DNA from: Pseudomonadota bacterium
Lineage (GTDB): Bacteria > Pseudomonadota > Gammaproteobacteria > Tethybacterales > Persebacteraceae
Assembly (NCBI GenBank): GCA_022600535.1
Contig: JAHZKE010000042.1
Coordinates: 10,649 to 74,648, forward strand
Length of the DNA stretch: 64,000 nucleotides
Direction: 5' to 3'
In this document: one piece after another, positions 1 through 64,000 of the stretch
Position numbering within the stretch: the first letter of the stretch is position 1
Layout of the letters: every line of letters begins with the position of its first letter
Position numbers and translations under genes: made by a program
The notes under the pieces: model-generated
Database searches by the model: none
What the model was told of the DNA's origin: nothing
What the model saw: the letters and a program-made list of their open reading frames with translations, nothing else

Positions 1-1065
1 TTTTTGGCACAAGGGATTATTCTCAGTAGTATTATTTGCCTCCTGATTTGGCTATTTTTGCTCCCCGCAACAAGCAGTATCGTTACTGCCTTAGGCGGCA
101 GCGGCGACGCCGCCGCTTGGGCAACCGAATATAGCCGCATTATCTACCTCGGTTCACCGTTATTTCTTTATGCCTTTATGTTTAATAGCGCCTTGCAAGC
201 TACCGGCAACGCCACCGCTTTTAAAAACAGCGTTATCGCTTCGGTATTACTCAACATCATATTAGACCCAATTTTAATGTTTGGGTGGTTGGGCTTACCT
301 GCCATGGGGGTCGCCGGTGTTGCACTGGCAACCCTCTTATCGCAGTTCGTCGGTGGCGTTTATCTATTTACGGTGCTCAACAAAACGATTGTTATGCACC
401 GCTGGCGTTGGCTATTTTTACGCCCGCGGGTGGAAATCTTGCTTAAACTCATCAAACAAGCCACCGCTCCTACCGGACGCATGATTGGCATTGGTTTATT
501 TTTCTTTTTAGTTACCGCCTTTTTAGGTAGATTAGATAATGACGCCGTTGCCGCCTACGGCATTGCCATACGGATAGAACAACTATTTTTATTACCCACC
601 ATTGGTTTAGAAGTTGCCCTCCTCTCCTACGCTGGGCAAAACTTAGCCGCCGGTAAACCGCAACAAACCCGCACTGCCTATCTCCTATGCCTGCGTTACG
701 GTATTATCTGCATGATTATCGGTGCAATTTTTTTAGTGGGAGTTGGCAAATATTTCATCCAATTCTTCAATGACGAGGAAGCCGTTGTGGAATATGGCTA
801 TAATTATTTATTAGTCGCTGCTTGTGTTGGCAACCTTTATCTATTTATTAACTTAGGGGGAGCAGTACTAATGGGCGCATTAAAAACCTTTGATATCTTC
901 ATTACCAGTTTATTACGGTTACTGATACTCCCCATCATCTTTTTTTGGATATTAGCCATACAATTAGAACTTGGCGTTATCGGAATATGGATTGGTATTT
1001 TACTCGCCAACATCCCCGCTGCCCTGTGGATGCATTATCGCTGTATAGCAGTGCTAGCAAAATAA
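1..1065 (+). CDS. MATE family multidrug efflux transporter (5'-partial; N-terminus lies upstream of window)
   Basis: 353-aa ORF made entirely of hydrophobic helices in the MATE/NorM style. The track's start is a TTG at 4 and MATE proteins are ~450 aa, so the gene is most likely truncated by the window edge. Confidence 0.7.
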   Translation, partial: FLAQGIILSSIICLLIWLFLLPATSSIVTALGGSGDAAAWATEYSRIIYLGSPLFLYAFMFNSALQATGNATAFKNSVIASVLLNIILDPILMFGWLGLPAMGVAGVALATLLSQFVGGVYLFTVLNKTIVMHRWRWLFLRPRVEILLKLIKQATAPTGRMIGIGLFFFLVTAFLGRLDNDAVAAYGIAIRIEQLFLLPTIGLEVALLSYAGQNLAAGKPQQTRTAYLLCLRYGIICMIIGAIFLVGVGKYFIQFFNDEEAVVEYGYNYLLVAACVGNLYLFINLGGAVLMGALKTFDIFITSLLRLLILPIIFFWILAIQLELGVIGIWIGILLANIPAALWMHYRCIAVLAK

Positions 1066-1070
1066 TACAA

Positions 1071-1090
1071 AATTAGCGGAAGCCGCTAAT
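1071..1090. terminator. Possible hairpin just after the MATE stop (aattagcgg-aa-gccgctaatt)
   Basis: Perfect 9-bp inverted repeat directly 3' of the stop codon at 1065. On the opposite strand it is followed by a T-rich run. Classic U-tail on the + strand is weak. Confidence 0.25.
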
Positions 1091-1268
1091 TACGCATTGG
1101 AAAATGTAGCGAAATCGGCGCAATAAAACTGTCCCGAAAATAACCCCCTAACCCTTACCCGTAGCAGTGCCTGCTACGGGTATTGTTGTTCGTTGCGTTT
1201 TTATAAAGTGAACAAGGATGTGATAGTATAGCCGTTTTATATTTACTGATCATTAAGGGAATTAATAA

Positions 1269-2633
1269 ATGTTACGTAGCCCGCAAGAGATAATAAACGA
1301 GATAATAGAGATAACCAAAGGAAAAAAATATATTTTTCGTGGTGAAAGTAGAGATTATTCTAAATCGGGAGGCAGGCATCTCACCTCTAATTTATATCGG
1401 CAGTTTTATTTATCCAGTAAAAATGAACCACCAATAAAAAATGAATATTTTTCTATCCTAAAGATAGAAAAAAATATTATAAGTAAAGCCAAAAAACACT
1501 TGCCTTATGGTGCAAGTAATATAGATATATTGACACAGTTACAACATTATGGTGGTAAAACAGCATTAATTGACTTTACCTATAATTTACATATTGCTTT
1601 ATTTTTTGCTTGTGAAAAAAATCTCAGTGAAGATGGGAAATTATTTATGTTTCCAAGTGAAAAATTTCCTGAGAAAAATGATATAGAAGTCAAAAAAAAT
1701 AATGAACTTATACCAATAGAACTTATTGAACAAGATATTTTAATGATGCCTACAGGAAAAGACCCGCGAATTATATTCCAAAGTAGTGTATTTGTACATG
1801 CACACAAAGGATACATAGAAGAAACGGCAAAATTGGAAATTATCTCTTCTAAAGAAAAAGACGACATACTAACTTATTTACGAAAAAATTTTAATATCCA
1901 TGCAGACACTATTTATAATGATATGTATGGTTTTATAAAAAATTTAGAGAACCATTCAACTGCAGAAATAGAATTTTATAGAGGGATAGCTTGGAATGAT
2001 CAAAAAAATTATGTGAACGCAATAAAATCTTATGATGAAGCCATTAAAATAAATCCGCAATTTACAGAAGCATACAATAACCGGGGCAATGCTAAATTTT
2101 CTTTAGGCGATACAACAGGAGCTTTATTAGATTATGATAAAGCCATTGAAATAAATCCGCAACTTGCAAAACCATACAATAACCGAGGCAATGCTAAAAT
2201 AAATTCGGGCGATACAACAGCAGCTTTATTAGATTATGATAAAGCCATTAGAATAAATCCGCAAAATGCAGAAGCATACAATAACCGGGGCATTGCTAAA
2301 ATAAATTCGGGCGATACAACAGGAGCTTTATTAGATTATGATAAAGCCATTGAAATAAATCCGCAATATGCAGACGCATACTATAACCGGGGCAATGCTA
2401 AAATAAATTCGGGCGATACAACAGCAACTTTATTAGATTATGATAAAGCCATTGAAATAAATCCGCAATTTGCAGAAGCATACTACAACAGAGGCATTGC
2501 TAAAATAAAATCGGGCGATACAAAGAGTGCAGAACAAGATTGGCTGCAAGCAAAAAAATTAGCCAAAGAGCAAAATCTTAACGATGACATTGAGAAGATT
2601 AATGAAGCATTACAACAACTTGAAAATAAATAG
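1269..2633 (+). CDS. FRG-domain protein with C-terminal tetratricopeptide (TPR) repeat array
   Basis: The N-terminal ~240 aa carry FRG-domain motifs: 'YIFRGESRDY...LTSNLYR', 'LQHYGGKTALIDFTYNLHIALFFA' and 'RIIFQSSVFV'. The C-terminal ~210 aa are six 34-aa TPR units (AYNNRGNAK...DYDKAIEINPQ). The gene is strongly AT-rich compared with its neighbours. Confidence 0.8.
   Translation: MLRSPQEIINEIIEITKGKKYIFRGESRDYSKSGGRHLTSNLYRQFYLSSKNEPPIKNEYFSILKIEKNIISKAKKHLPYGASNIDILTQLQHYGGKTALIDFTYNLHIALFFACEKNLSEDGKLFMFPSEKFPEKNDIEVKKNNELIPIELIEQDILMMPTGKDPRIIFQSSVFVHAHKGYIEETAKLEIISSKEKDDILTYLRKNFNIHADTIYNDMYGFIKNLENHSTAEIEFYRGIAWNDQKNYVNAIKSYDEAIKINPQFTEAYNNRGNAKFSLGDTTGALLDYDKAIEINPQLAKPYNNRGNAKINSGDTTAALLDYDKAIRINPQNAEAYNNRGIAKINSGDTTGALLDYDKAIEINPQYADAYYNRGNAKINSGDTTATLLDYDKAIEINPQFAEAYYNRGIAKIKSGDTKSAEQDWLQAKKLAKEQNLNDDIEKINEALQQLENK
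2041..2550 (+). repeat. Tandem 102-bp near-identical repeats (about 5 copies) encoding the TPR units
   Basis: A unit '...aaataaatccgcaa-[t/c/a]ttgcagaagcatacaataaccggggcaatgctaaaataaattcgggcgatacaacaggagctttattagattatgataaagccattgaaat' recurs with a 102-nt period at about 2050/2152/2254/2356/2458, with only a few substitutions. Confidence 0.8.
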
Positions 2634-2996
2634 TGCTGTAATGTTTGAGGGCTTGCTAATGCTCCCGCCCCTGCCCTGCTCAAACGGCGTATGCAAACGC
2701 TCGGCAAGTATTTTGGCGCTGGTGGTTGCAGGGAGTGCTAAATCGTGGATGAAAATATCTTCTTCGTCTTTATGTCCGACATAAGTATCGCAACAAACAA
2801 GAAAATTACGTAACGGAATACTGCATTCTGCCGACCATTCGTGTAACGTTTGCGATAATAGAGATAAATTGCCCTCATTTCACCCTACTCTAAACGCAGG
2901 GCTTTAAATTCTCCTCCCTCGGAGGCGCCCGCAGCTAATACAAAGTAATAAAGGTTTGTTATTTATGCTTGTGATTAACGCTATAATTATGCAACT

Positions 2997-4094
2997 ATGC
3001 AAGTTGCTCCTGTTAATTTTTCGCAGTTTGCCTCACTGCCGGATGACGATTGTCAAACGCGTATCAAAGAAGCTCGCGCCCGTCTTGGTGAGCGTGTTGT
3101 GCTACTCGCACACCACTATCAACGCGCCGATGTTTATTGTCATGCCGATTTAACGGGCGATTCGCTCAAGTTGTCGCGCTTGGCTTCGCAAACGCGTGCC
3201 GATTTTATTGTTTTTTGTGGTGTGCACTTTATGGCAGAGGTTGCCGATGTATTGAGTGCGCCCGAACAAAAGGTGATTTTGCCTGATTTATCTGCCGGCT
3301 GTTCTATGGCAGATATGGCTTCGCTGGCAAAGGTAGAGCGGGCGTGGCGCGAGCTGGCAACGGTGTTAGACCCCGACGAAACTATAACTCCCGTAACTTA
3401 TATTAACTCGGCTGCCGATTTGAAATCGTTTTGCGCCCGTCATGGCGGTATTGTTTGCACTTCCAGTAATGCCGAGGCGATTTTAAAATGGTCGTATGCA
3501 CAGCGCGAAAAGGTGTTGTTTTTTCCTGATCAACATTTGGGCAGATGGACGGCACGGCAAATGGGCATGCCGCCCGAAGATATGGCGGTGTGGGATTTTG
3601 ATTTACCGCAGGGCGGGCTAACTGCCGAACAAATTCATCGCGCTAAAATTATTTTGTGGAAAGGGTTTTGCTCGGTACATCAAATGTTTCGCCCGCAGCA
3701 TGTGCTTGATTTCCGCGAAAAACACCCCGAAGGGTTGGTTATTTCTCATCCCGAATGTTGCGAAGATGTCTGCGCATTGTCCGATTATGTCGGTTCTACC
3801 GAAATGATTATTAAAACGATTGCCGCCGCTCCCGAAAACACGCGCTGGCTGGTGGGCACCGAGCTCAATTTAGTGCAACGCATTGCCAAAGAGTTTGCCC
3901 CGCAAGGTAAGGTGATTCGCTTTATGTCGCCGATGGTATGTATGTGTTCTACCATGGCGCGGATTGACCCACCACATTTGGCGTGGGCGTTAGAGTCGCT
4001 TGCCGATGGCGAGGTGGTGAATCAAATTTCCGTCGCCGCTGAGGATGCCGAAATGTCGCGCTTGGCGTTGGAACGGATGCTTTCTTGCTCGTAA
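2997..4094 (+). CDS. nadA: Quinolinate synthase A
   Basis: 365-aa ORF with conserved NadA blocks (VHFMAE, ...CSMADM..., ...HPECC...) and a length that fits the family. Confidence 0.85.
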
Positions 4095-4125
4095 AAATAT
4101 GAATCACACACACTCTCATGCCACG

Positions 4126-4674
4126 ATGCAGGCAACTACTATTTTATGCGTGCGGCGTAATGGCACGGTCGCTTTAGGCGGCGATGGGCAAGTCACCTTA
4201 GGCGATACGGTGGTCAAAGCAACGGCGCAGAAAATTCGCCGTCTTGCTGGCGGCACGGTGTTGGCGGGTTTTGCCGGCGCAACTGCCGATGCTTTTACTT
4301 TGTTAGAACGTTTTGAACGGCGCTTAGAGGCGTGTAACCGTCAGCTTTCACGGGCGGCAGATGAACTCGCACGCGATTGGCGCACCGACCGCGTCTTGCG
4401 CCGCTTAGAAGCGATGTTAATTATTGCCGATGCAAATGAGTCGTTAGTGCTGTCGGGCTTGGGTGATGTATTGGTGCCGGAAAACGATGTTGCCGCGATT
4501 GGTAGCGGTGCCACTTATGCGCAATCGGCAGCGTTGGCGCTGATGCGTCATGCCCCTGATTTATCGGCAGAAGAAATTGTGCGCGAGTCGCTAACGATTG
4601 CCGCTGACATTTGTATTTATACAAACCACCAAATTATGGTGGAACAACTTGAACAAACTGTAAAGAAAAAGTAA
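4126..4674 (+). CDS. hslV: ATP-dependent protease subunit HslV
   Basis: '[23 protein letters not shown]' is the canonical HslV N-terminus (Thr right after Met). The internal ATG at 4126 gives 182 aa. The track's upstream start at 4045 would overlap nadA. The gene sits immediately 5' of hslU. Confidence 0.9.
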
Positions 4675-4682
4675 CTAATATT

Positions 4683-5990
4683 ATGAGCAAAAAATTGACT
4701 CCGCGTAAGATTGTTGAAGAGTTAAGTAAATATATTATCGGACAGGATAAAGCAAAGCGCACGGTGGCGCTGGCATTGCGTTGGCGTTGGCGGCGGATGC
4801 GGGTGGAAAAATCCTTGCGTGATGAAATCATGCCGAAAAATATATTAATGATTGGTCCCACTGGTGTCGGCAAAACCGAAATTTCGCGCCGCTTGGCACG
4901 GCTGACGAATGCGCCTTTTATTAAGGTAGAGGCGACTAAATTTACCGAGATTGGTTATGTCGGGCGTGATGTTGATTCCATTATCCGCGATTTATTAGAG
5001 GTGGCGATTGATTCCGCCCGCGATGAGTATTCCGAAAAAGTGCAGCAACGCGCCGAAGAACGCGCCGAAGAACGCATTTTAGATGCCCTCCTACCCGATG
5101 TAGATAAAGAAGAAACCGCCGACACGCGCGATAAATTATTGCAACAATTTAGAGCAGGCGATTTGGATAACCGCGAGATTGAAATAGAAACCAGTAATAT
5201 GTCGCAGGTTGAGATTTTATCGCCGCCGGGGTTGGAAGAAATCACTTCGCAATTTCAATCCATGTTACAAACCATGGGGAAGGAGCGCAAAAAAACACGC
5301 CGTATGCCCGTAAATGAAGCGTTTGAAGTGTGTGTAGAAGAAGAAGTGCAAGAAATGATTGATATGAATGAGGTGAAAGATATTGCGATTGAACGGGTAG
5401 AAGAAAATGGCATTGTCTTTATTGATGAAATGGATAAGATTGCCGAAAACGGCGGGCGCAATGGTGGCGATATTTCCCGTCACGGTGTGCAGCGCGATTT
5501 ATTGCCGCTGGTAGAAGGCACGACGGTTTCAACGAAACACGGCAATGTTCGCACCGACCATATTTTATTTATTGCCAGCGGGGCGTTTCATTTGAGTCGC
5601 CCGTCCGATTTAATCCCCGAATTGCAGGGACGTTTTCCGCTACGGGTAGAGCTTTCTTCGCTGACGGTAAGTGATTTTCGTCAAATTCTCACCAATACCA
5701 AGGCGTGTTTGATTCGTCAATATCAAGCGTTACTAAAAACCGAAAAAGTAACGCTGACCTTTGAAGAAGAAGCAATTGATGCGATTGCCCAACTGGCGTG
5801 GCAAGTGAATGAAAATAACGAGAACATCGGCGCCCGCCGTCTCTACACAATTATGGAAAAGCTATTAGAAGATTGTTCTTTTGAAGCCGACCAAATGGGA
5901 GGCAAAACGGTGAATGTAGATGCCGCCATGGTGCGCGAAGTATTGAAAGATTTATCCGAAAGTAGCGAGCGCGTGCGCTATGTTTTATAA
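4683..5990 (+). CDS. hslU: ATP-dependent protease ATPase subunit HslU
   Basis: 435 aa starting '[39 protein letters not shown]', with Walker A '[10 protein letters not shown]'. hslVU synteny is intact. Confidence 0.95.
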
Positions 5991-6080
5991 TTTATAACAA
6001 ATGTGCAATTTATTTTATTACAACACTTGATATTTTTCTATTTGTCCCTTATGATTAAAAAATATTATTACTAAAATAGT

Positions 6081-7517
6081 ATGGAGAAGCAATCAATGCG
6101 AATTTTCACAACCACTTTCATTAAACGGTTAAGTTTTACTTTGCTGTTTCCTATCTTAACATTCTCGGCAATAACACTGCCGGCAGCGGCTCATGACGAT
6201 ATTGATATTGTTAATTTAGTGAAACAAAACAGCGCCGCAGTCATTAGCGTGCGCGGTATTGTCAAACCTAAATTTGGTGCGCGCGGTGGCATTAAAGGCG
6301 AGCAAATTCCATTTAATGAGTTTTTTCCGTTTTCGCCCGATTTATTTGAGCGCTTGCAACCGCGGCAACAACAGCCGACTGTTGCCGCCGGATCGGGCTT
6401 TATTGTCAGCACTGACGGTTATGTATTGACAAATGCACATGTTGTAAAAGATGCCGATGAATTGGTTGTCACTCTCAGTGACAACAGCGAATACAGCGCC
6501 AAAATAGTCGGCAGTGATGAAAAAACCGACATCGCTTTACTAAAAATTGAATCCGATGACCCATTCCCCGTTGTCAAGATTGGCGACTCCGAAACATTGC
6601 AAGTGGGCGAATCGGTACTGGCAATTGGTTCACCGTATGGCTTAGACCAAAGCGTCACCAGCGGGATTATCAGTGCCTTGGGGCGACGTTTGCCCAGTGA
6701 GGATTTCGTGCCCTTTATCCAAACCGATGCCGCTGTCAATCCCGGCAATTCGGGCGGACCCTTGCTGAATAAATTGGGTGAGGTGATTGGTATTAATTCG
6801 CAAATTATCTCCCCCGTGCGTTCGTTTAGCGGGGTGTCGTTTGCGATTCCGATTAACGTAGCGATTGAAGTGCAAGACAAATTGCGCGAACATGGCGTGG
6901 TACGGCGCGGGCGTTTAGGGGTTTATTTTGCCCCGGTCAGTAAGGATCTCGCCGAAGCATACGGACAGAAAGAACCCAGCGGCGCATTGATTCAAGATGT
7001 TGTGCCCAACTCGCCGGCAGAAGAAGCCGGTTTAGAAAGTGGTGATATTTTGCTGACTTTTGAAGGAAAAATTATTGAAGATGCGATAATGTTGCCACGC
7101 TTGGTGGGCAATACCGAACCCGGAACAAAGGTTACCTTGGGTGTATTGCGTGACGGAGAAATGGTTAAAGTTAGTGTCGTCTTGGCATCGCTTAACGATG
7201 ATGCCGCCCCCGCCCTACTGTTAGGGTTGGAATTAGAAGACCTCACCGACGAACAACGCCGCCGTAGCGGACTTAAAAGTGGTGTCGTCATTGTTAATAT
7301 TCAACGCACGGCGGAAACACCGGTGGGAATTACCCGCATGCGTCCGGGCGATGTTATTACCCATGTGTTGATTAATAAACGTCGGCAACAAGTGCAAGAC
7401 CGCGCCGCACTGGTTAATTTATTAAGAGATTTTGACAGCGGCGCGATTGCGTTTTCTGTCTGGCGCGAAGGTCGGCGTTTGATTATTCCCGTACGTATCG
7501 GCGCTAGCGAACAATAA
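6081..7517 (+). CDS. Periplasmic serine endoprotease, DegP/HtrA family (trypsin domain plus two PDZ)
   Basis: N-terminal signal peptide. Catalytic-triad contexts 'TNAHVV', 'DIALLKI' and 'GNSGGPL'. The C-terminal half is PDZ-like. Length is 478 aa; an alternative start lies at 6096. Confidence 0.85.
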   Translation: MEKQSMRIFTTTFIKRLSFTLLFPILTFSAITLPAAAHDDIDIVNLVKQNSAAVISVRGIVKPKFGARGGIKGEQIPFNEFFPFSPDLFERLQPRQQQPTVAAGSGFIVSTDGYVLTNAHVVKDADELVVTLSDNSEYSAKIVGSDEKTDIALLKIESDDPFPVVKIGDSETLQVGESVLAIGSPYGLDQSVTSGIISALGRRLPSEDFVPFIQTDAAVNPGNSGGPLLNKLGEVIGINSQIISPVRSFSGVSFAIPINVAIEVQDKLREHGVVRRGRLGVYFAPVSKDLAEAYGQKEPSGALIQDVVPNSPAEEAGLESGDILLTFEGKIIEDAIMLPRLVGNTEPGTKVTLGVLRDGEMVKVSVVLASLNDDAAPALLLGLELEDLTDEQRRRSGLKSGVVIVNIQRTAETPVGITRMRPGDVITHVLINKRRQQVQDRAALVNLLRDFDSGAIAFSVWREGRRLIIPVRIGASEQ

Positions 7518-7544
7518 TCTATAAATAACAGCAAGGATTGCCCA

Positions 7545-9614
7545 CTACTGTCCTTGCTGTCGCATTCCCTCTTTTAGAATTTCGCGGGCGCTGGCGGGGT
7601 CTTGTGCCTGTAATACACGGCGGGTAATGGTGTGCATGGTTTGGCAATTTGTTTGTTTGATTTGCCCGCGCACTTGTTCTATTGCCACGGGGTGCATGGA
7701 TAACTGCCGCAATCCTAAACCTAACATTAACGGAGTGAGTTCTACATCGCTGGCAAGTTCGCCGCATAGATTCACCGGCAGGTTGGTACGTTTTGCGTTT
7801 TCTACAATCAGTGCCAACATTTGTAATACGGCGGGGTGCATCGGATCGCACAAGGAGGTTAAGGTTTCATCGTTTCTATCGGCTGCCATAATGTATTGAA
7901 TTAAATCATTGGTACCGATAGAGAAAAAATTTAATTGCTTGGCTAATGCGCGCATAATAAACACTGCTGCCGGCACTTCTATCATCGCGCCAACTGGCGG
8001 CATGGCAACGTCTATTTCTTGAGTCACGCGCAGTTGTTCTTTGGCAACTTCTAATAAAGCAATGCTGCGTTGTAATTCTTGCGGGTGTGCCAACATCGGC
8101 AACAAAATACGCAAATTATCGTGTATTGCCGCTGCCCGCAAGAGTGCACGTAATTGGGTCATAAATAAATCGGGCATTGCCAAACAGTAGCGTATCGCCC
8201 GCACGCCTAAGGCGGGGTTGGCACCGATGGGGATTGCATCGGCGTGCTCGGGCATTTTGTCGCCGCCAATGTCTAAGGTGCGTATCACCACGGGCAGCGG
8301 GTGCATGGCAGATAAAACCGTGCGGTAAATTTCAAATTGTTCGTCTTCGCTGGGGAGGTCGCAACGGTGCATAAATAAAAATTCGCTGCGAAATAAACCA
8401 ATGCCATCGGCACCGCTATTAATGGCCGCGGTGGTTTCGTCCGGTAATTCTATGTTGGTGGTGAGGGTAATTTGTTGTTTGTCTTTTGTCAACACTCCTT
8501 TACCACTGCTTTTGTGCCGCCGTTTAACGCTGTCTTTTTTATGGGCTTGTTTGTGTTTTTTAATGTTGGCGCTGTCGGGGTTGATAATGGCGATTTGCCG
8601 TTGCGTATCTAACAACACGGTGGAATTGTGTTGCAAGCAGGCGAGCACTCCACGCGCGCCAATCAGAGCGGGGATATTCATACTACGCGCTAAAATCGCG
8701 GTGTGCGAATTGCCGCCGCCTGATTCGGTAATAAACCCTTTATACCCCAAGCGGTTAATTTGAATCACATCGGCAGGGTCTAAATCGGCGGCAATCAATA
8801 TTGCTTTTTCTCCCGTGGTGATGGGGGTTCGGCTGTGGTTGGTGTTGATTGCCATCGCTGCAATTAAGCGATTCATCACTTGTTCTATATCGCGTTGACG
8901 CTCGCGCAGGTAGGCATCTTTTAAGCGGCGAAAGTTATCGCTGATAATTTCTACCCGCTCTTTAAGTGCCCATTCGGCATTGATTGAACGGCTGCGGATT
9001 AACGATTGCGGTTTGCTGGAAAATTCCGCATCCGCCAACAGCATTAAATGTAAATCAATAAAGGGTTTGATTTCGGCGGCCCCGGGCATTTCGGTAATTT
9101 GCTGTAACAATAATTCAAAGTCACTACGCACTAGTGCCAGTGCGGTTTCGTAGCGTTTTATTTCGGCAGCTTGCTGTTGTTTTTCAATGCGATAACGCGC
9201 GACTTCCGTTGCCCCTAAACTGTGGATGTGCGCACGTCCATTAACGACGGCATTGCCAATACCAATGCCCGATACTTTGTGCATTTGCAGTTTATCGCTG
9301 TTGCTGTTTTCTGTAATGGCTTCGGGTTGTTGCGGGTTGTTCGGTACGGCATCATCGCTAAATCCGCTGGCAATGAGTTCTAATACCGCGGTGGCAGCTT
9401 CTTTTTCGTCTGCTCCTTCTATTATTATTTTTAAGTTAGTGCCTTCCGATGCCGCCAACATTAACAACGCGGCGACACTTTTGGCATCTGCTTTGCGTTT
9501 GCCTTTATAAAGGGTTGTGCTACTGTTATAACGCGCGGCTAATTTGGCTAATTTGGCTGCCGGACGGGCATGCAAGCCACGGGAATTAACAATAGTGGCT
9601 TGTACGCTAATCAT
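7545..9614 (-). CDS. ptsI: Fused HPr-Enzyme I phosphotransferase (PTS phosphocarrier HPr domain plus PEP-protein phosphotransferase)
   Basis: The N-terminal ~90 aa are HPr-like ('NSRGLHARPAAKLAKLA'). The remainder is the EI PEP-utilising domain ('GGxxSHxAIxAR' shape around 'GGNSHTAILARS' and the C-terminal TIM-barrel motifs). Confidence 0.8.
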   Translation of the reverse strand: MISVQATIVNSRGLHARPAAKLAKLAARYNSSTTLYKGKRKADAKSVAALLMLAASEGTNLKIIIEGADEKEAATAVLELIASGFSDDAVPNNPQQPEAITENSNSDKLQMHKVSGIGIGNAVVNGRAHIHSLGATEVARYRIEKQQQAAEIKRYETALALVRSDFELLLQQITEMPGAAEIKPFIDLHLMLLADAEFSSKPQSLIRSRSINAEWALKERVEIISDNFRRLKDAYLRERQRDIEQVMNRLIAAMAINTNHSRTPITTGEKAILIAADLDPADVIQINRLGYKGFITESGGGNSHTAILARSMNIPALIGARGVLACLQHNSTVLLDTQRQIAIINPDSANIKKHKQAHKKDSVKRRHKSSGKGVLTKDKQQITLTTNIELPDETTAAINSGADGIGLFRSEFLFMHRCDLPSEDEQFEIYRTVLSAMHPLPVVIRTLDIGGDKMPEHADAIPIGANPALGVRAIRYCLAMPDLFMTQLRALLRAAAIHDNLRILLPMLAHPQELQRSIALLEVAKEQLRVTQEIDVAMPPVGAMIEVPAAVFIMRALAKQLNFFSIGTNDLIQYIMAADRNDETLTSLCDPMHPAVLQMLALIVENAKRTNLPVNLCGELASDVELTPLMLGLGLRQLSMHPVAIEQVRGQIKQTNCQTMHTITRRVLQAQDPASAREILKEGMRQQGQ

Positions 9615-10027
9615 GGGGTTTTATCGCTGCTACTGATAATCGCGCGTTTGCCGGCGCCTGCCGCACAGCGTTTTAATTCCATTAGCGGCAACCCGCGCAT
9701 AGAAATTGCTTCTAATAACATTACTAAATTAACACCGTGCAAGCACGCGATTTGGCGATCGGCGGCAGCTAATTTTTCGGCAATATTGGCTTGCGTAGAA
9801 CCAAATAAATCGGTTAATATTAACACGCTACCGCAGTTGTTATGCAGTCGGCTCACGGCATCTTGCCCGTGTTTTTCCATTTCGCTACGGCGCTCGGTGC
9901 CGACAAAGGCAACGGCGATGACGTTTTGCGGTGTTTCACCCAACAAGTGCGATACCGATTCAAACAAAGATTCGCCCTGTCGCCCGTGGGTCATCAAGAC
10001 AATGCCGCAATCGTTTGTTGTGTTCAT
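9611..10027 (-). CDS. PTS EIIA component, mannose/fructose (EIIA-Man) family
   Basis: 'GIVLMTHGRQGESLFESVSHLLGE' is the EIIA-Man phospho-His context. ATGA overlap with the HPr-EI gene. Start taken at 'MNTTND'; the track's start is 10042. Confidence 0.7.
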   Translation of the reverse strand: MNTTNDCGIVLMTHGRQGESLFESVSHLLGETPQNVIAVAFVGTERRSEMEKHGQDAVSRLHNNCGSVLILTDLFGSTQANIAEKLAAADRQIACLHGVNLVMLLEAISMRGLPLMELKRCAAGAGKRAIISSSDKTP

Positions 10028-10245
10028 GTGAAGTTCAACCAAATGACTAATAAAACAATACTAACCGCTAATGCAATCATGGTGTTGAGTGCCATCTGCC
10101 CCGCCCCCATACCAGAAATAAACGACAACCCGTCGCGCGCCCCCCAATTTGCCCCCCAAACCATGGCTAACAGGTTAGCGGGTCCTGGCGTTCCTACCAT
10201 TAATGCTACAAATAAAATTAGCGCAATGAATGTATCTACTGGCAT
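10024..10245 (-). pseudogene. N-terminal 73-aa remnant of a LysE/RhtB-type amino-acid exporter
   Basis: 'FVALMVGTPGPANLLAMVWGANWGARDGLSFISGMGAGQ' matches the first two helices and the PGP motif of the LysE/RhtB family. It stops after 73 aa, against ~200 aa for the family. It abuts the EIIA gene, leaving no room for the remainder. Confidence 0.4.
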
Positions 10246-10274
10246 AATATCTACATTCTAACAAATTTTTATCC

Positions 10275-11312
10275 ATGCCTTTATTTGCAACTGCTGTTGT
10301 CCGCTGGCAAAAAAAGTACGGCAGGCACAATCTTCCTTGGCAACAAGACAACGATGCTTACAAAGTATGGCTATCGGAAATCATGTTGCAACAAACGCAG
10401 GTTACGGCGGTCATTCCTTATTATCTTAATTTTCTCCGCCGTTTCCCCACGCTTGCGGTATTGGCGCGGGCGCACGAGAGCAGTGTATTGGCGGCGTGGA
10501 GCGGGCTTGGCTATTATGCTCGCGCCCGTAATTTACATGCGGCAGCAAAGCAGATGTTGCGTGACGGAATCCCGCAGGATGCGGCGGGTTGGCAAGCGTT
10601 GCCCGGGGTAGGAAAAAGCACCGCGGCGGCAGTGGCGGTATTTGTTAATAATGAGCGTTGCGCTATTTTAGATGGCAATGTTAAGCGGGTGTTAGCACGC
10701 ACGCATTTGTGTGATGAATTAATTAACACTGCCGCCGGTGAAGAAGCGTTATGGCAAATTGCCAACGCGCAACTGCCCGCCAAACGCGCCAAACAAGACA
10801 TCCGCGCCTATACACAGGGGCTAATGGATTTAGGCGCAAATTGTTGCCGCCCGAAACAACCCTTGTGCGCGCAATGTCCGTTAACGGCACATTGCTTGGC
10901 ATATCAAAGCGATGTTGTCGCGGATTATCCGAAACGGCGACAAGCGGCGGCAAAAAAAGAAAAAACAGCACATTTTGTATTAATCCGCGCACAGAGCAAC
11001 GATAACAAAGAAACTCTGCTATTGCAAAAGCAAGCAAGTAAAGGGATTTGGGGCGGCTTGTGGTCGTTACCGTTGTATGCAAATGGTAAAGACCACTGGC
11101 AACAGTTAGTCGGCGCGCCACTAACGGCAGAAGGGACAAGTTCTTTTACTCACACGTTCACCCATTTTCGTTTAACAGCAACGGTATCGCATTACCGCTG
11201 TACTGTGTCATCAGTGCCATTGGTAGCGCTTGCTCCGCCCCTACGCTGGTGCAACAAATCGCTATCGCTTGCCCTCCCTGCCCCCATTAAGACATTACTA
11301 CAACAATGTTAA
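10275..11312 (+). CDS. mutY: A/G-specific adenine DNA glycosylase
   Basis: HhH-GPD glycosylase N-terminus 'YKVWLSEIMLQQTQVTAVIPYY', the 4Fe-4S Cys cluster 'CCRPKQPLCAQCPLTAHC' and a NUDIX-like C-terminal domain. Length is 345 aa. Confidence 0.9.
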   Translation: MPLFATAVVRWQKKYGRHNLPWQQDNDAYKVWLSEIMLQQTQVTAVIPYYLNFLRRFPTLAVLARAHESSVLAAWSGLGYYARARNLHAAAKQMLRDGIPQDAAGWQALPGVGKSTAAAVAVFVNNERCAILDGNVKRVLARTHLCDELINTAAGEEALWQIANAQLPAKRAKQDIRAYTQGLMDLGANCCRPKQPLCAQCPLTAHCLAYQSDVVADYPKRRQAAAKKEKTAHFVLIRAQSNDNKETLLLQKQASKGIWGGLWSLPLYANGKDHWQQLVGAPLTAEGTSSFTHTFTHFRLTATVSHYRCTVSSVPLVALAPPLRWCNKSLSLALPAPIKTLLQQC

Positions 11313-11393
11313 GGAGAATAGGGGCAGAGCAGTTGCAAAACGGCGGTAAATAAAGGATAATAACGCTTTTCAATCTTATTTAAATTTTTACCG

Positions 11394-11702
11394 ATGGCAA
11401 ATTCTCCTCAATCTATCAAACGCGCTCGTCAAGCAGATGTTCGGCGCAAGCGCAATCAAGGTGTTAACACCAAGTTTCGTACTATGGTCAAACGCGCCCG
11501 TAGCGATGTTACCGATGCCGAAACCGGAAAAACAATGTTCTCCGACATGCAAGCTGCTGCTGATGTTGCCGCGCGTAAGGGGATTATCCACCCGCGTAAA
11601 GCATCGCGCTTAAAGCAACGCATCAACAAAAGTATTCGCCTGCAACTCGCCAACAAGGCAGACGCACCTGCCGCGGTAGAAAAAAAAGCCGAAAAGAAGT
11701 AA
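11394..11702 (+). CDS. rpsT: 30S ribosomal protein S20
   Basis: 'MANSPQSIKRARQADVRRKRNQ...' is the canonical S20. Length is 102 aa. Confidence 0.95.
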   Translation: MANSPQSIKRARQADVRRKRNQGVNTKFRTMVKRARSDVTDAETGKTMFSDMQAAADVAARKGIIHPRKASRLKQRINKSIRLQLANKADAPAAVEKKAEKK

Positions 11703-11714
11703 CTTCGCTTGCCT

Positions 11715-11933
11715 TCAACGCAGACGCGTTGATAAAATCGCAATCCGTTGCGATAATTCTCTTACCGCTTCTAACAAACCGACATCTTCCGCTTGCGGAT
11801 TGATAATTTTCAGGTCCCGCACTAACTGGTTGCTATCTTTCAGCGCTGCCGCTAAATTATTCATCGCCACTGCCAGCTGTAACATATCGCTTGCTTCTTT
11901 TGCTTGCGTTTCTTCTATAATTTTATCTGCCAT
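11715..11933 (-). CDS. Hypothetical small protein (72 aa), predicted alpha-helical
   Basis: ORF directly 3' of waaA on the same strand with an 11-nt overlap. No recognisable motif. Confidence 0.3.
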   Translation of the reverse strand: MADKIIEETQAKEASDMLQLAVAMNNLAAALKDSNQLVRDLKIINPQAEDVGLLEAVRELSQRIAILSTRLR

Positions 11934-13173
11934 CTGTTGCCTCTCTTACAGCTAATAAACGCTGTAATAATATTAAGTGTTGTTCCAATGCGCCGCCGCA
12001 TTTTTGATAAAACTGCTTTGCCGCCGCTTTCATATTGGCACACGCCGCTTGATCGCTCAATAATTGCCGCGCCTGCTGTAGGGCAGCGGTAGCATCGGCA
12101 ACTTGTACCAATGCCCCCGCCCGCACCGCTTGTTTGACCAAACGGGCGTAATTTTCCATATACGGGCCGACAATAATCGCTCCGTTTCCCTGCATGGCTT
12201 CTATCGGGTTTTGTCCACCGTAGGGTAAAAAACTGCCGCCAATAATAGCAATATCGCAGGCGGCATACCATTTGTGCATTTCCCCTAAGGTATCGGCAAG
12301 ATACAACTGACAATCGGCGTTAGGGGTCAGTTGTTCGCTACGCAGTTGGCATTGCAGTTGCTGTTGTTGGCACAATGCGACTAATTCATCGCGGCGATGC
12401 GGATGGCGCGGTGCCAAAATAAAAAACGCCTTGTCTTTATTTGGGTTGCCTTTGTTTGCCGTCAAGAATAGGCGTTCCTCTCCTTGACGCGTGGCGGCTA
12501 AGAGTATGGTTTCTTTCGCACACAAGCGCGGTTTTTCTACCACCGGAGCAGCGGGAAGGTCAAATTTTAAATTCCCCGTTGTTTGCACATGACGTGCACC
12601 ATAACAACGCAAGCGCCCGGCATCGCGCTCGGTTTGTGCGGCAATAATGTCAAAACAACTGACCATACGCCGCATTAGCAGAGCAATGTAACGATAGCGG
12701 CGAGCGTTTTTTGTTCCCAAACGCGCATTTGCCAACATCAGGCGTATGCCACTGGCTTTTGCTACCGATAACAAGTTATACCAGTATTCTGCTTCCATAA
12801 CAATCCCGGCAACGGGACGCGTGCGGCGAAAAAATAAACGTACGGCGGCAGGTAAATCTAAGGGAAGTGCCGTAATCAGCGCTTCGGGGTAATGTTGGCG
12901 TAACCAATCGCGCGCTGCTGGTGTGGTGTAGGTAAGTAACAGGCGGTAGCCGTCTGCTTGCATCTGTTTTGCTAATTCTGCGGCGGCAATGGCTTCGCCC
13001 AACGATACGCTGTGTATCCACAACAGTGGTTGTTTGCTGTTATTGGGCGGGCAAAAACCGAAATATTCGCGCCACGGCACTGCCCCCGAACCGCGATAAC
13101 GTTTGTAAAGCCGCCACAGTGCGTAAGGCGTGCTGAGTAAGATAAGTGTGTTATACAATAAGCGGTTGAGCAT
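11923..13173 (-). CDS. waaA: 3-deoxy-D-manno-octulosonic acid (Kdo) transferase
   Basis: 416 aa. 'LWIHSVSLGEAIAAAELAK' matches the WaaA/KdtA N-terminal signature, and the C-terminal GT-B fold has the shape 'E..LEA..LG.PV'. Confidence 0.9.
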   Translation of the reverse strand: MLNRLLYNTLILLSTPYALWRLYKRYRGSGAVPWREYFGFCPPNNSKQPLLWIHSVSLGEAIAAAELAKQMQADGYRLLLTYTTPAARDWLRQHYPEALITALPLDLPAAVRLFFRRTRPVAGIVMEAEYWYNLLSVAKASGIRLMLANARLGTKNARRYRYIALLMRRMVSCFDIIAAQTERDAGRLRCYGARHVQTTGNLKFDLPAAPVVEKPRLCAKETILLAATRQGEERLFLTANKGNPNKDKAFFILAPRHPHRRDELVALCQQQQLQCQLRSEQLTPNADCQLYLADTLGEMHKWYAACDIAIIGGSFLPYGGQNPIEAMQGNGAIIVGPYMENYARLVKQAVRAGALVQVADATAALQQARQLLSDQAACANMKAAAKQFYQKCGGALEQHLILLQRLLAVREATDGR

Positions 13174-13181
13174 TGCACCGA

Positions 13182-14228
13182 TTATTTTTTTAATTTTAAA
13201 GTGGCTACTTGCGGCGGGGGGTCGTTGTCATCGCTTGTTCGCGGCGGTGCGCTGTCGGGGTTAATTTCCGCGTTTGTGGCAACATCGCTATTTTCTGCAT
13301 TATTTGTTGCCCCCTCATCTACTAACAGCGGCAAAGCATCTGCCAATGCCGACGGGGTAGTAATGCTGATTGCCCGTTGTGGTATGTCTTTCCCACTGCC
13401 GATAAATAAATTGGGAATGCCCACTGCCGCAGCAAGTGCTGAGACAACACCATTGCCAACGGCGATTTTCGCTGATTGTAATGCTCCGGTAATGTCTTCG
13501 GCGCGCATGGTGGGTTGCTCTTCTAACACCAACACCGATAAGTTGCTTTCTTTAACCAATGTCATAAACGGCGCCGGCACTCTACCACCAACGACAATAT
13601 AGGGTTGTTGTGGAATCATTTCGGGGGCGGGATACGTATTAAAACACCAATCTAACGGGATCCCATCAGTCGCGGGAGAATAAGAAAAATGGCGTGCCGC
13701 TAAGTGACGCATGCGACTACTATTGCTCATTTCGCCTTTGATGTGATAGGTTTCGTGTGCACTAAGATATGAAATTTTTGATGTTTTATCAATATTTTGC
13801 ACGTCAAAGCCAATAATCTGTTTAGTTTTTGCCACTTTACTAACGGCAATGCTAAAAGGGGAAAAATCAAAATCAAATACCGCATCGTATTCGGTAATGC
13901 GTAAATCTTTGCTCATGTTCCAATACGCTTGGACATTCCTACCGGTGAGGGCGGAGAGTTTTTTAGTTGCCGAAAATAAGGTGCTACCAATGCTTGCCTT
14001 TTTTGTTTTTTCTATGCCGTGTTCGGTGTCAATCGCAGGAACAGCAATCACACGCCGAACCACGCTGCTCATAAAAACATATTCGGCACAGCTTTCCGGC
14101 ACGGCAATATCGACTTGCGTGTCTGTTCCTAACGAAAGCACTAATTCTGCTGCCACTGCCAATGTATCTACCACCCGCTCGCAACCGCCGTCACGTATTA
14201 ATAGTATTTCATGCATGATGTAATCCAT
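13182..14228 (-). CDS. Glycosyltransferase family 9 (LPS heptosyltransferase-like) with a low-complexity acidic/Pro-rich C-terminal tail
   Basis: N-terminus 'ILLIRDGGCERVVDTLAV' and C-terminal 'IAVGNGVVSALAAAVGIPNLFIGSG' match the GT9 ('GNDSGPMHLAAALG.P.V.LFGP') motif pattern. It lies next to waaA, as in LPS core clusters. The tail '...NAENSDVATNAEINPDSAPPRTSDDNDPPPQ' is atypical. Confidence 0.55.
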   Translation of the reverse strand: MDYIMHEILLIRDGGCERVVDTLAVAAELVLSLGTDTQVDIAVPESCAEYVFMSSVVRRVIAVPAIDTEHGIEKTKKASIGSTLFSATKKLSALTGRNVQAYWNMSKDLRITEYDAVFDFDFSPFSIAVSKVAKTKQIIGFDVQNIDKTSKISYLSAHETYHIKGEMSNSSRMRHLAARHFSYSPATDGIPLDWCFNTYPAPEMIPQQPYIVVGGRVPAPFMTLVKESNLSVLVLEEQPTMRAEDITGALQSAKIAVGNGVVSALAAAVGIPNLFIGSGKDIPQRAISITTPSALADALPLLVDEGATNNAENSDVATNAEINPDSAPPRTSDDNDPPPQVATLKLKK

Positions 14229-14261
14229 TATACAGAGTAATTTATAGATACCGAGAGCTAT

Positions 14262-14492
14262 TTAAATTCCCCTCCGGCGGAAGATGGCAGCACAGCTGAC
14301 GGGGTGGGATAGACAGTTGTCAAGTTTTTAGGTTGTGGCGATGGCGCTGACTGCATCAACAATATTCTCGTCATTTGCCCGATTGTTGCGTTGGTGCACA
14401 CTCTCTAAGGAGTATTTTCTTATCTACCGATTTATTGGCTGTCAGCCCACCCCCTGCCATTCGGCGCTCCCCTCCTCTCAGTGTGGAATTTA
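14262..14492. repeat. MITE-like element: ~55-bp imperfect inverted repeats flanking a ~120-bp core
   Basis: The left arm 'tatttaaattcccctccggcggaagatggcag...ggggtggg' and the right arm 'cccaccccctgccattcggcgc...gtggaatttaaaag' share the reverse-complementary blocks tttaaattcc, (a/g)atggcag and ggggtggg. No ORF lies between the arms. Confidence 0.3.
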
Positions 14493-14560
14493 AAAGTTCA
14501 AACACACTGCGCTTTTTCATTTTATAAAATACGTTTATAAAGTGTAAAATAGCGAGTTAT

Positions 14561-15046
14561 ATGCGCTTGTTAGCCATTGCCATTTTTGCTTTCTTCTCTG
14601 TGCCCGTTGCGGGGGCACAACTCTATGCCTGTCCCAAAGCAGGCGGTGGGTCAACGCTCACCAGCACGCCGACTAGTGAAGATTGCCAGTTACAACAATC
14701 CATAAAGCGCGGTGCCGAACGTCTAAAAGCACAATCGGTGCAACCCAAACAAGCCCCGAAATTAGTGCCGACACAAACAAAGAAGAAACCAGCAGCAAAG
14801 AAGAGCAGCAAAAAATACCCTGTCGTCTCCACAGCAACGCAAAAGGTGCGCGATAAAAAGCGGATGGAAATTTTGCTCTACGAATTAGAAAAAGAAGAAC
14901 AGCAACAACAAGCAACGCGCGAACACATGGAAAGTATTAATATTGAAATTCCTAAGCAAGCAGAATTACTACCGCATTTTGAAGAGAAGTTAGCGATTCA
15001 CTCACAAAATATCATCGCTATTAAGCAAGAATTAGCGCGCTTATAA
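14561..15046 (+). CDS. Hypothetical secreted Lys-rich coiled-coil protein (DUF4124-like N-terminus)
   Basis: Signal peptide, then 'AQLYACPKAGGG...TSEDC' (a Y-x-C...C pattern), a K-rich linker and a Q-rich coiled coil. Its stop overlaps the hisA start (taATGg). Confidence 0.5.
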   Translation: MRLLAIAIFAFFSVPVAGAQLYACPKAGGGSTLTSTPTSEDCQLQQSIKRGAERLKAQSVQPKQAPKLVPTQTKKKPAAKKSSKKYPVVSTATQKVRDKKRMEILLYELEKEEQQQQATREHMESINIEIPKQAELLPHFEEKLAIHSQNIIAIKQELARL

Positions 15047-15771
15047 TGGATATTATCCCGGCGATTGATTTACTAAACGGTTGTTGTGTGCGCCTTCGTC
15101 AAGGCGATTACAATGCGGTGAGCTCTTACGATGACGACCCCGCTGCTGTTGCACGGCGCTTTTTTGTCGCCGGCACCCGCCGCTTGCATGTGGTGGATTT
15201 AGACGCCGCACGCTCGGGGCAACCCGTCAACCATGCCGCGATACGAGAAATTTTAGCGGTGGCAGACGAATATCAAGCCACCGTTGAAGTCGGCGGGGGG
15301 TTGCGCACGGCGCAAGCGGTAGCGGATATTCTTGCTGCCGGTGCCGCCTATGCCATTATAGGCACGGCAGCGGTTAAAGATGCCGCCCTACGCCGCACAT
15401 TGATTGCCGATTACCCTGGGCAAATTATTGTCGGCGTGGATGTTAAAGCGGGTTATGTTGCTGTGGCGGGGTGGTGTGAAGACGGGCGCATTGGCGAAGC
15501 CGATTTTCTTGCCGAATTACACGATACACCGCCGGCGGCGATTATTTATACCGATATTAGCCGCGATGGTATGCTCACGGGCAATAATGTTGCCGCCACC
15601 ACTGCCGCCGCCGCCGCCGCCCCCTGCCCGCTGATTGCCAGCGGTGGCATTGGCAAATTAGACGATGTCCGCGCTTTGATCACTGCCGGTAATATTGCCG
15701 GGGTGGTGATTGGACAAGCCATTTATACCGGCAATTTGGATTTATCTGAAGCACTACAATTACAACAATGA
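15046..15771 (+). CDS. hisA: Phosphoribosylformimino-5-aminoimidazole carboxamide ribotide isomerase
   Basis: 'MDIIPAIDLLNGCCVRLRQGDY' is the canonical HisA N-terminus. (beta/alpha)8 Gly-rich phosphate-binding motifs 'VGGGLR' and 'ASGGIG'. Length is 241 aa. Confidence 0.85.
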   Translation: MDIIPAIDLLNGCCVRLRQGDYNAVSSYDDDPAAVARRFFVAGTRRLHVVDLDAARSGQPVNHAAIREILAVADEYQATVEVGGGLRTAQAVADILAAGAAYAIIGTAAVKDAALRRTLIADYPGQIIVGVDVKAGYVAVAGWCEDGRIGEADFLAELHDTPPAAIIYTDISRDGMLTGNNVAATTAAAAAAPCPLIASGGIGKLDDVRALITAGNIAGVVIGQAIYTGNLDLSEALQLQQ

Positions 15772-16868
15772 GCCCCAACCCAGTACTCAACCACGTTGCC
15801 ACGCAAATCCGCGAGTTACAGCCCTATCAACCCGGGCGACCGATTAGTGCAGTCATGCGCGAGCGTGGTATTCGCAATGTTGTCAAATTGGCTTCTAACG
15901 AAAATCCGCTTGGGGCGGGTCAGCAGGCATTGGCGGCAATTCACGCCATGCAGAGCAATACGCTCGCTTTGTATCCTGACGGCAATGCCACGGCATTGCG
16001 GCAAGCCATTAGCCGCCGCTTATCCGTGCCCGAGGAATGTATTATATTGGGAAATGGTTCTAATGAAATTCTTGAATTATCCGCCCATTTGATGTTGCAC
16101 CAAGGCACCGCGGCGGTTTATTCCGACCATGCTTTTATTGTTTATAAGCTCGCAACCGCGACCCGCCGTGCCGATTCTCATATTGTGCCGACTCATGAAT
16201 TTGCGCACGATCTCACTGCCATGGCGCAAGCAGCACAAGCGGATAATGTGCGCTTGATGTTTGTTGCCAACCCCAACAACCCCACCGGCACCTGGCACCC
16301 CGCGGCAAAGATTCGCCAACTGTTAGAACAAACGCCGCCGCAGGTGTTGGTGGTGTTAGATGAGGCGTATTGCGAATATACGCCGGGGGCAGATGCGACG
16401 TTAGCGCTGTTAGCAGATTTTCCCAATTTGCTCATTACGCGGACATTTTCTAAAATACATGGAATTGCCGGCTTACGCGCCGGCTACGCGATTGCCGATG
16501 CCGAAGTGGTGCAAATGTTCAATCGCATTCGCCAACCATTCAACATGAATGTCGCCGCCCAGATTGCTGCCGAAGCAGCGTTAGGTGATAGCGAACATGT
16601 AGAAAACAGCATCCGCACGAATGCCGAAGGGATGGAATTATTAACGACTGCACTGGGGCAATTAGAGGTTCCGTTCATTCCTTCATACGGTAATTTTTTA
16701 ACTTTTCGTCCGAAAACAGCGGCTGCCGATGTTTATGAAAAAATGTTAGATAATGGTTATATCATACGGAAATTACATGAATATAACATGAGCGATTGGC
16801 TACGTGTTACGATTGGCAACGCAGAACAAAACCAACAAGTCATCCGCCTGCTCAAGCAATTTTGTTAA
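15768..16868 (+). CDS. hisC: Histidinol-phosphate aminotransferase
   Basis: Class-II aminotransferase. 'LASNENPLG' substrate motif and a PLP-lysine context 'RTFSKIHGIAGLRAGY'. Length is 366 aa. Confidence 0.9.
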   Translation: MSPNPVLNHVATQIRELQPYQPGRPISAVMRERGIRNVVKLASNENPLGAGQQALAAIHAMQSNTLALYPDGNATALRQAISRRLSVPEECIILGNGSNEILELSAHLMLHQGTAAVYSDHAFIVYKLATATRRADSHIVPTHEFAHDLTAMAQAAQADNVRLMFVANPNNPTGTWHPAAKIRQLLEQTPPQVLVVLDEAYCEYTPGADATLALLADFPNLLITRTFSKIHGIAGLRAGYAIADAEVVQMFNRIRQPFNMNVAAQIAAEAALGDSEHVENSIRTNAEGMELLTTALGQLEVPFIPSYGNFLTFRPKTAAADVYEKMLDNGYIIRKLHEYNMSDWLRVTIGNAEQNQQVIRLLKQFC

Positions 16869-16873
16869 CCCCG

Positions 16874-17773
16874 ATGCCCCCTACCACCGCTACCGCCGCC
16901 GCTAACAATTTACACTTAGGTATTGTCGGCTTGGGGCTGATTGGCGGCTCGTTAGCGTTAGCTGCCAAACGGGCGGGTTGGCAAGTAAGTGCTTATAATC
17001 GCACTGCCGCCAGTAGTACCGCTGCCGTCAATGATGGTTATATTGATTGTTGTGTCAATCGTATCGGCGATTTAGGCAACTGCGATGTTATCTTTTTGGG
17101 AGTGCCGGTCAGTACTTACGATGAAATCCTCGCCGAGTTGCAACCGGTATTATCGCCCCGCAGTATTGTTACTGATGGCGGCAGCACGAAACAGGATGGC
17201 ATTGCCGCGGCAAAACGACAATTAGGCGATTTAGCGTGCCGTTTTGTCGCCGCTCACCCGATTGCAGGAAAAGAAGCAAGCGGTTGGACGGCAGCCAGTG
17301 CCGATTTATTTGTCAATCATCTCACCATTTTATGCCCCAATGGCGCCGATGAAGATGCCATTGCCACGGTAACAATGTTGTGGCAACAGGCAGGGGCGCA
17401 GATTCACACCATGAGCGCGGAATTACACGATACGAATTTGGCAATGATTAGCCACTTGCCGCATTTATTAGCATACGCCTTGGTGAGTATGATTGATAAA
17501 CAAGAAGAAAACGCTAAATTATTGCAGTTTGCCGCCGGTGGTTTTCGTGATTTCACCCGTATTGCCAGCTCCCACCCGGAAATGTGGCGGGATATTTGCC
17601 TCGCCAATGCCGACAATTTACTACCCATGATTGAATGCTATCAGCAAGAGCTTGCTGAATTTGCCGATTATATTAAAAATCAAGACAGTCAAGCGTTATC
17701 CACACGCTTTGCTGCCGCCCGTTCCCTACGTCAACAATGGCTCAACACGCTAAAAGATAATGAAACTATTTAA
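16874..17773 (+). CDS. tyrA: Prephenate/arogenate dehydrogenase
   Basis: Rossmann motif 'LGIVGLGLIGGSLALA' and the TyrA catalytic His region 'HPIAGKE'. Start chosen at the ATG after the hisC stop; the track ORF begins at 16796 and would overlap hisC. Confidence 0.85.
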   Translation: MPPTTATAAANNLHLGIVGLGLIGGSLALAAKRAGWQVSAYNRTAASSTAAVNDGYIDCCVNRIGDLGNCDVIFLGVPVSTYDEILAELQPVLSPRSIVTDGGSTKQDGIAAAKRQLGDLACRFVAAHPIAGKEASGWTAASADLFVNHLTILCPNGADEDAIATVTMLWQQAGAQIHTMSAELHDTNLAMISHLPHLLAYALVSMIDKQEENAKLLQFAAGGFRDFTRIASSHPEMWRDICLANADNLLPMIECYQQELAEFADYIKNQDSQALSTRFAAARSLRQQWLNTLKDNETI

Positions 17774-19088
17774 CATCACCCCGGGCCACGATATTAGTGG
17801 CGAAATCCGCGTTGCTTCCGATAAATCAATTACGCATCGCGCTTTGTTACTCTCAGCACTATGTACTGAACCAACCGAAATTATCAGCCCGCTCTTGAGC
17901 GAAGACACTTACGCGACAATCAATGCAGTGCGCGCTTGCGGCATTGAAATAACACAAGAAGAAGGCAAAGAATTAGTTGTTAAAGGCGGGGTTTTATCTG
18001 CCCCTAACGGCACGATTGATTGCGGCAACTCGGGCACATTAATACGCTTGTTTTGCGGGATTGCCGTCGGTAGAAATTTATCCTGCAAATTGGTCGGCGA
18101 TGCCTCCTTAATGCAACGCCCGATGAAGCGGATAACCGAACCCTTGCAAGAGATGGGGGCGGTCATTAACAGTGAAAAAGGCAAACCCCCGATTGTGTTG
18201 GGCGAACGCAGTGAAGCATTACGCGGCATCATGCACAGTAATATCGTCAATAGCGCACAGGTAAAAACATCCCTGTTACTCGCAGGGTTGTATGCCGAAG
18301 GAAACACGATCATTGCCGAACCCATCCCCAGCCGCGACCACGGCGAATTGATGTTAATTGAGTTTGGTGCTAAATTGTCGCGCAGTAAAGACGGCAGAAT
18401 TGTGCAAATTAACAGTGGCGAATTAACCAGCCCGGGCAATATTGCCGTGCCGGCAGATATTTCCTCGGCAGTATTTTTTATTGTTGCGGCGGCAATTGCT
18501 CCAGCAGGCGAAATTACCCTCAAAGAAGTCGGCATTAATAGTAGCCGCACCGGTGCGTTAGATATTTTGCTGCAAATGGGGGCCGATATTGATATTTTGA
18601 ATCGGCGCACGATGGGGAATGAACCGGTTGCCGACATTTGTGTCCGCAGTAGTCAGTTGCATGGAATTAAAATCGGCGCCGAGATGATTCCTTCCGCGAT
18701 TGATGACATCCCGGCATTGCTGATTGCCGCCGCCGCCGCCCGCGGCGAAACTCATATCACCGGCGCCGGCGAATTGCGCCACAAAGAAAGCGACCGCATT
18801 AGCAGCATGGTAACCGGGTTGCAAGAATTAGGAATAAATTGCACCGAACTCCCCGATGGCGTGATTGTGCAAGGAAAAAACAGTGGCAAACCCATCTTCA
18901 ACAGCGGCACGGTTAATTCGGAAGGCGACCACCGTATTGCAATGGCGTTTGCAATGGCATCGGTGCGCGCTAAAGGCAACATCACCATTAGCGATACGGC
19001 AAACGTCAATACCTCTTTTCCAAATTTTACTAAACTAAGTAATTCCGTAGGGATTCGTATTGTAGAAGAATCTGACGACGATGCCTAA
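17760..19088 (+). CDS. aroA: 3-phosphoshikimate 1-carboxyvinyltransferase (EPSP synthase)
   Basis: 442 aa. 'ASDKSITHRALLLSAL' and 'LFCGIAVGRN...' match class I EPSPS. hisC-tyrA-aroA synteny as in Pseudomonas/Xanthomonas-type gammaproteobacteria. Confidence 0.95.
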   Translation: MKLFNITPGHDISGEIRVASDKSITHRALLLSALCTEPTEIISPLLSEDTYATINAVRACGIEITQEEGKELVVKGGVLSAPNGTIDCGNSGTLIRLFCGIAVGRNLSCKLVGDASLMQRPMKRITEPLQEMGAVINSEKGKPPIVLGERSEALRGIMHSNIVNSAQVKTSLLLAGLYAEGNTIIAEPIPSRDHGELMLIEFGAKLSRSKDGRIVQINSGELTSPGNIAVPADISSAVFFIVAAAIAPAGEITLKEVGINSSRTGALDILLQMGADIDILNRRTMGNEPVADICVRSSQLHGIKIGAEMIPSAIDDIPALLIAAAAARGETHITGAGELRHKESDRISSMVTGLQELGINCTELPDGVIVQGKNSGKPIFNSGTVNSEGDHRIAMAFAMASVRAKGNITISDTANVNTSFPNFTKLSNSVGIRIVEESDDDA

Positions 19089-19119
19089 AATTTATCGGTA
19101 AATTACCGACACGGTTGGC

Positions 19120-21072
19120 TTATGCTGGTGCTTGCGCCTCGCCACTAAAAGCGCTGATTGCCTCTGCCAACGATAATAAACTGGTTTGCTTACTACCCAA
19201 ACGGCGCACCGATACAGTTTTCTGTTCGCTTTCGCGCTTACCGATTGCTAAAATAATCGGGATTTTTTCTTCCGAATGTTGCCTGACTTTGTAGTTAATT
19301 TTTTCGTTACGTAAATCGCTGACCACACGCAACCCTGCTTGCTGTAATTGGGCGACTACCTCCTCAGCATAGGCATTTGCTTCGTCCGTAATAGTGGCGA
19401 CAACAATTTGCGTCGGGGATAACCACAACGGCAAATGTCCGGCATAATGCTCAAGCAAAATACCAATAAAACGTTCAAAAGAACCAATAATAGCGCGATG
19501 ACACATTACCGGGCGCAAGCGCGAACCATCGGCGGCGGTATATTCGGCGTTTAAGCGCTCGGGCAGGACAAAATCCACTTGCCAGGTGCCGCATTGCCAT
19601 TCTCTATCAATCGCATCTTTCAAAATAAATTCTAATTTCGGACCATAAAAAGCGCCATCGCCCGGGTTGAGTGTCCACTCTACTCCCGCTTCGGTGCAGG
19701 CATCACGCAGGGCTTGTTCGGCGCGATCCCATGTTTCATCGCTACCGGCACGCAATGCCGGACGGTCGGAAAATTTAATAATAAATTCTTTAAACCCTAA
19801 ATCTTGATAAATGCTTTCTAACAACCGCACAAATTTAACGGTTTCGGGGGCAATTTGTTCTTCGCTACAAAATATATGCGCATCGTCTTGCACAAAGTTA
19901 CGCACGCGCATAATGCCGTGCAATGCGCCCGACGGCTCGCAACGGTGGCAAGAGCCAAATTCACTCATGCGTAACGGTAAATCGCGATAGCTTTTAATCC
20001 CTTGGTTGTAAATTTGCACATGACACGGGCAATTCATCGGCTTCAACGCAAAAACCGAAGTATCTTCGGGGGCGGCAATGTAGTCGCGCAAACCTGCTTC
20101 GCTTTCGGCAATATACATATTTTCGCGGAATTTATCCCAATGTCCGGAGATTTCCCACAATTTGCGATCGACTAATTGCGGTGTTTTAACTTCGCTATAC
20201 CCCGCCGCTTGCTGTCGCCGGCGCATGTATTCTTCTAACAGACGATATAACAACCAACCCTTGTCGTGCCAAAATATCATACCTGCGGCTTCGTCTTGCA
20301 AATGGAATAAGTGCATTGTCCGCCCTAAAAGGCGATGGTCGCGCTTTTTCGCTTCGGCTAAACGGTCTAAATGTTTGGTTAGGTCTGCCGGCGAATGCCA
20401 AGCGGTACCGTAGATACGCTGTAATTGTGGGCGAGTGGAATCCCCCCGCCAATAACTACCAGCAATATGCGTGAGTTTAAAAGCAGTGCCGACATCGCCG
20501 GTATGGCGCATGTGCGGACCGCGACATAAATCCATAAAATCGCCCTGACGGTAAAAAGAAACATTTTCATCCGCGGGAATCGCCTCTATCAATTCGCATT
20601 TAAATGCTTCCTTGCGTTCTTGATAGTAAGCCGTTGCCTCATCGCGCGACCACACTTCGCGTTCAAAGGGGATTTTTTGTTGCACCAAAGAGCGCATGTG
20701 GTGTTCAATTTTTTCTAAATCTTCCGGCGTAAAAGGTTGTTCGCGATAAAAATCGTAAAAGAAACCCTCTTTAATGACGGGACCAATCGTCGGTTGTGCA
20801 TCGGGATAAAGGTGTTGTACCGCTTGCGCCAATACATGAGCGCAATCATGGCGAATTAAGGTTAATGCTTCTTCGCTGTCGCGTTTGATAAAACACACAG
20901 CACTATCGTTTTCAAGCACGGTGCTTAAATCCGCTAATTGTTCATTAACCAAGCAAGCAACGGCTTGTTTCGCTAATGACGGCGCAATTTCGGCGGCAAG
21001 TTCGCGAGCGTTACTCCCTGCGGCAACGGTTTTCGTGCTTCCATCGGGTAAAGTAATCACTGCCATAGGCAT
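19120..21072 (-). CDS. thrS: Threonine--tRNA ligase
   Basis: 650 aa. N-terminal TGS domain ('MPMAVITLPDGSTKTV'), class-II aaRS motifs and the zinc site 'CRGPH'. Confidence 0.95.
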   Translation of the reverse strand: MPMAVITLPDGSTKTVAAGSNARELAAEIAPSLAKQAVACLVNEQLADLSTVLENDSAVCFIKRDSEEALTLIRHDCAHVLAQAVQHLYPDAQPTIGPVIKEGFFYDFYREQPFTPEDLEKIEHHMRSLVQQKIPFEREVWSRDEATAYYQERKEAFKCELIEAIPADENVSFYRQGDFMDLCRGPHMRHTGDVGTAFKLTHIAGSYWRGDSTRPQLQRIYGTAWHSPADLTKHLDRLAEAKKRDHRLLGRTMHLFHLQDEAAGMIFWHDKGWLLYRLLEEYMRRRQQAAGYSEVKTPQLVDRKLWEISGHWDKFRENMYIAESEAGLRDYIAAPEDTSVFALKPMNCPCHVQIYNQGIKSYRDLPLRMSEFGSCHRCEPSGALHGIMRVRNFVQDDAHIFCSEEQIAPETVKFVRLLESIYQDLGFKEFIIKFSDRPALRAGSDETWDRAEQALRDACTEAGVEWTLNPGDGAFYGPKLEFILKDAIDREWQCGTWQVDFVLPERLNAEYTAADGSRLRPVMCHRAIIGSFERFIGILLEHYAGHLPLWLSPTQIVVATITDEANAYAEEVVAQLQQAGLRVVSDLRNEKINYKVRQHSEEKIPIILAIGKRESEQKTVSVRRLGSKQTSLLSLAEAISAFSGEAQAPA

Positions 21073-21133
21073 TATTTTATCAGTTATCCCAACGCAACAG
21101 TTCGGACTCTATTAAATTCCACACCGACGGAGA

Positions 21134-21268
21134 GGAATTTAACATACGTTAATGAGGCGCTCACTGAGCTTGTCGAAGTGCCCTTAGGTGCAGCAGTACC
21201 GTCAATTAGTATGAGGGAAGTTTGGGAGCACGCTCTGGGGACACTTCGACAGGCTCAGTGAGCGACTG
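21134..21268 (+). repeat. Copy 1 of a ~135-bp extended-palindrome element (23-nt leader, 27-bp stem, 56-nt loop, 27-bp stem)
   Basis: 'ggaatttaacatacgttaatgag|gcgctcactgagcttgtcgaagtgccc|...loop...|ggggacacttcgacaggctcagtgagcgac|tg'. About 95% identical to copy 2. One extra 'a' and two substitutions weaken the second arm. Confidence 0.8.
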
Positions 21269-21547
21269 TCATTGCATAACACCCGCCAATCACTCAACAA
21301 ATAGAAATCATATAAACGGCAGGTCGTTTCTCGGCTGTTGAGTTTTTTTTGTGGTAAGATAAAACTATACTAACTCTATATTTAATTTTTCTTTTACTAT
21401 AAGGAGATATGAATGCCTACACCTAAACCGCCACTTAAAAATACTCCATCCAAAAAAACAGAATAAAGAATCTGGAAAGAGAAGAGACAATGCGCCGCAT
21501 CAATCTATTCCCCAACCAAAGCATCCTAGTAAAAAACAATAAAATAA

Positions 21548-21766
21548 TTGGATAAAATCAACATGACAGAAAAAGAAAAAGAAATATTAAAAATAGTATC
21601 GAAAAATCCTGGAATTCATACGACTGGTGTAGCCGAAAAATTTGATATAGATGATTGGAAAAAGGGGCAAAATAAAACACGTAAGATATTAATGTGCCTG
21701 CAAGAAAAAAAATTTCTTACTTCAGAAAAAATAGGAAAATATAGACGTTGGTGGTGTGTAAAATGA
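21548..21766 (+). CDS. Small winged-helix DNA-binding protein (AsnC/MarR-like HTH only), AT-rich cassette gene
   Basis: 72 aa. 'EKEILKIVSKNPGIHTTGVAEKFDI...KTRKILMCLQEKKFLTSEK' has the helix-turn-helix-wing pattern of AsnC-type N-terminal HTH domains. Very AT-rich with good codon periodicity. Confidence 0.45.
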   Translation: MDKINMTEKEKEILKIVSKNPGIHTTGVAEKFDIDDWKKGQNKTRKILMCLQEKKFLTSEKIGKYRRWWCVK

Positions 21767-21928
21767 TACTTTCTATGAAAGGATAAATATGAATATGCAA
21801 GAAACAAGGTTTATAATTTTAAAAGAAATATCCTACAATTTCCTAAAAATGCACAAAATATACAACATGATAACAAGAATTAATAAAAAAGTATCTTTAA
21901 TTAAATTTTTTATGGTGAGATAAGCAAA

Positions 21929-22564
21929 ATGAAGTTTTTTATACTATTTTGTGGCATTTTATTACTTTGTGGCGCTTCATATTTTTTTGAGATAATACAT
22001 TTTAATGAAAAAATTGAAGGGTTTCAAGATTTGAAATTTGGCATGACCGAAAAGCAAGTAAAATCTACTGAAATTTATAAAAATGGTGTTCTATTGTTTG
22101 GAGAAAAACGAAGAATTATCCCTGTCTATGATCTTGAGGGTCGTGTATTTCAATTTGAGATCATTATGGGAAAACATGATGATAAAATTCAAAATAAATT
22201 GATTAAATTGCTTGATGATAAATATAGATTATCAAAGCAACCATCATTTAGAAGTGTGGTTAATCAACAAATCGTAAAAAATGTGGAAATATTTAATTCT
22301 CACAGTGCTAAAATTAAATATGAGAATGAGAGAGCGCTATCTTGGGATGCTTTTGAAAAATATGAGAGCGAGCTATCTTGGGATTTTGCAGAAGGGCAGG
22401 TATCTTTTGTTAAAACTAAAGAAGCAGACAAAAATCATCTAATACGTTACACAAACGATAAAGAAGTGTACTTAGCTAAAACAACAATGCACTTAGTGTA
22501 TAGGGATAGGGATGTGGTTTATACAAAGGAAGATAGTACAGTGACAACTGAGGATGATTTATAA
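21929..22564 (+). CDS. Hypothetical membrane-anchored/secreted protein (211 aa), AT-rich cassette gene
   Basis: N-terminal hydrophobic helix 'MKFFILFCGILLLCGASYFF', then a hydrophilic domain with no recognisable motif. A plausible RBS-like 'ggtgagataagcaaaATG' precedes it. Confidence 0.5.
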   Translation: MKFFILFCGILLLCGASYFFEIIHFNEKIEGFQDLKFGMTEKQVKSTEIYKNGVLLFGEKRRIIPVYDLEGRVFQFEIIMGKHDDKIQNKLIKLLDDKYRLSKQPSFRSVVNQQIVKNVEIFNSHSAKIKYENERALSWDAFEKYESELSWDFAEGQVSFVKTKEADKNHLIRYTNDKEVYLAKTTMHLVYRDRDVVYTKEDSTVTTEDDL

Positions 22565-22715
22565 TAACCTGTAAAAAAATTACTTATAAATATTTATACG
22601 TTATTAGCTGTTTCGCTACCTCGTCATATTATTTGCTACTTTTCAATTTGCTCCTTATCAAAAAACCACCCCGTCATGTTTCGCTTCGCTACACATGCCA
22701 CCCCTCCGCCGAAGG

Positions 22716-22849
22716 GGAATTTAACATACGTTAATGAGTCGCTCACTGAGCTTGTCGAAGTGCCCTTAGGTGCAGAAGTGCCGTCAATTAGTATGAGGAA
22801 AGTTTGGGAGCACGCTCTGGGGCACTTCGACAAGCTCAGTGAGCGACTG
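22716..22849 (+). repeat. Copy 2 of the ~135-bp extended-palindrome element (perfect 28-bp stem)
   Basis: Arm 1 'gtcgctcactgagcttgtcgaagtgccc' (22738-22765) is the exact reverse complement of arm 2 'gggcacttcgacaagctcagtgagcgac' (22820-22847). It is in direct orientation relative to copy 1, 1582 bp downstream. Confidence 0.8.
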
Positions 22850-22887
22850 GTTTTAAGTTTCGTGCATGGGACTTATCTTTAATTTTA

Positions 22888-22945
22888 CGGGCGAAGCGAG
22901 CTGTTACGAGCGAAGCGCTGTTACGAGCGAAGCAACTGTAGCGAA
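22888..22945 (+). repeat. Short tandem repeat, unit gctgttacgagcgaagc (17 nt, ~2.5 copies)
   Basis: Units sit at 22900-22916 and 22917-22933 with partial flanking copies. Related reverse-complement words (gtttcgcttcgctac, gtttcgctacctcgt) occur at 22600-22700 on the other side of repeat copy 2. Confidence 0.5.
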
Positions 22946-23005
22946 CTATTGCTTAAATCACCAAGTTAATTAGAGATTTAACGTCAATTTCGGGTAGAAT
23001 TAAGC

Positions 23006-24292
23006 ATGGCAAATGAAGTCATTTTTCGCCATTTAGAAAGCAAAGGCGACCTTAGTGATATTGAGGTCTATCGTAGCGTCGGTGGTTATGCCGCGCTTGA
23101 AAAAATCTTGCGTGAACAAACGCCGGCGGCAGAGTTAATTGATGAAATTAAATCATCTGGGTTGCGCGGGCGTGGTGGTGCTGGTTTTCCGACGGGGTTG
23201 AAGTGGAGTTTTATTCCGCGCGGGCTCCCCTGCGATATTTATTTGGTTTGTAATGCCGACGAAGGCGAACCGGGCACCTTTAAAGACCGCGAAATTATGA
23301 TGCGTAACCCGCACCAATTAATTGAGGGAATGGCTATCGGGGCTTACATTATCGGGGCAACACGCGGCTATAACTACATTCACGGTGAAATTTGGGAAAC
23401 CTACGAACACATGGAACGCATGGTACAAGCCGCCACCGAAGCGGGTTTTCTTGGCGATAATATCCTCGGTAGCGATTTTAGTTTTCATTTATTCAACCAC
23501 CACGGTTATGGTGCCTACATTTGCGGCGAAGAAACCGCACTGTTGGAATCGTTGGAGGGTAAAAAAGGGCAACCGCGTTATAAACCGCCCTTCCCGGCGA
23601 GTCATGGTTTGTATAGTATGCCGACGACAGTTAATAATGTTGAAACCTTTGCTTGTGTGCCGTATATCTTACAACACGGCGGCGACCACTTTTTAGAATT
23701 GGGTAAACCGAATAACGGCGGCACAAAACTTTTCTCGGTTTCCGGACATGTAAAACGCCCGGGCAATTATGAAGTGCCGTTAGGCACTCCGTTTACCGAT
23801 TTGCTGGATATGGCAGGCGGGATGCGTAATGGCAAAAAATTAAAAGCGGTGATTCCTGGCGGTTCGTCAGTGCCCATCTTGCCCGCCGAGATCATGATGG
23901 AATTAACCATGGACTACGATGCAATTGGCAAAGCGGGCTCTATGTTGGGAGCGGGTTCGGTGATTGTCATGGATGAATCGGTTTGTATGGTGCAAGCGTT
24001 GCAGCGTTTATCTTATTTTTATTACGAAGAATCCTGCGGACAGTGTACGCCGTGTCGCGAGGGGACGGGTTGGTTACATCGGGTGGTTAAGCGAATAGAA
24101 GAAGGCGATGGCAAACAGGAAGATTTGCAACTATTAGTAGATGTCGGCAATCAGATTGACGGCTTTACGATTTGCGCGCTCGGGGCTGCCGCGGCAACAC
24201 CGGTACGCAGTTTTATCCAACATTTTCGTAGCGAATTTGAAGCCCACATAGAAGGCGGCAAATGCCCGATACCGAATTGTTTTCTGGACTAA
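23006..24292 (+). CDS. nuoF: NADH-quinone oxidoreductase subunit F (NADH-binding, FMN, 4Fe-4S)
   Basis: 428 aa. '[18 protein letters not shown]' is the FMN/NADH glycine-rich motif. C-terminal '[12 protein letters not shown]' is the N3 cluster motif. Confidence 0.9.
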
Positions 24293-24299
24293 CACGATT

Positions 24300-26636
24300 A
24301 TGAAAATTAAATTAGAAATTAACGGCAAAACAGTATCGGTGAACGGAGGGGCAACCATTATGGAGGCGGCGCAACAAGTCAATGCGTATATCCCCCACTT
24401 TTGCTATCACGAAAAATTATCCATTGCGGCAAATTGCCGTATGTGTATGGTGGATGTTGAAAAATCTCCCAAAGCTGTCCCCGCTTGTGCTACGCCGGCA
24501 TTAGATGGCATGGTGGTGCGTACCGATTCCGAACGCGCTAAAAAAGCCCAGCACGGAGTGATGGAATTTTTATTAATCAATCACCCCTTAGATTGCCCGA
24601 TTTGCGACCAAGGCGGCGAGTGCCAATTACAAGATTTGGCAGTCGGTTATGGGATTTCGCGCTCGCGTTATCAAGAAGAAAAGCGCGTGGTGTTTGAAAA
24701 AAATCTCGGTCCCTTAATTTCTACCGATATGACTCGTTGCATCCACTGCACCCGTTGCGTGCGCTTTGGTAGAGAGGTTGCCGGGATTATGGAATTAGGC
24801 ATGACGGGGCGCGGCGAACACGCCGAAATTATGCCTTTTGTTGAACGCACGGTTAATTCCGAATTATCGGGCAACATGATTGATATTTGTCCAGTGGGTG
24901 CATTAACTTCTAAACCGTTTCGTTATTCGGCACGTACTTGGGAACTCAAAAATCATTCCTCGGTCGCCACGCACGATTCCTGGGGGAGTCACTTAACTAT
25001 ACAAGTCAAAGATAATTTGGTTAAACGTGTCTTACCGCAAAAAAGTGCCGATATTCACGAACATTGGATTTCTGACCGCGATCGTTTTTCATACGAGGGA
25101 TTGACTTCTGCCGACCGTGCCTTAGCACCGATGGCGCGCACGACCGGGGGCGCGATACTGCAAGAAACCTCGTGGCAAAATGCCATGCAGATGAGCGCGC
25201 AAGAATTAAAAGCGGCATGTGAAAAATACGGGCCCGATAAAGTCGGTTTTTTTGTTTCGCCACGCGCGAGTAGTGAAGAAGCCCTACTGACAAACCGCAT
25301 TGCCGCTCATTTGGGGTGTCACAATATTGATAGTCGCTTACGTCAATATCATTTTGCTGGCGAAGAAGTCAGCGGTTTGGACATCAATGCATTAATGCAA
25401 GCAAAAACGATTTTATTTATCGGTGCCGAACCCGCCCGCGAATTACCGCTGTTAGCCGCGCATTTGCGCCAAAAGAAAAAAAAGAAAAAAATATTTTCCA
25501 TTGGCGCTATGAATATTGGCACACAGGTGCCGTTGGCAGAGCAAATCCTCACCACCCCCAACGAATTTAGCCATCTGTTGGAACGCCTATTGACAACATT
25601 GGGCGGCAAAACATCGGCAGAGTGTCTCACGCTTGAAAATGATTTATTTTCTAATGCCGATAGCAATAAATTACCGATAGAAAAAATTGCCACTAAATTA
25701 TCTGCCGATACGATAATTTGTCTGGGCGATAGCGCCCGTGCGGCAGTGAACTACGGCGTGATTGCTACCTTAGCGAAGCAACTGGCAACACATTTAGGAT
25801 GCGCACTTGGCAGTTTGTCTGACGGCGGCAACGGGATTGGCGTACGCCGTGCCGGTGCCCTGCCGACACCTGACGGCATGGACAGCGCAAAAATGCTACG
25901 GGCAGACCTGCGCGCCATTGTATTATTGCGTTGCGAGCCGGCAGATTTTTCTGAACAAGTGTTAGCGAAACGGGCATTACAAAATGCCGATTTTGTCTGC
26001 GCCATTACTACGCATAGCAGCGGTGTTAATAAATTTGTTTCTACCTTGTTGCCGGCTGCCGAATTTAGCGAAACCGATGGCACTTATACCAACGGCAATA
26101 ATGAAACCAATGTTGTCGCCGCGGCAGTACCGCCGCCCGAAAAAGCGCGCCCGGGTTGGAAAATTCTTCGTCTATTAGGCGAGTACTTATCAGTAGAGGG
26201 TTTTGACTTTAACGATTTATCCGCGGTGCGCGGTTGGCTTGGTGCGCAACAATCCGCACAGGAAGCTCCCCTACCCGTGCAACAAGTCGCATTGCCTAAC
26301 AAACAAGGTGGCACCGCCGCCCTGCCCGTGTTTTGTTTGTACGGCGGTGTTCCCCTCTATAACAGCGATATTCTGGTGCGCCGTGCCACTGCTTTACAAA
26401 AAACAAATTACAGTAAATCCGCACGTATTGCCCACTTACATCCGGAAGACATGCAACAAAACGGCTTGGACGAAGGCAGTACCATACGCATTTGTGATAG
26501 CGAAGGCAACGAAGAACAAACAACGATTGCCGCCGATACCCTTTTAGCACGCGGTGTGTTGCGTTTTTCACCGCGTCAATTAACCGCGGTGCATGCCCTC
26601 ACCATACAGGCAGTTGCAGAAGAAAAAACAGCATGA
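24300..26636 (+). CDS. nuoG: NADH-quinone oxidoreductase subunit G (75-kDa Fe-S subunit)
   Basis: 778 aa. N-terminal 2Fe-2S ferredoxin '[17 protein letters not shown]', '[18 protein letters not shown]' and '[10 protein letters not shown]' cluster motifs, then a molybdopterin-like domain. Confidence 0.9.
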
Positions 26637-27691
26637 TAATAGACGCTTGGGTCACTGAATTATTGTTGCCGTTTTTGGGCGACTATGCCGCTTGGGCAGG
26701 CACCTTCATTGATTTAATGATTAAAATCGTCGCCATTGTGTTACCGCTCATGTTGTGCGTGGCTTATTTAACTTACGCTGAACGACGCGTTATCGGGGCA
26801 ATTCAACTGCGTATTGGTCCTAATCGTGTTGGTGCTAAAGGGCTATTGCAACCGATTGCCGATGCGCTGAAATTATTGCTAAAAGAAGTTATTATCCCGG
26901 CAGAAGGTAATCGCTTTTTGTTTGTTATTGCCCCGGCAATCTCTTTACTGGCAGCATTAATTGCTTGGTCGGTGATTCCCTTTTCACCCGAGGTGGTGTT
27001 GGCAGACATTAACGCGGGTTTGCTTTTTGTCTTAGCTGCAACTTCGTTAGGCGTCTACGGTGTGATTATTGCCGGTTGGGCTTCTAACTCTAAATATGCA
27101 TTTATAGGATGCTTACGTTCGGCGGCACAAATTGTCTCCTATGAAATTGCCATGGGCTTTGCCTTAGTGACCGTACTGATGGCATCGGGCAGTTTAAATT
27201 TATCTGCCATTGTTAATGCACAGGCGGGCGCGACCTTTTTATCGTGGTTTTGGTTACCGCTATTACCGATGTTTGTCGTTTATTTTATCTCGGGGGTTGC
27301 CGAAACCAATCGCGCCCCGTTTGATGTCGCGGAAGGTGAATCCGAAATTGTTGCGGGGTTTCATGTGGAATATGGTGGCATGGCATTTGCAATTTTCTTC
27401 CTTGCCGAATACGCAAACATGATTTTAATTTCGGCGTTAACCACCCTGCTTTTTCTCGGCGGTTGGCTACCGCCATTTGATTTTGCCCCTTTTAACTGGG
27501 TTCCTGGTGCGGTTTGGTTCATTTTCAAAATATGTTTTTTGCTGTTTTGCTTTTTATGGTTTCGCGCAACTTTCCCACGTTATCGCTACGATCAAATTAT
27601 GCACTTAGGGTGGAAGATATTCATCCCGCTAACGATCATCTGGTTAATCGTTGTCGGTTTGTGGATGCGCACACCGCTATGGCTTTGGTAA
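26633..27691 (+). CDS. nuoH: NADH-quinone oxidoreductase subunit H (membrane subunit ND1 homologue)
   Basis: 352 aa polytopic membrane protein. '[18 protein letters not shown]' and '[19 protein letters not shown]' are canonical NuoH/ND1 signatures. ATGA overlap with nuoG. Confidence 0.9.
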
Positions 27692-27728
27692 GCTTGGGTC
27701 AGCAACCCGACTCGCGCCGGAAACGGCA

Positions 27729-28736
27729 ATGATTAACTTTCAACATTTTTGGCAACAACGCGGTTTCGCAAACATTTTATTACTGCCGTTTGCTGCCCTC
27801 TTTCGCATTGCCACCACCTTACGTCGCCACTGGCAACAACGCCTGACAACCGCCCTGCCGCCACTGCCGCCCGTCATTGTTGTCGGCAACATTGTTGTCG
27901 GCGGTAGCGGTAAAACCCCTGTTGTTATCGCCTTAGCGCGACAATTAGCGGCACGCGGCTATCGCCCGGGGATTATCAGCCGCGGCTATGGCGGCAATTA
28001 CCAACAAGAAACCTTGTTACTAACAGACGAACATCATTGGCAACAAGTGGGCGATGAACCTCTACTCATGCAGCGACAAACACAACTGCCGGTATGTGTC
28101 GGGCGCAAACGCCGCTTCGCTGCCGCACGGCTGGCAGAATGCGGTTGTGATGTGATTATTAGCGATGATGGTTTACAGCACTATACCTTACCGCGCAATG
28201 TAGAAATCTGTGTTGTTGATGCTGCTTACCGCTTAGGCAATGGCTGGCTTTTACCTGCCGGACCATTACGCGAAAGCCCTGCTCGCATCGCCGCTTGTGA
28301 TTTATGTTTGCTGATTGATGGTGATGAAAACGAGGGAGAAAATAGCAGTGCAACAATGGTAAATGTTGCGCGACAACTGCGCGGTTTTTATGCACTGAAC
28401 GCCCCCGACAAACCACTGAGCGCAGATTTTTTTGCCGGCAAAAATGTCGCCGCTATCGCTGGCATTGCCCGCCCCGATGCTTTTTTTAACACGCTTGAAA
28501 AAAACGGCATTCCCCTCCAACAACGCCACGCCCTTGCCGACCATTCTGAGTATACCGCAACAAAATTAGCACAAATTACAGCAGATGTTATTTTGATGAC
28601 GGAAAAAGATGCTGTGAAATATGCCGCGACAGACCCACGTTTGTATGCCCTAAAAATAGAATGTACACTGCCTGAGCAAGTGCTAAAAGACATAGAACAG
28701 CGTTTGCGTTCTATTGCCTCTGCGCCGTTACAATAG
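27729..28736 (+). CDS. lpxK: Tetraacyldisaccharide 4'-kinase
   Basis: 'MINFQHFWQQRGFANILLLPFAALF' N-terminus and P-loop 'VGNIVVGGSGKTPVV', typical of LpxK. Start taken at the internal ATG (27729) after the nuoH stop; the track's TTG start is 27651. Confidence 0.85.
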   Translation: MINFQHFWQQRGFANILLLPFAALFRIATTLRRHWQQRLTTALPPLPPVIVVGNIVVGGSGKTPVVIALARQLAARGYRPGIISRGYGGNYQQETLLLTDEHHWQQVGDEPLLMQRQTQLPVCVGRKRRFAAARLAECGCDVIISDDGLQHYTLPRNVEICVVDAAYRLGNGWLLPAGPLRESPARIAACDLCLLIDGDENEGENSSATMVNVARQLRGFYALNAPDKPLSADFFAGKNVAAIAGIARPDAFFNTLEKNGIPLQQRHALADHSEYTATKLAQITADVILMTEKDAVKYAATDPRLYALKIECTLPEQVLKDIEQRLRSIASAPLQ

Positions 28737-29444
28737 CCCCAATGCCGCCAACTGCCCGCTTGCGGTTGCAGTAAATGAGCGGTTGGCTGCCGGACTTGCT
28801 GGACTCGGATGTAAAATTTTACTAATGGTATAATTTTTGCGTTCGTTAAATAACAGTTGCAAACGTTTTTCGGCAAATCCGCCGACTCCAATCAGATAGT
28901 GCGGCTGTAATTCGGCAACGGCTTTTTTGAGAAAGGTATCGCAACAACGATACAACGCCGCTGTTGTTGCTGCCGGTAATTTATCGGGAGTCACGTTGGC
29001 GGCAGTCGCTCCCAAAAATAACAGCGGGCAATAATTAATAACAAAGTGTTGGCTAAAAAATTGCTCGGCGCTGCCGTAACATTCGGCAAATAATCCCCAT
29101 AATCTAGTGCCACTGACTTCGCGGCGCGGGCAATCAAACCCCTGAATAATGCGTTTAGGGTGTTCTACTTCAGGCGTTTTAACAGCAGTGCATATTCCCA
29201 ACCAATCGCGCACACTCACCACATCGCCAAAGGGAATGCCCGTTTGCCCCATGCCCCACGGTCCGGGGTTCATGCCGACAAAAATAGCTTTTTTTCTGCC
29301 CGTAGCAAAACGTTGTAAATATTGTTCGTGTGCAGCCCAAGCGTATTCTAACGGGTAATAGACATGGCTTACCGGTGCGCTAAATTGTGACTGCCGACAA
29401 CATTTGGCTAACTGCTTGGTGGCATTAATTAATACAGCACTCAT
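28728..29444 (-). CDS. Uracil-DNA glycosylase superfamily protein, SMUG1-like (family 3)
   Basis: 'GMNPGPWGMGQTGIPFGD' matches the SMUG1 'GMNPGP.G' active-site motif. C-terminal 'HPSPASPAANRSF' is HPSP-like. The 3' end overlaps the lpxK stop by 9 nt (convergent). Confidence 0.65.
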   Translation of the reverse strand: MSAVLINATKQLAKCCRQSQFSAPVSHVYYPLEYAWAAHEQYLQRFATGRKKAIFVGMNPGPWGMGQTGIPFGDVVSVRDWLGICTAVKTPEVEHPKRIIQGFDCPRREVSGTRLWGLFAECYGSAEQFFSQHFVINYCPLLFLGATAANVTPDKLPAATTAALYRCCDTFLKKAVAELQPHYLIGVGGFAEKRLQLLFNERKNYTISKILHPSPASPAANRSFTATASGQLAALGLL

Positions 29445-29890
29445 GGCGCACTCCGGCAGATTGCTTGACGAATTGCACAACGAATACTATCGGCGCTAAA
29501 GCCGCGGCTTTGTAAAAAACGTCTGGCGGAATTTTGTTCGCTGTGTGCAAGACCTTGCGGGTATTTTTTTTGCATGACTTCTATTACCCGTGTTGTTTCT
29601 GCCGGCAGAGCGGCGGCGGCTATCGCATTTTCTATTGTTCCCTCCTCCGCGCCGCGTTTTGCTAATTCGTAACGCAAGCGAAAATCGCCAAAACGTTCTT
29701 GCTGCTGGCGAATGTAAGCGGCACAAAAACGCAGGTCGGATTGTAAATCGGTTTCCAATAAACGTTGTAGTGCGTCAGTAATGTCATTGCTGGAAAATTG
29801 GCGCTGTTGTAGTTTTTGCTGTAATTCGTAAGCCGTGTGCTCACGGCGGGAGAGGAGTCTAATAGCGGTGGTCAGTACGTTTGCTGGCAT
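29441..29890 (-). CDS. recX: RecA regulator RecX
   Basis: ~150 aa of three-helix repeats, 'AIRLLSRREHTAYELQQKL...' and 'AAYIRQQQERFGDFRLRYELAKRG', typical of RecX. Start at 'MPANVL'. Confidence 0.75.
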   Translation of the reverse strand: MPANVLTTAIRLLSRREHTAYELQQKLQQRQFSSNDITDALQRLLETDLQSDLRFCAAYIRQQQERFGDFRLRYELAKRGAEEGTIENAIAAAALPAETTRVIEVMQKKYPQGLAHSEQNSARRFLQSRGFSADSIRCAIRQAICRSAP

Positions 29891-29900
29891 AGTACGATAA

Positions 29901-30743
29901 TTATAACGCAGCGATAATGCTCCACAACAGCCGTAAGGCAATGATTGCGGTTAACAACCCGAAAATTTTACGCAATTTATCTGCCGGCAAGCGTAAGCTT
30001 AAGCGAGCGCCGACATAAGCAGAAACCATAGCAAATAATGAAATACTCAATAATGCCGGTATGTAAATATAACCAAAGCTATTGGACGGCAACGCGCTGT
30101 TGCCAATGCTCGCCCAGACATAACCGATAGAAGCGGCGACTGCCAATGGAAAAACCATAAATGCCGAAGTGCCGATTGCTAAATGGATGGGAATTTGTCG
30201 CCGATAAAGATAGGGCACGGTCAGCGCGCCGCCGCCAATGCCAATAACGGCAGAAAAGGCACCAAAGAAAAATGAAACCGGCAGTAATTTTGTCGCCGGT
30301 GTATTTGCCTTTGCCTCTGTCGCACTGATGGTATTGCTGGGTTTGCGATGGCGTGGAAACAGTAGCAAAAAACTATTGTTGAATAAAAAACCAATCAAGA
30401 ATAATTTTAATAAATCGGCAGGAAGCAATATCGCACCACGCCCACCGATAATGGCACCGAAAGTGGTACCAATACTGAGAAAAAATGCTAAACGCCAATT
30501 AATATTATTTTGCCGAATATGAGAAAGCGCACTCACGGGGGCTGTCAGAACAATGACTCCGAGCGCGGTTGCGATTGCCATGTACGTGGCAAAGTCAGCA
30601 GAGAAAGACAGCATATTGCTATAAATAAGGATGAGTAAAGGCGCGATAATAGCACCGCCGCCAATCCCCAATAGACCGGCGAAAAAACCCGAAAGAATGC
30701 CAATTCCGGCGTAACTGGCAAGTTCTAACCAAAATGGGTACAT
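29901..30743 (-). CDS. Sulfite/anion exporter TauE/SafE family membrane protein (DUF81)
   Basis: 280 aa, 8 predicted TM helices. Two internal repeats with 'GxGGGxxxxPxL' motifs ('GLLGIGGGAIIAPLL' and 'IGIGGGALTVPYL'). Confidence 0.8.
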   Translation of the reverse strand: MYPFWLELASYAGIGILSGFFAGLLGIGGGAIIAPLLILIYSNMLSFSADFATYMAIATALGVIVLTAPVSALSHIRQNNINWRLAFFLSIGTTFGAIIGGRGAILLPADLLKLFLIGFLFNNSFLLLFPRHRKPSNTISATEAKANTPATKLLPVSFFFGAFSAVIGIGGGALTVPYLYRRQIPIHLAIGTSAFMVFPLAVAASIGYVWASIGNSALPSNSFGYIYIPALLSISLFAMVSAYVGARLSLRLPADKLRKIFGLLTAIIALRLLWSIIAAL

Positions 30744-30747
30744 TTTT

Positions 30748-31209
30748 TTAATGGGTGCCGGTGGCGGCTAAGATGATTTTCCAATCTTTAGGGGTCAATG
30801 GCAAGATAGATAAGCGATTACCGCGTGCCAATAATTTCATTTCGGCTAATTTGGGCATTGCCCGCATTGCCGCTAACGTCAGTGGTTGGGGGAATTTTTC
30901 AACAAAAGCAATCTGCACACAATGCCAACGCGGTTTTTCCGCGGTGGCGCTGGCATCGTAATAGTCACTTTTCGGATCAAATTGAGTAACATCGGCAATT
31001 GCCGTAGCGCTAACACGCGCCCGCCCGACTGCTGCCGGCACGGCACAACTGGAATGATAAAAGATGATTTCATCTCCCACTTGCATATCGTTACACATAA
31101 AATTACGCGCTTGGTAGTTACGGATACCGTCCCACCACTCGCAGCCGTCACGCGCTAAATCGTCAATAGAATAGGCGACTGGTTCAGATTTAAATAGCCA
31201 GTATGCCAT
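30748..31209 (-). CDS. EVE-domain (PUA-like, DUF55) protein
   Basis: 'MAYWLFKSEPVAYSIDDL' N-terminus and a beta-barrel pattern ('GDEIIFYHS', 'VGRARV'). Matches the EVE/Thyn1 family. Confidence 0.75.
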   Translation of the reverse strand: MAYWLFKSEPVAYSIDDLARDGCEWWDGIRNYQARNFMCNDMQVGDEIIFYHSSCAVPAAVGRARVSATAIADVTQFDPKSDYYDASATAEKPRWHCVQIAFVEKFPQPLTLAAMRAMPKLAEMKLLARGNRLSILPLTPKDWKIILAATGTH

Positions 31210-31223
31210 CTCTCAAAAGGAGA

Positions 31224-33305
31224 TTACTCCACGTCACGCATCGTTAAGCGCACTCTACCTTCTTCGGATTTAATGACTTTAACGCGCACTTCCTGACCTT
31301 CGCTCAAATAATCGGAAACATGATTAATGCGCTCGCGTGAAATTTGCGAAATATGTAAGAGACCATCACGCCCGGGCAAGATGTTAATAATTGCGCCGAC
31401 ATTTTCTAATACTTTTTCAACCGTGCCGACATAAACAACACCGACTTCTACATCAACGGTAATGTTTTCAATTTGCTTTTTCGCCCGCTCACAGCTTTCT
31501 AAACTTTTGCCCATAATGGTAATTAAACCGTTATCGTCAATGTCTATCTTTGTTTGTGTACTGTCGGTCAAATTGCGAATCACCGAACCGCCTTTGCCAA
31601 TGACTTCGCGAATTTTATCAACGCTGATTTTCATGGTAATACGGCGCGGCGCATACGGAGAAATATCTTTACGCGGCTCAGAAACTGCCTCGTTCATGAC
31701 TTTCAATATCCCCAAGCGTCCCTCTTTTGCTTGCGCGAGTGCATTCCGCATAATCTCTTCGCTGATGCTATCAATTTTCAAATCCATCTGCAATGCGGTA
31801 ATCCCTTTTTCGCTACCGGCAACTTTAAAGTCCATATCCCCTAAGTGATCTTCATCACCCAAAATATCGGATAACACGGCATATTTTTCACCTTCTTTAA
31901 TCAAGCCCATGGCAATCCCGGAAACTGCCGAGCCCAATGGCACGCCTGCATCCATTAGCGCCAATGAGCCACCGCATACCGATGCCATAGAACTAGAACC
32001 ATTGGATTCGGTAATTTCGGAAACCACACGCAAGGCAAAGCCAAAATCTTCCCGCGCAGGAATCACTGCGGCTAAACCGCGTTTTGCTAATCTGCCGTGA
32101 CCAATTTCACGCCGCTTCGGCGAGCCGCCACGTCCGGTTTCACCCGTTGCAAACGGAGGAAAATTATAATGCATCATAAAGGCATCAAACTGTTCGCCGG
32201 CGAGTGCATCAATTTTTTGATCATCGCGATCGCCACCTAATGTGGCAGAAACTAATGCTTGTGTTTCCCCGCGGGTGAACAAAGCAGAACCGTGCACACG
32301 TGGCAATAAACCGGTGCGAATGGTAATGGGACGTACGGTTTTAGTGTCGCGTCCGTCAATGCGCGGGGCGCCCGATAAAATGCGATTGCGGACAATATTT
32401 GCCTCACACTTTTTAAATACCGATGAAATCAAATTTTCTTCTAACGAGGTTGTTTCCGGGGTCACCACTGCCGCTGCTGATTCTTTGCGAGCTGCCGACA
32501 ATGCTTGGGTCCGTTCTTGTTTATCGCTAATATTATAAGCGGACTCCAATAACGGCGTTGCGGTGGCTTGCAATTTACTTTTTTTACTTTCGTCTAATAC
32601 CGGGGCTTGCCAGTCCCAACGGGGTTTGGCAATGGCTTCGTTCATTTGTTTAATTGCGGCAATGGTCATTTGCATATCTTCATGCCCTGCCATCACGGCG
32701 GCAAGCATTTGTTCTTCCGACAGTTGATTGGCTTCTGATTCCACCATCAAAACACCTTGCTCGGTGCCGGCAACCACTAAATTTAAATCAGATTTTTCTA
32801 ATTCTTCGGTGGTGGGCAAAACAATGAGTTCGCCTTCTACCATGGCAACGCGGGCAGCACCAATAGGACCGTTAAACGGAATACCCGAAATAGAGAGTGC
32901 AGCGGAGGCGGCAATCATTGCCGGAATATCGGAATCCATTGACGGATTGTAGGATAACACCGTGATAAACATTTGCGTTTCGTTGTAGTAAAAATCGGGA
33001 AATAAAGGACGCAAAGAACGATCAATCAAACGGGCTGTTAAAATTTCCTTTTCGGTGGGACGCCCTTCACGGCGAAAAAAGCCACCCGGAATACGTCCCG
33101 CTGCATAAAATTTTTCTTGATAATCTACCGTTAACGGTAAAAATGAAGCATTGGGAAGCGCTTCCTGTCTGCCGGTAACTGCCGCCATCACCACGGTTTC
33201 ATCAACAGTGCAAATAACGGTGGCGGCAGCTTGTCTGCCAATTTCGCCGAATTCTAATGTAACTTCATGCTTACCGAGGGGAAAAGATTGTTTAATATGT
33301 GTCAT
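31224..33305 (-). CDS. pnp: Polyribonucleotide nucleotidyltransferase (PNPase)
   Basis: 693 aa. Two RNase PH domains plus KH and S1 at the C-terminus ('GKGGSVIR', 'GTVEKV...'). The N-terminus aligns with E. coli Pnp. Confidence 0.95.
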
Positions 33306-33368
33306 AATTTTTGCTTTCTAAAAAGAAAGAGTCAGAAAAGGAAATTGTGCTCAACGAGAAAGGCGCGC

Positions 33369-33653
33369 TTACTTACGCAAGCCAAGCGATGCCAGTGTTT
33401 TACCGTGTAATTCGGGATCCGTACGTTTAATGTATTTGAGTAATTTACGTCGTTTGCTCACCATGCCGATCAAACCGCGCCGTGAGTGTTTATCGTTACG
33501 ATTGCTCCCCATGTGACCCGTCAAATGAAGGATGCGCGCTGTTAAAGCGGCTATTTGAACTGGGGCAGAACCGACATCGGTCTCGTGCTGCTTCAGTGAT
33601 GTTTTGATTTCGGCTAACTCTACCGTAGTGTGTTGTTGCTTCTTTGCTTTCAT
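33369..33653 (-). CDS. rpsO: 30S ribosomal protein S15
   Basis: 'HSRRGLIGMVSKRRKLLKYIKR' is the S15 signature. Classic rpsO-pnp synteny. Confidence 0.9.
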   Translation of the reverse strand: MKAKKQQHTTVELAEIKTSLKQHETDVGSAPVQIAALTARILHLTGHMGSNRNDKHSRRGLIGMVSKRRKLLKYIKRTDPELHGKTLASLGLRK

Positions 33654-33929
33654 ATATCCAACAGGTAAAAAGTCGTCATTATACTATATCCGCTTGCTCA
33701 TTTTGTATTTTGTACTGCAACATAATACTATTTAATGTTTTTTCAGGAATACGACGACTAATTGCGTATCATTAACAATGGATTTATGTAAAATGCTCAT
33801 TTTGAATCACGTATGAAAATATTCCCATTTCTTTTCCTTGTTGCCAATCTTACCGTGGCGGGCGGGGGCACTGCTGACGGTACCCATCGCCATCAGAATC
33901 GCCATTAAAAAACCAAAGAAAGTATCACC

Positions 33930-34841
33930 ATGGCAATCAACACAAAAATGCAAGCACGCGACTGGGGGATGCTGCTACTGTTATCTTTACTCTGGGGCGG
34001 TTCGTTTTTCTTTGTCGGGGTGGCAGTGGCAGAATTACCGCCATTCACCATTGTGCTGTGTCGCGTTGGTTTTGCTGCTGCCACTTTATGGTTAATTATG
34101 TTTATTATCCGTGTCCCACTGCCCAAAACGCCGGCACTGTGGGGCAGTTTTTTTATTATGGGCTTCACCAAAAACGCCCTGCCGTTTTCACTTATTGTCT
34201 GGGGGCAGACACAAATTTCCTCCGGGTTGGCATCTATTCTCAATGCCACAACGCCGCTATTTACCGTGTTGATCGCTGCTGTTTTGCTTGCCGATGAACG
34301 CCTGAATGCGGGCAAAGCCATTGGTGTTGCACTCGGCATTGGCGGCACCATCGTGATGATTGGTCCCGCTGCACTGCAAGGGGCAAGCGATAATGCACTG
34401 GCAATGTTAGCAGTATTGGGGGCAACGCTAAGCTATGCCTTTGCCTCAATTTATGGCAGGCGTTTTCATGCCGACGGCATGCCCCCGATTACTGCAGCAG
34501 CCGGACAGGTAACCTGTGCCACTATTTTACTGACCCCGCTTACCCTCATCGTTGATACGCCGTGGCAGTTGCCACTTCCGTCTGCTGCCGTTATACTGGC
34601 AGTGCTGGGGCTGGCAATACTTTCCACCGCACTGGCTTATGTTTTATATTTTCGTATTCTTGCCTCATCCGGCGCGGTTAACATCTCGCTGGTGACTTTT
34701 TTGGTGCCAATATCGGCTATTTTTCTTGGTATCGTTATATTAGACGAAACATTAGAACTCAGCCATATTGCAGGCATGGTACTGATTGCCACCGGACTTA
34801 TCGCCATGGACGGCAGAGTATGGCGGGCAATCAAATCTTAA
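33930..34841 (+). CDS. DMT-superfamily transporter (EamA/RhaT family, 10 TM)
   Basis: 303 aa with two EamA-domain halves ('LWGGSFFFVGVAVAELPP...' and '...ILSTALAYVLYFRIL'). Confidence 0.8.
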   Translation: MAINTKMQARDWGMLLLLSLLWGGSFFFVGVAVAELPPFTIVLCRVGFAAATLWLIMFIIRVPLPKTPALWGSFFIMGFTKNALPFSLIVWGQTQISSGLASILNATTPLFTVLIAAVLLADERLNAGKAIGVALGIGGTIVMIGPAALQGASDNALAMLAVLGATLSYAFASIYGRRFHADGMPPITAAAGQVTCATILLTPLTLIVDTPWQLPLPSAAVILAVLGLAILSTALAYVLYFRILASSGAVNISLVTFLVPISAIFLGIVILDETLELSHIAGMVLIATGLIAMDGRVWRAIKS

Positions 34842-34895
34842 CCTGCCGATAACGGCAAAGTTATCAATATCAATATTCAAAAATAAAATTAAAAA

Positions 34896-34971
34896 TGGTG
34901 GGTCAGGAGGGTTTCGAACCCCCAACCAAAGGATTATGAGTCCTCTGCTCTAACCGTTGAGCTACTGACCC
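34896..34971 (-). tRNA. tRNA with CAU anticodon (Ile2/lysidine-type or elongator Met), ileX-like position downstream of rpoD
   Basis: The reverse complement folds as GGGTCAG/CTGACCC acceptor, anticodon loop CTCATAA, T-loop GTTCGAAA and encoded CCA. Its location immediately 3' of rpoD mirrors E. coli ileX. Confidence 0.85.
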
Positions 34972-34979
34972 CTATAAAT

Positions 34980-37442
34980 TTATTCGGTTTCGCCCAAACG
35001 TTGTTTTAAGGTGCGCTCGCGTTTGGAACTGCGCATTTTGCGTAATGCTTTTGCTTCAATTTGGCGAATGCGCTCGCGAGTAACTTCAAATTGCCGCCCG
35101 ACTTCCTCTAAGGTGTAATCGTTGTCAATATCAATGCCAAAACGCATACGCAACACTTTCGCCTCGCGTGGTGCCAATTCGCTGTCAAAAAAGTCGCGCA
35201 AGAATATTTTTTTATCTTTGCTAATGACATTTTCTAGCGGGTCAATCACTGACGGGTCTTCAATAAAGTCGCCGGTGGTGGCATCGTCATCGCCTACCGG
35301 GGTTTCCATAGAAGTCGGTTCTTTGGCAATTTTTAGAATGCGCCGCACTTTATCTAACGGCAATTCCATGGCTTCACTCAATTCTTCCGGTGTCGGATCC
35401 ACACCATTTTTTTGCATCAGCTGCCGTGAGACACGGTTGAGTTTATTGATGGTTTCAATCATGTGTACGGGAATACGAATCGTGCGCCCTTGATCGGCAA
35501 TGGCACGCGTAATTGCCTGCCGAATCCACCATGTCGCATAGGTTGAAAATTTAAAGCCGCGGCGATATTGAAATTTATCCACCGCTTTCATCAAACCGAT
35601 ATTTCCTTCTTGAATTAGATCTAAGAAATGTAGTCCGCGATTGGTGTATTTTTTAGCAATTGAAATGACTAAGCGCAAATTAGAACGCACCATTTCGGTC
35701 TTGGCTTGCATCACTTCGCGCTCACATGAACGCAACTCTTTTTCCACTTCGTTCAAGGTTGCCATGTCCATTTTATTGGCTTTTAAAATGACGATACAAC
35801 GCGATTGCCATTCGACAATTTCGGGAATATATTGATCGGCTGCGGTATTATATTTTTGCGAGGAGATGGATTTAAACCAATCAAGGTTGGTTTCATTTCC
35901 CGGATACAAGCGCAAAAAGTCGGATTTTTTCATCCCCAATTTACGCACACATGCATCACGCACACGGGATTCGATATTGGCAATTTCAAGGGCAATTTCG
36001 TGTACTTTATCGGTCAACAATTTGACTTGCTTTCCCGAATAACAAAAACGCGACATAATTTCCGTCATCTGCTGTTCGTATTCTGCACGCGCATTTTCAC
36101 TGCGGCTACGGCTATGCTTCTGATGTACCTCGGCTAATTGTTTCATCAATTTCAATGTTTTTGTCTTTAACTCCGCTCCTTTTAGCCCGGGCGGTGCCGG
36201 CATTTCCCCTTCTTCTGCTGTGCTTTCGGCTTCCACTCCTACCGTTGTTGTTTCCCCTTCTCCCTCAGCATCGACGTTGTCTAACTCTTCTGCTGCAGCG
36301 ACTTGGTTTTTTTCGTTTTTTTTATCTGCACTGGGCCAATAAAAATCACTGGTAATTGACTCAACATTTCCTTCGTCAAAAATGTCATCAATAATATCTT
36401 CTACCGATACTTTTTTGCTTTTAATTTTTTCTGCATCCTGCAAAATCTCTTCCACAATCAACGGGCATTTGGACAACACTTGCATAATGCCACGCAAACC
36501 GTTTTCGGCACGGCGGGCGATGTATTTTTCTTCATCGCGGTTAAGTAAGTGCGATGAACTCATTTCGCGCATATACATCCGCACCGGATCGGTTGTGCGT
36601 GTATTGCCGACAAAGGCGGAAATTGCCGCTTCGGCTTGGTCGTCAATATCGCTTTCACTATGTCCAACAACCGCCGTTTCGCCTCCCAACATCAACTCAT
36701 CGCGGTCAGGGGTTTTTTCATAAATTTTAATCGCCATCTCACGCAAGATATTGGCAATCACTTCAATTGCTTCGTCGACATCCATCATTTCATCGGGTAG
36801 ATGATCGTTAATGACCGAGTGCGTGACATAACCGTATTTACGCGCATGGTGGAAAATTTCGTACAAACGGGAAATGCTACTTTGCTTATTTGCCTCGCTT
36901 TGTTCACTGTCTGGTGCCGCATTGCTGGCAGATACTTTGGAAAAAGAGAGTTTTCTTTTTACTTTTTCTTCCAACTCGTCATGCATTTTATTGACTGCTG
37001 CGACTTTACGGTCGGCAGTAAAACGTTGCTGTTTACGTTTTCTCGCTTTTTTCGGTTTGGCTAATACGGGTTGTCTGGGGGCGGGTGCTACTTCGGCGCT
37101 TACTACGGCGGGTTTAGCAACGGCTTTGCTTGCTACCTTTGTTAACGGTTTTTTCGGTGCAGTTTTTTTAGCAACCACCGCTTTTTTCGGCGCAACTGCC
37201 TTAGTCGCTTTAGCAACAGCTTTGCTTGCTACCTTTGCTAACGGTTTTTTCGGTGCAGTTTTTTTAGCAGGCGCAACTGCCTTAGCCGCTACTTTAGTGC
37301 CCGCTTTAGCAACAGGTTTTGCTAATTTCTTCGTTGCAACTTTTTTAACTGCTGGTGTTTTTTTAGGCGCAGATTTTGCCGATGAATTGGCTTTTTTTGC
37401 TGCTGATTTGGCGACTGGTGCCTTCGTTTTTTTATCTGCCAT
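34980..37442 (-). CDS. rpoD: RNA polymerase sigma-70 (RpoD) with ~140-aa Lys/Ala/Pro-rich histone H1-like N-terminal extension
   Basis: Regions 1.1-4.2 are all present (for example '[44 protein letters not shown]' and '[28 protein letters not shown]'). The N-terminus is '[39 protein letters not shown]...' with KAP/AKK repeats. Total length is 820 aa. Confidence 0.95.
37113..37300. repeat. 96-nt tandem repeat (2 copies) encoding the KAP-rich repeats of the RpoD N-terminal extension
   Basis: 'tagcaac[g/a]gctttgcttgctacctttg[t/c]taacggttttttcggtgcagtttttttagca' occurs at 37113 and again at 37209. Confidence 0.6.
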
Positions 37443-37475
37443 ATAACTTGTTATTATACCACATTTTAATGATTT

Positions 37476-38669
37476 TTAGAGAGAATTATCGTCTAATTTC
37501 TTATTAATTTCAATCTCAATGCGTTCGCCTACTTTTGCGGTTGTTTCGCCATACCAATCACCCGCTTGTGCCCGGGCATCGCCGCTGGTAGAAATTCGGG
37601 CGATAATTTGATATTCACCATCGTTGATATTATCGCTGATTTTTGCATTTGGCGACATCGCTGCACTGTCATCCAATACACTAACAATAGGCAACTGTCC
37701 CACCGTATAACGTTTTGCTGCTACGGGGATTTTTTGCCCCGCCACACGCGCAAAAATAAATACCGTCATCTCCGCTCCCAGTTGTTGCGGTAACGCTGCG
37801 GCTAAACTTACGGCGACGGTAATGGCTTTTTCATTGTCTGTTACATTGTCTGTTTCGTTACCCGCTATTGCGATTTGACTTTGCAATTCGGACAAAGCGG
37901 TAGCAACTTGTGATTGCATTGCACTATCGGTTAATAGCGGATACAAGCGTTGCCAATAATTTTGCGCAGCTTGTAATTCGCCTTTTTCTCGCGCCCGTAC
38001 GCCGGCAATCCACAATACTAAGGGTGCATCAGCAACAGTTTGCAATGCTTCTGCCAATACTTCATCTAATTGCGGGTCATCCGCCCACACCAATGCTTCT
38101 AAGTGGGCAACTAATAATTGCGGCGCATCCGCCACCTGCCGCGCCCGCTGATAATATTCTGCTGCTTCTATATAACGGCTTTGCGCCATTAAACTTTTTG
38201 CCATCAATACCAATGCCTCACCATTGTTGGGGTTATCTTGCAACCATTGTTCTAATTTTTCACTCATTTGCGCAACATCGGCGACGTTGGTCGGTGCTGT
38301 TGGCGCTTGGGTATGTGTCGGCGACCCCAACAATAAATACAACCCGGTCGCCGCCGCCGTCATAAATAGTGCAATAACAATACTGCTACTTGTGCTACCA
38401 ATCCGCACTAATGTCGGTGCAGGTGCTGTCGCGCTGTTATCTGCCAACAGTTGTGTTGCAATTTCTTCTTTATAATTTTCAATATCACCGGTAGTTAAAG
38501 TTTGATTACTATTGGCTTGTTGCAAATCGTGCAACTGTGCTTTAACTGCGGCAATATTGTGTTGTTGCCGTGTCAGCGCATTGCTGTGCCTTGCCGAATG
38601 GTGCCAAAATGCCCAACATAAGCACCCTACCGTGCCCAATAAAATTAACAGCGCCGATACAATAAACAT
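37476..38669 (-). CDS. TPR-containing membrane-anchored protein, CcmI/CycH-like (c-type cytochrome biogenesis), tentative
   Basis: An N-terminal TM helix, a long helical TPR-like region ('AEYYQRARQ', 'AQNYWQRL') and a C-terminal beta-rich domain. The architecture resembles CcmI. No ccm partners are nearby. Confidence 0.4.
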   Translation of the reverse strand: MFIVSALLILLGTVGCLCWAFWHHSARHSNALTRQQHNIAAVKAQLHDLQQANSNQTLTTGDIENYKEEIATQLLADNSATAPAPTLVRIGSTSSSIVIALFMTAAATGLYLLLGSPTHTQAPTAPTNVADVAQMSEKLEQWLQDNPNNGEALVLMAKSLMAQSRYIEAAEYYQRARQVADAPQLLVAHLEALVWADDPQLDEVLAEALQTVADAPLVLWIAGVRAREKGELQAAQNYWQRLYPLLTDSAMQSQVATALSELQSQIAIAGNETDNVTDNEKAITVAVSLAAALPQQLGAEMTVFIFARVAGQKIPVAAKRYTVGQLPIVSVLDDSAAMSPNAKISDNINDGEYQIIARISTSGDARAQAGDWYGETTAKVGERIEIEINKKLDDNSL

Positions 38670-38699
38670 AGCGGTATTTTACACTGTACCGCAATGTCG

Positions 38700-39728
38700 C
38701 TACGCTGTTGTTAGACATTGGGCGATATTATCTACCAACTGTTGCATCATTGTAAAATACAATTCCGCCCCTGCGGGCAGACGACTCCCCAATGGATCTA
38801 ACACTCCGCGGTGCATTTCTTTGGTGGCAATTGTGTTGACGATTTTGTCGGGAAATTGCGGTTCGCTAAAAATACAGCGCGCGCCTTGCTCTTGAATTTG
38901 CTGACGCAATGCCAATAAATGTTTGGCAGAAGCAGGAATATGCGGTGAGAGCATAATCACCAATGGCGGGCGTAGCTGATAACGCTGTTCTATATATTGA
39001 TACGCATCGTGGAAAACGATATAGGATTTTTTTGCGACTGGTGTTAACGTCTGCATGATTTTTTTATCTAAGGCGTCAAGCCGTGCGGTAGTGACTTCGG
39101 CATTTTGTTGATATAACGTTGCGCGTTGCGGATAACGCTGTATCAATACTTCGGCGATTTTACCGACAATCACTTTTGCATTATCTATATCTAACCATAC
39201 ATGCAGATCTTGCGCCTGTTTATCTTCGTGCTCGTCTTCATGCTTGTGCTCGTCTTCATGCTTGTGCTCATCTTCGTGCTTGTGCTCGTCTTCGTGCTTG
39301 TGTTCGTCTTCATGCTCGTTTTTATGTTCTTCTTCGTGATGTTCATCGTCTTCTTCGTGATGGTCGTGCGTGTGTTCACTGCGTTGCGCTAACCAATGGA
39401 TAGCGGGCTGTTGTCCGACAGCAAACGCCTGCGTGGTATCGGCATTCGCCAATATCGGCGACAACGATTTTTCTAATTGTGGGTGCATATAAAATACAAC
39501 ATCGGCATCGTGTACTGCCTGCACATGTGAAGGTTTTAATACATGACCATGCACGGAGGACTCTTCTGAAAAAATCAACTGCGCCGTTTGGCTCTCGCCT
39601 AACACCGCTTGCACTAAAGAGTGCAACGGTTTAATACTGGCGGCAATTTTCACCTCAGCAGCAACGGCAATGGGGTTGATGAAGGCGGCAAGTAGCAAAG
39701 GGAATAATAGTTGGCTCAATCGGTGCAT
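38700..39728 (-). CDS. znuA: Zinc ABC transporter substrate-binding protein ZnuA with His-rich loop
   Basis: Signal peptide, cluster-9 SBP fold motifs and an internal 'HEDEHKHEDEHKHEDEHKHEDEHKHEDEHEDK' His/acidic loop typical of ZnuA. Divergent from zur-znuCB. Confidence 0.85.
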   Translation of the reverse strand: MHRLSQLLFPLLLAAFINPIAVAAEVKIAASIKPLHSLVQAVLGESQTAQLIFSEESSVHGHVLKPSHVQAVHDADVVFYMHPQLEKSLSPILANADTTQAFAVGQQPAIHWLAQRSEHTHDHHEEDDEHHEEEHKNEHEDEHKHEDEHKHEDEHKHEDEHKHEDEHEDKQAQDLHVWLDIDNAKVIVGKIAEVLIQRYPQRATLYQQNAEVTTARLDALDKKIMQTLTPVAKKSYIVFHDAYQYIEQRYQLRPPLVIMLSPHIPASAKHLLALRQQIQEQGARCIFSEPQFPDKIVNTIATKEMHRGVLDPLGSRLPAGAELYFTMMQQLVDNIAQCLTTA

Positions 39729-39754
39729 GTTACAAAACTCTCATGGCAGTGATA

Positions 39755-39775
39755 AAATGCTATATTATAGCATTT
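39755..39775. promoter_or_regulatory. Zur box-like palindrome in the znuA / zur-znuCB divergent intergenic region
   Basis: 'aaatgctata-t-tatagcattt' is a perfect 10-1-10 palindrome. It resembles the gammaproteobacterial Zur consensus GAAATGTTATANTATAACATTTC. Confidence 0.6.
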
Positions 39776-39789
39776 TTAAATTTAAGCAA

Positions 39790-40227
39790 ATGTCCCTTTC
39801 TAATTCTGAAATTATTGACGCCGTACAACAATTGTGTGCGCGTAAAAAATTACGCTTTACTGCGGTACGCAACAACGTATTGCGCTTATTGCTGGCAGAA
39901 AAATCGCCCTGTAAAGCGTATACTTTACTTGCGCGCTTGCAAAGTAATAAAACACAACCCACTGCCATTTATCGCGCTTTGGATTTTTTATTACAACATG
40001 GTTTTGCTCATAAAATTCATTCGCAAAACAGCTACCTTGCTTGTCGCCATCCGCGCCTGCAACATAACTGCTACTTTATTATCTGCCGCCATTGCGGCTG
40101 TGTGCAAGAGTGTTGCAATGCCAATGCCACCCGCGCGATTGCTCAAACTGCCAAACAAAATAACTTCCAAGCGCCGCAAGCGTTTTTAGAGATTCTTGCC
40201 GACTGTAAAAAATGCGCCAGCCGTTAA
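39790..40227 (+). CDS. zur: Zinc uptake regulator (Fur family)
   Basis: 'FTAVRNNVLRLLLAEKSPCKAYTLLARL' is the DNA-binding helix. C-terminal 'HNCYFIICRHCGCVQEC' provides the CxxC metal sites. It precedes znuC. Start at the internal ATG. Confidence 0.8.
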   Translation: MSLSNSEIIDAVQQLCARKKLRFTAVRNNVLRLLLAEKSPCKAYTLLARLQSNKTQPTAIYRALDFLLQHGFAHKIHSQNSYLACRHPRLQHNCYFIICRHCGCVQECCNANATRAIAQTAKQNNFQAPQAFLEILADCKKCASR

Positions 40228-40952
40228 TTACTGCCGAGGCGATTGGTCTCACCCGCGACAACAGCAAAATATTAGATAATGTTTCGCTCAACATTGCCGC
40301 CGATGATTTTATTACGGTGGTGGGTCCCAATGGGGCGGGTAAAACAACCTTATTAAAATGCTTGCTCGGGTTGATTAAACCGACACAGGGGCGCTTAAAA
40401 CGGCAAGCGGGATTGCGCGTTGGTTATATGCCGCAACGGATTACGGCGGCGCGAACCATGCCGTTGTCCTTGCATTATTTTTTGGCGTTAAATAAAAATA
40501 GTAATGCGCGTGAAATTGCCGAAATTGCCGAACTCACCAATATTACGCAACACCTGCAAACCCCACTGGCAGAGTTGTCGGGCGGCGAAATGCAACGCGC
40601 ACTATTGGCGCGTGCCCTCCTCAACCACCCCACTCTACTCGCACTGGATGAACCGGTGCAAAATTTAGATGTCGGCGGCGAAATTGCTTTTTATCATTTA
40701 TTAGAAAATATCTGCGACACGCGCAAAGTTGCCGTGCTGATGGTCTCGCATGATTTGCATTTTGTCATGCGGCGTAGCCGTCAGGTGGTGTGTTTGTATC
40801 ATCATGTTTGTTGCAGCGGCACACCGCAAGTCGTCAGTCAAGACCCGCAATTTAAAGCGCTGTTTGGCAACGAAATGGCAGAACTGATGACCGTCTATCA
40901 ACACGAACACGACCATCATCACACCGATACAGGAGAAACACCGAATGGCTGA
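40212..40952 (+). CDS. znuC: Zinc ABC transporter ATP-binding protein
   Basis: Walker A 'GPNGAGKTTLLK', ABC signature 'LSGGEMQRALLARAL', Walker B 'LLALDEP' and a His-rich C-terminus. Confidence 0.9.
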   Translation: MRQPLITAEAIGLTRDNSKILDNVSLNIAADDFITVVGPNGAGKTTLLKCLLGLIKPTQGRLKRQAGLRVGYMPQRITAARTMPLSLHYFLALNKNSNAREIAEIAELTNITQHLQTPLAELSGGEMQRALLARALLNHPTLLALDEPVQNLDVGGEIAFYHLLENICDTRKVAVLMVSHDLHFVMRRSRQVVCLYHHVCCSGTPQVVSQDPQFKALFGNEMAELMTVYQHEHDHHHTDTGETPNG

Positions 40953-41748
40953 TTTTTTACTTTATGCCTTGATCGCGGGTGTTGGCGTTGCTATTATCAC
41001 GGGGGTATTGGGGTGCTTTGTCGTTTGGCAACGCATGGCGTATTTTAGTGACTCGCTGGCACACAGCACTTTATTGGGCATCGCCTTAGGGTTACAGTTA
41101 GGCATCCACACCACTTTGGCAACGCTGTTGCTGTGTGCCTGCTTTGCTCTGCTGTTGCTCTGGGCGCAACAAAAACAAACGCTGTCGGGAGATTCCATGC
41201 TTGGAGTCATGGCACATGCGGCTTTGGCATTTGGCGTGCTTGCTCTGAGTTTGAGCGATAATTACAACAACATTGATTTACACAGTTTATTGTTCGGCAA
41301 TATTCTCACCGTCAGTCAAGAGGATTTATTTTGGTTAGGTGGTGGCGGTGTTTTTGTCTTTGCAATGTTAATTTATTTTTGGCAACCGCTGTTATTAATT
41401 ACCATCAACCGCGACTTAGCCGCTGCCGAAGGCGTTGCGATATTGCGTTTGCAACTGCTGTTAATTTTATTGATGACGATTACCGTTGCGGTATCCATTC
41501 AGATTATCGGCTTGCTGTTGATTTCAGCGTTGCTGATTATCCCTGCTGCGACGGCGCGGCTACTCGCCCGCACTCCGCCGATGATGGCAATGATTGCCGC
41601 GTGTTTGGGGGTTACAGCAACGCTGATCGGTTTGCGGCTTTCGCTGACGGCAGACCTGCCTGCCGGTCCGGCGATTGTGAGTGTTATGGTGTTATTTTTT
41701 GCCGCCACCAATGGCATCCATGCCGCCGGTAGTTTGCGAAAAAAATAA
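40945..41748 (+). CDS. znuB: Zinc ABC transporter permease
   Basis: 267 aa, 8 TM helices, ABC-3 family. Overlaps znuC by 8 nt. Confidence 0.9.
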   Translation: MADFLLYALIAGVGVAIITGVLGCFVVWQRMAYFSDSLAHSTLLGIALGLQLGIHTTLATLLLCACFALLLLWAQQKQTLSGDSMLGVMAHAALAFGVLALSLSDNYNNIDLHSLLFGNILTVSQEDLFWLGGGGVFVFAMLIYFWQPLLLITINRDLAAAEGVAILRLQLLLILLMTITVAVSIQIIGLLLISALLIIPAATARLLARTPPMMAMIAACLGVTATLIGLRLSLTADLPAGPAIVSVMVLFFAATNGIHAAGSLRKK

Positions 41749-41751
41749 AGA

Positions 41752-41827
41752 TGGCGCCCCAGAGACGAGTCGAACGTCCGACCTTGCCCTTAGGAGGGGC
41801 CTGCTCTATCCACTGAGCTACCGGGGC
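41752..41827 (-). tRNA. tRNA-Arg (anticodon CCU)
   Basis: The reverse complement is GCCCCGGTAGCTCAGTGGATAGAGCAGGCCCCTCCTAAGGGCAAGGTCGGACGTTCGACTCGTCTCTGGGGCGCCA. It forms a cloverleaf with anticodon loop CTCCTAA, like E. coli argW. Confidence 0.85.
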
Positions 41828-43562
41828 GTGTCGCACTTTGCAGGCGTTCTTGTATGAACTCTACAACTGCGGTTTGGGCAACGAGAGTCACTTCTTTTTC
41901 CTGCCGCTGTTTATATTCTACTTCGCCATTTTGCAAGCCGCGCTCGCCAATGGTGAGGCGATGCGGGATCCCTAATAAATCGCATTCGGCAAACATACTC
42001 CCCGGGCGTAAATCGCGGTCGTCTAACAACACATCAACCCCTGCCGCGCGCAATGCCTGATACACCTCTTCTGCCGCAAGGCGCACCGCGGGCGAACGTT
42101 GGGCGGCAATCGGGCAGATAATCAGCGAAAATGGCGCAATCGCATCGGGGAAAATCATGCCGTTTTCATCGTGCCCTTGTTCTATCGCGGCAGCGACAAT
42201 GCGGGTAATGCCAATACCGTAACACCCCATCAAAATAGGATGTTGACTGCCATCGGGGGCATCAATCACCGCATTCATCGCTTGCGAATATTTATCGCCC
42301 AACTGAAAAATATGCCCGACTTCTATCCCACGCGCGCCTAATAATGTCCCCTTACCGCAGGGGGAAGGGTCACCGACAGCGGCGTTACGCAAATCGGCAA
42401 ATCTCGGCAAGGGGCAATCGCGCTCAAAATTAACACCGGTGTAATGATAGTCATCCTCATTGGCACCGCAAGCAAAATCTGCCGCATGGTGTAGCGCATA
42501 GTCAGCGATAAGCGGCAAAGGCATATTGACGGGACCTAACGAACCAAAACCCGCACCGATAAGTTGCTGCGTTTCGGCTAAACTCGCCAAACGCGCATTG
42601 TCGCCAATCTCGGCTTGATTGCCGGCTTTAATTAAATTCAATGAATCGTTACCGCGCAACAATACTGCTGCACTGCCGTTATCGCCGCAAACAATCATCG
42701 TTTTCATGTTTTGTTCGGGGCGCAACGCTTCGGGTAAAAACTCGGCTAATTCCGCAATGGTTTTAACATTCGGCGTATGGATTTTTTCCATCGTTTGCTG
42801 TGCCGCTGGGCGGGCGGCGGATGCGGAAGGCGCGGAAGAGGGAGGCAGTTGCGGGCACTGTTCTACATTGGCGGCAAACCCGCTTTCCTGACAATATAAA
42901 ATCAACTCTTCACCGGAGTCGGCAAGCACCATAAATTCATGTGAAAAGTTACCGCCAATCGCCCCCGAATCGGCTTCTACCATGCGATATTTCAAACCGA
43001 TACGGTCAAAGATACGACAATAAGCCGCGCGCATTGCTTCGTAACTGTTTGCCATGCCCGCGGCATCGGTGTCAAACGAATAAGCATCTTTCATAATAAA
43101 TTCACGCGCGCGCATAATGCCAAAGCGCGGGCGAATTTCATCGCGGAATTTGGTTTGAATTTGATATAAATTAATCGGCAACTGCCGATAGCTTGAAATC
43201 TGCGCGCGGACAATATCGGTAATCACCTCTTCGTGTGTCGGCCCCATACAAAACTCGCGCCCGTGCCGATCGCTAAAACGCAATAACTCTGCCCCATACG
43301 CCGCCCAACGCCCCGATTGCTGCCACAAATCCGCCGGTTGCACTGCCGGCATAAAAATCTCGGCGCCTCCCGCGGCATCCATTTCTTCGCGCACAATTTC
43401 GCTAATTTTGCTCACCACGCGCCACCCCATCGGCAACCACGAATAAATCCCACTCGCGACTTTACGAATCAGCCGCGCCCGCAACATCAGTTGATGACTA
43501 ATAATTTCGGCTTCGGCGGGAGTGGATTTATCGCTATAAATAAAAAATTGACTGGCGCGCAT
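41790..43562 (-). CDS. proS: Proline--tRNA ligase
   Basis: 590 aa. 'MRASQFFIYSDKSTPAEAEIISHQLMLRARLIRKVASGIYSWLPMG' aligns with the ProS N-terminus. Class-II motifs and an INS editing domain are present. The last ~13 codons run into the tRNA-Arg gene. Confidence 0.9.
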   Translation of the reverse strand: MRASQFFIYSDKSTPAEAEIISHQLMLRARLIRKVASGIYSWLPMGWRVVSKISEIVREEMDAAGGAEIFMPAVQPADLWQQSGRWAAYGAELLRFSDRHGREFCMGPTHEEVITDIVRAQISSYRQLPINLYQIQTKFRDEIRPRFGIMRAREFIMKDAYSFDTDAAGMANSYEAMRAAYCRIFDRIGLKYRMVEADSGAIGGNFSHEFMVLADSGEELILYCQESGFAANVEQCPQLPPSSAPSASAARPAAQQTMEKIHTPNVKTIAELAEFLPEALRPEQNMKTMIVCGDNGSAAVLLRGNDSLNLIKAGNQAEIGDNARLASLAETQQLIGAGFGSLGPVNMPLPLIADYALHHAADFACGANEDDYHYTGVNFERDCPLPRFADLRNAAVGDPSPCGKGTLLGARGIEVGHIFQLGDKYSQAMNAVIDAPDGSQHPILMGCYGIGITRIVAAAIEQGHDENGMIFPDAIAPFSLIICPIAAQRSPAVRLAAEEVYQALRAAGVDVLLDDRDLRPGSMFAECDLLGIPHRLTIGERGLQNGEVEYKQRQEKEVTLVAQTAVVEFIQERLQSATRPGSSVDRAGPS

Positions 43563-43690
43563 AAAAATAAAATGAGAAGTAAGTAATGAAATCGCATTTT
43601 ACCTGACTTGCACCACTGACCGCAAAGCAGATCGCTTGTAGAATTATAAACGCAGTAAAATTATTTTCACTGGCACGATATAATTGCCCT

Positions 43691-44290
43691 ATGTTAGATA
43701 CTCTCGTCATTGCCAGTAGCAATAAGGGCAAAATTGCTGAAATCAGCGCGCTGTTAACGCCTTATCCAATTACCCTCAACACACAAGATGAGTTAGGAAT
43801 TATCGGCGCGGAAGAACCCTACGCGACTTTTTTTGAAAACGCACTGGCAAAAGCACGGCACACCGCGAAAGAATCGGGAAAACCCGCATTAGCAGATGAC
43901 TCGGGCTTAGTCGTGCCCGCCTTAGCCAATGCCCCGGGGGTGTATTCTGCCCGCTATGCCGGTGCGAATGCCACCGACCCGCAAAACAATGCCAAATTAT
44001 TAACCGCCATGACCGCCGTTACCCAGCGGCAAGCATTTTATTATGCGGCAATGGTGTTGGTAATGCACGCGCACGACCCGGCGCCGATATTTGCCGAAGG
44101 ATACTGGCACGGCGAAATTGCCGAGCACCCCCGCGGTGAAAATGGCTTTGGCTACGACCCCTTATTTTACGACCCGCGCATTGCTAAAACCGGTGCCGAA
44201 ATGCAGCGCGAAGAAAAACAGCGCGTCAGTCATCGCGGGCAATCGTTACGCCGATTGTTGCGTTTAATGCAGTTGCGCCGTTTATTATGA
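43691..44290 (+). CDS. rdgB: dITP/XTP pyrophosphatase (Ham1/RdgB)
   Basis: 'VIASSNKGKIAEI' and 'DDSGL.VPAL...PGVYSARYAG' are the Ham1 motifs. Length is 199 aa. Confidence 0.9.
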   Translation: MLDTLVIASSNKGKIAEISALLTPYPITLNTQDELGIIGAEEPYATFFENALAKARHTAKESGKPALADDSGLVVPALANAPGVYSARYAGANATDPQNNAKLLTAMTAVTQRQAFYYAAMVLVMHAHDPAPIFAEGYWHGEIAEHPRGENGFGYDPLFYDPRIAKTGAEMQREEKQRVSHRGQSLRRLLRLMQLRRLL

Positions 44291-45492
44291 GTGCGCCGAT
44301 TGTCTCTTTTGACCCGCCGGCAACAACCATCGCCCCGCCGCTGACTTTATATATTCACTTACCTTGGTGCGGACGCAAATGTCCCTACTGCGATTTTAAT
44401 TCACACAAAGCGCCGACACAACTGCCGGAAAAAGAATACTGCCAAGCCCTGATACGCGATTTAGAAAACGCCCTGCCGACCGTTTGGGGGCGGGCGATTC
44501 GCGCGGTATTTATTGGTGGCGGCACGCCGAGTTTATTTTCTGCCGCCACCTTAGATACTTTAATGGCACAAATACGCGCTTTATTGAATCTCTCGCCGCA
44601 AATAGAAATCACCTTAGAAGCCAACCCTGATTCATCCGATGTTGCAAAATTTTCCGAATTTAAAGCCGTCGGAATTAACCGCTTATCCTTAGGCGTGCAA
44701 AGCTTTAACGACGCACATTTACAAGCACTCGGCAGGTTACACAATGCAGACGGTGCCAAACGCGCCGCTGCCGCTGCCGCGACGGTATTTGATAATTTTA
44801 ATATTGACCTCATGCACGCCCTACCCGCGCAAAATATTGACCAAGCATTAGACGATGTCCAAACGGCACTCTCCTACGCCCCGACCCATTTATCGCTGTA
44901 TCAACTGACTTTAGAAGCAGGCACCCCGTTTTTTCGCCAGCCGCCGCCCGCCCTACCCGATGAAGACACGACTGCCGACATTAGCACCGCCGTGCAACAA
45001 CACGCGCAAGCGGCGGGCTATCAACAATACGAAGTATCCGCCTACGCCAAAGACGGCAAGTGTTGCCAACACAATTTAAATTATTGGAAATTTGGCGACT
45101 ATCTCGGCATTGGTGCCGGCGCGCACAGCAAAATTACCCAACCCGATGGCGTGTTACGCGAAGAACGCATTAAAAACCCGCGTGACTACATGAAAAACGC
45201 CGCCGCCCCCGTGCGCACACAACGCCGGCTCAACAAGGACGACATTGTTTTTGAATTTATGCTCAATGCCTTACGCCTTTGCGATGGTTTTTCTACCGCA
45301 TTGCTCACCGCCCACACCGGCGGCGGCACACCGCTTTTACGCCGCGCCTTAGCCCTTGCGGAAGAACAGCAATTAATAGAACGCACCCCGCAACACATCC
45401 GCGCCAGCGAAAAAGGACAGCGCTACCTCAACGATTTAACCGCGTTATTTATGCGCGAAGAAAATCACACCATTATCACCAAACAACATTAA
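44287..45492 (+). CDS. hemW: Radical-SAM heme chaperone HemW (coproporphyrinogen III oxidase-like)
   Basis: CxxxCxxC radical-SAM motif 'CGRKCPYCDF', then a HemN-like fold. rdgB-hemW (yggV-yggW) synteny with ATGA overlap. Confidence 0.9.
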   Translation: MSAPIVSFDPPATTIAPPLTLYIHLPWCGRKCPYCDFNSHKAPTQLPEKEYCQALIRDLENALPTVWGRAIRAVFIGGGTPSLFSAATLDTLMAQIRALLNLSPQIEITLEANPDSSDVAKFSEFKAVGINRLSLGVQSFNDAHLQALGRLHNADGAKRAAAAAATVFDNFNIDLMHALPAQNIDQALDDVQTALSYAPTHLSLYQLTLEAGTPFFRQPPPALPDEDTTADISTAVQQHAQAAGYQQYEVSAYAKDGKCCQHNLNYWKFGDYLGIGAGAHSKITQPDGVLREERIKNPRDYMKNAAAPVRTQRRLNKDDIVFEFMLNALRLCDGFSTALLTAHTGGGTPLLRRALALAEEQQLIERTPQHIRASEKGQRYLNDLTALFMREENHTIITKQH

Positions 45493-45553
45493 TCTATTCA
45501 CTTTATTCGCTCTATTCGGTATATACTAATGACTGTTCTCCACTATTTTTCCG

Positions 45554-46534
45554 ATGAGTTTTGATAAAAATAACGCACTGATGGATTGCTCGCTCGCCTC
45601 GCTACGTGCTTTTGGCGAAGCGGCGAAGCACCAAAGTTTTACCTTGGCGGCAGCGCATTTATCGGTAACACAAAGCGCCATTAGCCATCACATCAAAACA
45701 TTAGAGCAACAACTGCAAGTTAAATTATTTCAACGCCGCGGGCGGCAACTGCTGCTCACCAGCGAAGGACGCATTTTGCATCAAGCGGTTGAAAAATCTT
45801 TTACTCAACTCGCCCGCGCCTTAGAACAAATTAACGCCGGTGTCGTGCGCCGCCGCGTGGTATTAGGGGTATTGTCTTCGTTTGCAACAAAATGGTTAGT
45901 TCCGCGCTTGGGGGCGTTTTATCGTCAACACCCCAATGTTGAATTAGTCGTGCGTAGTGTGAATCATACGATTGATGTAGAACGCGAACAAGTGGATTTA
46001 GCAGTGACCACCCTCCCCGCTGCTCCTGCTTCTAAAAACGTAATGAGTGCGTTAATGTGGCGTGAACGTTTGTTTGCGGTTTGCAGCCCCGAATATGCCG
46101 CCAACAGTAAAAAACCGCTGGGCACGGTGGAAGATTTAGCCCATCACACGTTGCTGCATGATGAAACGGAAATCGCTGCCGAACGCGGTTTTGATTGGCT
46201 CTCGTGGTTAAAGCATTTCAATATTGAATCGTTAATGCTGACCGCATCCTGTCAATATTTTTCGCAAAGCGACCTCACCCTGCAAGCCGCCATTGCCGGA
46301 CACGGCGTTGCCCTCACGCGTACTTCTATTGCGGCAACCGATATTAAAAACGGTGCCCTCATCATACCTTTTCCCAATTCGGATATTGCCACGCAATCGG
46401 CGTGTTATTTATGCGGCGAAAAAGAAAATTGGCATAATGAAACCAACGCACTCTTGCGCCATTGGCTACTCGCCGAAGCCGAAACCGATAAAACTTTATA
46501 TCAAAAACCACGTAAATCATGCGTACCGTATTAA
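45554..46534 (+). CDS. LysR-family transcriptional regulator
   Basis: N-terminal HTH 'FTLAAAHLSVTQSAISHHIKTLEQQL' and a LysR substrate-binding fold after it. Confidence 0.8.
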   Translation: MSFDKNNALMDCSLASLRAFGEAAKHQSFTLAAAHLSVTQSAISHHIKTLEQQLQVKLFQRRGRQLLLTSEGRILHQAVEKSFTQLARALEQINAGVVRRRVVLGVLSSFATKWLVPRLGAFYRQHPNVELVVRSVNHTIDVEREQVDLAVTTLPAAPASKNVMSALMWRERLFAVCSPEYAANSKKPLGTVEDLAHHTLLHDETEIAAERGFDWLSWLKHFNIESLMLTASCQYFSQSDLTLQAAIAGHGVALTRTSIAATDIKNGALIIPFPNSDIATQSACYLCGEKENWHNETNALLRHWLLAEAETDKTLYQKPRKSCVPY

Positions 46535-46878
46535 CTTGTCTCCTCTTAATTTGCCTTGGTTTTATAATCCCTTGGACAAATGGTTATTACACGATTATTT
46601 CGTGGATTTTATCGTTTTCGGGGATTATCTATTTATCTCTGTTCATCGTTGATCGTTTCTACATTGGTGATAAAGAGGGATTTCGCATTGACATTGAAAA
46701 CCCAAAAAAGTTAAATGCCGCAGAACCGATTGAGAAAAAAAATCCCCCGCCTGTTGTCGCCACCGCCCCGACACCGGAAATGATAGAAGCGATGCAAAGC
46801 ACCGAAACAGAAGAAGATAACGAACCTTTTGTTCCGTTTGAAATTGACCTTGACGCGAAACCACCGCCGAAAAAATAA
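46519..46878 (+). CDS. Hypothetical membrane protein (2 TM) with acidic/Pro-rich C-terminal tail
   Basis: 119 aa with two hydrophobic helices, then '...EAMQSTETEEDNEPFVPFEIDLDAKPPPKK'. Overlaps the LysR stop by 16 nt. No recognisable motif. Confidence 0.4.
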   Translation: MRTVLTCLLLICLGFIIPWTNGYYTIISWILSFSGIIYLSLFIVDRFYIGDKEGFRIDIENPKKLNAAEPIEKKNPPPVVATAPTPEMIEAMQSTETEEDNEPFVPFEIDLDAKPPPKK

Positions 46879-46924
46879 AGGGCACAAGCGTACGAATCCA
46901 CGCGCTCTATTTTATAATTACAAT

Positions 46925-48223
46925 ATGACCGATGCCAAAATAGGAGCTGGACAAACCGCCAAAATGCCTTATCGCTACGATGCCGCTCTCAATATGCACG
47001 TATTGGGACCGGGGGAACCCGCGCTATCGGAATGGCGGCAAGCAGGGCTTGCCTTACCCGACATGGCAGCCGTCCGCCACTACCGCCTGCAACGCGTACA
47101 AGCCGAATTGCGCCGCCGTGATATTGCCGCGGCGGTGTTGGTAGACCCGCTCAATATCCGCTATGCGAGTGATTCAACCAACATGCAATTATGGACTTCC
47201 CATAACGCTGCCCGCTATTGTTTTGTTGCTGCCGATGGGCCGTTAATTGTTTTTGATTATCACGATTGCGAACATCTATCCGCCCACAATCCGCTAATTA
47301 ATGAAATACGTCCGGCGTGTTCGTGGTTTTATTTTTCTTCCGGCGAACGTTTAGACGGCAATGCTAAAACATGGGCGGCAGAAATTGCCGATTTAGTGCA
47401 ACAATACGGCGGCGACAATCGCCGCTTAGCGATAGATAAAATTAACCCCGAGGGCGCCGAAGCATTAACCGCATTGGGTATTGCCATAGAAAACGGTGAA
47501 GCATTAATGGAACACGCCCGCATGGTGAAATGCGAGGAAGAATTAAAAGCAATGCGTTGTGCCATCCACGCCTGCGATAGCGCGATTGATGTCATGCGCC
47601 AACACGCACACCCGGGGATTAGCGAAAATCGTTTATGGGCACACTTACATGCCGAAAACATTGTCCGCGGCGGCGAATGGATTGAAACACGCATTTTAGC
47701 GGCAGGTCCGCGCACCAATCCGTGGTTTCAAGAATCCTCCTCACGCCCGATACAAGCCGGCGAATTAATGGCGTTTGATACCGATTTAATCGGGGCATAC
47801 GGCTGTTGTGTGGATATTTCGCGCACGTGGCTCATCGGTAGCGACCGCCCCACCGCCGCGCAACAAATTTTATACGATATGGCAATCGCCCAAGTGCAAC
47901 AAAATCTAACATTGATTCGCCCGGGGATGACATGGCGCGAATTATCAGAAAAATCGCTCATCTACTGCCCCGATACTTATTTACATTATTCTTGTTTGTA
48001 TCACGGCGTTGGCTTGTGCGATGAATACCCTTCGGTCACATTCCCACACTTATGGAAAAGCGGGGATGATAACAACCGCGTTGAGGCGGGGATGATGTTA
48101 TGCGTAGAAAGTTATGTCGGGCGGCGCGATGGCGGCGAAGGTATGAAATACGAAGAACAAGTGATTGTGCGCGAAAACGGCGCCGAGTTAATCTCGCACT
48201 ACCCCATCGGGTTAACTTTGTAA
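46925..48223 (+). CDS. M24-family metallopeptidase (creatinase/prolidase/ectoine-hydrolase-like)
   Basis: N-terminal creatinase_N-like domain. C-terminal pita-bread fold with metal-ligand contexts ('FDTDLIGAYGCCVDISRTW', 'HGVGL', 'ESYVG'). Start taken at the internal ATG 'MTDAKIG'. Confidence 0.65.
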   Translation: MTDAKIGAGQTAKMPYRYDAALNMHVLGPGEPALSEWRQAGLALPDMAAVRHYRLQRVQAELRRRDIAAAVLVDPLNIRYASDSTNMQLWTSHNAARYCFVAADGPLIVFDYHDCEHLSAHNPLINEIRPACSWFYFSSGERLDGNAKTWAAEIADLVQQYGGDNRRLAIDKINPEGAEALTALGIAIENGEALMEHARMVKCEEELKAMRCAIHACDSAIDVMRQHAHPGISENRLWAHLHAENIVRGGEWIETRILAAGPRTNPWFQESSSRPIQAGELMAFDTDLIGAYGCCVDISRTWLIGSDRPTAAQQILYDMAIAQVQQNLTLIRPGMTWRELSEKSLIYCPDTYLHYSCLYHGVGLCDEYPSVTFPHLWKSGDDNNRVEAGMMLCVESYVGRRDGGEGMKYEEQVIVRENGAELISHYPIGLTL

Positions 48224-48265
48224 ATTAATTGGCACGCGCCCTATAGCGCCTCGCGACCCGCCGCG

Positions 48266-49057
48266 TTATTTTGCTAACTCTTCGCCCATTGCTTGCGCGC
48301 GTTGGCGGCAGGCAACCATTGCTTCAATAATCGTTTGTTGCATCTGTGCTTCTTGCATCACCGCTAAGGCACGCGCCGTGGTGCCGCCCGGCACAGCAAC
48401 GGCTTGCCATAATTCCGTTACACTCTGTTGCGGGTTTTCTTCTACCATCGCACAGGCGCCGCGCAAGGTTTGCAATACTGCCTGTTGCGCTTCTGCCGGC
48501 GCTAAACCAAAACGCTGTGCCGCTTGTTGCATGGCTTCAATAATATAATAAATATAAGCGGGTCCACTCCCCGATACTGCCGTTACCGAATCTAATAACG
48601 ACTCCTCACGCACCCAAGCAAATTGTCCGACTGTTTTAAAAATGTAAGCGGTATTGTTACGCGCGACTTCCGCCGCCGTGTGATCGGCATAAGCAAAGGT
48701 CATCCCCTGCTGCACTTGTGCCGGTGTATTGGGCATAATGCGGATAATTTCTGCCAAGGAGCGTTCAGTCCACTGTGCGAGTTGTTGGCAACGCAATCCT
48801 GCAATCACGCTCATAATGCACCCCGCGGGCGGCAACCCCGCACATGCTTCTTGTGCCTGTGGCGGACGCACTGCCAAAACCAACACGTCTAAACCCGCAT
48901 CAGCGGGCAACACTGCACAGGTTTCTATCTTAAACTCCTCCGCCAGTTTTTGTCGCCGCTCGGCATTATGTTCGGCAACGATAATCTCGTTACTTTGATA
49001 TAACCCCGCAATCAGTGCGTGTGCCATGTGCCCGCCGCCAATAAATGCAATTTTCAT
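48266..49057 (-). CDS. proC: Pyrroline-5-carboxylate reductase
   Basis: 'MKIAFIGGGHMAHALIAGL' Rossmann motif and a ProC C-terminal dimerisation domain. Start at the internal ATG. Confidence 0.85.
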   Translation of the reverse strand: MKIAFIGGGHMAHALIAGLYQSNEIIVAEHNAERRQKLAEEFKIETCAVLPADAGLDVLVLAVRPPQAQEACAGLPPAGCIMSVIAGLRCQQLAQWTERSLAEIIRIMPNTPAQVQQGMTFAYADHTAAEVARNNTAYIFKTVGQFAWVREESLLDSVTAVSGSGPAYIYYIIEAMQQAAQRFGLAPAEAQQAVLQTLRGACAMVEENPQQSVTELWQAVAVPGGTTARALAVMQEAQMQQTIIEAMVACRQRAQAMGEELAK

Positions 49058-49058
49058 A

Positions 49059-49775
49059 TTATGTTCCTTTCTTTGCCCGCGCTCCAAATAGCGCAGTGCC
49101 TAAACGAATGTGTGTTGCCCCTGCCCGCAATGCCTGCGGATAGTCGGCGCTCATCCCCATAGATAAACAATCTAAGGGAAGATTAATCGCTGCCGCAATT
49201 TGCTGTTGCAATGCGGCAGTACGACAAAAAATATCATATTGCTGTTGGGGGGCGTTCGTCATTAGCGGCAAAATCATCAACCCGCGCAAACGGATATTGG
49301 GCAACGCTGCAATGTCTCGCGCCAACGGTAGTGCTTCGCACACTGCCACACCGGATTTACTTTCTTCGGCAGAAATATTGACCTGTAATAATACATTGAG
49401 CGGTTTTTCATTTTCATCTGCCGCCCGTGCGGCCGATAAACGCTCGGCGTAGGAAAAACAATCAACACTATGCACCCAATCAAATAACGCCGCAATACGT
49501 TTGATTTTATTTTTTTGAATTTTACCGATAAAGTGCCAAACCAACGGCAAATCAGCACAGGCAGGAATTTTTTCTTCCGCTTCCTGCAAATAATTTTCAC
49601 CAATATCTTCAACACCAGCCGCATAAATAGCGCGCACGGCGGCAGCGGGAAACGTTTTACTCACCGCAATAATCTTAGCCGGCGGTTTGTCAGGTCGTTT
49701 ATCGGACCGATGGCACGCGGCAATTTGCGCGCGAATCTCTTGCAAATTTTGACTCATTTCTGCGGCGTTTAACAT
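49059..49775 (-). CDS. yggS: PLP homeostasis protein YggS/PLPHP (alanine-racemase N-terminal fold)
   Basis: 'KIIAVSKTFPAAAVRAIYAAGVEDIGENYLQE' carries the PLP-Lys. The C-terminus has 'LSMGMSADYPQAL'. yggS-proC synteny. Confidence 0.85.
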   Translation of the reverse strand: MLNAAEMSQNLQEIRAQIAACHRSDKRPDKPPAKIIAVSKTFPAAAVRAIYAAGVEDIGENYLQEAEEKIPACADLPLVWHFIGKIQKNKIKRIAALFDWVHSVDCFSYAERLSAARAADENEKPLNVLLQVNISAEESKSGVAVCEALPLARDIAALPNIRLRGLMILPLMTNAPQQQYDIFCRTAALQQQIAAAINLPLDCLSMGMSADYPQALRAGATHIRLGTALFGARAKKGT

Positions 49776-51340
49776 TATTTTTTGCTCGTTTCTTCACTCG
49801 TCAAAGGTGAAGGTAAAGGCATTAAGCGTTGATTAAACTGCTGCGGGCGCATACCGCACAAATACGCAGTGGAAAAATAAGCACCCACTGCCGCCAACAA
49901 GCACAACGTTAATTTTCCGATACGTTGCCACGTCGTTGCTTGCAACCAAAAAGAATCTTCCGGCACTATAAAAAATAACACCAGCAACATAACCGCTAAA
50001 GCAGCGAACAGTTGTAAATAAAACTTGTGCCAACCGCTTTGCGGTTTAAACCAACCGCGCCGCCGTAAGACAATATATAAAATCAACGCATTGGCGCAAG
50101 CCGCCAACCCCACCGACAACGCCAAACCAACATGTGCCAACTGCAAGCCGAAAATAAAAATAACATTTAACAATTGCGTCAAACACAATGCCGCAACGGC
50201 AGCACGAACGGGAACTCCCGCATCCTGACGGGCAAAAAATGCCGCTGCCAACGGGCGCACTGCCACTAATCCGGGCACACCGACTGCATACGCCAATACT
50301 GCCAACTGTGTCATTTGCACATCAGAGGCGCTAAAAGCACCGTGTAAAAATAACGTACTGACTAAGGGTAATGCTAAATAGGCCAACCCCGCTGCTGCCG
50401 GCACGGCTAAAAATAAAATCAAGCGTAAGGCATTATCTAATAATTCTTGAAATTCTGTCGGCTTGTCGGCATGGGCGGAAAGCGCGGGCAATACCACTGT
50501 GGTCAGCGCTGCCCCTAACAAACCCGCGGGTAATTCCATTAAACGATCGGCATAGTAAAGCCACGAAATACTCCCCGCCGTAAAAAAAGAAGCAATAAAT
50601 AAATTAATCAGTAAATTAAATTGTGCCGCGCTTGAACCCAACGCACTGCGCCAAAACAAATGAAACACCTGCCCCAATGATGCCGAAAATTGCCAACAGC
50701 GCGGCAGCGACGGCAATAGACCGGCGCGTTTAACATGCCACAGCAACCACAATAATTGCACTACACCGGCGAGCAACACCCCCCAAGCAAGCGCGAAAAT
50801 CGGCTGTTGAAAAAACGGCGTCCACCACAACGCCGCCGCAATCATGGCGATATTTAAAAATAACGGTGCAACAGCAGCCGCATGAAAATAAGAATGCGCG
50901 TTGAGTATGCCGGAAAATAATGCCACTAAGGAAATCAAAACAATGTAAAAAAACAAGACCCGCAATAAATCTGCCGCCAATGCCATTTGCTCCAAGCCGG
51001 GGGCTAAGGCAACAATAACGTAGGGCGCAAAAACGATACAAAGCAGCGAGAGTAAAAGTAACGCCGCCAGTAATAAGGTGGCAATCTCCCCCGCTAATTT
51101 TGCTGCCTGTGTTGCATCGCGGCGTTGTTGGGCGCTGTAAATCGGTACAAATGCTTGCGTTAATGCGCCTTCGGCAGTAAAGCGGCGTAATGTATTCGGT
51201 AGGCGAAAGGCAGTAAAAAAAGCATCGCTAACGCCGCCCGCGCCAAACACCGAAGCGATGATAATATCGCGCCACAACCCCAGCAAGCGCGAAACAAACA
51301 CCATACCGCTAACCGAAGCAAAACCGCGTAATAAAGTCAT
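49775..51340 (-). CDS. murJ: Lipid II flippase MurJ (MviN)
   Basis: 'LLRGFASVSGMVFVSRLLGLWRDIIIASVFGAG' is the canonical MurJ N-terminus. 14 TM helices. Start chosen at the ATG that gives an ATGA overlap with rluC. The track ORF extends to 51475, which would run into rluC. Confidence 0.85.
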   Translation of the reverse strand: MTLLRGFASVSGMVFVSRLLGLWRDIIIASVFGAGGVSDAFFTAFRLPNTLRRFTAEGALTQAFVPIYSAQQRRDATQAAKLAGEIATLLLAALLLLSLLCIVFAPYVIVALAPGLEQMALAADLLRVLFFYIVLISLVALFSGILNAHSYFHAAAVAPLFLNIAMIAAALWWTPFFQQPIFALAWGVLLAGVVQLLWLLWHVKRAGLLPSLPRCWQFSASLGQVFHLFWRSALGSSAAQFNLLINLFIASFFTAGSISWLYYADRLMELPAGLLGAALTTVVLPALSAHADKPTEFQELLDNALRLILFLAVPAAAGLAYLALPLVSTLFLHGAFSASDVQMTQLAVLAYAVGVPGLVAVRPLAAAFFARQDAGVPVRAAVAALCLTQLLNVIFIFGLQLAHVGLALSVGLAACANALILYIVLRRRGWFKPQSGWHKFYLQLFAALAVMLLVLFFIVPEDSFWLQATTWQRIGKLTLCLLAAVGAYFSTAYLCGMRPQQFNQRLMPLPSPLTSEETSKK

Positions 51341-52287
51341 CGTGTCCTCTGTTGCGCTAACCATTGCGCCGCAAGGGTAAATTCTTCCGCCAGCGGCGAT
51401 AAAATCTGCACCCGTTCGGCACTTTGCGGGTGGGTAAATGCTAACTGCTGCGCATGTAAAAACATACGCTGCCAACCCGCGCGCGCGGCGCTGTGATTAA
51501 GTGCAAAATTGCCATAGCGTTCATCGCCTAATATGGGGAGCTGTTGCGTAGCAAAATGCACGCGCAACTGGTGGGTTCTGCCCGTTTGTAAATCCGCCTC
51601 CAGTAAAGCGCTGTTGCTATATTGCTGTAGCAAGCGCGTGCGCGTATAGGCATTTTTGCCCGCGCTATCAACAATCACATGGCGATTGCCATTGGCAGCG
51701 ACAATGCGCTTTAACGGTAATTTAATTTCTCGGTGCTGTTCTGCCTGCCATACTCCCAACACCAACGCGGTATACTTTTTTTCTACTTTTTGCGCGCGCC
51801 ATTGTTGTTGAATTGCCGTCAATGCTGAGCGTTTTTTCGCCAACAACAACACCCCCGAAGTATCGCGGTCTAAACGGTGGACTAATTCTAAAAACGCATG
51901 TTGCGGCAGATGGGCGCGTAGGCGTTCAATCACCCCGTGGGCAACGCCACTGCCGCCGTGTACGGCGAGCCCCGCGGGTTTATCGACTGCCAGTAAAATT
52001 TCATCTTCATACAACACCTGCAATGCTAACGGGCGGGCATGGGTAGGCGGCGGTGCTTCCGGCACGCGCACCGATGCCGGCAGACGTAAGCGGTCGCCCG
52101 TAGATAAACGACAATCGGGACGCACGCGCCCGACATTCACCCGTATATGTCCATTGCGGATGAGGCGATAAATCAAAGAACGCGGCACCCCGCGCCACTC
52201 ACGCAATAAATAATTATCTAATCGCTGCCCCTCAAACTGCTCACTGACAACACATTCGCGAACGGTTTTATCTACTAAATCACGCAT
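51337..52287 (-). CDS. rluC: 23S rRNA pseudouridine synthase, RluC family (RluA superfamily with S4 domain)
   Basis: S4 domain 'GQRLDNYLLREWRGVPRSLIYRLIRNGHIRVN'. Catalytic motif 'VHRLDRDTSGVLLLAK'. It aligns best with RluC. Confidence 0.8.
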   Translation of the reverse strand: MRDLVDKTVRECVVSEQFEGQRLDNYLLREWRGVPRSLIYRLIRNGHIRVNVGRVRPDCRLSTGDRLRLPASVRVPEAPPPTHARPLALQVLYEDEILLAVDKPAGLAVHGGSGVAHGVIERLRAHLPQHAFLELVHRLDRDTSGVLLLAKKRSALTAIQQQWRAQKVEKKYTALVLGVWQAEQHREIKLPLKRIVAANGNRHVIVDSAGKNAYTRTRLLQQYSNSALLEADLQTGRTHQLRVHFATQQLPILGDERYGNFALNHSAARAGWQRMFLHAQQLAFTHPQSAERVQILSPLAEEFTLAAQWLAQQRTR

Positions 52288-52378
52288 AGGCAGTCATTTT
52301 AACACTTTGCCGCCGTATCTTTACCTATCACGCCACCTTATAGCGCCCGCAAAAACGTGATAAAATTTGCCCTATTGT

Positions 52379-52452
52379 GCGGGTGTAGTTCAATGGTAGA
52401 ACACCAGCTTCCCAAGCTGGTAGCGTGGGTCCGATTCCCATCACCCGCTCCA
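52379..52452 (+). tRNA. tRNA-Gly (anticodon CCC)
   Basis: GCGGGTG/CACCCGC acceptor, D-arm GTTCAATGGTAGAAC, anticodon loop TTCCCAA, T-arm GTGGGTCCGATTCCCAT and CCA encoded. Confidence 0.9.
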
Positions 52453-52473
52453 TTATTGCCTTTGCGGCAGTTT

Positions 52474-55400
52474 TTATGCAGTTTTTTCTTCGCGGATTTC
52501 GTTGAGTGCGCGTTCGTATTCGTAGGGAATCACTTTGACAAATTTTTCCCGCGCCGTTTCCCAATGATCTAATATAAATTGCGCTTTCGCACTGCCGGTG
52601 TAGCCCACATGCTTGTTTAAAAAATCACGAATAATATCCGCATCGCTGGCTTGTAAATGACGGGCGCAATTTGCGGGTTCGCTGTCTAAGGTACGTAAAT
52701 CAACCATATCTTTATTGCAGTTGTCGGCAAATTGATTGTTTTCATCCCAAACATACGCCACCCCGCCGCTCATTCCGGCGGCAAAATTACGCCCGACGGC
52801 ACCCAATACAATCACCGTGCCGCCAGTCATATATTCGCAACCGTGGTCGCCGCACCCTTCTACTACTGCTGTCGCCCCCGAGTTACGCACGGCAAAACGC
52901 TCACCGGCAACCCCGCGACAATAGACTTCGCCGCAAATCGCACCGTATAAAGCGGTATTGCCGGCAATAATGTTTTCGCCATCGGGGCGTTTGCTCTCGG
53001 GCGGACGCACTGCTAATATCCCACCGGAAAGCCCTTTACCGAGATAATCGTTTGCTTCACCGGTTAATTGCATGTTCATACCGCGGCTGGCAAAAGCACC
53101 AAAACTTTGCCCGGCAATTCCCGTTAAGCGCAGTTGTAGTAAATCGCGTTTCAAACCCGCGTGTCCGTGTTTTTTCGCAATTGCGTTGGAGAGTACCGCT
53201 CCGGCAGTGCGATGTAAATTACTAATTTTATCTTCTATCACTACGGGTTTGCCGTCATCAATCGCGGCGCGCGCTTGCGGCAACCAGCGATAATCAATCG
53301 CATGTTTTTCAATCGCATGGTCTTGTCGCTGACAATGAAAACGTGAATACTCTACCGGTGCGAGTGGCAACTGCAACAACGGTGTTAAATCTAAAGTTTT
53401 ACTTTTCCAGTGCTGCTGTGTTTTCGGCGTTAAAATATCTGCTCTGCCGATAATGTCATTCAATCGCCGCACTCCGATTGCCGCTAAGAAACGCCGCACT
53501 TCTTCAGCAATAAAGAAGAAGTAATTAATGACGTGCTCAGGTTTGCCGGCAAATTTTTTCCGTAGCCGTGCATCTTGGGTAGCAATCCCCACCGGGCAGG
53601 TATTTAAGTGACATTTGCGCATCATAATGCACCCTTCTGCCACTAACGGCGCGGTGGCAAAACCAAATTCATCCGCCCCTAACAACGCACCGATAATGAC
53701 ATCTCTACCGGTTTTAATTTGCCCGTCCACTTGCAAGGCAATCCGTCCGCGTAAATCGTTGAGTACTAAGGTTTGGTGTGTTTCTGCCAGCCCTAATTCC
53801 CACGGGGTGCCCGCATGTTTGATAGAAGACAACGGCGAAGCACCGGTGCCGCCATCGTGTCCGGCAATGGTAATGTGGTCGGATTTTGCTTTTGCTACGC
53901 CTGCCGCCACCGTGCCGACACCGGCGCGGGATACTAATTTTACACTGACATTGCCTTCGGGGTTGGCGCATTTCAAATCGTAAATTAACTGCGCGATATC
54001 TTCAATAGAATAAATATCGTGGTGCGGTGGTGGTGAAATTAACCCGACTCCGGGGACAGAATGACGTACGCTGGCAATGGCACTATCTACTTTATGTCCG
54101 GGCAGTTGCCCGCCTTCGCCGGGTTTTGCTCCTTGGGCGATTTTAATTTGCATCATATCCGAATTTGCCAGATACTCTGCCGTAACACCAAAACGCCCCG
54201 AAGCAACTTGTTTAATGGCAGAACGCATTGAATCGCCATTCGCCAAGGGAATCAAACGCGCGGCTTCCTCACCGCCTTCGCCGGTGTTGGATTTTCCACC
54301 GATGCGGTTCATTGCAATCGCTAAGGTGCTGTGTGCTTCGTGCGAAATAGAACCAAACGACATCGCCCCGGTAGAAAAACGGCAGAGAATATCCGCCGCA
54401 GGTTCTACTTCATCTAAGGGAATGCTCTCGCCAATGCTGCCAATTTCTAACATGCCGCGCAAGGTCATTAATTGTTCGCTTTGTTCGTTAATCAGGGCGG
54501 CGTATTCTTCGTATTTGCTGTAACTATTGCTACGCACGGCATGTTGCAAAGCAGCAACGGATTCCGGCGACCACAAATGCGCTTCGCCCCGCGTGCGATA
54601 GGCATAATACCCGCCGGCATCTAATGCGTCTTTGAATAGCGGATTATTTTTATCTTTGGCAATGTCATGCCAATAACGCGCTTCTCGTTCAATTTCGTCA
54701 ATGCCAATCCCGCCGATTTGCGACTCGGTGCCGCAAAAATAGTGCGCGATTAATTCTTGCGACAAACCCACCGCTTCAAATATCTGCGCGCCGCAATAAG
54801 ATTGCAATGTAGAAATGCCCATTTTAGACATGACTTTGAGCAAACCCTTACCCAATGCTTGACGATAATTAGCAACACGTTGCTCTGTCGTCAGGTTTGC
54901 TTTTTCTTCCCCCGCTTCCATTAGCGCCGGCATGGTTGCGATGGTTTCATACGCCAAGTAGGGATAAATCGCTTCGGCACCATATCCTACCAACACTGCC
55001 ATGTCGTGCACGCTACGGGCGGCGGCGGTTTCTATGACTAAACCCGTTTGCGTGCGGTCGCCGCTGGCGACTAAAGCATGGTGCACGGCGGCACATGCCA
55101 ATAAGGCGGGGATGGCAATCCGTGTTGCCGATGCCGTTTTATCGGACAACACTAAAATAGAAGTGCCGCCGACAACATCGGTGCGCGCTTGCTCACACAA
55201 TTGTTCTAAGGTTTGCGCCAATGTTTGTGACTCGTTGTATGTAATATCTAACATGGTAACGCGGCTGGTTTGCTGCGCACACAATGCACTAAATTCTGTT
55301 GCCGATAAAATCGGGTGTGTCAGGGTATAACAACAAGTGGTGGGGGCTTCCCCGGGGGATAATAAATTAGGACGCGCACCCACATAACTATTTAAGCTCA

Positions 55401-57033
55401 TCACTAAACTTTCGCGAATTGGATCAATCGGCGGGTTGGTAACTTGCGCAAATTCTTGCCGAAAATACGCCGACAACGGACGCATTTGTTGCGATAGCAC
55501 GGCTTGCGGGGTATCGTCCCCCATAGACCCTGTTGGTTCAATGCCCTCTTCTGCCATGGGGCGTAAAACAAATTTAACATCTTCTTCGGTATAAGCAAAA
55601 CGTTGTTGCCGTTGCAGTAGCGGTTCTTGTTTGTTTTCTGTTGTTGCCGCTGTTGCCGCTGTTGCATGAGGCGATAACGACTGTTGCGAAGCACCCGCCC
55701 AAGTGCTGTAATCGTGCGCTACTGTTAATTGTTTTTTTACTTCCGTATCGTCAATTAAGCGCCCTTCTTCTAAATCTACCAGCAAAATTTTCCCCGGTTG
55801 AATACGCCATTTACGCAGGATATGCGCATCTGCCAGCGGTAAAACCCCCGCTTCCGATGCCATAATAATACGGTCGTCGTCTGTCAACCAATAGCGCCCC
55901 GGACGCAAGCCATTGCGGTCTAATACGGCACCAATTTGTTTGCCGTTGGTAAAGACCACTTCCGCCGGTCCGTCCCACGGTTCCATCATCGCCGCATGAT
56001 AACGGTAAAAATCGACCAACGGGGCGGGCATGGCAGAATTGTTTTGCCATGCTTCAGGAATTAATACCGCTAACGCGTGGGCGGGAGAATATCCCGCCAA
56101 ACAAAGTAATTCCACCGCATTGTCTAAGGTGGCGGTATCCGATTGCCCGTGTTCCATCAATGGCCACAGTTTTTCCAGTTCCTCGCCAAACAGGGGCGAA
56201 TACAGGGAATGGTGCCGTGCCGTCATATTGTTGATATTGCCACGCAAGGTGTTAATTTCGCCATTGTGGGCAATAAAACGATACGGGTGCGCCAAGCGCC
56301 ACGCCGGAAAGGTATTGGTGGAAAAACGTTGATGCACCAGAGCCAACGCCGTAACGTAAGTATCGTTGCTTAAATCGGGATAATAAGCGGCAAGTTGCTC
56401 GGCTAAAAACATCCCTTTATAAACAATAGTGCGTGACGAAAAAGAGGCGCAATAAAAACCTGCCGCATCGCTGGCAATCGCAATATTTTCATCTGCCGCC
56501 ACTGCACGTTCAAACATTTTACGCACAATATAAAGCCGCCGTTCAAAAGCATCGCCCAAGGGCGTATTGCCAGCAGTCACAAATAACTGCTGCATCACTG
56601 GCGCACTGGCAGCGACGTCGTCGTTAATGGCGCTGTTGGTGGTGGGGACATCGCGCCAAGCAAGCACGGCAAGCCCTTCTTGCTCAATAATTTTTTCTAC
56701 CAACGCTACGGTTTGGCGGCGTTTGTCTTCTTGCTGCGGCATAAACAACATTGCCACACCATAGGCATGTTCTCCGTTTTCTGCCGCGGGTAACGCGACC
56801 CCTTGCGCACGAAAAAAAGCATCCGGAATTTGCGTTAACACGCCGGCACCGTCACCGGTTGTCGGGTTGGCACCCACGGCACCGCGATGGGTCATATTTT
56901 CCAAAATATGCAACCCCTCTTGCAATATGCTATGCGTGGCGCGATTTTTTATATTCGCAATAAAACCAACGCCGCAAGCATCATGCTCGGCATTAGGTTG
57001 GTATAAACCGTGTTTGGCTGGTTGTTTTCTCAT
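52474..57033 (-). CDS. gltB: Glutamate synthase (NADPH/ferredoxin) large subunit
   Basis: ~1520 aa. The N-terminal propeptide ends at 'AEHDAC|GVGF' (the amidotransferase Cys1). FMN and 3Fe-4S domains and the GXGXG C-terminal domain are present. The track ORF extends further 5', to 57177. Confidence 0.95.
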   Translation of the reverse strand: MRKQPAKHGLYQPNAEHDACGVGFIANIKNRATHSILQEGLHILENMTHRGAVGANPTTGDGAGVLTQIPDAFFRAQGVALPAAENGEHAYGVAMLFMPQQEDKRRQTVALVEKIIEQEGLAVLAWRDVPTTNSAINDDVAASAPVMQQLFVTAGNTPLGDAFERRLYIVRKMFERAVAADENIAIASDAAGFYCASFSSRTIVYKGMFLAEQLAAYYPDLSNDTYVTALALVHQRFSTNTFPAWRLAHPYRFIAHNGEINTLRGNINNMTARHHSLYSPLFGEELEKLWPLMEHGQSDTATLDNAVELLCLAGYSPAHALAVLIPEAWQNNSAMPAPLVDFYRYHAAMMEPWDGPAEVVFTNGKQIGAVLDRNGLRPGRYWLTDDDRIIMASEAGVLPLADAHILRKWRIQPGKILLVDLEEGRLIDDTEVKKQLTVAHDYSTWAGASQQSLSPHATAATAATTENKQEPLLQRQQRFAYTEEDVKFVLRPMAEEGIEPTGSMGDDTPQAVLSQQMRPLSAYFRQEFAQVTNPPIDPIRESLVMSLNSYVGARPNLLSPGEAPTTCCYTLTHPILSATEFSALCAQQTSRVTMLDITYNESQTLAQTLEQLCEQARTDVVGGTSILVLSDKTASATRIAIPALLACAAVHHALVASGDRTQTGLVIETAAARSVHDMAVLVGYGAEAIYPYLAYETIATMPALMEAGEEKANLTTEQRVANYRQALGKGLLKVMSKMGISTLQSYCGAQIFEAVGLSQELIAHYFCGTESQIGGIGIDEIEREARYWHDIAKDKNNPLFKDALDAGGYYAYRTRGEAHLWSPESVAALQHAVRSNSYSKYEEYAALINEQSEQLMTLRGMLEIGSIGESIPLDEVEPAADILCRFSTGAMSFGSISHEAHSTLAIAMNRIGGKSNTGEGGEEAARLIPLANGDSMRSAIKQVASGRFGVTAEYLANSDMMQIKIAQGAKPGEGGQLPGHKVDSAIASVRHSVPGVGLISPPPHHDIYSIEDIAQLIYDLKCANPEGNVSVKLVSRAGVGTVAAGVAKAKSDHITIAGHDGGTGASPLSSIKHAGTPWELGLAETHQTLVLNDLRGRIALQVDGQIKTGRDVIIGALLGADEFGFATAPLVAEGCIMMRKCHLNTCPVGIATQDARLRKKFAGKPEHVINYFFFIAEEVRRFLAAIGVRRLNDIIGRADILTPKTQQHWKSKTLDLTPLLQLPLAPVEYSRFHCQRQDHAIEKHAIDYRWLPQARAAIDDGKPVVIEDKISNLHRTAGAVLSNAIAKKHGHAGLKRDLLQLRLTGIAGQSFGAFASRGMNMQLTGEANDYLGKGLSGGILAVRPPESKRPDGENIIAGNTALYGAICGEVYCRGVAGERFAVRNSGATAVVEGCGDHGCEYMTGGTVIVLGAVGRNFAAGMSGGVAYVWDENNQFADNCNKDMVDLRTLDSEPANCARHLQASDADIIRDFLNKHVGYTGSAKAQFILDHWETAREKFVKVIPYEYERALNEIREEKTA

Positions 57034-57337
57034 ATTTTCATTAAAAATAAAGTCTGTCACTAACAGATTTTTTATCTCGTCTGTTTTTCTGTACTGCCGT
57101 ATCTCAACCACCGCTGATGTCAGTAAGAACGTTATTCTATCATGTTTAAATTTTCTTCTGTTGCCCGCCAACGACAAAATATAAAATTTTGCCGAAGAAA
57201 ATAATATCGCCGTTCTTCCATTTTTTCACTCCCCCCAAAACCTGCGAATTACCTACGATGATTTTATAGACATGCAATGCAATTGCTAAATTGTGGCACA
57301 ATGTCTCTTTCTTTACATTTATTTAACCACTTAAAAT

Positions 57338-58273
57338 ATGTCACCACTTATTACTGGCTCACTGGCTTTTGATTATTTAATGCAGATTGAAGAGCCGTTC
57401 AACAATCAAATTCCCACCACCGCACAAGCATTTTCTGCCGCCTATATTGCCCCAACATTATCGCGTGTTTTTGGCGGCTGTGCCGGCAACATTACTTATG
57501 CCTTGCAGCATTTAGGCGAACAACCGCAACTAATGGCAACTGCAGGAAATGATTTTTCACCCTATGCCGATTATTTACATCAAATGGGCGTCAGCACCGA
57601 ACACGTCATCATGTTGCCCGATTTTTACACCGCGCAAGCGTATGTTGTTACTGATTGCAATCACAGTCAATTTATTGTCTTCCATCCAGGTGCTACCGCT
57701 GAAGCGCACCGACAAGATATTAGTATCCTGCCGCCGCCGCCGCTTGCGATTATTTCTCCCAACGGCAAAGCAGGTATATTGCAACACTGTCGCACCTGTG
57801 CCGAAACAAACATCCCCTTTATCTTTGACCCCGGGCAAGCCATCTCCCTATTTTCGGGCGAAGAAATTAAAGAATGTTTAACACTCGCTCCTTACGCTAT
57901 TTTTAATAAAGGCGAGTGGGAAACGGCACAACGTGCCAGCGGACTGAACATTACCGAAACAACAAAGATGTTAAAGGCATTATTTATCACCAATGGCGAA
58001 GCGGGTTCGCAAGCATTTATCGGAACAGACACCCTGCAAGCGACCTGCGTGCACTTAGGCGAGACCAAAAATCCGACCGGGTGCGGCGATGCCTATCGTG
58101 CGGGATTGATTTATGGACTCATGCGCAACTGGGAGTGGCAATCGTTACTCAATTTTGCCACCGTCGTTGCCGCGACCTGTGCCACCCACGATAGCGGACA
58201 AGGGTATCCCTTATCGTTAGCGGCAGTCAGCGAAGCGTATCAACAACACTATAACAGCGCCCTGCCGCAATGA
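57338..58273 (+). CDS. PfkB-family carbohydrate/nucleoside kinase
   Basis: 'GGCAGNITYAL' N-terminal motif and 'NPTGCGDAYRAGLIYGL' C-terminal anion-hole motif of ribokinase/PfkB. Its stop overlaps the tpiA start. Confidence 0.7.
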   Translation: MSPLITGSLAFDYLMQIEEPFNNQIPTTAQAFSAAYIAPTLSRVFGGCAGNITYALQHLGEQPQLMATAGNDFSPYADYLHQMGVSTEHVIMLPDFYTAQAYVVTDCNHSQFIVFHPGATAEAHRQDISILPPPPLAIISPNGKAGILQHCRTCAETNIPFIFDPGQAISLFSGEEIKECLTLAPYAIFNKGEWETAQRASGLNITETTKMLKALFITNGEAGSQAFIGTDTLQATCVHLGETKNPTGCGDAYRAGLIYGLMRNWEWQSLLNFATVVAATCATHDSGQGYPLSLAAVSEAYQQHYNSALPQ

Positions 58274-59025
58274 AACCTTTATTTGTCGCCAACTGGAAAA
58301 TGCACGGCAGTTTAGCGTTTATTCGCGACTGGACTGCCGCCATTGCCGCCCCCTCCAAGCAGTGTCAGGTTGCCGTTTGCCCGCCCTTTCCTTATCTGGC
58401 AACAATGCGGGCCGCACTTAGCAATGATTTTTTAATCGGCGCGCAAACGATTGCCGCCCCTCGCGATGCCGGCGCGCATACTGGTGAAGTATCGGGAACG
58501 ATGTTGGCAGACATCGGCTGCGATTTAGTACTGGTAGGACATTCCGAACGCCGCAACGCCCAACACGAAAACGATGCCCTTTGCGCTGACAAAATACGTG
58601 CCGCCGTTGCCGCGGGGTTACAGCCGATATTATGCGTGGGGGAAACCGACTGCGTACGCGAACAAGGCGGCAGTGCGGCAGCAATTAACACCGTATTGGC
58701 ACAAATTAACGCCGCATTAGGCGATGCCGATGCTAAAATTTTACAAAAAATAATCATCGCTTATGAACCGATTTGGGCAATTGGTAGCGGCAAAACACCG
58801 ACAATTGACGACATTCAACAACTGCATTCTGCCATTCGCGCAACACTAATTGAACAAACCGCCGCATTTGGCGGTAAAATAACGCTCTTATACGGCGGTA
58901 GCGTGAACGCAGACAACGCCCAAGAATTTATGAACATTGAAAATGTAAATGGTTTTTTGGTTGGTGGGGCTTCACTCAAACCGCAAACATTCAACACTAT
59001 CTGTAACTCTTTTTCCCCATTATGA
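58270..59025 (+). CDS. tpiA: Triosephosphate isomerase
   Basis: 'FVANWKMHGS', 'VLVGHSERR' and 'IAYEPIWAIGSGKT' are canonical TIM motifs. Length is 251 aa. Confidence 0.9.
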   Translation: MKPLFVANWKMHGSLAFIRDWTAAIAAPSKQCQVAVCPPFPYLATMRAALSNDFLIGAQTIAAPRDAGAHTGEVSGTMLADIGCDLVLVGHSERRNAQHENDALCADKIRAAVAAGLQPILCVGETDCVREQGGSAAAINTVLAQINAALGDADAKILQKIIIAYEPIWAIGSGKTPTIDDIQQLHSAIRATLIEQTAAFGGKITLLYGGSVNADNAQEFMNIENVNGFLVGGASLKPQTFNTICNSFSPL

Positions 59026-59462
59026 AAATATTTCTCATCTCCATTACGGTTGTTTCTTCTATCCTAATGGTCATTGTTATCTTATTACAGCAAGGCAAAG
59101 GTGCCGGTTTAGGTGCTGCTTTCGGGCGCGGTGCGCAAGGCGGGCTTTTTACCGCCACTGGTAAAGCCAACTTTCTCACCCGCATGACATCGGGTTTAGT
59201 GACCGTATTTTTATTGTCGGCACTGGCATTGAGCGTATTTTTGGGCAACAATGAAAATCAAGAAGTATTGCAACAGTTACAAGGCGATAGTACAGAAATC
59301 ATCGCCAACGATGAAGAAAGCGTTATTTTGGGCAGCGATGATGATGAAGAAATTATGATGACAAATGATGCTGAAAGTGAAACCATGATGAGTAACGACA
59401 CTGAAAGCGAAACCATGATGGCGAACGATAGCGAAACAAATGAGAACAAAACGCCTAATTAA
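59022..59462 (+). CDS. secG: Protein-export membrane protein SecG with acidic repetitive C-terminal extension
   Basis: 'ILMVIVILLQQGKGAGLGAAFG...LFTATGKANFLTRMT' matches SecG. An extra ~60-aa tail 'DDDEEIMMTNDAESETMMSNDTESETMMANDSE' follows. tpiA-secG-tRNA-Leu synteny. Confidence 0.85.
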   Translation: MKIFLISITVVSSILMVIVILLQQGKGAGLGAAFGRGAQGGLFTATGKANFLTRMTSGLVTVFLLSALALSVFLGNNENQEVLQQLQGDSTEIIANDEESVILGSDDDEEIMMTNDAESETMMSNDTESETMMANDSETNENKTPN

Positions 59463-59475
59463 TTTTTATAAAATA

Positions 59476-59562
59476 GCCGATGTGGTGGAATTGGTAGACA
59501 CGCTGTCTTGAGGGGGCAGTGAGAGTATTCTCGTGCCAGTTCGAATCTGGCCATCGGCACCA
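59476..59562 (+). tRNA. tRNA-Leu (anticodon GAG), leuU-like
   Basis: 87 nt type-II tRNA. GCCGATG/CATCGGC acceptor, D-arm GTGGAATTGGTAGACAC, anticodon arm CTGTC-TTGAGGG-GGCAG and a long variable arm. Near-identical architecture to E. coli leuU, which also follows secG. Confidence 0.85.
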
Positions 59563-59675
59563 AATTTATTTCTCGTTTGCTTGTTTCATTTTTATGATTG
59601 TAATATTGCGACAAGACACCAAGCGTAAAAAAATAGAAAAAACTTGTTAGAATCAGTACCCCTTATCAATAGACA

Positions 59676-61886
59676 ATGATTACCCGAGAGTTAGAAAAAA
59701 ATATCAACACCGTACGCACCGATGCCCGTCGTCGTGGTTTAGAACACCTGACGATTGAGCATCTGGCATTGGTTTTACTGAATGAAAACACCGCCGTACA
59801 AGAAATGTTATTAGACAGCAGTGCCGATACACACGGATTAAAAAACAAACTCAAACAATTTATCACTTCCAAAGTGCCGCCAGCAAAATCCTACGGCGAT
59901 GAGCCGCAACCGACCGCCGGCTTTAAACGCACCTTGCAACGTGCCGTCAGCGATAATCAATCAAGCCAATCTATTAATGGTCTGCATATTTTAGTGGCGA
60001 TTTTTTCCGAACCCGAATGCTATGCTTCCTATTATATGCAGAAATACGGCATAGAACGCTTGGCGTTACTCGCGCGTTTAGCGCAACAAAACGAACAAAC
60101 CGCCACCGACAACAGCAAAAAAAGTAATGCGGCAGATACCGACTTAGTTGCCCAAGCAAACAGCGGTCAATTAGAAAAACCCAGCGGACGTTTAGAAGAA
60201 ATTAATATGCTGATGCGCGTTTTATCTTGCAAATATAAAAACAATGCGTTGTTAGTCGGCGATCCCGGAGTTGGAAAAACCGCAATCGTGCATGCCTTCG
60301 CTCACCATGTTGCCGCTGGAGAAGTGCCGGCAAATATGCGCGGCATGCGCGTGGTGCCGGTTAATATCGCCGAACTCGTTGCCGGCACAAAATACCGCGG
60401 CGACTTTGAACAACGCGTGCAACAATTAGTTGAAAAATGTCGCGCCCACGGCAATACCGTTATTTTTATTGATGAAATTCACACCATCATCGGTGCCGGT
60501 GCTGTTTCTGGTGGCGTTTTAGATGGGGCAAACATTCTCAAGCCGATGTTAGAAGAAAAAAATGTCCGCTATATCGGTGCCACCACACAAGCCGAATACC
60601 GCCGATTTTTTGAAAAAGATCGCGCCTTAACGCGTCGCTTCACAAAAATTAACATTGAAGAACCCGACGAAGAAACCTTACAAACCATCTTGCAAGACAC
60701 TGTCAAACGCTTAAAACAGCACCACGGCGTTGATTATGCGAACAACACCATCAACAGTGCCATCGAGTCATCGCGGCGCTATATTTCGAACCGTTGTCTG
60801 CCCGATAAAGCCATCGCCCTGTTAGACGAAGCCGGCGCCCGACGACAAATACAAATGTCTGATGCCCGCGATAACACGCCAATTAGCAAAGAAGAAATTG
60901 AACAGTTAGCACGAAAAACTTCGGGGCTACCGCCGCTGTATCAAGAAGAAAAAGCACAATTAGCCACCTTAGAAGAAAAACTAACCACCGCCGTATTAGA
61001 GCAAGAAGAAGCCGCTAAACGATTAGCGCGGGCAGTGTTGTGCAGTCAACTGGATTATCAAGAGGCACAAACCGTCATTGGCGCTTTTTTATTTTATGGT
61101 CCCACGGGGGTCGGCAAAACCGAAATGGCACGCCAACTCGCGCAACACTTAAAAATCCCCCTATTGCGTTACGATATGTCAGAATATATGGAACGCCACG
61201 CGGTTTCACGCCTCATCGGTGCGCCGCCGGGGTATGTCGGCTATGAACAAAGCGGCAAACTGGTTGAAGACGTGAGCCAACATCCCAACTCGGTCATTTT
61301 GTTTGATGAAATAGAAAAAGCCCACCCCGATGTATTAAACATCTTGTTGCAAATACTGGACTACGGCACACTCACCGATAACAACGGACGCAACACCAAT
61401 TTTAACGGCACACTGATTATCCTCACCTCTAACTTAGGCAGTAGCGAAATGGAACGCAGTATTGCCGGCTTTGAACGCGAAGCCAACTACCACAGCGACG
61501 ATGCCGTGCGTCATTTCTTTACTCCCGAAATGCGCAACCGCATTGATGCATTAATCCGCTTTCAACCCTTATCGGCAGAAACAATCGCCCATATTACCGA
61601 TCTGCAATTGGACCACGCGCTGCGACAAATCGCCAGCAATAAAAAAATTCGTGTCAAACTCAGCAATAAATTACGCACCCAACTGAAAAAAGAAAGCTAC
61701 TCGCCGGACATGGGCGCGCGCCCCTTAAAACGACTCATTAAACAAAAAGTATTAGAACCGTTAGCACTTGCCGAAGCCAATGGCATTATTTATAACGGCG
61801 GCTCCTACTGCTTAGACGAAACAGGCATTACCACACTACAAAAACAACGCACCCGCACCAAGAAAAAAGTACCGGTAACCGCTTAA
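59676..61886 (+). CDS. clpA: ATP-dependent Clp protease ATP-binding subunit ClpA
   Basis: 736 aa. N-domain repeats. Two AAA+ modules with Walker A 'GDPGVGKTAI' and 'GPTGVGKTE'. It has no ClpB-type middle domain, which favours ClpA. Confidence 0.9.
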   Translation: MITRELEKNINTVRTDARRRGLEHLTIEHLALVLLNENTAVQEMLLDSSADTHGLKNKLKQFITSKVPPAKSYGDEPQPTAGFKRTLQRAVSDNQSSQSINGLHILVAIFSEPECYASYYMQKYGIERLALLARLAQQNEQTATDNSKKSNAADTDLVAQANSGQLEKPSGRLEEINMLMRVLSCKYKNNALLVGDPGVGKTAIVHAFAHHVAAGEVPANMRGMRVVPVNIAELVAGTKYRGDFEQRVQQLVEKCRAHGNTVIFIDEIHTIIGAGAVSGGVLDGANILKPMLEEKNVRYIGATTQAEYRRFFEKDRALTRRFTKINIEEPDEETLQTILQDTVKRLKQHHGVDYANNTINSAIESSRRYISNRCLPDKAIALLDEAGARRQIQMSDARDNTPISKEEIEQLARKTSGLPPLYQEEKAQLATLEEKLTTAVLEQEEAAKRLARAVLCSQLDYQEAQTVIGAFLFYGPTGVGKTEMARQLAQHLKIPLLRYDMSEYMERHAVSRLIGAPPGYVGYEQSGKLVEDVSQHPNSVILFDEIEKAHPDVLNILLQILDYGTLTDNNGRNTNFNGTLIILTSNLGSSEMERSIAGFEREANYHSDDAVRHFFTPEMRNRIDALIRFQPLSAETIAHITDLQLDHALRQIASNKKIRVKLSNKLRTQLKKESYSPDMGARPLKRLIKQKVLEPLALAEANGIIYNGGSYCLDETGITTLQKQRTRTKKKVPVTA

Positions 61887-61892
61887 TATTCC

Positions 61893-62912
61893 ATGCTACG
61901 AAAAAATATTTTACTGGTGCTGATATTGGCACTGACAAGCACCCCGCTCGCCATCGCAAATAATTTTAGCGCAGATGCACGGGTGCAAACCTATATTCAA
62001 CATCTGCAACAAGAACACGCTTTTGCACCGGAAGAATTAAATCATTTTTTTGCCAAACTGACTTATAACGATAAAGTGTTGCGTCTCCTCGGTGTTCCCG
62101 ATGCTGATGACGAAGCCAAACCCAGCAAACCACCCAAAAAAGTATATTGGCAACAGTATCGCAAACAACGCCTTAGCGCAAAAAAAATTGCCAGCGGCAT
62201 TCTTTTTTATCGCCAACATCAAGATTTATTAGACCAAGCAGAAGCCCAATACGGCGTGCCGGCAGCCATTATTGCGGCGATTATCGGCATTGAAACGCAT
62301 TACGGCTTGCACACAGGGCGCTACCTCGTTGCCGAAACATTAGCGACATTGGCATTTGGGCACCCGCAACGCGGAGAAGAATTTTTAAACGAATTGACAG
62401 AATTTTTACTCTACGCCCGCGAAACCCGCATTGACCCGCTTAGCATTGCTGGTTCCTATGCCGGTGCTATCGGGATGGCGCAATTTATGCCGAGTAGTTT
62501 ACGCAAACATGCAGTTGACTTTAACGGCGATGAACGCATTGATTTATTTATCGCTGCCGATGCCATCGCCAGCATTGCAAACTTTTTAACCGCTCACGGC
62601 TGGCAGCGCGGTTTTGCCGTGGATTATCCCGCTACAATAGATAACTTACAAAGCAAAGCCCTGATTGAACGCACCCATAACAATGACTACCGTCCGGTAA
62701 TGGACATTGAACAACTGCGCCAGTACGGGGTGCAAACCGATGCCCCTGCCACTGGTGCACATTATTTATTTGTAGATTTAGAAAACCGCTACGACACCGA
62801 GTATCGCATTGGCAATGAAAATTTTTATGCGCTAACACGCTATAACAAAAGTTTCAAATACGCCGCTGTCGTTAGCGATTTAGCCCGAGAAATAGCCAGC
62901 GGCGTGAACTAA
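61893..62912 (+). CDS. mltB: Lytic murein transglycosylase B-like (MltB/Slt35 family)
   Basis: Signal peptide. 'AIIGIETHYG' and 'SYAGAIGMAQFMPSS' are the catalytic-Glu and lysozyme-like fold motifs of the MltB family. Confidence 0.8.
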   Translation: MLRKNILLVLILALTSTPLAIANNFSADARVQTYIQHLQQEHAFAPEELNHFFAKLTYNDKVLRLLGVPDADDEAKPSKPPKKVYWQQYRKQRLSAKKIASGILFYRQHQDLLDQAEAQYGVPAAIIAAIIGIETHYGLHTGRYLVAETLATLAFGHPQRGEEFLNELTEFLLYARETRIDPLSIAGSYAGAIGMAQFMPSSLRKHAVDFNGDERIDLFIAADAIASIANFLTAHGWQRGFAVDYPATIDNLQSKALIERTHNNDYRPVMDIEQLRQYGVQTDAPATGAHYLFVDLENRYDTEYRIGNENFYALTRYNKSFKYAAVVSDLAREIASGVN

Positions 62913-63002
62913 CTTTTGCCAACCGCTCCCTGAGCATGCTTGGCCCCTCCGTTAGTATGGAATTTAAAAAGCACTTTCAACAAACTGCTATAATCACACT
63001 CT

Positions 63003-64000
63003 ATGAATATGGAATTTATTAACACGCAGGAAAATTTCTGTACCCTGTTAAACGACTTACTCACACGCGCCAAAAAAAGCGGTGCCGATAGCGCCGAGGC
63101 AAGTGTCTACGAAAATAGCAGTATGGAAGTTTCCGTGCGCTGTGCAGCGTTGGATAACATGAGTATTAACCGCGAACAAGGGGCTTCATTAACCGTTTAT
63201 GTCAACGGCAAAAGCGGTAGCGCCACCTCCTCCAATACCACCCCTGCCACTTTACAAACCCTCGTTGAACGCGCGTTAGCGATTGCGCGTGCCACCTCCT
63301 CTGACCCGCACGCGGGGCTTGCTGATGCGGCATTAATGGCGACTGATTTTCCCGATTTAGCGCAATATCACCCGTGGCAAATTACCCCCGAAGACGCGAT
63401 TGCAATTGCCAAAGAAAGCGAAGAAGCCTCGTGGACAACAGACCCCACTATCCAGCGCAAAAAAAGCGACGGCGCCAGCGTTAGCACCTCGCGCACACTC
63501 AGCGCCTACGGCAACACGCATGGCTTTACTGCCAGTGAAAAAGTCAGTAGCCATAATATTTCATGCAGTGCCATTGCCGAAAAAGACGGCATGATGGAAA
63601 CTAACGGTTGGTCGGAAACCCGACGCAATGCCGAATGGTTACCCAGCGCACAAACCATCGGCGAGATTGCCGGCAAACATGCTGCCAGACGCTTAGGCGG
63701 CAAAAAAATCAGCGATTGCCGTGCAGCAGTTTTATTTCAAGCCCCAACGGCGCACTCACTCATTGGGCATTTTGTCGGTGCTGCCAGCGGCGGTTCCTTA
63801 TTTCGCAAATCTTCATTTTTACTCAACAAATTAGAGAGCGCCGTTTTTGCTCCTCACATCAACATCCGCGAACGCCCTTATCTTGCCGGAGAAATGGCAA
63901 GCGGCAGCTATGACGATGACGGTGTTGCTCCGCAAGATCGGGATATTGTCAAAAATGGCATTTGGCAAGGGCGCTTTTTATCGGCTTACAGCGCGCGCAA
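63003..64000 (+). CDS. pmbA: Metalloprotease PmbA/TldE (3'-partial, continues beyond window)
   Basis: 'MNMEFINTQENFCTLLNDLLTRAKKSGADSAEASVYENSSMEVSVR...' matches the PmbA/TldD family N-terminus. No stop before the window end, so it is absent from the ORF track. Confidence 0.75.
   Translation, partial: MNMEFINTQENFCTLLNDLLTRAKKSGADSAEASVYENSSMEVSVRCAALDNMSINREQGASLTVYVNGKSGSATSSNTTPATLQTLVERALAIARATSSDPHAGLADAALMATDFPDLAQYHPWQITPEDAIAIAKESEEASWTTDPTIQRKKSDGASVSTSRTLSAYGNTHGFTASEKVSSHNISCSAIAEKDGMMETNGWSETRRNAEWLPSAQTIGEIAGKHAARRLGGKKISDCRAAVLFQAPTAHSLIGHFVGAASGGSLFRKSSFLLNKLESAVFAPHINIRERPYLAGEMASGSYDDDGVAPQDRDIVKNGIWQGRFLSAYSAR

Follow-up and report, generated by a model that had tools for sequence, protein, structure and literature searches.

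The islet between matE and nadA

The window, meaning the whole stretch of 64,000 nucleotides that was analysed, carries an islet of approximately 1.9 kb between the genes for a MatE transporter and quinolinate synthase NadA. Both flanking genes had been named in the initial annotation of this DNA and both are confirmed. The features of the locus are as follows.

4–1065, plus strand: MatE transporter, left flank, host gene (Pfam-type domain match)
1066–2971: islet of ~1.9 kb, from the MatE stop codon to the nadA promoter region (defined by the empty site in L083)
1071–1091: hairpin with a 9-bp stem just 3' of the MatE stop codon, terminator-like on the minus strand only
1156–1182, plus strand: hairpin with a perfect 12-bp GC-rich stem, then a T-rich tail
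1255–1260, plus strand: AAGGGA, Shine-Dalgarno-like motif 8 nt 5' of the ATG (read from the sequence)
1269–2633, plus strand: FRG-TPR gene, 454 aa, intact, ATG start (ORF and domain matches)
1269–1964, plus strand: FRG domain, aa 1–232, predicted ADP-ribosyltransferase-like fold and a small C-terminal helical subdomain with an invariant YND..GF motif
1965–2633, plus strand: TPR array of six units and a C-terminal capping helix (TPR_1 matches, predicted structure and DNA repeats)
2697–2870, minus strand: relic of a type ISP restriction-modification enzyme, ~58 of ~1600 aa, helicase motif Ia/Ib region (tblastn)
2997–4094, plus strand: quinolinate synthase NadA, right flank, host gene

The syntenic relative L083 has the gene order PriA-MatE-(25 bp)-NadA-HslV-HslU and lacks the islet. 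Since only 25 bp separate MatE and NadA in L083, positions ~1066–2971 are an insertion; homology between the window and L083 picks up again at 2972. The same islet is present in the sister strain L082. The FRG-TPR ORF has 31.4% GC and the window 47.4% (z = -4.1), close to the values of about 30% and 50% first estimated by eye. GC as low as this is found in 0.56% of equal-sized segments, every one of which falls on this islet or on another low-GC islet near 21.3 kb of the window. GC3 is 0.22 in the FRG-TPR ORF versus 0.46–0.51 in MatE, NadA, HslV, HslU and others. The deviation from the window and the neighbouring genes is therefore strong at synonymous positions too, and low GC as a mere effect of amino acid composition is rejected. 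The empty site in a syntenic relative shows directly that the islet was horizontally acquired, as had been argued from its AT-richness, and the atypical composition agrees with this.

There is no integrase or transposase gene within the islet. Its flanks contain no convincing direct or inverted repeats and no target-site duplication, only short matches of the kind expected by chance (for example 14 nt at 1301 and 2854). The islet thus lacks the features by which a transposon or integrative element would be recognised. An Rfam scan of the window found four tRNAs, all of them distant and none adjoining the islet, and no riboswitch 5' of nadA. The placement of the host as a Tethybacterales-like gammaproteobacterium, probably living as a sponge symbiont, rests on NadA, which has 80% similarity to that of Ca. 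Persebacteraceae Df01.

The hairpin reported previously at 1071–1090 was recovered at 1071–1091. The hairpin at 1156–1182 is the stronger of the two and is probably a terminator that shields the islet from MatE. It occurs once in the window, which rules it out as a repeated extragenic element.

The start-less gene remnant noted initially at 2650–2880 is real. Its open frame runs from 2879 to 2613 on the minus strand without a start codon. Within it the relic, 2870–2697, begins 64 nt 3' of the FRG-TPR gene in convergent orientation and encodes 58–64 aa that are 47–50% identical to aa ~224–298 of annotated type ISP enzymes. The peptide had no Pfam match, nor a tblastn match among the related FRG loci first examined. 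Its identity was reached by way of one metagenomic intermediate (P0372) and then annotated plasmid genes, with tblastn E values of 3e-14 and 5e-11 against the type ISP enzymes of Arthrobacter and Bartonella. Against LlaGI and LlaBIII the match is E 0.016–0.02 directly and 1.3e-8 through P0372. The segment 2870–2697 aligns to the helicase motif Ia/Ib region of these enzymes; unlike them, it keeps only ~4% of the protein, has no start codon and shows no sign of constraint. Between the window and L082, 9 of 89 aa in the frame differ, as in unconstrained sequence. On this sequence evidence it is the fossil of a type ISP enzyme and not a gene. No other type ISP pieces were found in the window, which therefore does not hold the single nuclease-helicase-methylase-target-recognition polypeptide of this class, nor were any other restriction-modification genes found within the 64 kb. 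In L069 an intact ISP-like gene is present in the same convergent arrangement with an FRG gene.

The FRG-TPR protein and its predicted fold

The N-terminal part of the 454-aa protein matches Pfam FRG (PF08867) at aa 19–122 with 53.8 bits (cutoff 25; E 3.8e-14); all 18 aligned relatives match this model too. The three hallmark FRG blocks quoted in the initial annotation include residues that are invariant in the family, and all of the family-invariant residues are kept here (R24/G25, H93/G96/D102/F103 and R167/Q171/S173/F175). The FRG family is large: at E ≤ 0.001 it has 12,286 cluster representatives. Fourteen profiles of the PADLOC candidate system PDC-S15 also match, the best being PDLC04938 (E 1.4e-20, aa 7–230 against profile positions 50–270 of 276), and the N-terminal 230 aa align nearly end to end with the PDC-S15 models. 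These profiles are mostly ~250–420 positions long, whereas here the FRG domain is extended by the TPR array. The six-unit array previously proposed was recovered as six TPR_1 stretches (E 8e-46) of tandem 34-residue helix-turn-helix units, and units 2–6 are encoded by 102-nt tandem DNA repeats (2030–2539) that are 84–90% identical. By inspection, the N-terminus (MLRSPQEIINEIIEITKGKK...) is charged and has neither a signal peptide nor a hydrophobic segment, with the FRG domain starting at residue ~5. The best explanation is that the protein is cytoplasmic.

The strictly conserved polar set of the FRG family consists of R24, H93, D102, R167, Q171, S173, K197 and Y216-N217-D218, a constellation that would be typical of an active site. 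A model of the domain predicts an ADP-ribosyltransferase (ART)-type fold. The closest structural neighbours of this model are host-targeting toxins, and DarT and RES/ParT toxins are also among the neighbours; the similarity to ARTs is weak. The catalytic triad of ARTs, H-Y-E or R-S-E, is carried by strands 1, 2 and 5. In the predicted secondary structure, which gives no residue-level superposition, the invariant R24 is on strand 1 and T98, D102 and T104 are around strand 2. On the same basis the invariant Q171 and S173 fall just before and at the start of predicted strand 173–177, where the ART glutamate is expected. It appears from this mapping that the catalytic glutamate of ADP-ribosyltransferases is replaced in FRG by Gln171/Ser173. 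The full-length model has a pTM of 0.54, so that any autoinhibitory packing of the TPR array on FRG cannot be read from it.

Sequence comparisons do not detect this resemblance. A search of all PDB chains with an FRG profile returned nothing meaningful. Scanned leniently against Pfam, 18 FRG domains gave no weak match to ART, PARP, RES or DarT, and only weak winged-helix-like matches at aa ~195–228. FRG thus differs from the known ADP-ribosyltransferases (cholera/pertussis-type R-S-E toxins, Rhs ART toxins, KptA/Tpt1, DarT and RES/ParT NADases) in having no detectable sequence similarity to them, as well as in the putative Gln171-x-Ser173 at the glutamate position and in its extra helical subdomain with the YND..GF motif. 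Burroughs & Aravind 2020 is said to be the key source of the Frg-ART assignment. The initial annotation had described FRG as a domain of no assigned function, and no experiments on any FRG protein, or experimental validation of PDC-S15, were found in the literature searched, where PDC-S15 is mentioned in genome surveys. A proposal does exist, however, beyond the candidate status of PDC-S15: Iyer, Burroughs and Aravind assigned FRG to the ADP-ribosyltransferase superfamily and predicted it to be an NADase that serves as an effector in prokaryotic immunity (PMC9503650).

Relatives and divergence of the FRG-TPR gene

Most of the FRG genes in related loci (80 out of 97) are fused to TPRs, with 1–18 units; the other 17 encode FRG only, and behind nearly every one of these comes a distinct TPR gene. 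The FRG-TPR pairing is therefore near-obligate, and in a large clade the fused form predominates. The initial annotation had considered a standalone FRG-TPR protein to be functionally undescribed; the fusion itself is not rare. Restriction-modification genes lie within ~6 kb and on the same strand in 33 of 80 related loci. The other ~47 have none within 6 kb, which shows that stand-alone copies are common. Two gene orders recur, hsdM-HEPN-hsdS-FRG/TPR-hsdR and SNF2/PLD helicase-Eco57I-type methylase-FRG/TPR, and the hsdS stop and FRG start overlap by 4–7 bp in 8 out of 11 cases. The relatives are thus located in restriction-modification operons and variable regions rather than in housekeeping operons, a context that supports the conflict or defence role suggested initially for this type of architecture. 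More distant FRG genes are found at the right end of a P2-like prophage, 3' of the replication gene, in phage TP901-1 and on plasmids. Some relatives have integrases close by. No secretion genes were seen among the recurrent neighbours, either by inspection or by clustering.

The hosts of the relatives are sponge-symbiont lineages of about a dozen phyla, and FRG relatives are found also in non-symbiotic bacteria. By name, 38 of the 80 loci belong to Poribacteria, Poriferihabitaceae, Spongiihabitans, Porifericomitaceae or Entotheonellaceae. The best match to the FRG-TPR protein of the window among GTDB representatives is 45% identical, and an identical protein is present in GCA_022599435.1.

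Identity between the window and L082 is 98% in the flanks (MatE 98.3%), 94% in the FRG domain and 89% over the TPR part, and there is an exact 204-nt indel, equal to two TPR units. Omega is 0.12 for MatE, 0.56 for FRG and 2.0 for the TPR part, values from a single sequence pair of which the last is compromised by possible misalignment of near-identical repeats. The TPR substitutions are located in helix A and the turn, with helix B invariant. Three strains (window/L001, L082 and P0001) have kept the ORF intact, and every indel among them, whether of 15 nt, of 204 nt or of one TPR unit, is in frame. The gene evolves faster than its flanks in a conflict-like manner, with a variable number of repeats. 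The raised omega could reflect relaxed constraint.

Several known systems resemble this one in part. Like the accessory or abortive genes of type I restriction-modification operons, FRG-TPR relatives can be inserted between hsdS and hsdR in the same orientation, with overlapping stop and start codons. They differ from these in effector (FRG) and sensor (TPR), and in the window the partner is instead a decayed type ISP enzyme. The frequent occurrence as a cistron of type I or Eco57I-type operons also sets the FRG-TPR relatives apart from PDC-S15, which is a candidate system. BcTpr, from the BcTir/BcTpr system of Bacillus cereus, is reported to protect against phage and to cleave NAD+ through its N-terminal domain, the activity being tuned by a TPR domain at the C-terminus (10.1101/2023.05.26.542521). 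The FRG-TPR protein is analogous in joining an N-terminal effector domain to a C-terminal TPR in one polypeptide, with NAD+ cleavage by FRG being predicted. The BcTpr N-terminus is described there only as a glycosidase/NADase domain, and BcTpr is partnered with a TIR gene, whereas none lies beside the FRG-TPR genes examined.

A putative defence function and its alternatives

These features suggest that the FRG-TPR gene is a plausible anti-phage gene, a TPR-fused variant of the PDC-S15 candidate family. It is on balance probable, if by a narrow measure, that the islet is what remains, after decay, of a horizontally acquired defence island, in which FRG-TPR is a sensor-effector protein acting against phages or mobile elements. 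A small island would have been gained between matE and nadA and would later have decayed. The TPR array may recognise a triggering molecule, for instance a phage protein, or keep the enzyme inactive. Once triggered, FRG would use up NAD+ as a NADase or ADP-ribosylate a target, and this activity would stop the infected cell or the invader. NAD+ as the substrate, the trigger and the protective phenotype are all what we infer. Weighing against this explanation are the apparent replacement of the catalytic glutamate and the solitary state of the gene in the window, where its restriction partner has decayed. A broader form of this explanation is less likely than not. It holds that FRG-TPR is an abortive-infection module found throughout the sponge microbiome, swapped across phyla and wired into restriction-modification operons. 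Its rapidly diversifying TPR array of variable copy number would sense phage proteins or failed restriction and free a non-canonical, Gln-based ART-fold NADase.

It is unlikely that the gene is instead an orphaned restriction-modification accessory, either a back-up abortive module or a regulator, which lost its type ISP partner and is now inert and drifting towards a pseudogene. The reduction of the partner to a 58-aa relic, a window free of other restriction-modification genes, the raised omega of FRG (0.56) and TPR (2.0) and the tight coupling of relatives to hsdS would fit such an origin. An FRG omega of 0.56 is still purifying selection, however, and the reading frame has stayed open in three strains through in-frame indels, with all family-invariant residues kept; nor do stand-alone copies, common at ~47 of 80 loci, point to dependence on a partner. 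A host-directed role, in which the protein is delivered to sponge cells, binds a host protein through its TPRs and modifies it with the ART-fold domain in the manner of classical ADP-ribosylating toxins, is given a rather small chance. Sponge symbionts are enriched in TPR proteins, which count as a recognised "eukaryotic-like" class (PMC11706023, PMC6374434), the clade is nearly confined to sponge-symbiont lineages of about a dozen phyla, and host-targeting toxins are the closest structural neighbours. Gene exchange in a dense, phage-rich community explains the restriction to this habitat equally well, however, and FRG relatives occur in phages and non-symbiotic bacteria too. Neither an export signal at the N-terminus (by inspection) nor linkage to a secretion system (by inspection and neighbour clustering) was found, the recurrent neighbours being same-strand restriction-modification genes that are often translationally coupled.

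The presence of DarT and RES/ParT among the structural neighbours, the survival of the gene beyond the decay of the adjoining restriction-modification gene and the integrases near some relatives would also suit an addiction toxin, with the ART-fold domain killing cells that lose the island, as DarT or RES toxins do, and the TPR array serving as an antitoxin in cis. This is very improbable: with the antitoxin fused to the toxin, post-segregational killing does not arise, a separate labile antitoxin gene is neither found at the locus nor recurrent in relatives, and the relatives are inside restriction-modification operons and not at island borders. There is least to be said for an ordinary TPR scaffold that serves in housekeeping or regulation and whose FRG domain is no enzyme, its AT-richness coming from the repeats and a Lys/Asn/Ile-rich composition, which is hardly to be expected. 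Pfam lists no experimentally known function for FRG and the ART similarity is weak, yet the GC3 of 0.22 reflects foreign synonymous codon usage, the gene is missing from L083, the conserved polar residues resemble an active site and the relatives have a restriction-modification context.

If the predicted NADase or ADP-ribosylating activity and phage protection by the proposed defence protein are true, FRG-TPR would be a new effector class for bacterial immunity, would illustrate how second-line modules come to be taken up into restriction-modification operons, and would make part of the TPR "eukaryotic-like" enrichment in sponge symbionts a matter of defence rather than host manipulation. Should the sponge-wide form hold, a sizeable share of these TPR proteins would be phage sensors and not host-interaction factors. 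If the activity and the protection do not hold, the gene is a well-documented case of a small decaying defence islet. The locus and its relatives together present a testable architecture of ART-fold effector, TPR sensor and restriction-modification operon partner, and offer a natural series in which variants are fused, split or in tandem.

The FRG-TPR gene and the inserted islet

The FRG-TPR gene has an intact frame and lies between two genes that Pfam identifies as a MatE transporter gene and nadA, which is the placement proposed in the initial annotation. The features are as follows.

4-1065, MatE transporter gene (Pfam), left neighbour
1071-1091, hairpin
1156-1182, hairpin with a 12-bp perfect stem and a T-rich tail
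8 nt upstream of the FRG-TPR ORF, + strand, ribosome-binding motif AAGGGA, read from the sequence
1269-2633, + strand, FRG-TPR ORF, 454 aa, intact frame
2879-2613, - strand, start-less remnant, an 89-codon open frame without a start codon
2997-4094, nadA (Pfam), right neighbour, followed by hslV and hslU

The ORF has a GC content of 31.4% against 47.4% window-wide (z = -4.1), and only one further patch of the 64-kb window, near 21.3 kb, is equally AT-rich. The AT-richness relative to the neighbours that had been noted by eye is borne out, and GC3 is 0.22 as against 0.46–0.51 in each neighbouring gene tested. The shift thus sits in synonymous codon choice, which rules out that it is solely a by-product of a Lys/Asn/Ile-rich protein.

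In a more distant relative (L083; NadA 85% identical) the order is PriA-MatE-NadA-HslV-HslU-DegP and the gap between MatE and NadA is just 25 bp. Homology between this locus and the window stops past the end of matE and restarts at 2972, immediately ahead of a TATAAT that is conserved in front of nadA; approximately 1066-2971 (1.9 kb) is therefore inserted DNA. A search of the islet and its flanks found neither an integrase nor terminal repeats, a duplicated target site or a tRNA. An identical protein, in the same MatE-FRG-NadA order, is present on a short contig of GCA_022599435.1, and the sister strain GCA_022599495.1 has the same layout with ~94% DNA identity overall.

The flanking hairpin previously described is present at 1071-1091. 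The hairpin at 1156-1182 is much stronger, occurs once in the window, and is plausibly a terminator between matE and the islet. The start-less remnant on the other flank is likewise real, and protein matches identify it as a fragment of a type ISP (single-polypeptide) restriction-modification enzyme. Its peptide has no Pfam match, and matches LlaGI and LlaBIII directly only at E 0.016–0.02; a metagenomic protein, P0372, matches the remnant (E 1.2e-8) and also these two type ISP enzymes (E 1.3e-8). Positions 2870-2697 align over 58–64 residues with annotated, full-length type ISP enzymes encoded on plasmids of Arthrobacter (50% identity, E 3e-14) and Bartonella (47%, E 5e-11). The part matched is the helicase motif Ia/Ib region, aa ~224–298 of ~1600, and no other pieces of such an enzyme were found in the window. 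Amino-acid changes relative to the sister strain affect 9 of the 89 codons, hence this frame is free of constraint. The islet thus holds two genes: FRG-TPR, which is intact, and a convergent restriction-modification gene, of which a fossil is left.

The sister strain is 96–98% identical in matE and the intergenic DNA, 94% in the FRG domain and 89% in the TPR part. Two indels separate the copies of the FRG-TPR gene, one of 15 nt that keeps the frame and one of 204 nt that equals exactly two TPR units. In P0001, a third relative, the difference is one TPR unit. These copy-number changes are accounted for by the units being 102-nt tandem DNA repeats, 84–90% identical to each other. Omega (Nei-Gojobori, against the sister strain) is 0.12 for matE, 0.56 for FRG and 2.0 for the TPR part, the last from a single sequence pair and possibly inflated by aligned non-orthologous repeats. 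In the alignment, helix A and the turn carry the TPR substitutions, and the helix B sequence GALLDYDKAIEINPQ is unchanged. The omega of the TPR part is suggestive, though not proof, of diversifying selection on a binding surface.

The FRG domain and its pairing with TPR

Pfam assigns aa 19–122 to FRG (PF08867, 53.8 bits, E 3.8e-14) and finds six TPR_1 units (E 8e-46), in agreement with the FRG identity and six-unit C-terminal array of the initial annotation. The three sequence blocks quoted there hold residues that are invariant over 35 relatives: R24-G25, H93/G96/D102/F103 and R167/Q171/S173/F175. Another invariant block, K197 with Y216-N217-D218..G221-F222, lies beyond the Pfam model. Several FRG domains have weak winged-helix-like Pfam matches (PqqD, HTH_11, WH_KIN17) at aa 195–228 (nt ~1851-1952), covering the helical subdomain that bears K197 and YND..GF.

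Fourteen profiles of PDC-S15, a candidate single-gene defence system of PADLOC, match the first 230 residues almost end to end (best E 1.4e-20). NCBIfam has no model for FRG, a sequence search detects no solved structure, and Foldseek gives no match at E <= 0.001. The top 28 Foldseek matches are all ADP-ribosyltransferases (ARTs), mostly pertussis and cholera toxin, with scores that are weak but unanimous. The ART-type fold predicted on these scores agrees with the view of Iyer, Burroughs, Anantharaman and Aravind (PMC9503650), who assign FRG to the ADP-ribosyltransferase superfamily and predict it to be an NADase effector in prokaryotic immunity. Predicted secondary structure places R24 on the first strand, as in R-S-E-type enzymes, and the invariant Gln171-x-Ser173 before strand 173–177, where ARTs bear the catalytic Glu; Gln171-x-Ser173 would then occupy the catalytic position. 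Some ART-fold NAD+ glycohydrolases carry Gln at this position.

Searched with a profile, 1.84 billion cluster representatives yielded 12,286 FRG proteins at a cutoff of E <= 0.001, and 627 when the cutoff was E <= 1e-30; among the matches listed, TPRs are also present in most of the 120 closest relatives. Scanning one genome per species gave 364 relatives, and neighbourhoods were taken from the best 80 of these 364 loci. By name, 38 of the 80 belong to Poribacteria, Poriferihabitaceae, Spongiihabitans, Porifericomitaceae or Entotheonellaceae. The remainder are MAGs of Dadabacteria, Binatia, Nitrospinales, Nitrospirales, Caldilineaceae, Dehalococcoidia, Latescibacterota, Spirochaetia, Thermodesulfobacteriota, Limisphaerales, and Alpha- and Gammaproteobacteria, making about a dozen phyla among these best 80 loci, to which the window protein is only 34–46% identical. 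The FRG gene is AT-richer than its flanks in ~70 of the 77 loci where it could be delimited.

These 80 loci contain 97 FRG genes, 80 of which are fused with 1–18 TPR units. For nearly all of the 17 FRG-only genes, the gene that comes next is a separate TPR-only one in the same orientation. That these two modules are fused in some cases and split in others strongly indicates that FRG and TPR function together. The split form is seen in Poribacteria and Binatia (L042, L049, L055, L062, L066, L080; about 9950-11500 in each), with an FRG-only gene of ~225–245 aa followed after 3–40 bp by a TPR-only gene of ~264 aa and 5–6 units. Tandem FRG-TPR paralogues are common (L012, L053, L057, L072, L077); in L012 (8541-15089) four FRG-TPR genes in a row, with TPR-only fragments, lie between hsdS and hsdR.

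Restriction-modification contexts and proposed function

Neighbouring genes of these best 80 of 364 loci were clustered and the recurrent clusters annotated with Pfam. Restriction-modification genes occur within ~6 kb in 33 of the 80 loci, nearly always on the same strand. Two orders are conserved: hsdM, a small HEPN-type NTase_sub_bind gene, hsdS, FRG/TPR, at times AAA_14-DUF4143 or Fic, and hsdR; and a SNF2/PLD helicase, an Eco57I-type methylase and FRG/TPR. The hsdS stop and FRG start overlap by 4–7 bp in 8 of the 11 loci with hsdS directly upstream, as do stop and start for 3 of 7 upstream Eco57I-type methylases. In L069, an ISP-like methylase/target-recognition gene is convergent, ~110 bp past the FRG-TPR stop, which is the geometry of the relic in the window.

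The NTase_sub_bind gene (PF08780) lies between hsdM and hsdS in L002, L004, L006, L009, L012, L019, L034, L060 and L063; in type I operons (upstream of 10000) it is sometimes duplicated, with hsdS split around it. In L010 (OZ253570.1, Halioglobus MAG 'plasmid: 2') an FRG relative is beside hsdM-hsdS on a plasmid-labelled contig, which suggests a vehicle for FRG transfer. Distant FRG genes are found on plasmids and in the lactococcal phage TP901-1. The P2-like phage Peduovirus P2_2H1 (L087, 30979-32343) encodes a 454-aa hypothetical protein with an N-terminal part distantly related to FRG (28% over 130 aa), at the right genome end downstream of the replication gene. In P2, this region is known as a hotspot of anti-phage genes.

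The best-supported reading is that the FRG-TPR protein is a sensor-effector conflict protein. An ART-fold FRG effector, probably NAD+-using, would be under the control of the variable TPR array. On this reading the gene was acquired horizontally, and a restriction-modification gene, now decayed, came with it or lay beside it. The domains, insertion, restriction-modification linkage and FRG-TPR coupling are established, and the fold class is predicted on weak but unanimous scores; substrate, trigger and phenotype we can only infer. The closest functional analogue found is BcTpr. A preprint (bioRxiv 10.1101/2023.05.26.542521) describes it as a protein with an NADase at its N-terminus and, at its C-terminus, a TPR that modulates this activity, and reports that it contributes to defence against phage.

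Among the competing readings, the chief one makes the protein a 'eukaryotic-like' effector that is secreted into the host. The toxin-like fold and the distribution of the clade in sponge symbionts would fit such a role, but on inspection the protein has no export signal, and operonic coupling to hsdS also argues against it. A second rival sees the gene as a restriction-modification accessory that has been orphaned and is inert today, and draws on the decayed type ISP partner; against this, the frame is intact in three strains, the invariant residues are kept and many relatives stand alone.

Already on record are the FRG family, the superfamily predicted for it and its standing as a defence candidate. 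The literature search found no paper with an experiment on any FRG protein, and no description of the TPR-fused clade as the dominant FRG form, near-obligate FRG/TPR pairing, translational coupling to restriction-modification operons, the spread over sponge-symbiont phyla or the MatE-nadA islet with its type ISP fossil. With the islet and its relatives, a very large and uncharacterised family becomes directly testable.

Probable host lineage and other features of the window

The closest named NadA relatives, at ~80% identity, are from Ca. Persebacteraceae bacterium Df01 and a Gammaproteobacteria MAG labelled WSBS_2016. Persebacteraceae are part of Ca. Tethybacterales, sponge symbionts with a broad host range (PMC8546597), and from this one gene the host is probably a Tethybacterales-like sponge symbiont. 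L084 and L085/L086, whose NadA is 86% and 80% identical, have a gene other than matE upstream of nadA, which marks the matE-nadA junction as rearrangement-prone in the lineage; in L085/L086 a D12-class DNA methyltransferase gene comes after nadA.

A second AT-rich islet is present at 21100-22600 (GC minimum 29% near 21300), between thrS (19120-21072, - strand) and the next host genes. It contains a 211-aa ORF (21929-22564) with a hydrophobic N-terminus, GC3 of 0.23 and no Pfam match, and a 72-aa winged-helix ORF (21548-21766) matching HTH_24 and Penicillinase_R (E 2e-4). The longest hslV ORF (4045-4674) begins at 4045, overlapping the end of nadA by 50 nt; its Proteasome-domain match starts at aa 29, therefore the true start is probably further downstream.

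Follow-up and report, generated by a model that had tools for sequence, protein, structure and literature searches.

Several kinds of structured repeat are known from the spaces between bacterial genes. The REP and BIME sequences of Enterobacteria and Pseudomonas are intergenic, imperfect palindromes near unrelated housekeeping genes, where they form mosaics of modules, occur as single hairpins and in alternating arrays, and are also present at rearrangement junctions. The attC sites of integrons and of CALINs (attC clusters without an integrase), e.g., the 120-130-nt repeats of Vibrio cholerae, are ca. 120-150 nt long with dyad symmetry, about 90% alike, and separate small uncharacterised genes as repeats in one orientation. 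At the base of the attC stem, the R'' core RYYYAAC at the 5' end pairs with the R' core GTTRRRY at the 3' end. The arrangement attC-cassette-attC shares its geometry of direct sites with the left- and right-end hairpins of IS200/IS605 elements. These elements and their non-autonomous derivatives, the PATEs, have no terminal inverted repeats, carry end hairpins in direct orientation, and can be mobilised in trans. Genomic islets and morons flanked by att sites combine foreign composition, direct repeats at their ends, and variability between strains with a cargo that can consist of a regulator and a secreted protein. Finally, the Rfam family RF02901 (AaHKsRNA41, Aggregatibacter actinomycetemcomitans sRNA 41), which goes back to a transcript seen in RNA-seq data of Aggregatibacter (PMC5909427), has a long hairpin of comparable layout. 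The islet described here shares features with each of these systems.

An AT-rich islet between thrS and nuoF

The window, i.e., the whole 64-kb stretch of DNA that was analysed, belongs to a small-genome gammaproteobacterium whose genome is reduced and probably of the symbiont type. The closest named relative of its NuoF is that of Candidatus Zeuxoniibacter abyssi (order Candidatus Tethybacterales; 75% identity). On the left, the islet is flanked by thrS on the minus strand (19120-21072), which encodes a threonyl-tRNA synthetase of 650 amino acids, is convergent with aroA and stands alone; the thrS ORF on contig L117 has the Pfam domains TGS, tRNA_SAD, tRNA-synt_2b, and HGTP_anticodon. On the right, nuoF (plus strand, 23006-24292) leads a nuoF-nuoG-nuoH-lpxK block with conserved synteny in relatives. 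The islet core between them (plus strand, 21345-22610) stands out by composition, with 28.7% GC versus 53% in the repeat units that flank it and 47.4% in the window, and the GC3 of its two genes is 0.19 and 0.23 compared with a mean of 0.465 for host genes. Because of this low GC and GC3, the DNA of the islet is very probably foreign and horizontally acquired. The core is preceded by a spacer of normal GC (plus strand, 21290-21345) in which sequence reading and a terminator scan revealed a nested, terminator-like hairpin and, behind it, a T8 run (the stem spans 21322-21336, has a T-rich tail, and lies 3' of the left repeat unit). This hairpin may be a relic, given that no upstream gene on the plus strand remains for it to terminate. 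Beyond the right repeat unit, a repeat search found three tandem copies of the 17-nt repeat GCTGTTACGAGCGAAGC (plus strand, 22881-22933), which together with 22681-22697 form further inverted repeats around this unit.

An earlier note on this DNA had described an AT-rich insert between two highly conserved genes. The low-GC segment with its two genes is as described, but thrS and nuoF are not a conserved pair of neighbours. Relatives with 80-84% NuoF identity carry slt (L124, L125) or a PMT_2 glycosyltransferase gene (L123) upstream of nuoF, and the order in relatives runs from htrA, cyt c, pfkB, tpiA, secG, clpB, and slt directly into nuoFGH-lpxK. Because relatives have slt-nuoF, thrS-nuoF is, judged from gene order, a lineage-specific rearrangement junction; relatives lack it and offer no empty site for comparison. 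In the window, the slt block lies 34 kb from nuoF. There, the end of slt at 62912 is separated by 31 nt from a copy of the repeat motif that we call module A (see below), which has the same orientation as module A in the islet upstream of nuoF.

Contig ends and limits of homology place the right edge of the strain- and lineage-specific segment at 22941-22998: contigs of three metagenome assemblies end or start there with exact 55-nt overlaps, and homology with relatives upstream of nuoF begins only around 22975. At the left edge of the islet, a recombination tract ends and contig L119 starts. These contig breaks and the tract end at the islet edges hint at gain or loss of the islet as one piece within the population. 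Across three strain-level contigs, the islet has the same sequence throughout, whereas its two units differ by 6%, and the repeats are therefore no fresh duplication.

The first islet gene (plus strand, 21563-21766) encodes a small winged-helix-like protein of 67 amino acids from an ATG codon, which is also the length called for the gene on metagenome contigs, or of 72 amino acids from a TTG at 21548. All its matches are sub-threshold, i.e., HTH_24 (21.3 bits versus a cutoff of 21.9) and Penicillinase_R (21.9 versus 22.6 bits; E 2e-4) in Pfam and the IclR N-terminal domain 1mkm among structures (E 0.04). The earlier note had given it as a 72-aa winged-helix DNA-binding protein.

The second gene (plus strand, 21929-22564) is, as proposed earlier, a real gene. 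Its product of 211 amino acids is a secreted or membrane-anchored protein that bears an N-terminal signal or anchor and belongs to a rare uncharacterised family. The protein has the NCBI locus tag K0U19_03590, with GCA_022599435.1 and the ENA DHAR22-1 samples as the corresponding assemblies. It matched only itself among 5.8e9 proteins, an exhaustive HMMER search found eight distant homologues, and the family comprises nine cluster representatives, including that of the query, among 1.8 billion. Alignment of the homologues revealed the conserved motifs GYxDLKFGM, LFGxKR, and LSWxFxxGQVSF as well as a C-terminal TKTxxDDF/L. Searches of Pfam, PHROG, and PADLOC with this protein yielded no significant match (for both cargo proteins, PHROGs and PADLOC gave weak, sub-significant matches only). 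Its structure was modelled with a pLDDT of 36 from the single sequence and with a mean pLDDT of 64 by alignment-based AF2, and the latter model found no significant fold match in the PDB (best E 0.045, TM 0.25). Genes of the family are AT-rich throughout and, in the three loci with enough flanking sequence to compare, among them those of the homologues in L129 and L134, GC-poor relative to their context, and distant relatives are found on IMG/VR contigs. The L134 homologue lies among small ORFs on the same strand, including a PIN toxin, with no repeats between these ORFs.

Anatomy and distribution of the flanking repeats

The islet is flanked by two copies of a repeat unit (plus strand, 21119-21268 and 22701-22849) that were delimited by repeat search, folding, and BLASTN. 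The unit consists of module A, then 14 nt, then a hairpin that we call module B; copy 1 starts with half of module A, followed by CATACGTTAATGAG and the long hairpin. Both copies have the same orientation, and their starts are 1582 nt apart. The repeat search aligned 21119-21240 with 22701-22822 (93%) and 21238-21268 with 22819-22849 (94%), while BLASTN aligned 21124-21268 with 22706-22849 over 145 columns at 93.8% identity with one indel (E = 3e-57). The repeats had been noted before as directly oriented, palindromic 135-bp elements of ca. 95% identity; orientation and palindromic nature were correct, but the unit extends over ca. 150 nt at 94% identity. Its right edge is sharp after GAGCGACTG and its left edge is fuzzy near 21119 and 22701.

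Each unit forms a hairpin with arms of 29 nt, which are 90% complementary around a 55-nt loop in copy 1 (21155-21183 and 21239-21267) and 100% complementary around a 54-nt loop in copy 2 (22737-22765 and 22820-22848). All three arm mismatches fall in copy 1, and the differences between the two loops are non-compensatory. With folding z-scores of -7.4 to -10.8 on both strands and energies of -59 to -75 kcal/mol, these are the strongest hairpins of the window. The AT-rich gene at 1269-2633 in the same window is without a unit.

The hairpin arm occurs in the window only in the two units, i.e., module B has two copies in 64 kb. Beyond these two, no full unit was found in the window, nor was there a full-length match among the 116 genome loci listed. 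Likewise, a unit-specific 21-mer and 22-mer had zero matches in IMG/VR, the 21-mer had one 23-nt match in an unrelated context and at chance level in JGI metagenomes, and a search with the 68-aa ORF encoded by the repeat as a proxy for further copies returned only itself. Because the 64 kb hold only these two copies, the association of unit and islet looks non-random.

Module A, in turn, is dispersed. It makes up the left ca. 25 nt of the unit, and its pattern TTAAATTCY-N7-CGG has six matches in the window compared with 0.05 expected, which are found in five intergenic places (2904, 14262, 21112/21142, 22724, and 62967) and elsewhere than at the islet come without cargo. At 21112-21142, 40 nt in front of the start codon of thrS, inverted-repeat search and pattern match show a head-to-head palindrome, TTAAATTCC-N13-GGAATTTAA, with matches to TTAAATTCYNNNNNNNCGG at 21112 on the plus and 21142 on the minus strand; the right half of this palindrome doubles as the left end of unit 1. 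The copy at 22666-22724 (minus strand), which shares sequence with the left end of unit 2 and was identified by comparison of copies, has extended homology with the end of a palindromic element at 14262-14493. This 232-nt element is bounded by the module A match at 14262 and a diverged partner at 14493 that pairs with it, and its TTAAATTCC termini are flanked by TA.

The core of the hairpin arm is dispersed much further. A segment of 15-23 nt (CTGAGCYTGTCGAAG) sits in intergenic, REP-like palindromes from many phyla, and (c)GCTCA-CTGAGCYTGTCGAAG-TG is exactly conserved in such palindromes of very distant ones. The 21-mer CTCACTGAGCYTGTCGAAGTG has exact matches at more than 116 loci in Bacteroidota, Actinomycetota, Chloroflexota, Gammaproteobacteria, and others, where it forms hairpins and alternating arrays. 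Only ca. 23 nt are common to the unit and these loci, and neither the loop nor the left module is shared. The 150 ORFs nearest to core loci belong to 149 different Pfam families, none represented by more than two ORFs, and no recombinase is among the 25 listed Pfam families that neighbour these loci. At locus L043, core-carrying direct repeats of 191 nt and 94% identity flank two ordinary genes of native GC, with further repeat copies in the intervening spacers. We also considered the 15-mer as a conserved loop with a variable stem and rejected this reading since a local-stem excess was seen at only ca. 10% of sites.

With module A dispersed without cargo and the arm core lying beside unrelated housekeeping genes, the unit is, on the evidence of these sequence comparisons, a mosaic of two modules and no dedicated boundary element. 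The earlier note had named a dispersed repeat without cargo as the finding that would speak for coincidental flanking. This is seen in part, at the level of the modules, whereas the whole unit was detected only in the two copies that flank the islet.

Comparison with described repeats and mobile elements

The unit resembles REP and BIME sequences, with shorter modules combined in a mosaic and an arm core that elsewhere has no linked cargo or recombinase. Compared with REPs, however, its hairpin is much longer (29-bp stem, 54-nt loop), the full unit has two observed copies only, and the arm core is exact across phyla, in contrast to the lineage-specific classical REPs. Within the 64-kb window, no RAYT transposase is encoded. 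The consensus arm of RF02901, GCUGAgCUUGcCGAAGC, equals the arm core of the unit with one base changed and likewise has the core in its arms, but loop and flanks are unrelated. The match of the unit to this family scores 40.9 bits, i.e., below the gathering threshold of 97, and occurs on both strands. The exact Aggregatibacter variant CTGAGCTTGCCGAAG was absent from all core loci retrieved.

As for attC sites, the two units share one orientation and lie less than 4 kb apart, as is required of two or more sites that separate gene cassettes in an integron array or CALIN. However, the stem base of the unit reads GTT...AAC, opposite to the AAC...GTT of attC (GTTAATGA...TCAT(TGCA)TAAC in copy 1, TTAA...TTAA in copy 2), and the unit's ATTTAAC and GTTAAT lie 4 nt apart in the left module rather than at opposite unit ends. 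The imperfect attC stem with conserved extrahelical bases and an unpaired central spacer is not seen either, copy 2 being complementary at 29 of 29 positions and the mismatches of copy 1 being substitutions. There are two sites only, an integron integrase is absent from the 64 kb, and an Rfam search of the units gave no match relevant to attC. We thus agree with the earlier view that the unit is no classical attC, and equally that it is no transposon with terminal inverted repeats. Nor does the unit resemble a MITE, as its ends, GGAATTTAAC... and ...GAGCGACTG, do not form an inverted pair and its flanks show no target-site duplication. The hairpins in direct orientation recall IS200/IS605 and PATE ends, but they are several times longer than known left- and right-end hairpins, tnpA and tnpB are absent nearby, Y1_Tnp is absent from the window, and this single instance has no second copy that would define ends, cleavage sites, or target tetranucleotide.

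In contrast to islets flanked by att sites, this one has no integrase, no tRNA or tmRNA target, and no known empty site, and its repeats are diverged by 6% throughout. No tRNA or other usual attB is present at the islet (the nearest tRNA is at 34899). As stated earlier for the islet, no integrase, transposase, or other recombinase is encoded, and this holds for the entire 64-kb window, whose 50 large ORFs are all housekeeping genes or without a Pfam match. Searches of plasmid and phage collections at both the DNA and the protein level were negative. We also rejected a dif/Xer (IMEX) reading of the unit: no match within three mismatches was found to dif, the 28-bp site at the replication terminus with XerC arm, 6-bp spacer, and XerD arm, XerD-arm-like GTATGTTAAAT occurs at chance level (5 versus 3.6 expected), and a GC-skew switch of the terminus type is absent. 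The ATTTAACATAC of the unit resembles a XerD arm.

Origin of the islet

We read the islet as horizontally acquired DNA at a rearrangement breakpoint that is passively flanked by mosaic, BIME-like palindromes, an account that we consider about evenly balanced between right and wrong. The AT-rich core would have arrived by horizontal transfer, bringing along the winged-helix gene and the secreted-protein gene, and the two repeats would be diverged copies of one palindrome composed of module A and a long hairpin. Either a repeat-mediated rearrangement may have joined two loci that each carried a unit, or a local element may have been duplicated during capture of the foreign DNA. The part of the repeats in mobility would then be passive, in that direct repeats of 94% identity could allow RecA-dependent loss of the islet or its transfer from strain to strain. 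Some observations speak against a merely passive scatter of repeats. The only two full units exactly flank the only such islet, which looks more specific; module B is seen in the window only as these two flanking copies; the direct orientation and identical three-part mosaic fit a single event of recombination or duplication linked to the insertion; and the contig breaks and tract end coincide with the islet edges. The new repeat-mediated insertion mechanism suggested earlier is nonetheless speculation, with no further full unit and no second cassette, modular repeats, no conserved junction, no recombinase in the 64 kb, and a second AT-rich gene of the window (1269-2633) that is without the unit.

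The repeats might instead be an att-type footprint left by an integrative element that has decayed, i.e., a prophage or genomic-island remnant, which we regard as unlikely. A circle with one unit would have recombined with a resident copy, either by an integrase since lost or in Campbell fashion via RecA, leaving unit-cargo-unit from which a later deletion spared 1.3 kb of cargo. Such an origin would account for direct repeats that are the sole two copies in 64 kb and bracket foreign AT-rich DNA, for moron-type cargo with distant relatives on viral contigs, and for the breaks at both islet edges. A crossover between an attP-like copy and an attB-like copy that were not identical would also explain the divergence of 6%. 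However, the site has no integrase, excisionase, phage, or plasmid gene, no similarity to phage or plasmid collections, and no usual attB. With an empty site that retains one unit, breaks would be expected inside the units, but the contig breaks fall outside both. Similarly, a crossover in the loop predicts two equally mismatched hybrids, but copy 2 is perfect and copy 1 holds all mismatches. Improbable in our view is a minimal cassette mobilised in trans by an enzyme encoded elsewhere, with the units acting as CALIN attC-like sites or PATE hairpins. Two structured sites of ca. 150 nt in the same orientation, ca. 1.4 kb apart around promoter-poor small genes, and the array-like context of the cargo homologue in L134 would suit such a cassette. 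Against it stand the missing attC cores and the perfect stem of copy 2, the absence of an integrase or Y1 transposase from the 64 kb, and the absence of a second cassette or further unit from the collections searched; the ORFs in L134 have no intervening repeats, and no listed recombinase family is among the 150 neighbours of core loci.

There is little probability, too, that the units are functional RNAs or regulatory elements such as a duplicated structured sRNA, or hairpins of a 5'-UTR or insulator type by which thrS and nuoF would be protected from islet transcription. The extreme stability of the hairpins and the transcript origin of RF02901 as their nearest Rfam family point that way, as do the positions of unit 1 between thrS and any possible thrS promoter, with a terminator-like hairpin after it, and of unit 2 upstream of nuoF and followed by a T-rich tract. 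Yet the match to RF02901 is far below threshold (41 versus 97 bits), and matching on both strands is a trait of any long palindrome. The loop changes between copies do not compensate each other, no promoter-like site precedes either unit, and the same arms are found in countless unrelated contexts. Very improbable, finally, is the idea that the long hairpins serve as recognition sites of a widespread single-strand DNA recombinase, HUH/Y1 or integron-integrase in kind, that acts in trans, with the islet as a minimal non-autonomous element. If true, it would place a pan-bacterial two-hairpin cassette system among sequences that are now treated as REP-like junk.

Under the preferred account of an acquired islet passively flanked by BIME-like palindromes, the locus is probably unimportant as a cassette system, being an ordinary islet in repeat-rich DNA at a rearrangement junction. 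The rare family of secreted proteins, with no recognisable fold and distant phage-borne relatives, is perhaps worth the attention of specialists, and so perhaps is the exact cross-phylum core in intergenic palindromes. A literature search with the DNA motif and its peptide artefacts (PELVEG, FDKLR, SLSKG, and similar) returned nothing relevant and no published explanation for this core, whose sole curated trace is the one Aggregatibacter sRNA family in Rfam.

Anatomy and mosaic make-up of the repeat units

The AT-rich islet between thrS and nuoF is bracketed by two copies of a repeat unit of ~150 nt in direct orientation (unit 1, 21119-21268; unit 2, 22701-22849), which align in BLASTN at 93-94% identity with a single indel (E = 3e-57) and whose boundaries are sharp on the right, after GAGCGACTG, and fuzzy on the left. 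The earlier note had described direct repeats of ~135 bp and ~95% identity, so that the direct copies are present but somewhat longer and less alike. They are indeed long palindromes, each with a hairpin of 29-nt arms around a 54-55-nt loop and arm complementarity of 90% in copy 1 and 100% in copy 2. The predicted folding energies of the units (-59 to -75 kcal/mol) lie 7 to 11 SD under shuffled controls on either strand, and the two hairpins are the strongest of the whole 64-kb window, in which the arm sequence occurs only within these two units. Further short inverted and tandem repeats surround them, and a 17-nt tandem repeat in three copies (GCTGTTACGAGCGAAGC, 22881-22933) lies just before 22941-22998, the zone in which contigs from three metagenome assemblies break.

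A module of its own, module A (TTAAATTCY-N7-CGG(AGGGG), or CCCCTCCG-N7-GGAATTTAA on the opposite strand), makes up the left-hand ~25-35 nt of the unit; it occurs six times in the window vs an expected 0.05, every time in a spacer. One copy (2904-2922) lies 270 nt downstream of an AT-rich gene (1269-2633), two stand head-to-head in palindromic form, 40 nt away from the start of thrS (21112-21142), and others are found at unit 2 in front of nuoF (22706-22724) and 31 nt after slt (62949-62967). The remaining copy (14262-14280) bounds, together with a diverged partner near 14483-14493, a palindromic element that shares ~59 nt of homology with the flank of unit 2. This ~232-nt, MITE-like element (14262-14493) has TTAAATTCC termini flanked by TA and sits in the spacer between two divergent genes; at the element's left end, a metagenome scaffold of a related strain (L117) is interrupted by an N-gap that has 39 nt of overlap on each side. 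Module A was not found in the relatives' loci.

Since the unit is made up of the dispersed module A and of hairpin arms whose core recurs in other genomes, the "135-bp element" is a BIME-like mosaic of module A, 14 nt and then a long hairpin (module B). The specific membership tests run on the unit failed for an attC (cores and extrahelical bases; the earlier note had likewise denied a classical attC), for a MITE (no terminal repeats or duplicated target), for a dif site, and for the Rfam family RF02901 (AaHKsRNA41), against which the unit scored 41 bits at a threshold of 97.

The arm core in other genomes

A 21-mer of the hairpin arm (CTCACTGAGCYTGTCGAAGTG) has exact matches in more than 116 loci in a genome scan, and the matches listed include Bacteroidota, Actinomycetota (Plantibacter, Microbacterium), Chloroflexota, Chlorobiota and Campylobacterota besides many Gammaproteobacteria, e.g., Thiomargarita, Marinicella, and Moraxellaceae. 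What the unit and these loci have in common is a stretch of ~23 nt, (c)GCTCA-CTGAGCYTGTCGAAG-TG, while the loop and left part of the unit found no match in them. Copies of this arm core (15-23 nt) lie within the hairpin arms in the window (21158-21183, 21239-21264, 22740-22765, and 22820-22845), and the fetched loci hold 238 sites at which it is exactly conserved in intergenic palindromes of many phyla, arranged as hairpins or alternating arrays and sometimes within variable stems. Its neighbors are unrelated housekeeping genes: the 150 nearest ORFs yielded 149 Pfam families, none of them in more than two ORFs. One locus (L043) has 191-nt direct repeats with the arm core, 94% identical, around two ordinary genes of native GC, with more arm-core copies in the spacers between the repeats.

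The arm core is nearly absent from viral contigs (one match in IMG/VR), and we found no literature on it. RF02901 is the sole Rfam family that contains it, with one change in the consensus arm; this family derives from an RNA-seq survey of Aggregatibacter, where 35 of 120 sRNAs had near-identical sequences at other loci that ruled out specific primers (PMC5909427). An unrelated JGI metagenome contig (L126, 683-705) has an exact 23-nt match to a piece of the unit loop (AAGTTTGGGAGCACGCTCTGGGG), immediately 3' of a stop codon and 5' of a terminator hairpin, roughly as expected by chance for a collection this large. The earlier note had named a dispersed repeat without cargo as a finding that would speak against its reading, and this is what is seen in part. 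Both modules are of this kind, module A within the genome and the arm core across phyla, but the complete unit is known only from its two window copies (arm-core loci, IMG/VR, and JGI metagenomes searched).

Cargo, chromosomal setting, and strain variation

With 28.7% GC, the islet core (21345-22610) lies below both the window (47.4%) and the units (53%), and its two genes have GC3 values of 0.19 and 0.23 vs 0.465 +/- 0.06 in 21 host genes, which bears out the low-GC, two-gene insert of the earlier note. The small ORF (67 aa from ATG 21563 or 72 aa from TTG 21548) had been called a wHTH protein; the ORF is present, but the label is plausible rather than certain because all winged-helix matches are sub-threshold. 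The 211-aa ORF is a real gene. A search of 5.8 billion clustered proteins gave no close relative of its product, and exhaustive HMMER against 1.84 billion representatives gave eight distant homologues (E 4e-18 to 1.6e-5), some of them fusions with Sel1 repeats or with an LprI domain. When it is aligned with seven of the eight, most members show a signal peptide along with the motifs GYxDLKFGM, LFGxKR, and LSWxFxxGQVSF and, at the C-terminus, TKTxxDDF/L. As the earlier note had said, this protein is uncharacterized: Pfam, PHROG, and PADLOC give no assignment, and an alignment-based AlphaFold model (mean pLDDT 64) has no significant PDB neighbor. In two other contigs (L129 and L134), cargo homologues likewise have a lower GC content than the DNA around them, and two viral or prophage contigs in IMG/VR encode 196-aa secreted proteins with its N-terminal module, VDGYKDLKFGM (L135, 3977-4567; L137, 3980-4570), each behind a gene for a 175-180-aa membrane protein. 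The cargo is therefore part of a floating, AT-rich accessory gene pool. A second AT-rich patch (1200-2600, 25-37% GC) with the gene of a 454-aa FRG and TPR protein (1269-2633) is probably also foreign; no 150-nt unit adjoins this gene, so that capture of AT-rich DNA in this host genome needs no unit.

The window is core chromosome throughout (MatE, nadA, hslVU, htrA, ptsI, mutY, hisA, tyrA, aroA, thrS, nuoFGH, lpxK, udg, recX, pnp, rpsO, rpoD, znuABC, proS, gltB, tpiA, secG, clpB, slt). In its closest relatives (NuoF 80-84% identical; 75% in Candidatus Zeuxoniibacter abyssi of Candidatus Tethybacterales), nuoF-nuoG-nuoH-lpxK-udg-recX-tauE-EVE-pnp is syntenic. However, the insertion into a conserved thrS-nuoF pair implied by the earlier note does not hold, as nuoF is preceded in these relatives not by thrS but, across a spacer of just ~50-80 nt, by slt with clpB, secG, tpiA, and pfkB before it (L124, L125) or by a glycosyltransferase gene (L123). 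The pfkB-to-slt block lies at 57.4-62.9 kb of the window (tblastx), and upstream of nuoF homology to relatives starts only ~30-40 nt before the start codon. This arrangement makes the DNA immediately left of nuoF a lineage-specific rearrangement junction. The module A copies at 62967 and before nuoF, which share the same orientation, sit at both broken ends of the ancestral slt-nuoF junction. The nuoF-nuoG-nuoH genes (23006-28736) are separate from the other nuo genes; in the window, nuoE and nuoA-D are missing upstream and nuoI-N downstream; lpxK follows directly here and in L124 and L125, not in L123. A znuA-like gene (38700-39728, minus strand) contains eight copies of an 18-nt tandem repeat (39193-39366; 61-100% identical to the reference copy) that probably encode a His/Asp/Glu-rich metal-binding loop.

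Contigs of four assemblies carry the locus (three ENA DHAR22-1 samples and NCBI GCA_022599435.1). Between 17000 and 27000, L117 has 32 differences from the window, all of them in 18545-21028 and none from 21029 to the contig end at 22995. Of the 40 differences between these two strains, otherwise ~99.9% identical, 32 fall in this 2.5-kb patch (aroA 3' end and thrS), whose abrupt stop at the thrS 5' end, next to the islet, gives it the look of a recombination tract that the islet delimits. Another contig (L118) has zero differences over 20465-23062, and a third (L119) comprises exactly 21046-22998 at 100% identity. The nuoF-bearing contigs of strains 99.8%, 99.3%, and 98.8% identical all begin at 22941-22961 and, in the two samples that also have a cassette-side contig, overlap it by exactly 55 nt. 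These right-hand edges fall outside unit 2, which suggests that the whole segment of ~21100-22940 is strain-variable, though SNP bubbles in thrS would account for the left edge just as well. The units differ by 6% vs 0% divergence of the islet among strains, so that the repeats are no fresh duplication.

Acquired islet or mobile cassette

The best explanation, to which we give roughly even confidence, is that a horizontally acquired islet came to lodge at a repeat-rich rearrangement junction, where two diverged copies from one family of mosaic palindromic repeats would flank it and would be no more than passive substrates in homologous recombination. That the units are an att-type footprint left by a decayed integrative element is an unlikely reading; the cargo protein has distant relatives on viral or prophage contigs, and no integrase, transposase or Y1 enzyme is present in the 64-kb window, where the earlier note had likewise seen no integrase or transposase. 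We see only a slim chance for an attC-like or PATE-like cassette mobilized in trans. Direct repeats do bracket foreign genes here, and no recombinase is among the 25 Pfam families listed for the ORFs nearest to the arm core. Equally improbable in our view are functional RNA or insulator hairpins; the strong folding speaks for them and the sub-threshold Rfam score against.

The locus is of a known kind, a genomic islet flanked by repeats, which here are BIME-like mosaics. The repeats, hairpins, and low-GC two-gene core were correctly observed in the earlier note, and its interpretation is supported in part, for the anatomy and for a cargo of foreign origin, but not for a novel mobile cassette or mechanism. 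The more curious leftovers of the locus are the rare secreted-protein family and the cross-phylum arm core.

Follow-up and report, generated by a model that had tools for sequence, protein, structure and literature searches.

Between thrS and nuoF, the window (the whole stretch of DNA that was analysed, 64,000 nt) holds two copies of a 135-bp unit able to fold into a long hairpin, and the question this locus raises is whether that hairpin is the product of a gene, a site with a local role, or a member of something more widely dispersed. A preliminary description had taken the structure to be functional and had offered a recombination site, a strong terminator or insulator, and a small RNA gene as candidates; we find direct support for none of the three. 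We think it reasonably likely that the unit acts at the level of DNA, as a dispersed palindromic repeat without coding capacity: a gene-less, REPIN-like doublet of a hairpin module that occurs across phyla. The preliminary interpretation is partly supported.

Two copies of a long inverted repeat

The inverted repeat is real and lies far beyond chance. In copy 2 the arms are 29 nt long, 100% complementary and 54 nt apart (Table 1), so that the perfect pairing and the loop described earlier are both present, while the lengths given for them (28 bp and 56 nt) need adjusting. The 64-kb window has four matches to the arm pattern, and 100 shuffles have none. Copies 1 and 2 are the only units in the window, two units making four modules, and all four arms have the exact core and the CAC/GTG closure. 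Copy 1 is a direct repeat of copy 2 in the same orientation, 1582 bp upstream and 95% identical, and its own arms are 90% complementary. The unit measures 135 bp, or about 149 bp with the leader box described below. As RNA, a 140-nt stretch with copy 2 is predicted to fold at -74.8 kcal/mol on the plus strand (z = -11.4) and at -72.0 kcal/mol on the minus strand (z = -12.1); as DNA, copy 2 reaches about -45 kcal/mol on either strand (z about -12). A strongly structured element that recurs as two direct copies, with a polarity given by its one-sided leader, is thus confirmed, as is the conservation of the 22-nt leader, whose sequence does not differ between the copies and has no further occurrence in the window. 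Gene callers place a 68-aa ORF (22676-22882) across copy 2; it is without a Pfam match and is probably spurious.

Table 1. Coordinates of the two units, their parts and their surroundings in the window
Feature	Position	Strand	Remarks
thrS	19120-21072	-	
Leader box, inverted	21112-21135	-	directly left of copy 1; with leader start forms TTAAATTCC-N13-GGAATTTAA
Copy 1, unit	21134-21268	+	62 nt upstream of thrS start codon (21072, - strand)
Copy 1, leader	21134-21155		
Copy 1, arm 1	21155-21183		
Copy 1, loop	21184-21238		
Copy 1, arm 2	21239-21267		
Copy 1, cores	21165-21177 and 21245-21257		
AT-rich islet between units	21269-22700	+	1.45 kb; 27-32% GC, host 45-52%
Islet ORF, 72 aa	21548-21766	+	weak winged-helix matches just under Pfam cut-offs
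Islet ORF, 211 aa	21929-22564	+	hydrophobic N-terminal segment; no homologue
Leader box	22701-22724	+	CCCCTCCGCCGAAGGGGAATTTAA; forms the left edge of copy 2 and shares its final 9 nt with the start of the leader
Copy 2, leader (22 nt)	22716-22737	+	GGAATTTAACATACGTTAATGA; contains small palindrome TTAAC-ATAC-GTTAA (hairpin predicted)
Copy 2, arm 1	22737-22765	+	'GA' orientation; core TGAGCTTGTCGAA at 22747-22759; closure CAC/GTG
Copy 2, spacer (loop), 54 nt	22766-22819	+	private to source genome
Copy 2, arm 2	22820-22848	+	'UU' orientation; core TTCGACAAGCTCA at 22826-22838
17-nt tandem repeat, 3.1 copies	22885-22939	+	GCTGTTACGAGCGAAGC; just downstream of copy 2
nuoF	23006-24292	+	
Third leader box	62944-62967	+	spacer after SLT_2; other side of rearrangement

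Six differences separate the two copies when they are aligned: one in arm 1 (21157 G/T), three in the loop (21194, 21198 and 21217) and two in arm 2 (an extra A at 21241, and 21252 G/A). An inserted A and two substitutions had all been assigned to the second arm of copy 1; the insertion and one substitution are indeed there, and the other substitution belongs to arm 1. Likewise, the loop that had been called conserved between the copies is near-identical and differs at 3 of its 54 positions, none of the changes being compensatory. The larger claim, that pairing is under purifying selection in one copy and drifting in the other, fails because arms and loop have diverged equally (3/58 and 3/54; leader 0/22), and because the three arm changes, all derived in copy 1 by a four-arm comparison, amount to 3 versus 0 (binomial p = 0.25). 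One of them, 21252 A>G, is the other common allele at an R/Y position that is polymorphic throughout the family. The copies of the unit in other assemblies of the source population are identical.

The locus at a rearrangement breakpoint

Both units fall in intergenic DNA. The 211-aa islet ORF ends 150 nt before copy 2 and nuoF begins 157 nt after it, and copy 1 is upstream of thrS, where the junction is rearranged. The AT-rich islet that they enclose has the look of foreign DNA. Its 211-aa protein has itself as its only match among 5.8 billion sequences, and PHROGs and PADLOC returned nothing informative for the islet ORFs. We compared the locus with three relatives (L125, L126 and L127) whose NuoF is 80-84% identical. 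Two of these (L126 and L127) have nuoF directly after pfkB-TIM-secG-clpB-SLT_2, with a spacer of about 50 nt, and the third (L125) has a PMT_2-family gene upstream of nuoF; in the window, the clpB-SLT_2 block sits at 59676-62912. Because the clpB-SLT_2-nuoF order of the relatives is split here, the thrS/nuoF spacer is one side of a lineage-specific rearrangement, and the locus marks a rearrangement breakpoint with foreign DNA. Three metagenome assemblies end at about 22941-22961, beside the 17-nt tandem repeat.

The module is absent from the nuoF locus of all three relatives. Since they also differ in gene order, they provide no comparable empty site, and between the two copies and the three relatives we found no insertion polymorphism, target-site duplication or empty site. 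Flank alignments around either copy, searched for a larger palindrome or a target-site duplication, were at chance level. Further afield, the loop gave two chance matches inside one unrelated coding gene in JGI metagenomes, plasmid BLAST of the unit gave no match, and the ThrS protein has no exact counterpart on record.

The leader has a different affinity from the arms. Similarity between the copies extends about 15 nt upstream of it, into a box CCYCTCCG-N7-GGAATTTAA, so that the direct repeat starts at 22701 in copy 2 and at 21119 in copy 1. This pattern has three matches in the window against none expected. The box in the spacer after SLT_2 is identical to the copy 1 flank at 20 of 24 positions (p about 0.003 against shuffles), and the box also forms an inverted pair around about 200 nt at 14261-14494. 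As it recurs at these other sites, the leader is part of a second, genome-specific family of small repeats, and related boxes mark both breakpoints of the rearrangement.

Direct repeats of 95% identity around foreign-looking, AT-rich DNA, with a related 24-nt box at the other synteny breakpoint, are what one might expect if an islet had integrated and duplicated its attachment site, leaving attL and attR. We nevertheless regard this origin as very unlikely. The islet encodes no integrase or recombinase, having the weak winged-helix ORF and the orphan only; a repeat of 135-149 bp with six differences does not look like an att core, which is short and identical; the arms, as shown below, form no locus-specific site, being a ubiquitous repeat module; and no empty site is seen in the relatives.

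The units also recall integron attC sites, whose palindromes, likewise structured, measure 60-140 bp and stand in direct orientation between small ORFs. As imperfect structured palindromes of about 135 bp that flank small promoter-less ORFs in direct orientation, much as in the chromosomal cassette arrays of Vibrio, the two units could be read as a cassette array without integrase (CALIN). That reading is hardly credible, and we reject it because the R''/R' geometry is absent: the boxes (RYYYAAC ... GTTRRRY) are not at opposite feet of the hairpin, the TTAAC and GTTAA of copy 2 lying together within the leader, and copy 2 has no extrahelical bases. In addition, no intI was seen near the locus, and the arms belong to a different, widespread family.

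A hairpin module shared across phyla

Each arm of the unit carries a module made up of a 13-nt core, TGAGCYTGTCGAA (TTCGACARGCTCA on the opposite strand), and a closing stem of 3 bp. A genome scan with the exact 21-mer CTCACTGAGCYTGTCGAAGTG, taking one genome per species, matched at least 116 genome stretches from many phyla, complete chromosomes included. Among the matches listed are Gammaproteobacteria, Bacteroidota, Actinomycetota, Chloroflexota, Campylobacterota, Chlorobiota, Cyanobacteria, Lentisphaerota, KSB1, Calditrichota, Marinimicrobia, Margulisbacteria, Clostridia and others, and a 19-mer version of the module matched 77 viral or prophage stretches. The leader and loop of copy 2 are absent from all 116 genome loci listed; what is common is 21-26 nt of the arm.

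The closing stem varies and stays complementary, occurring as CAC/GTG, CCC/GGG, GGC/GCC, GTC/GAC and TGC/GCA. Searching with CAC/GTG would make a test of covariation circular, and instances with the CAC/GTG closure used as the query were therefore left out, leaving 99 by-catch instances with other closures. In these, the three closing pairs are Watson-Crick in 93%, 83% and 78% of cases, pairing falls to chance level from the fourth pair, and all four pair types occur at closing positions 2 and 3. In 77 of these instances, compensatory two-sided changes fill 81 cells against 29 +/- 5 in shuffles, a count that none of 500 shuffles reaches, and closing-stem pairing is 94% in register against 30-60% with the partner slid. 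G.T and A.C mismatches are about equally frequent (99 instances), and for this reason a hairpin at the level of DNA fits better than one RNA strand. By nearest-neighbour rules the isolated 19-nt module is unstable (-0.4 kcal/mol). Many copies cap longer and variable stems, obvious terminators among them (L078), and some variants have an extra hairpin inserted mid-core.

Among the copies listed, 78% are intergenic, mainly downstream of genes and in either orientation, with little preference of strand with respect to the gene upstream; just 5 of the 199 intergenic copies have divergent genes on their two sides. Neighbouring modules form 76 inverted and 45 direct pairs, mostly with spacers of 14-72 nt. 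Since only about 8 of the 76 inverted pairs listed have arms complementary well past the core, the perfect 29-bp doublet of copy 2 is a rarer 'homodimer' form.

This tendency to lie downstream of genes bears on the terminator or insulator proposed earlier, in which copy 2 would stop transcription from the islet into nuoF and copy 1 would shield thrS. Copy 2 does stand between the 211-aa ORF and nuoF and is followed by the weak U-rich tail GGTTTTAAGTTT, and other modules of the family sometimes tip terminator stems, as noted. Such a function is nonetheless unlikely to be what the unit is for, as a 29-bp stem with a 54-nt loop and no strong T-tract directly after it is far from the geometry of an intrinsic terminator, the terminator scan did not call it, and copy 1, in the thrS upstream region, is without a T-tract on both sides. 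It would also leave the conservation of the core across phyla unexplained, together with the flanking of GIY-YIG genes and the position over last codons described below. A terminator effect is at most secondary and exapted: if copy 2 is transcribed, its GGTTTTAAGTTT tail may incidentally help to terminate islet transcripts heading towards nuoF.

Could the long hairpin instead function as RNA, either as the product of a structured small RNA gene or as a cis-acting element? It folds very strongly, and a related doublet, RF02901 (AaHKsRNA41, Aggregatibacter sRNA 41), was defined from an RNA-seq transcript and classed as an sRNA. Its consensus is an inverted pair of module-like sequences, GCUGAgCUUGcCGAAGC...GgUUCGgCAAGcUCAgC, around an apex of about 35 nt, so that it is alike in its doublet-hairpin design and near-identical in its module (CUGAGCUUGcCGAAG against CUGAGCUUGUCGAAG). 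By inspection, U-A, G.A, A.G and G-C core pairs can be predicted in one orientation, around a 5-nt loop that includes the variable Y; the strand with these predicted pairs has a small energy advantage, and 21252 A>G gives a G.U wobble on the plus strand only (-66.6 against -57.9 kcal/mol).

Against these points, no family in Rfam recognises the unit at threshold. The whole window at gathering thresholds yields four tRNAs only, and when the locus and eight module-rich loci are scanned permissively, sub-threshold generic long hairpins (miRNA precursors) and RF02901 come up, with no ribozyme or known motif. RF02901 scores 40.9 bits (plus strand) and 39.6 bits (minus strand) on copy 2, and 32.8 and 34.0 bits on copy 1; as these are well under its gathering score of 97, the unit is not a member. 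The arms alone align, and the second, 3' hairpin and terminator of the model are absent from the unit. RF02901 also weakly matches module arrays at unrelated loci. No function is known for this RNA-seq candidate, and the study behind it lists 35 sRNAs that have near-identical sequences at other loci, a point against an RNA gene. Promoter-like sites around the unit are no commoner than in shuffled sequence and no canonical terminator is called at it; both strands fold equally, the family occurs in both orientations relative to genes and shows symmetry of G.T and A.C mismatches, none of the changes between the two loops is compensatory, and leader and loop are not conserved beyond the source genome. 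An RNA product thus seems quite improbable, and we do not take the hairpin in the window as evidence for a new RNA gene. Two resemblances to known RNAs were also considered. A hammerhead-like reading of CUGAGC...CGAAG was rejected on inspection, the CUGAUGA box and G8 being absent and Rfam giving no support, and a resemblance to the tRNA T-loop and D-arm (UUCGA, GCUCAG) showed no consistent pairing and no tRNA-like match.

There are parallels among dispersed DNA repeats as well. As in REP, BIME and REPIN sequences, the modules are short, palindromic and intergenic, lie downstream of genes and often form inverted doublets that fold into a long hairpin, and their distribution is the classical REP/BIME distribution. 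The conserved part is the 13-nt loop, however, and not the stem, and one core is found in many phyla and in phage contigs, where a REP sequence is specific to its lineage. The palindromes of canonical REPs have a GTAG or CGTC tag at the foot (Di Nocera 2013, PMC3733652), and the arms of the unit, AGTCGCTCACTGAGCTTGTCGAAGTGCCC, have neither at their ends. The same paper contains no CTGAGC, GCTCAG or CTTCGA string and a single TCGAAG, in an unrelated consensus. The preliminary description had named a match to a REP/ERIC-type family as something that would speak against its own reading, and what we find comes near to it in spirit: the arms are a dispersed palindromic repeat, albeit not a canonical REP or ERIC. 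The unit further resembles a MITE in being small and non-coding, with 29-bp terminal inverted repeats, and possibly a gene-carrying element minus its interior. It differs in having no target-site duplication (the flanks share no direct repeat), a one-sided leader within the repeat, and no evident DDE transposase partner, and in a 'TIR' that is a hairpin module in its own right, also found solo. We found no description of the module in the literature, nor of the nuclease association presented below. The family appears to be unusual and undescribed, and copy 2 itself an ordinary palindromic dispersed repeat.

Inverted modules around GIY-YIG nuclease genes

When the ORFs beside modules were clustered, one small family recurred, that of the GIY-YIG nucleases (PF01541). 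At two loci (L095 and L036), inverted modules flank the GIY-YIG gene: CACTGAGCYTGTCGAAGTG precedes the ATG by about 30-40 nt, and GTCTTCGACARGCTCAGAC runs over the last codons. These loci had been selected by module, and we therefore repeated the test with loci selected by protein, in four genomes of Flavobacteriaceae (Aquimarina, Aestuariibaculum, Seonamhaeicola and Gillisia). In all four, inverted modules bracket a small GIY-YIG gene of the UPF0213/Slx1 type. The upstream module lies 45-76 nt before the ATG (in one case as a one-mismatch variant), the inverted module is at the stop codon or follows it within 40 nt, and solo modules form arrays near the gene.

The downstream module also leaves its mark on the proteins. 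A translation of the module is found within the last 14 residues of 73 of 120 homologues and within the first 90 residues of only 3 of them; the tails ...SSTGSD and ...SSTSSD, ending at the stop codon, are TCTTCGACA[G/A]GCTCAGAC-TGA read in frame. An exhaustive homologue search at E <= 1e-3 gave 9,738 representatives, and the best 150 of these, a much more diverse set, include 33 with module translations (shuffled mean 1.8), GC-rich forms such as VRPELVEG and STSSPRT among them. Outside Flavobacteriaceae, the evidence for the link consists of these tails and of two loci, both chosen through the module: a gammaproteobacterial one in which a doublet ends 9 nt before the ATG of a GIY-YIG gene (L018), and a Margulisbacteria fragment with a module about 35 nt after a GIY-YIG stop codon (L082). 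The association runs one way. A GIY-YIG gene is present in 4 of the 116 module-selected genome loci listed, in none of the 77 module-bearing viral loci (665 kb) and, by HMM search, nowhere in the 64-kb window.

The nuclease, of about 100 aa, is of the UPF0213/Slx1-like group, and its closest solved structures are 1ywl and 1zg2 (PMC1564403). NCBIfam has no model that names this subfamily. The bacterial function of the UPF0213/YhbQ/Slx1 group is, to our knowledge, uncharacterised. An enzyme gene flanked by inverted modules, with most module copies far from it, is reminiscent of the REPIN-RAYT system, and the one-way association may be likened to the one RAYT gene that accompanies hundreds of REPs. 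The partner differs in being a GIY-YIG nuclease and not a Y1 (HUH) transposase; we know of no established partner enzymes of REPs or REPINs other than the Y1 (RAYT) transposases. What appears to be new here is a 13-nt hairpin loop that is conserved across distant phyla and phage contigs and is tied to a minimal GIY-YIG nuclease.

Because the same inverted pair of modules brackets GIY-YIG genes elsewhere, we read the unit as a gene-less, non-autonomous form of such an element, comparable with a REPIN beside its RAYT gene. On the dispersed-repeat reading, it would be a 'homodimer' of two inverted hairpin modules of 21-29 nt around a private 54-nt spacer, with a one-sided leader that belongs to the second, genome-specific repeat. 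The GIY-YIG nuclease would, on our inference, recognise or cleave the hairpin once it is extruded, and the modules would be spread or maintained by repair or recombination. The two units in the window may have arisen by duplication or recombination at the rearrangement breakpoint and so have come to enclose the foreign, AT-rich DNA.

A more specific proposal is that the unit is a non-autonomous member of a hairpin-module family that is recognised and propagated by UPF0213/Slx1-like nucleases, and that its outer modules captured the 1.45-kb islet as cargo. We regard this as possible though doubtful. If it were true, it would provide a GIY-YIG counterpart of the REPIN-RAYT system and a function for the long-uncharacterised UPF0213 proteins. 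If the link between module and nuclease proves to be functional, these proteins would gain a testable substrate and REPIN-like elements a second class of enzyme that services them, and the very common spurious small ORFs with tails such as ...SSTGSD, LRQAQ, LSLSK and VRPELVEG would be explained. In the window, the outer modules at 21155-21183 (GA) and 22820-22848 (UU) have the same polarity as the modules around GIY-YIG genes.

Repeat-related sequence on both sides of a rearrangement

In two relatives nuoF lies directly 3' of clpB-SLT_2; in the window the two are 37 kb apart. The spacer that follows SLT_2 here contains a third leader box, the 24-nt repeat found at the left edge of each 135-bp hairpin unit, and also an arm-like fragment, CGCTCCCTGAGCATG, so that repeat-related sequence is present at both sides of the rearrangement. 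Despite this rearrangement upstream, the last ~25 nt 5' of the nuoF start codon (22980-23005; TCGGGTAGAAT...ATG) are conserved with the relatives L125-L127. Within them is a -10-like TAGAAT/TAAAAT, and the conservation of this stretch suggests a conserved proximal promoter or leader.

Other repeats and an ORF in the window

Between copy 2 of the hairpin unit and nuoF is a 17-nt tandem repeat in which GCGAAGC occurs three times, with GCTTCGC found upstream of copy 2; contig ends of three independent metagenome assemblies fall at ~22941-22961, adjoining this repeat. A repeat scan over the whole window returned three further tandem repeats, all of which, judged by their coordinates, appear to be within coding regions. 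Gene callers in public assemblies (L122-L124) place across copy 2 a 68-aa ORF that has no match in Pfam. It is probably spurious, produced by the repeat as are the many ORF tails reading SSTGSD, LRQAQ, LSLSK or ELVEG in other genomes.

Elsewhere, two leader boxes form an inverted pair enclosing ~200 nt, with perfect terminal repeats of 10 bp and more complementarity internally. This looks like a second MITE-like or structured element, one that is genome-specific. The window contains 7 copies of GGAATTTAA, where 1.4 would be expected.

Coordinates of the features discussed (window positions unless a locus from another genome is named)
Feature	Position	Details
Tandem repeat	1928-2539	102-nt units, 5 copies
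Inverted leader-box pair	14261-14494	halves TTTAAATTCCCCTCCGGCGG... and ...CCCCTCCTCTCAGTGTGGAATTTAAA; inside intergenic region 14229-14560
68-aa ORF	22676-22882	spans copy 2
Tandem repeat	22885-22939	17-nt units, 3.1 copies
Duplication	37113-37304	96 nt
Tandem repeat	39193-39366	18-nt units, 8 copies
clpB-SLT_2	59676-62912	
Post-SLT_2 spacer	62913-63003	
Third leader box	62944-62967	
Dense module array	L130 2060-3985	
Dense module array	L131 2072-3122	
Dense module array	L095 3506-4316	
Dense module arrays	L112; L019; L042	

Module arrays and GIY-YIG genes in other genomes

In several genomes the hairpin module that forms the arms of the copies is found in dense arrays, with 8-16 copies per ~1 kb, along which closing-stem types often alternate regularly, as in BIMEs. 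GIY-YIG genes are found within such arrays. Many close GIY-YIG homologues (P0122-P0241) are carried on short contigs of 0.5-2.5 kb, and very short contigs are usual where sequence present in several copies interrupts an assembly, which suggests that the gene with its flanking modules may itself be a multicopy unit within genomes. The module-bearing Flavobacterium locus L036 also holds, without overlap with the module, a match to Flavo-1 RNA (RF01705) at 3165-3236, which at 49.5 bits is above the gathering score of 42.

Follow-up and report, generated by a model that had tools for sequence, protein, structure and literature searches.

A partly repeat-encoded polycationic tail ahead of the primary sigma factor RpoD in a Persebacteraceae bacterium

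Lysine-rich tails on sigma factors and nucleoid proteins

The closest described counterparts of the protein studied here are the long RpoD proteins of Burkholderiales, which measure 803–805 aa in Burkholderia, ~880 aa in Pandoraea, 854 aa in Noviherbaspirillum and 743–759 aa in Pusillimonas. They belong to the same family and carry a basic, K/A/P/T-rich extension of 100–300 aa before region 1.1. Ralstonia-like organisms also fall into this long-tailed group. Lysine repeats in the RpoD of Bordetella pertussis and in Streptomyces HrdB have been named in a study of such repeats (PMC5714199). Apart from this passing mention and a review (PMC7398561), the literature searched yielded neither a study of what a proteobacterial RpoD tail does nor experimental DNA binding by any of them, and a solved structure covering such a tail was not found either. 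A paper on the sigma family of Burkholderia does not discuss the extension, and RpoD is absent from a Bordetella phosphoproteome paper.

Similarly, actinobacterial primary sigma factors have disordered N-terminal extensions. The extension of Mycobacterium tuberculosis sigma-A takes the place of canonical region 1.1 and alters Vmax, not apparent promoter affinity (PMC11888270); it is required for function and for high steady-state transcription (PMC10011835, PMC11888270). Lysine-rich tails also occur outside the sigma family. Removal of the lysine repeats from the C-terminal domain of Streptomyces TopA abolishes DNA binding and lowers processivity, and in some genera the spacers between the lysines contain P or S (Strzalka et al. 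2017, PMC5714199). The KPAA tail of AlgP binds DNA, and the protein localizes to polyphosphate granules (PMC11894788). Repeat number differs among isolates in algP (PMC11894788) and in hctB/Hc2 (PMC2848022).

The rpoD locus and its basic tail

We followed up the rpoD gene found in a 64,000-nucleotide stretch of DNA, hereafter the window, from a Pseudomonadota bacterium of the Persebacteraceae. The coding sequence lies at 34,980–37,442 on the minus strand, where it is the sole long ORF across the feature, and encodes 820 aa plus stop, identical to MCH9758187.1. Pfam analysis of the product identified region 1.1 (residues 190–265), region 1.2, the non-essential region and regions 2, 3 and 4 in this order, each over its cut-off (PF03979, PF00140, PF04546, PF04542, PF04539 and PF04545). 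The RpoD equivalog NF004208 of NCBIfam scored 664.3 bits against a cut-off of 555 and covers residues 173–815; all remaining sigma models stayed below their own cut-offs, including MzaA (396 versus 800). Since the canonical match begins at residue 173, about 170 residues precede the canonical protein. Solved RpoD chains (613–652 aa) likewise align only from query residue 174, which bears out the original prediction that the extension is absent from canonical E. coli-type sigma-70. The gene is surrounded in the 64-kb window by ordinary chromosomal genes (zur, znuA, a ccmI-like gene, rpsO and pnp), a setting that fits, without proving, a role of RpoD as the sole or essential housekeeping sigma factor.

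The ATG at 37,442 is the first start codon past the upstream stop, and no Shine-Dalgarno sequence is found in front of it. A putative extended -10-like element, TGTGGTATAAT, can be read from the sequence at 37,453–37,463 on the minus strand, its TATAAT ending 10 nt before the ATG. When the rpoD intergenic regions of the window and of L002 were aligned, AAATGTGnTATAATAA was the sole conserved block, and TGnTAnAAT elements occur upstream of rpoD in L030 and L031 as well. A promoter scan missed the element because it lacks a -35 match; its conservation becomes visible by alignment alone.

The extension itself begins with a polycationic tail of 140 residues (37,023–37,442, minus strand). It consists of ~27% Lys, 27% Ala, 12% Val and 10% Pro and has a net charge of +41 and a pI of 11.8. 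Over residues 1–152 we counted 41 K, 41 A, 19 V and 15 P and just 3 D/E, with K, A and P together making up ~64%. The tail shifts the pI of the whole protein to 9.4, compared with 5.5 for residues 153–820. AlphaFold2 assigned residues 1–140 a pLDDT of 32–41 and zero secondary structure, so they are predicted to be disordered, and no Pfam family matched residues 1–187 even at E<=10. At its end the tail bears an Arg/Lys patch (residues 129–140; 37,023–37,058, minus strand), read from the translation, with a sliding charge of +6 over residues 121–135; a similar patch, RKRQQQR, occurs in L002. Lysine is encoded by AAA at 35 of 41 codons in the tail and 48 of 53 in the remaining gene, so codon usage is alike. 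Besides rpoD, no further K/A/P-rich protein was found in the 64-kb window, where weak matches were short, incoherent ORFs.

Directly behind the tail, residues 143–168 (36,939–37,016, minus strand) are modelled as a helix with a pLDDT of 83–90. Its motif DRKxAAVxKMxxELxEKVK aligns clade-wide, tail-less members included, and the helix connects the tail directly to the acidic region 1.1 (36,648–36,875, minus strand; PF03979, E=1.5e-11). Residues 179–270 around region 1.1 have a net charge of -12 and a pI of 4.5, and a second acidic segment, a loop in the non-essential region (residues 355–420), has a net charge of -15. The tailed RpoD resembles M. tuberculosis sigma-A and Streptomyces HrdB in being a housekeeping sigma factor with a disordered N-terminal extension. 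Its tail is not homologous to theirs, and unlike M. tuberculosis sigma-A it keeps a normal region 1.1 with the tail added ahead.

Part of the tail is the product of a recent in-frame 96-nt duplication. As originally proposed, a 96-nt unit recurs at 37,113 and 37,209: Tandem Repeats Finder (TRF) reports 2.2 copies of a 96-nt (32-codon, in-frame) unit with 82% matches at 37,113–37,319 on the minus strand. The two complete copies, at 37,209–37,304 and 37,113–37,208, are 79% identical, and a third copy upstream is partial and degenerate. The best in-frame pair of 60-nt windows within the repeat agrees at 58 of 60 bases, compared with a mean of 35.2 and a maximum of 42 when the codons of this region were shuffled 500 times. 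The repeat had also been described as a 32-residue peptide present twice. Both copies do have KKTAPKKPL(A/T)KVASKAVAK in common (19 of 20 residues), but they diverge after it, leaving no clean twofold peptide. The duplication is private to the lineage of the window.

The original prediction named mis-assembly of the repeat region as grounds for refuting it. Four independent assemblies contain the same 2463-nt rpoD and differ by 1–11 SNPs, every one at gene nucleotide 996 or beyond; all four agree at each position of gene nucleotides 1–456 and of the 33 nt upstream. The suspected mis-assembly is thereby rejected. The suggested strain-to-strain variation in length was not seen, repeat copy number being the same in the four. 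The near-identical core spans ~60 nt, shorter than typical Illumina reads, so collapse or expansion during assembly is unlikely. In a fifth assembly the gene is called from Met153 and yields 668 aa (P0122). We considered this protein as a natural tail-less strain variant and rejected it: at the repeat its contig is broken by a scaffold gap of 100 N, and this explains the short call. Met153 was also rejected as the main start, since part of the conserved motif lies before it and some homologues have Ile there; it is therefore a position in the helix and not a conserved start. The N-terminus MA-x-K(K), moreover, is common to the window RpoD, P0002 and P0003. A polycationic extension of ~140 residues, partly repeat-encoded and carrying a charge of +41, is thus confirmed.

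In composition the tail agrees with the proposed likeness to histone H1 and AlgP, but the likeness goes no further: no H1-like family (for example PF07382, HC2) matches residues 1–187 even at E<=10, or the whole protein, and KPAA and [ST]PKK each occur zero times, APKK four times. Like AlgP and PhaF of Pseudomonas and Hc2 of Chlamydia, the tail is a repeat-encoded, disordered, Lys/Ala/Pro-rich polycation. BpH1 of Bordetella is also grouped with these bacterial histone-H1-like tails. The window tail differs from them in having no KPAA or pentamer periodicity, in being fused to a sigma factor instead of forming a free nucleoid protein and, with respect to algP and hctB, in a repeat number that is constant among the four assemblies. 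A second, partial likeness is to the lysine repeats of actinobacterial topoisomerase I, HupS/HupB and Ku, in which lysine clusters are set 3–7 residues apart by small neutral spacers. In the window tail a lysine cluster likewise follows each 3–7 residues. The strict pattern K1-2(A/T/N)3-5 gives no match, since V, P, S and L stand between the lysines of this tail; under a relaxed definition (K1-2 X2-5, with P, S, V, L and G spacers allowed) there are 23 consecutive units. Unlike those repeats, which are C-terminal, the ones described here are N-terminal and sit on another host protein.

Tails on related primary sigma factors

Basic extensions of at least 80 aa were found in 115 of the 120 nearest homologues, with a median of 204 aa; by the same measure the window RpoD has ~180 residues ahead of the region 1.1 alignment point, with a net charge of +42. 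A search with the core only, which cannot be biased by the tail, returned 122 representatives, 38 of them extended by 80 aa or more, and 21 of these 38 have a net charge of at least +15. The nearest relatives are Tethybacterales-like and uncultured gammaproteobacterial MAGs. The best named matches are Ca. Persebacteraceae, Noviherbaspirillum, Pandoraea, Burkholderia and Pusillimonas, the last four of which are among the tailed homologues. In a rough neighbour-joining tree with midpoint rooting, the window RpoD falls among tailed MAG proteins, with tail-less members scattered between the tailed ones. As most of the nearest relatives are tailed, the extension is a lineage trait and not a one-off. 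A lineage trait had been raised as the alternative to novelty, there in the form of an extension identical in all family members; the trait holds, the identity does not.

The tails of the relatives cannot be aligned with one another and range from ~100 to >460 aa, yet their charge and composition are alike on most of the nearest homologues. The window tail cannot be aligned to those of the Burkholderiales either and is richer in valine than they are. It also comes from a different background, an uncultured lineage of 47% GC with Tethybacterales-like MAGs (contigs of ~1.4–2 Mb) as its nearest neighbours. Two long-tailed relatives, P0066 and P0093, have a precomputed Pfam HC2 match, in contrast to the window tail. 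P0004, P0012 and P0013 (Ca. Persebacteraceae) are without a tail, and P0009 has an acidic DSD-repeat extension in its place. Some lineages can therefore do without the tail, and this is compatible with weak or absent selection too.

The repeats in these tails are still turning over. Two relatives have near-perfect arrays, one of 45 nt in 10.9 copies (96%) and one of 57 nt in 10.6 copies (98%), both on Mb-scale contigs. Together with the 96-nt unit of the window, the repeat units of three lineages are multiples of 3 nt; like the codon usage, the start codon at 37,442 and the shared MA-x-K(K) N-terminus, this speaks for a tail translated as part of the ORF. An exact duplicated 8-mer is present inside 27 of 152 tails. 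Tails that do not align and consist of unlike units (45, 57 and 96 nt) fit the earlier idea of an acquired low-complexity expansion. The GC content of the locus is 47% in the window and 48%, 54% and 66% in tailed relatives; being present at 47% and across 47–66% GC, the tail is not explained by GC bias. We are highly confident that the tail is real and belongs to the ORF and to a reproducibly assembled gene, that part of it arose by a recent in-frame 96-nt duplication, that tails of like charge and composition sit on most of the nearest homologues, and that some of these tails are near-perfect minisatellite-like arrays.

Possible roles of the tail

How such a tail might act is a matter of weighing several readings. 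The one we incline to, moderately and with the inferred tether included in this judgement, is that of an RpoD with a lineage-typical, fast-evolving, disordered polycationic tail that acts as a non-specific tether to polyanions, namely DNA. Replication slippage or unequal recombination would repeatedly make and remake the tail, and selection would act on charge and disorder rather than on sequence. Free sigma and holoenzyme would thereby gain an electrostatic affinity for DNA or the nucleoid, and the tether may favour retention on DNA and promoter search. Once region 1.1 has moved out of the DNA channel, the tail could possibly also contact flanking DNA. A comparable way of working has been shown or proposed for the lysine-repeat tails of actinobacterial TopA and HupB/HupS and for AlgP. 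Weighing against a tether are the unconserved tail sequence, the relatives without a tail and the acidic extension of P0009. In addition, the acidic region 1.1 (-12) and the acidic loop (-15) could neutralise part of the tail charge intramolecularly.

In a more far-reaching form, which we put forward tentatively and as possible rather than probable, the tail would make the primary sigma factor itself nucleoid-associated, an H1-like binder of DNA or other polyanions that changes promoter finding or the partitioning of RNA polymerase. Its charge and length would be adjusted as the repeats expand and contract in the manner of minisatellites, and the tail would be selected across Burkholderiales-like lineages whatever the genome GC, contradicting the published idea that lysine repeats merely accompany GC-rich genomes.

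Among the alternatives to a tether, neutral expansion survives best, though we judge it rather unlikely. Here, slippage-prone runs of Lys and Ala codons at a permissive N-terminus would grow and decay, and the tail would do nothing specific. The unalignable tails of widely differing length, their absence in some lineages and replacement by an acidic repeat in one, and the young, near-perfect arrays, which show mutation-driven growth, all agree with this. However, the net charge stays positive across 47–66% GC and in all but five of the 120 nearest homologues, and neutral drift is not expected to hold its sign so consistently. The lack of substitutions in the tail DNA, set against 1–11 SNPs elsewhere in the gene, argues in the same direction, but weakly given the small sample.

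An intramolecular regulator is improbable in our view. The tail would in this case fold back onto two acidic segments, region 1.1 and the loop in the non-essential region, and tune auto-inhibition, core binding or the ejection of region 1.1 without binding DNA. The opposite charges of the three segments (+41, -12 and -15) are consistent with such contacts, as are the conserved helix that links the tail straight to region 1.1 and the effect of the M. tuberculosis sigma-A extension on Vmax but not on apparent promoter affinity (PMC11888270). Yet ~+41 against ~-27 leaves a positive excess, the several-fold spread of tail length among relatives fits poorly with a defined contact, and the AlphaFold2 model shows no confident contact, with tail pLDDT below 50 throughout.

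It is more improbable still that the tail binds polyphosphate or RNA instead of DNA. Such binding might, by analogy with the proposal for AlgP, bring sigma into granules or condensates, or sequester it there, when cells starve. The similar K/P/A-rich disordered tail of AlgP and its localization to polyphosphate granules (PMC11894788) suggest this idea, whereas no ppk or granule gene was seen adjoining rpoD and the tail is without KPAA periodicity. Least of all do we expect an artefact, be it a mis-assembled repeat or a true start at Met153 with the upstream ORF untranslated, for although the repeat is interrupted by 100 N in one public assembly, with a call from Met153, and no Shine-Dalgarno sequence precedes the ATG at 37,442, the identical gene in four assemblies, the short near-identical core, the origin of the 668-aa call in the N-gap, and the MA-x-K N-terminus, upstream motif and occasional Ile at Met153 in homologues all speak against it.

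With lysine repeats already known from the RpoD of B. pertussis and from HrdB, the tail described here is another case of an existing trait, and the surprise is limited. In separate lineages it is rebuilt again and again by independent tandem arrays of very recent origin. Such repeats also break short-read scaffolds, yielding truncated rpoD calls in public databases. The E. coli model describes free sigma-70 as an acidic protein whose DNA binding is auto-inhibited. If the tail does tether sigma to DNA, promoter search in a large and important bacterial group, Burkholderia, Bordetella and their uncultured relatives, would depart from that model.

An extended primary sigma factor

The rpoD gene (34980..37442, minus strand) encodes an 820-aa protein identical to MCH9758187.1, and its 5′ end holds the extension. 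According to Pfam all sigma-70 regions are present and in order, from region 1.1 (residues 190-265) through region 1.2, the non-essential region and regions 2, 3 and 4. As the NCBIfam RpoD equivalog NF004208 also matches (664 bits; cut-off 555) and covers residues 173-815, the product is a primary-type sigma factor that is complete and preceded by roughly 170 additional residues. Solved RpoD structures, all 613-652 aa long, show no alignment with the query before residue 174.

The K/A/P/V-rich extension described in the original prediction is real. Among residues 1-152 only three are acidic, against 41 Lys, 41 Ala, 19 Val and 15 Pro, and the tail (residues 1-140) has a net charge of +41 and a pI of 11.8. 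Residues 153-820 are acidic (net charge -17, pI 5.5), with charges of -12 in region 1.1 and -15 in the acidic loop; the tail shifts the pI of the whole protein to 9.4. In an AlphaFold2 model based on 60 homologues, residues 1-140 are without secondary structure (pLDDT 32-41), a confident helix spans residues 143-168 (pLDDT 83-90), and region 1.1 starts at about residue 179. The alignment reveals that the helix motif DRKxAAVxKMxxELxEKVK is kept across the clade, tail-less members included. Lysine clusters recur every 3-7 residues along the tail, forming 23 K1-2X2-5 units, and the short motif APKK occurs four times. The earlier label ‘H1/AlgP-like’ holds for composition but not as evidence of homology, because no Pfam family matches the tail even at E ≤ 10 and the tail contains neither KPAA nor S/TPKK motifs.

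The 96-nt repeat and its genomic setting

Tandem Repeats Finder places a repeat of period 96 and 2.2 copies (82% matches) at 37113-37319 on the minus strand, within rpoD. Its two full copies, 37113-37208 and 37209-37304, are 79% identical in a repeat search, and the unit corresponds to 32 codons in frame. The core is identical at 58 of 60 positions, whereas codon-preserving shuffling of this region reached at most 42 in 500 trials (mean 35.2). The duplication is thus genuine and fairly recent, and biased composition does not explain it. The tail is a repeat-driven expansion, in line with the acquired low-complexity expansion originally proposed as one possibility. A 32-aa peptide repeated twice was a slightly generous description: both copies share KKTAPKKPL(A/T)KVASKAVAK and diverge after it.

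Three further assemblies (L032, L033 and L034), recovered from different samples or MAGs, carry the same 2463-nt gene, which speaks against the mis-assembly that had been considered. Relative to the window, L032 has 5 SNPs, L033 has 1 and L034 has 11, none of them before gene nt 996. The 456 nt encoding the tail and the 33-nt upstream spacer are the same in all four, so that the suggested length variation, or any difference in copy number, was not seen among these strains. In a fifth assembly (L001, ENA ERZ23491619 scaffold_54) a 100-N scaffold gap lies exactly over the second repeat copy (L001:2791-2890, matching window positions of about 37130-37210), and this gap accounts for a 668-aa database ‘RpoD’ starting at Met153. 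The structure is thus reproducible, and the repeat does hinder short-read scaffolding. A collapsed assembly is unlikely provided that the reads had the typical Illumina length, which exceeds the near-identical core of ~60 nt. A second 100-N gap in L001 (642-741), to judge from its position, apparently replaces an 18-nt tandem repeat (4.9 copies, 92% matches, 39228-39316, minus strand) in znuA (38700..39728) that encodes the His/Asp/Glu-rich (HEDEHK)n loop of this zinc-binding protein; the resulting ZnuA call is 157 aa long. Coding tandem repeats of this kind systematically give wrong gene models in metagenome assemblies.

The gene lies outside the classical rpsU-dnaG-rpoD operon. Across about 31200-40950, and also in L001, L030 and L032, the order is zur, znuA, a ccmI/cycH-like TPR gene, rpoD, tRNA-Met, an EamA transporter gene on the opposite strand, rpsO and pnp; a relative with a 1.77-Mb contig retains the zur/znuA...rpoD...rpsO-pnp order. 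In the window zur (39670..40227) and znuC (40212..40952) adjoin znuA. An extended -10-like element, TGTGGTATAAT (37453-37463, minus strand), ends 10 nt ahead of the rpoD ATG at 37442; no other block of the intergenic region is conserved between the window and its closest relative, L002. A Shine-Dalgarno sequence is not visible ahead of this ATG. Taken together, these features suggest that rpoD has its own promoter and a nearly leaderless mRNA. In relatives, a similar element precedes the rpoD start by about 27 to 100 nt. The tRNA-Met gene (CAT; 34896-34971, minus strand) begins only 8 nt past the rpoD stop on the same strand and may be co-transcribed. Elsewhere in the window, a 102-nt tandem repeat (4.8 copies, 90% matches; 2030-2523, plus strand) lies inside ORF 1269..2633. 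Its unit encodes 34 aa, the length of a TPR repeat, and the product therefore resembles a TPR-type protein whose repeats are very young and almost identical.

Distribution and turnover of the tail

For its lineage the extension is not unusual. In 115 of the 120 nearest homologues, region 1.1 is preceded by a basic extension 80 aa or longer (median 204 aa), a count that could be biased because the whole-protein search shares words with the tail. These include proteins of Burkholderia (803-805 aa), Pandoraea, Noviherbaspirillum, Pusillimonas, Alcaligenaceae and Oxalobacteraceae. To avoid such a bias, we also searched 1.84 billion cluster representatives with the core only (residues 181-820). Among the 122 top matches in which region 1.1 could be located, 74 are canonical (<40 aa ahead of region 1.1) and 38 have extensions of at least 80 aa; the net charge of the latter is +15 or more in 21 and zero or negative in nine. 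The few tail-less proteins do not cluster in an NJ tree built from the core but lie dispersed among tailed ones, which suggests loss or, at least for P0106 compared with P0086, another truncated gene call. Long-tailed RpoD proteins are typical of Burkholderiales-like bacteria, and the window RpoD is one of them; its own tail sequence is private and repeat-derived.

The zero or negative extensions include an acidic one with a DSDSDN repeat (P0009) and two that by eye are ankyrin-repeat-like (P0184, 820 aa; P0251, 783 aa). Also by eye, long coiled-coil-like segments precede region 1.1 in P0139 and P0151. P0005 (1082 aa; 2.05-Mb contig) has an extension of ~460 aa with about eight copies of a ~45-aa unit (…AAASQTSxAAQxNDKPQEQAAKGVTSNAVRPTRAVLRAAKKAAKL…), less lysine-rich than other tails and possibly helical. 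The RpoD N-terminus appears to be a general site for added modules.

Even the nearest relatives, at 73% and 70% overall identity, have tails that do not align with that of the window. The arrays differ as well: 96 nt × 2.2 (82% matches) in the 64-kb window, 45 nt × 10.9 (96%) in L030 (1.77-Mb contig), 57 nt × 10.6 (98%) in L031 (1.82-Mb contig), and no long array in L002 (3.9-kb contig). An exactly duplicated 8-mer occurs in 27 of 152 tailed proteins and is present at least three times in seven. For lysine repeats, which have been noted in B. pertussis RpoD and Streptomyces HrdB, an origin in GC-rich codon bias has been floated (PMC5714199). The locus GC of tailed relatives ranges from 47% (window) to 66%, and the tail Lys codons are mostly AAA, like those in the remainder of rpoD, so the trait is not a by-product of such a bias.

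Possible roles of the tail

The tail is a disordered polycation that a conserved helix connects to region 1.1, itself acidic, of the housekeeping sigma factor. Across a wide clade, the positive charge of the tail is kept and its sequence is not. By analogy, its most likely role would be to tether sigma non-specifically to DNA or to some other polyanion. In this context, DNA binding by the C-terminal domain of Streptomyces TopA, as well as processivity, depends on lysine repeats (PMC5714199), and the tails of AlgP and PhaF bind DNA (PMC11894788). Similarly disordered and N-terminal, but unrelated, the extension of M. tuberculosis sigma-A is required for function and high steady-state transcription (PMC10011835, PMC11888270). 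For the tail of such an RpoD in Proteobacteria, the searchable literature yielded passing mention only and no functional study.

Alternatively, the tail could be an intramolecular electrostatic switch whose targets would be region 1.1 (-12) and the acidic loop (-15). It could also bind polyphosphate or RNA; AlgP is located at polyphosphate granules (PMC11894788). A further alternative is that the tail is a neutral low-complexity expansion.
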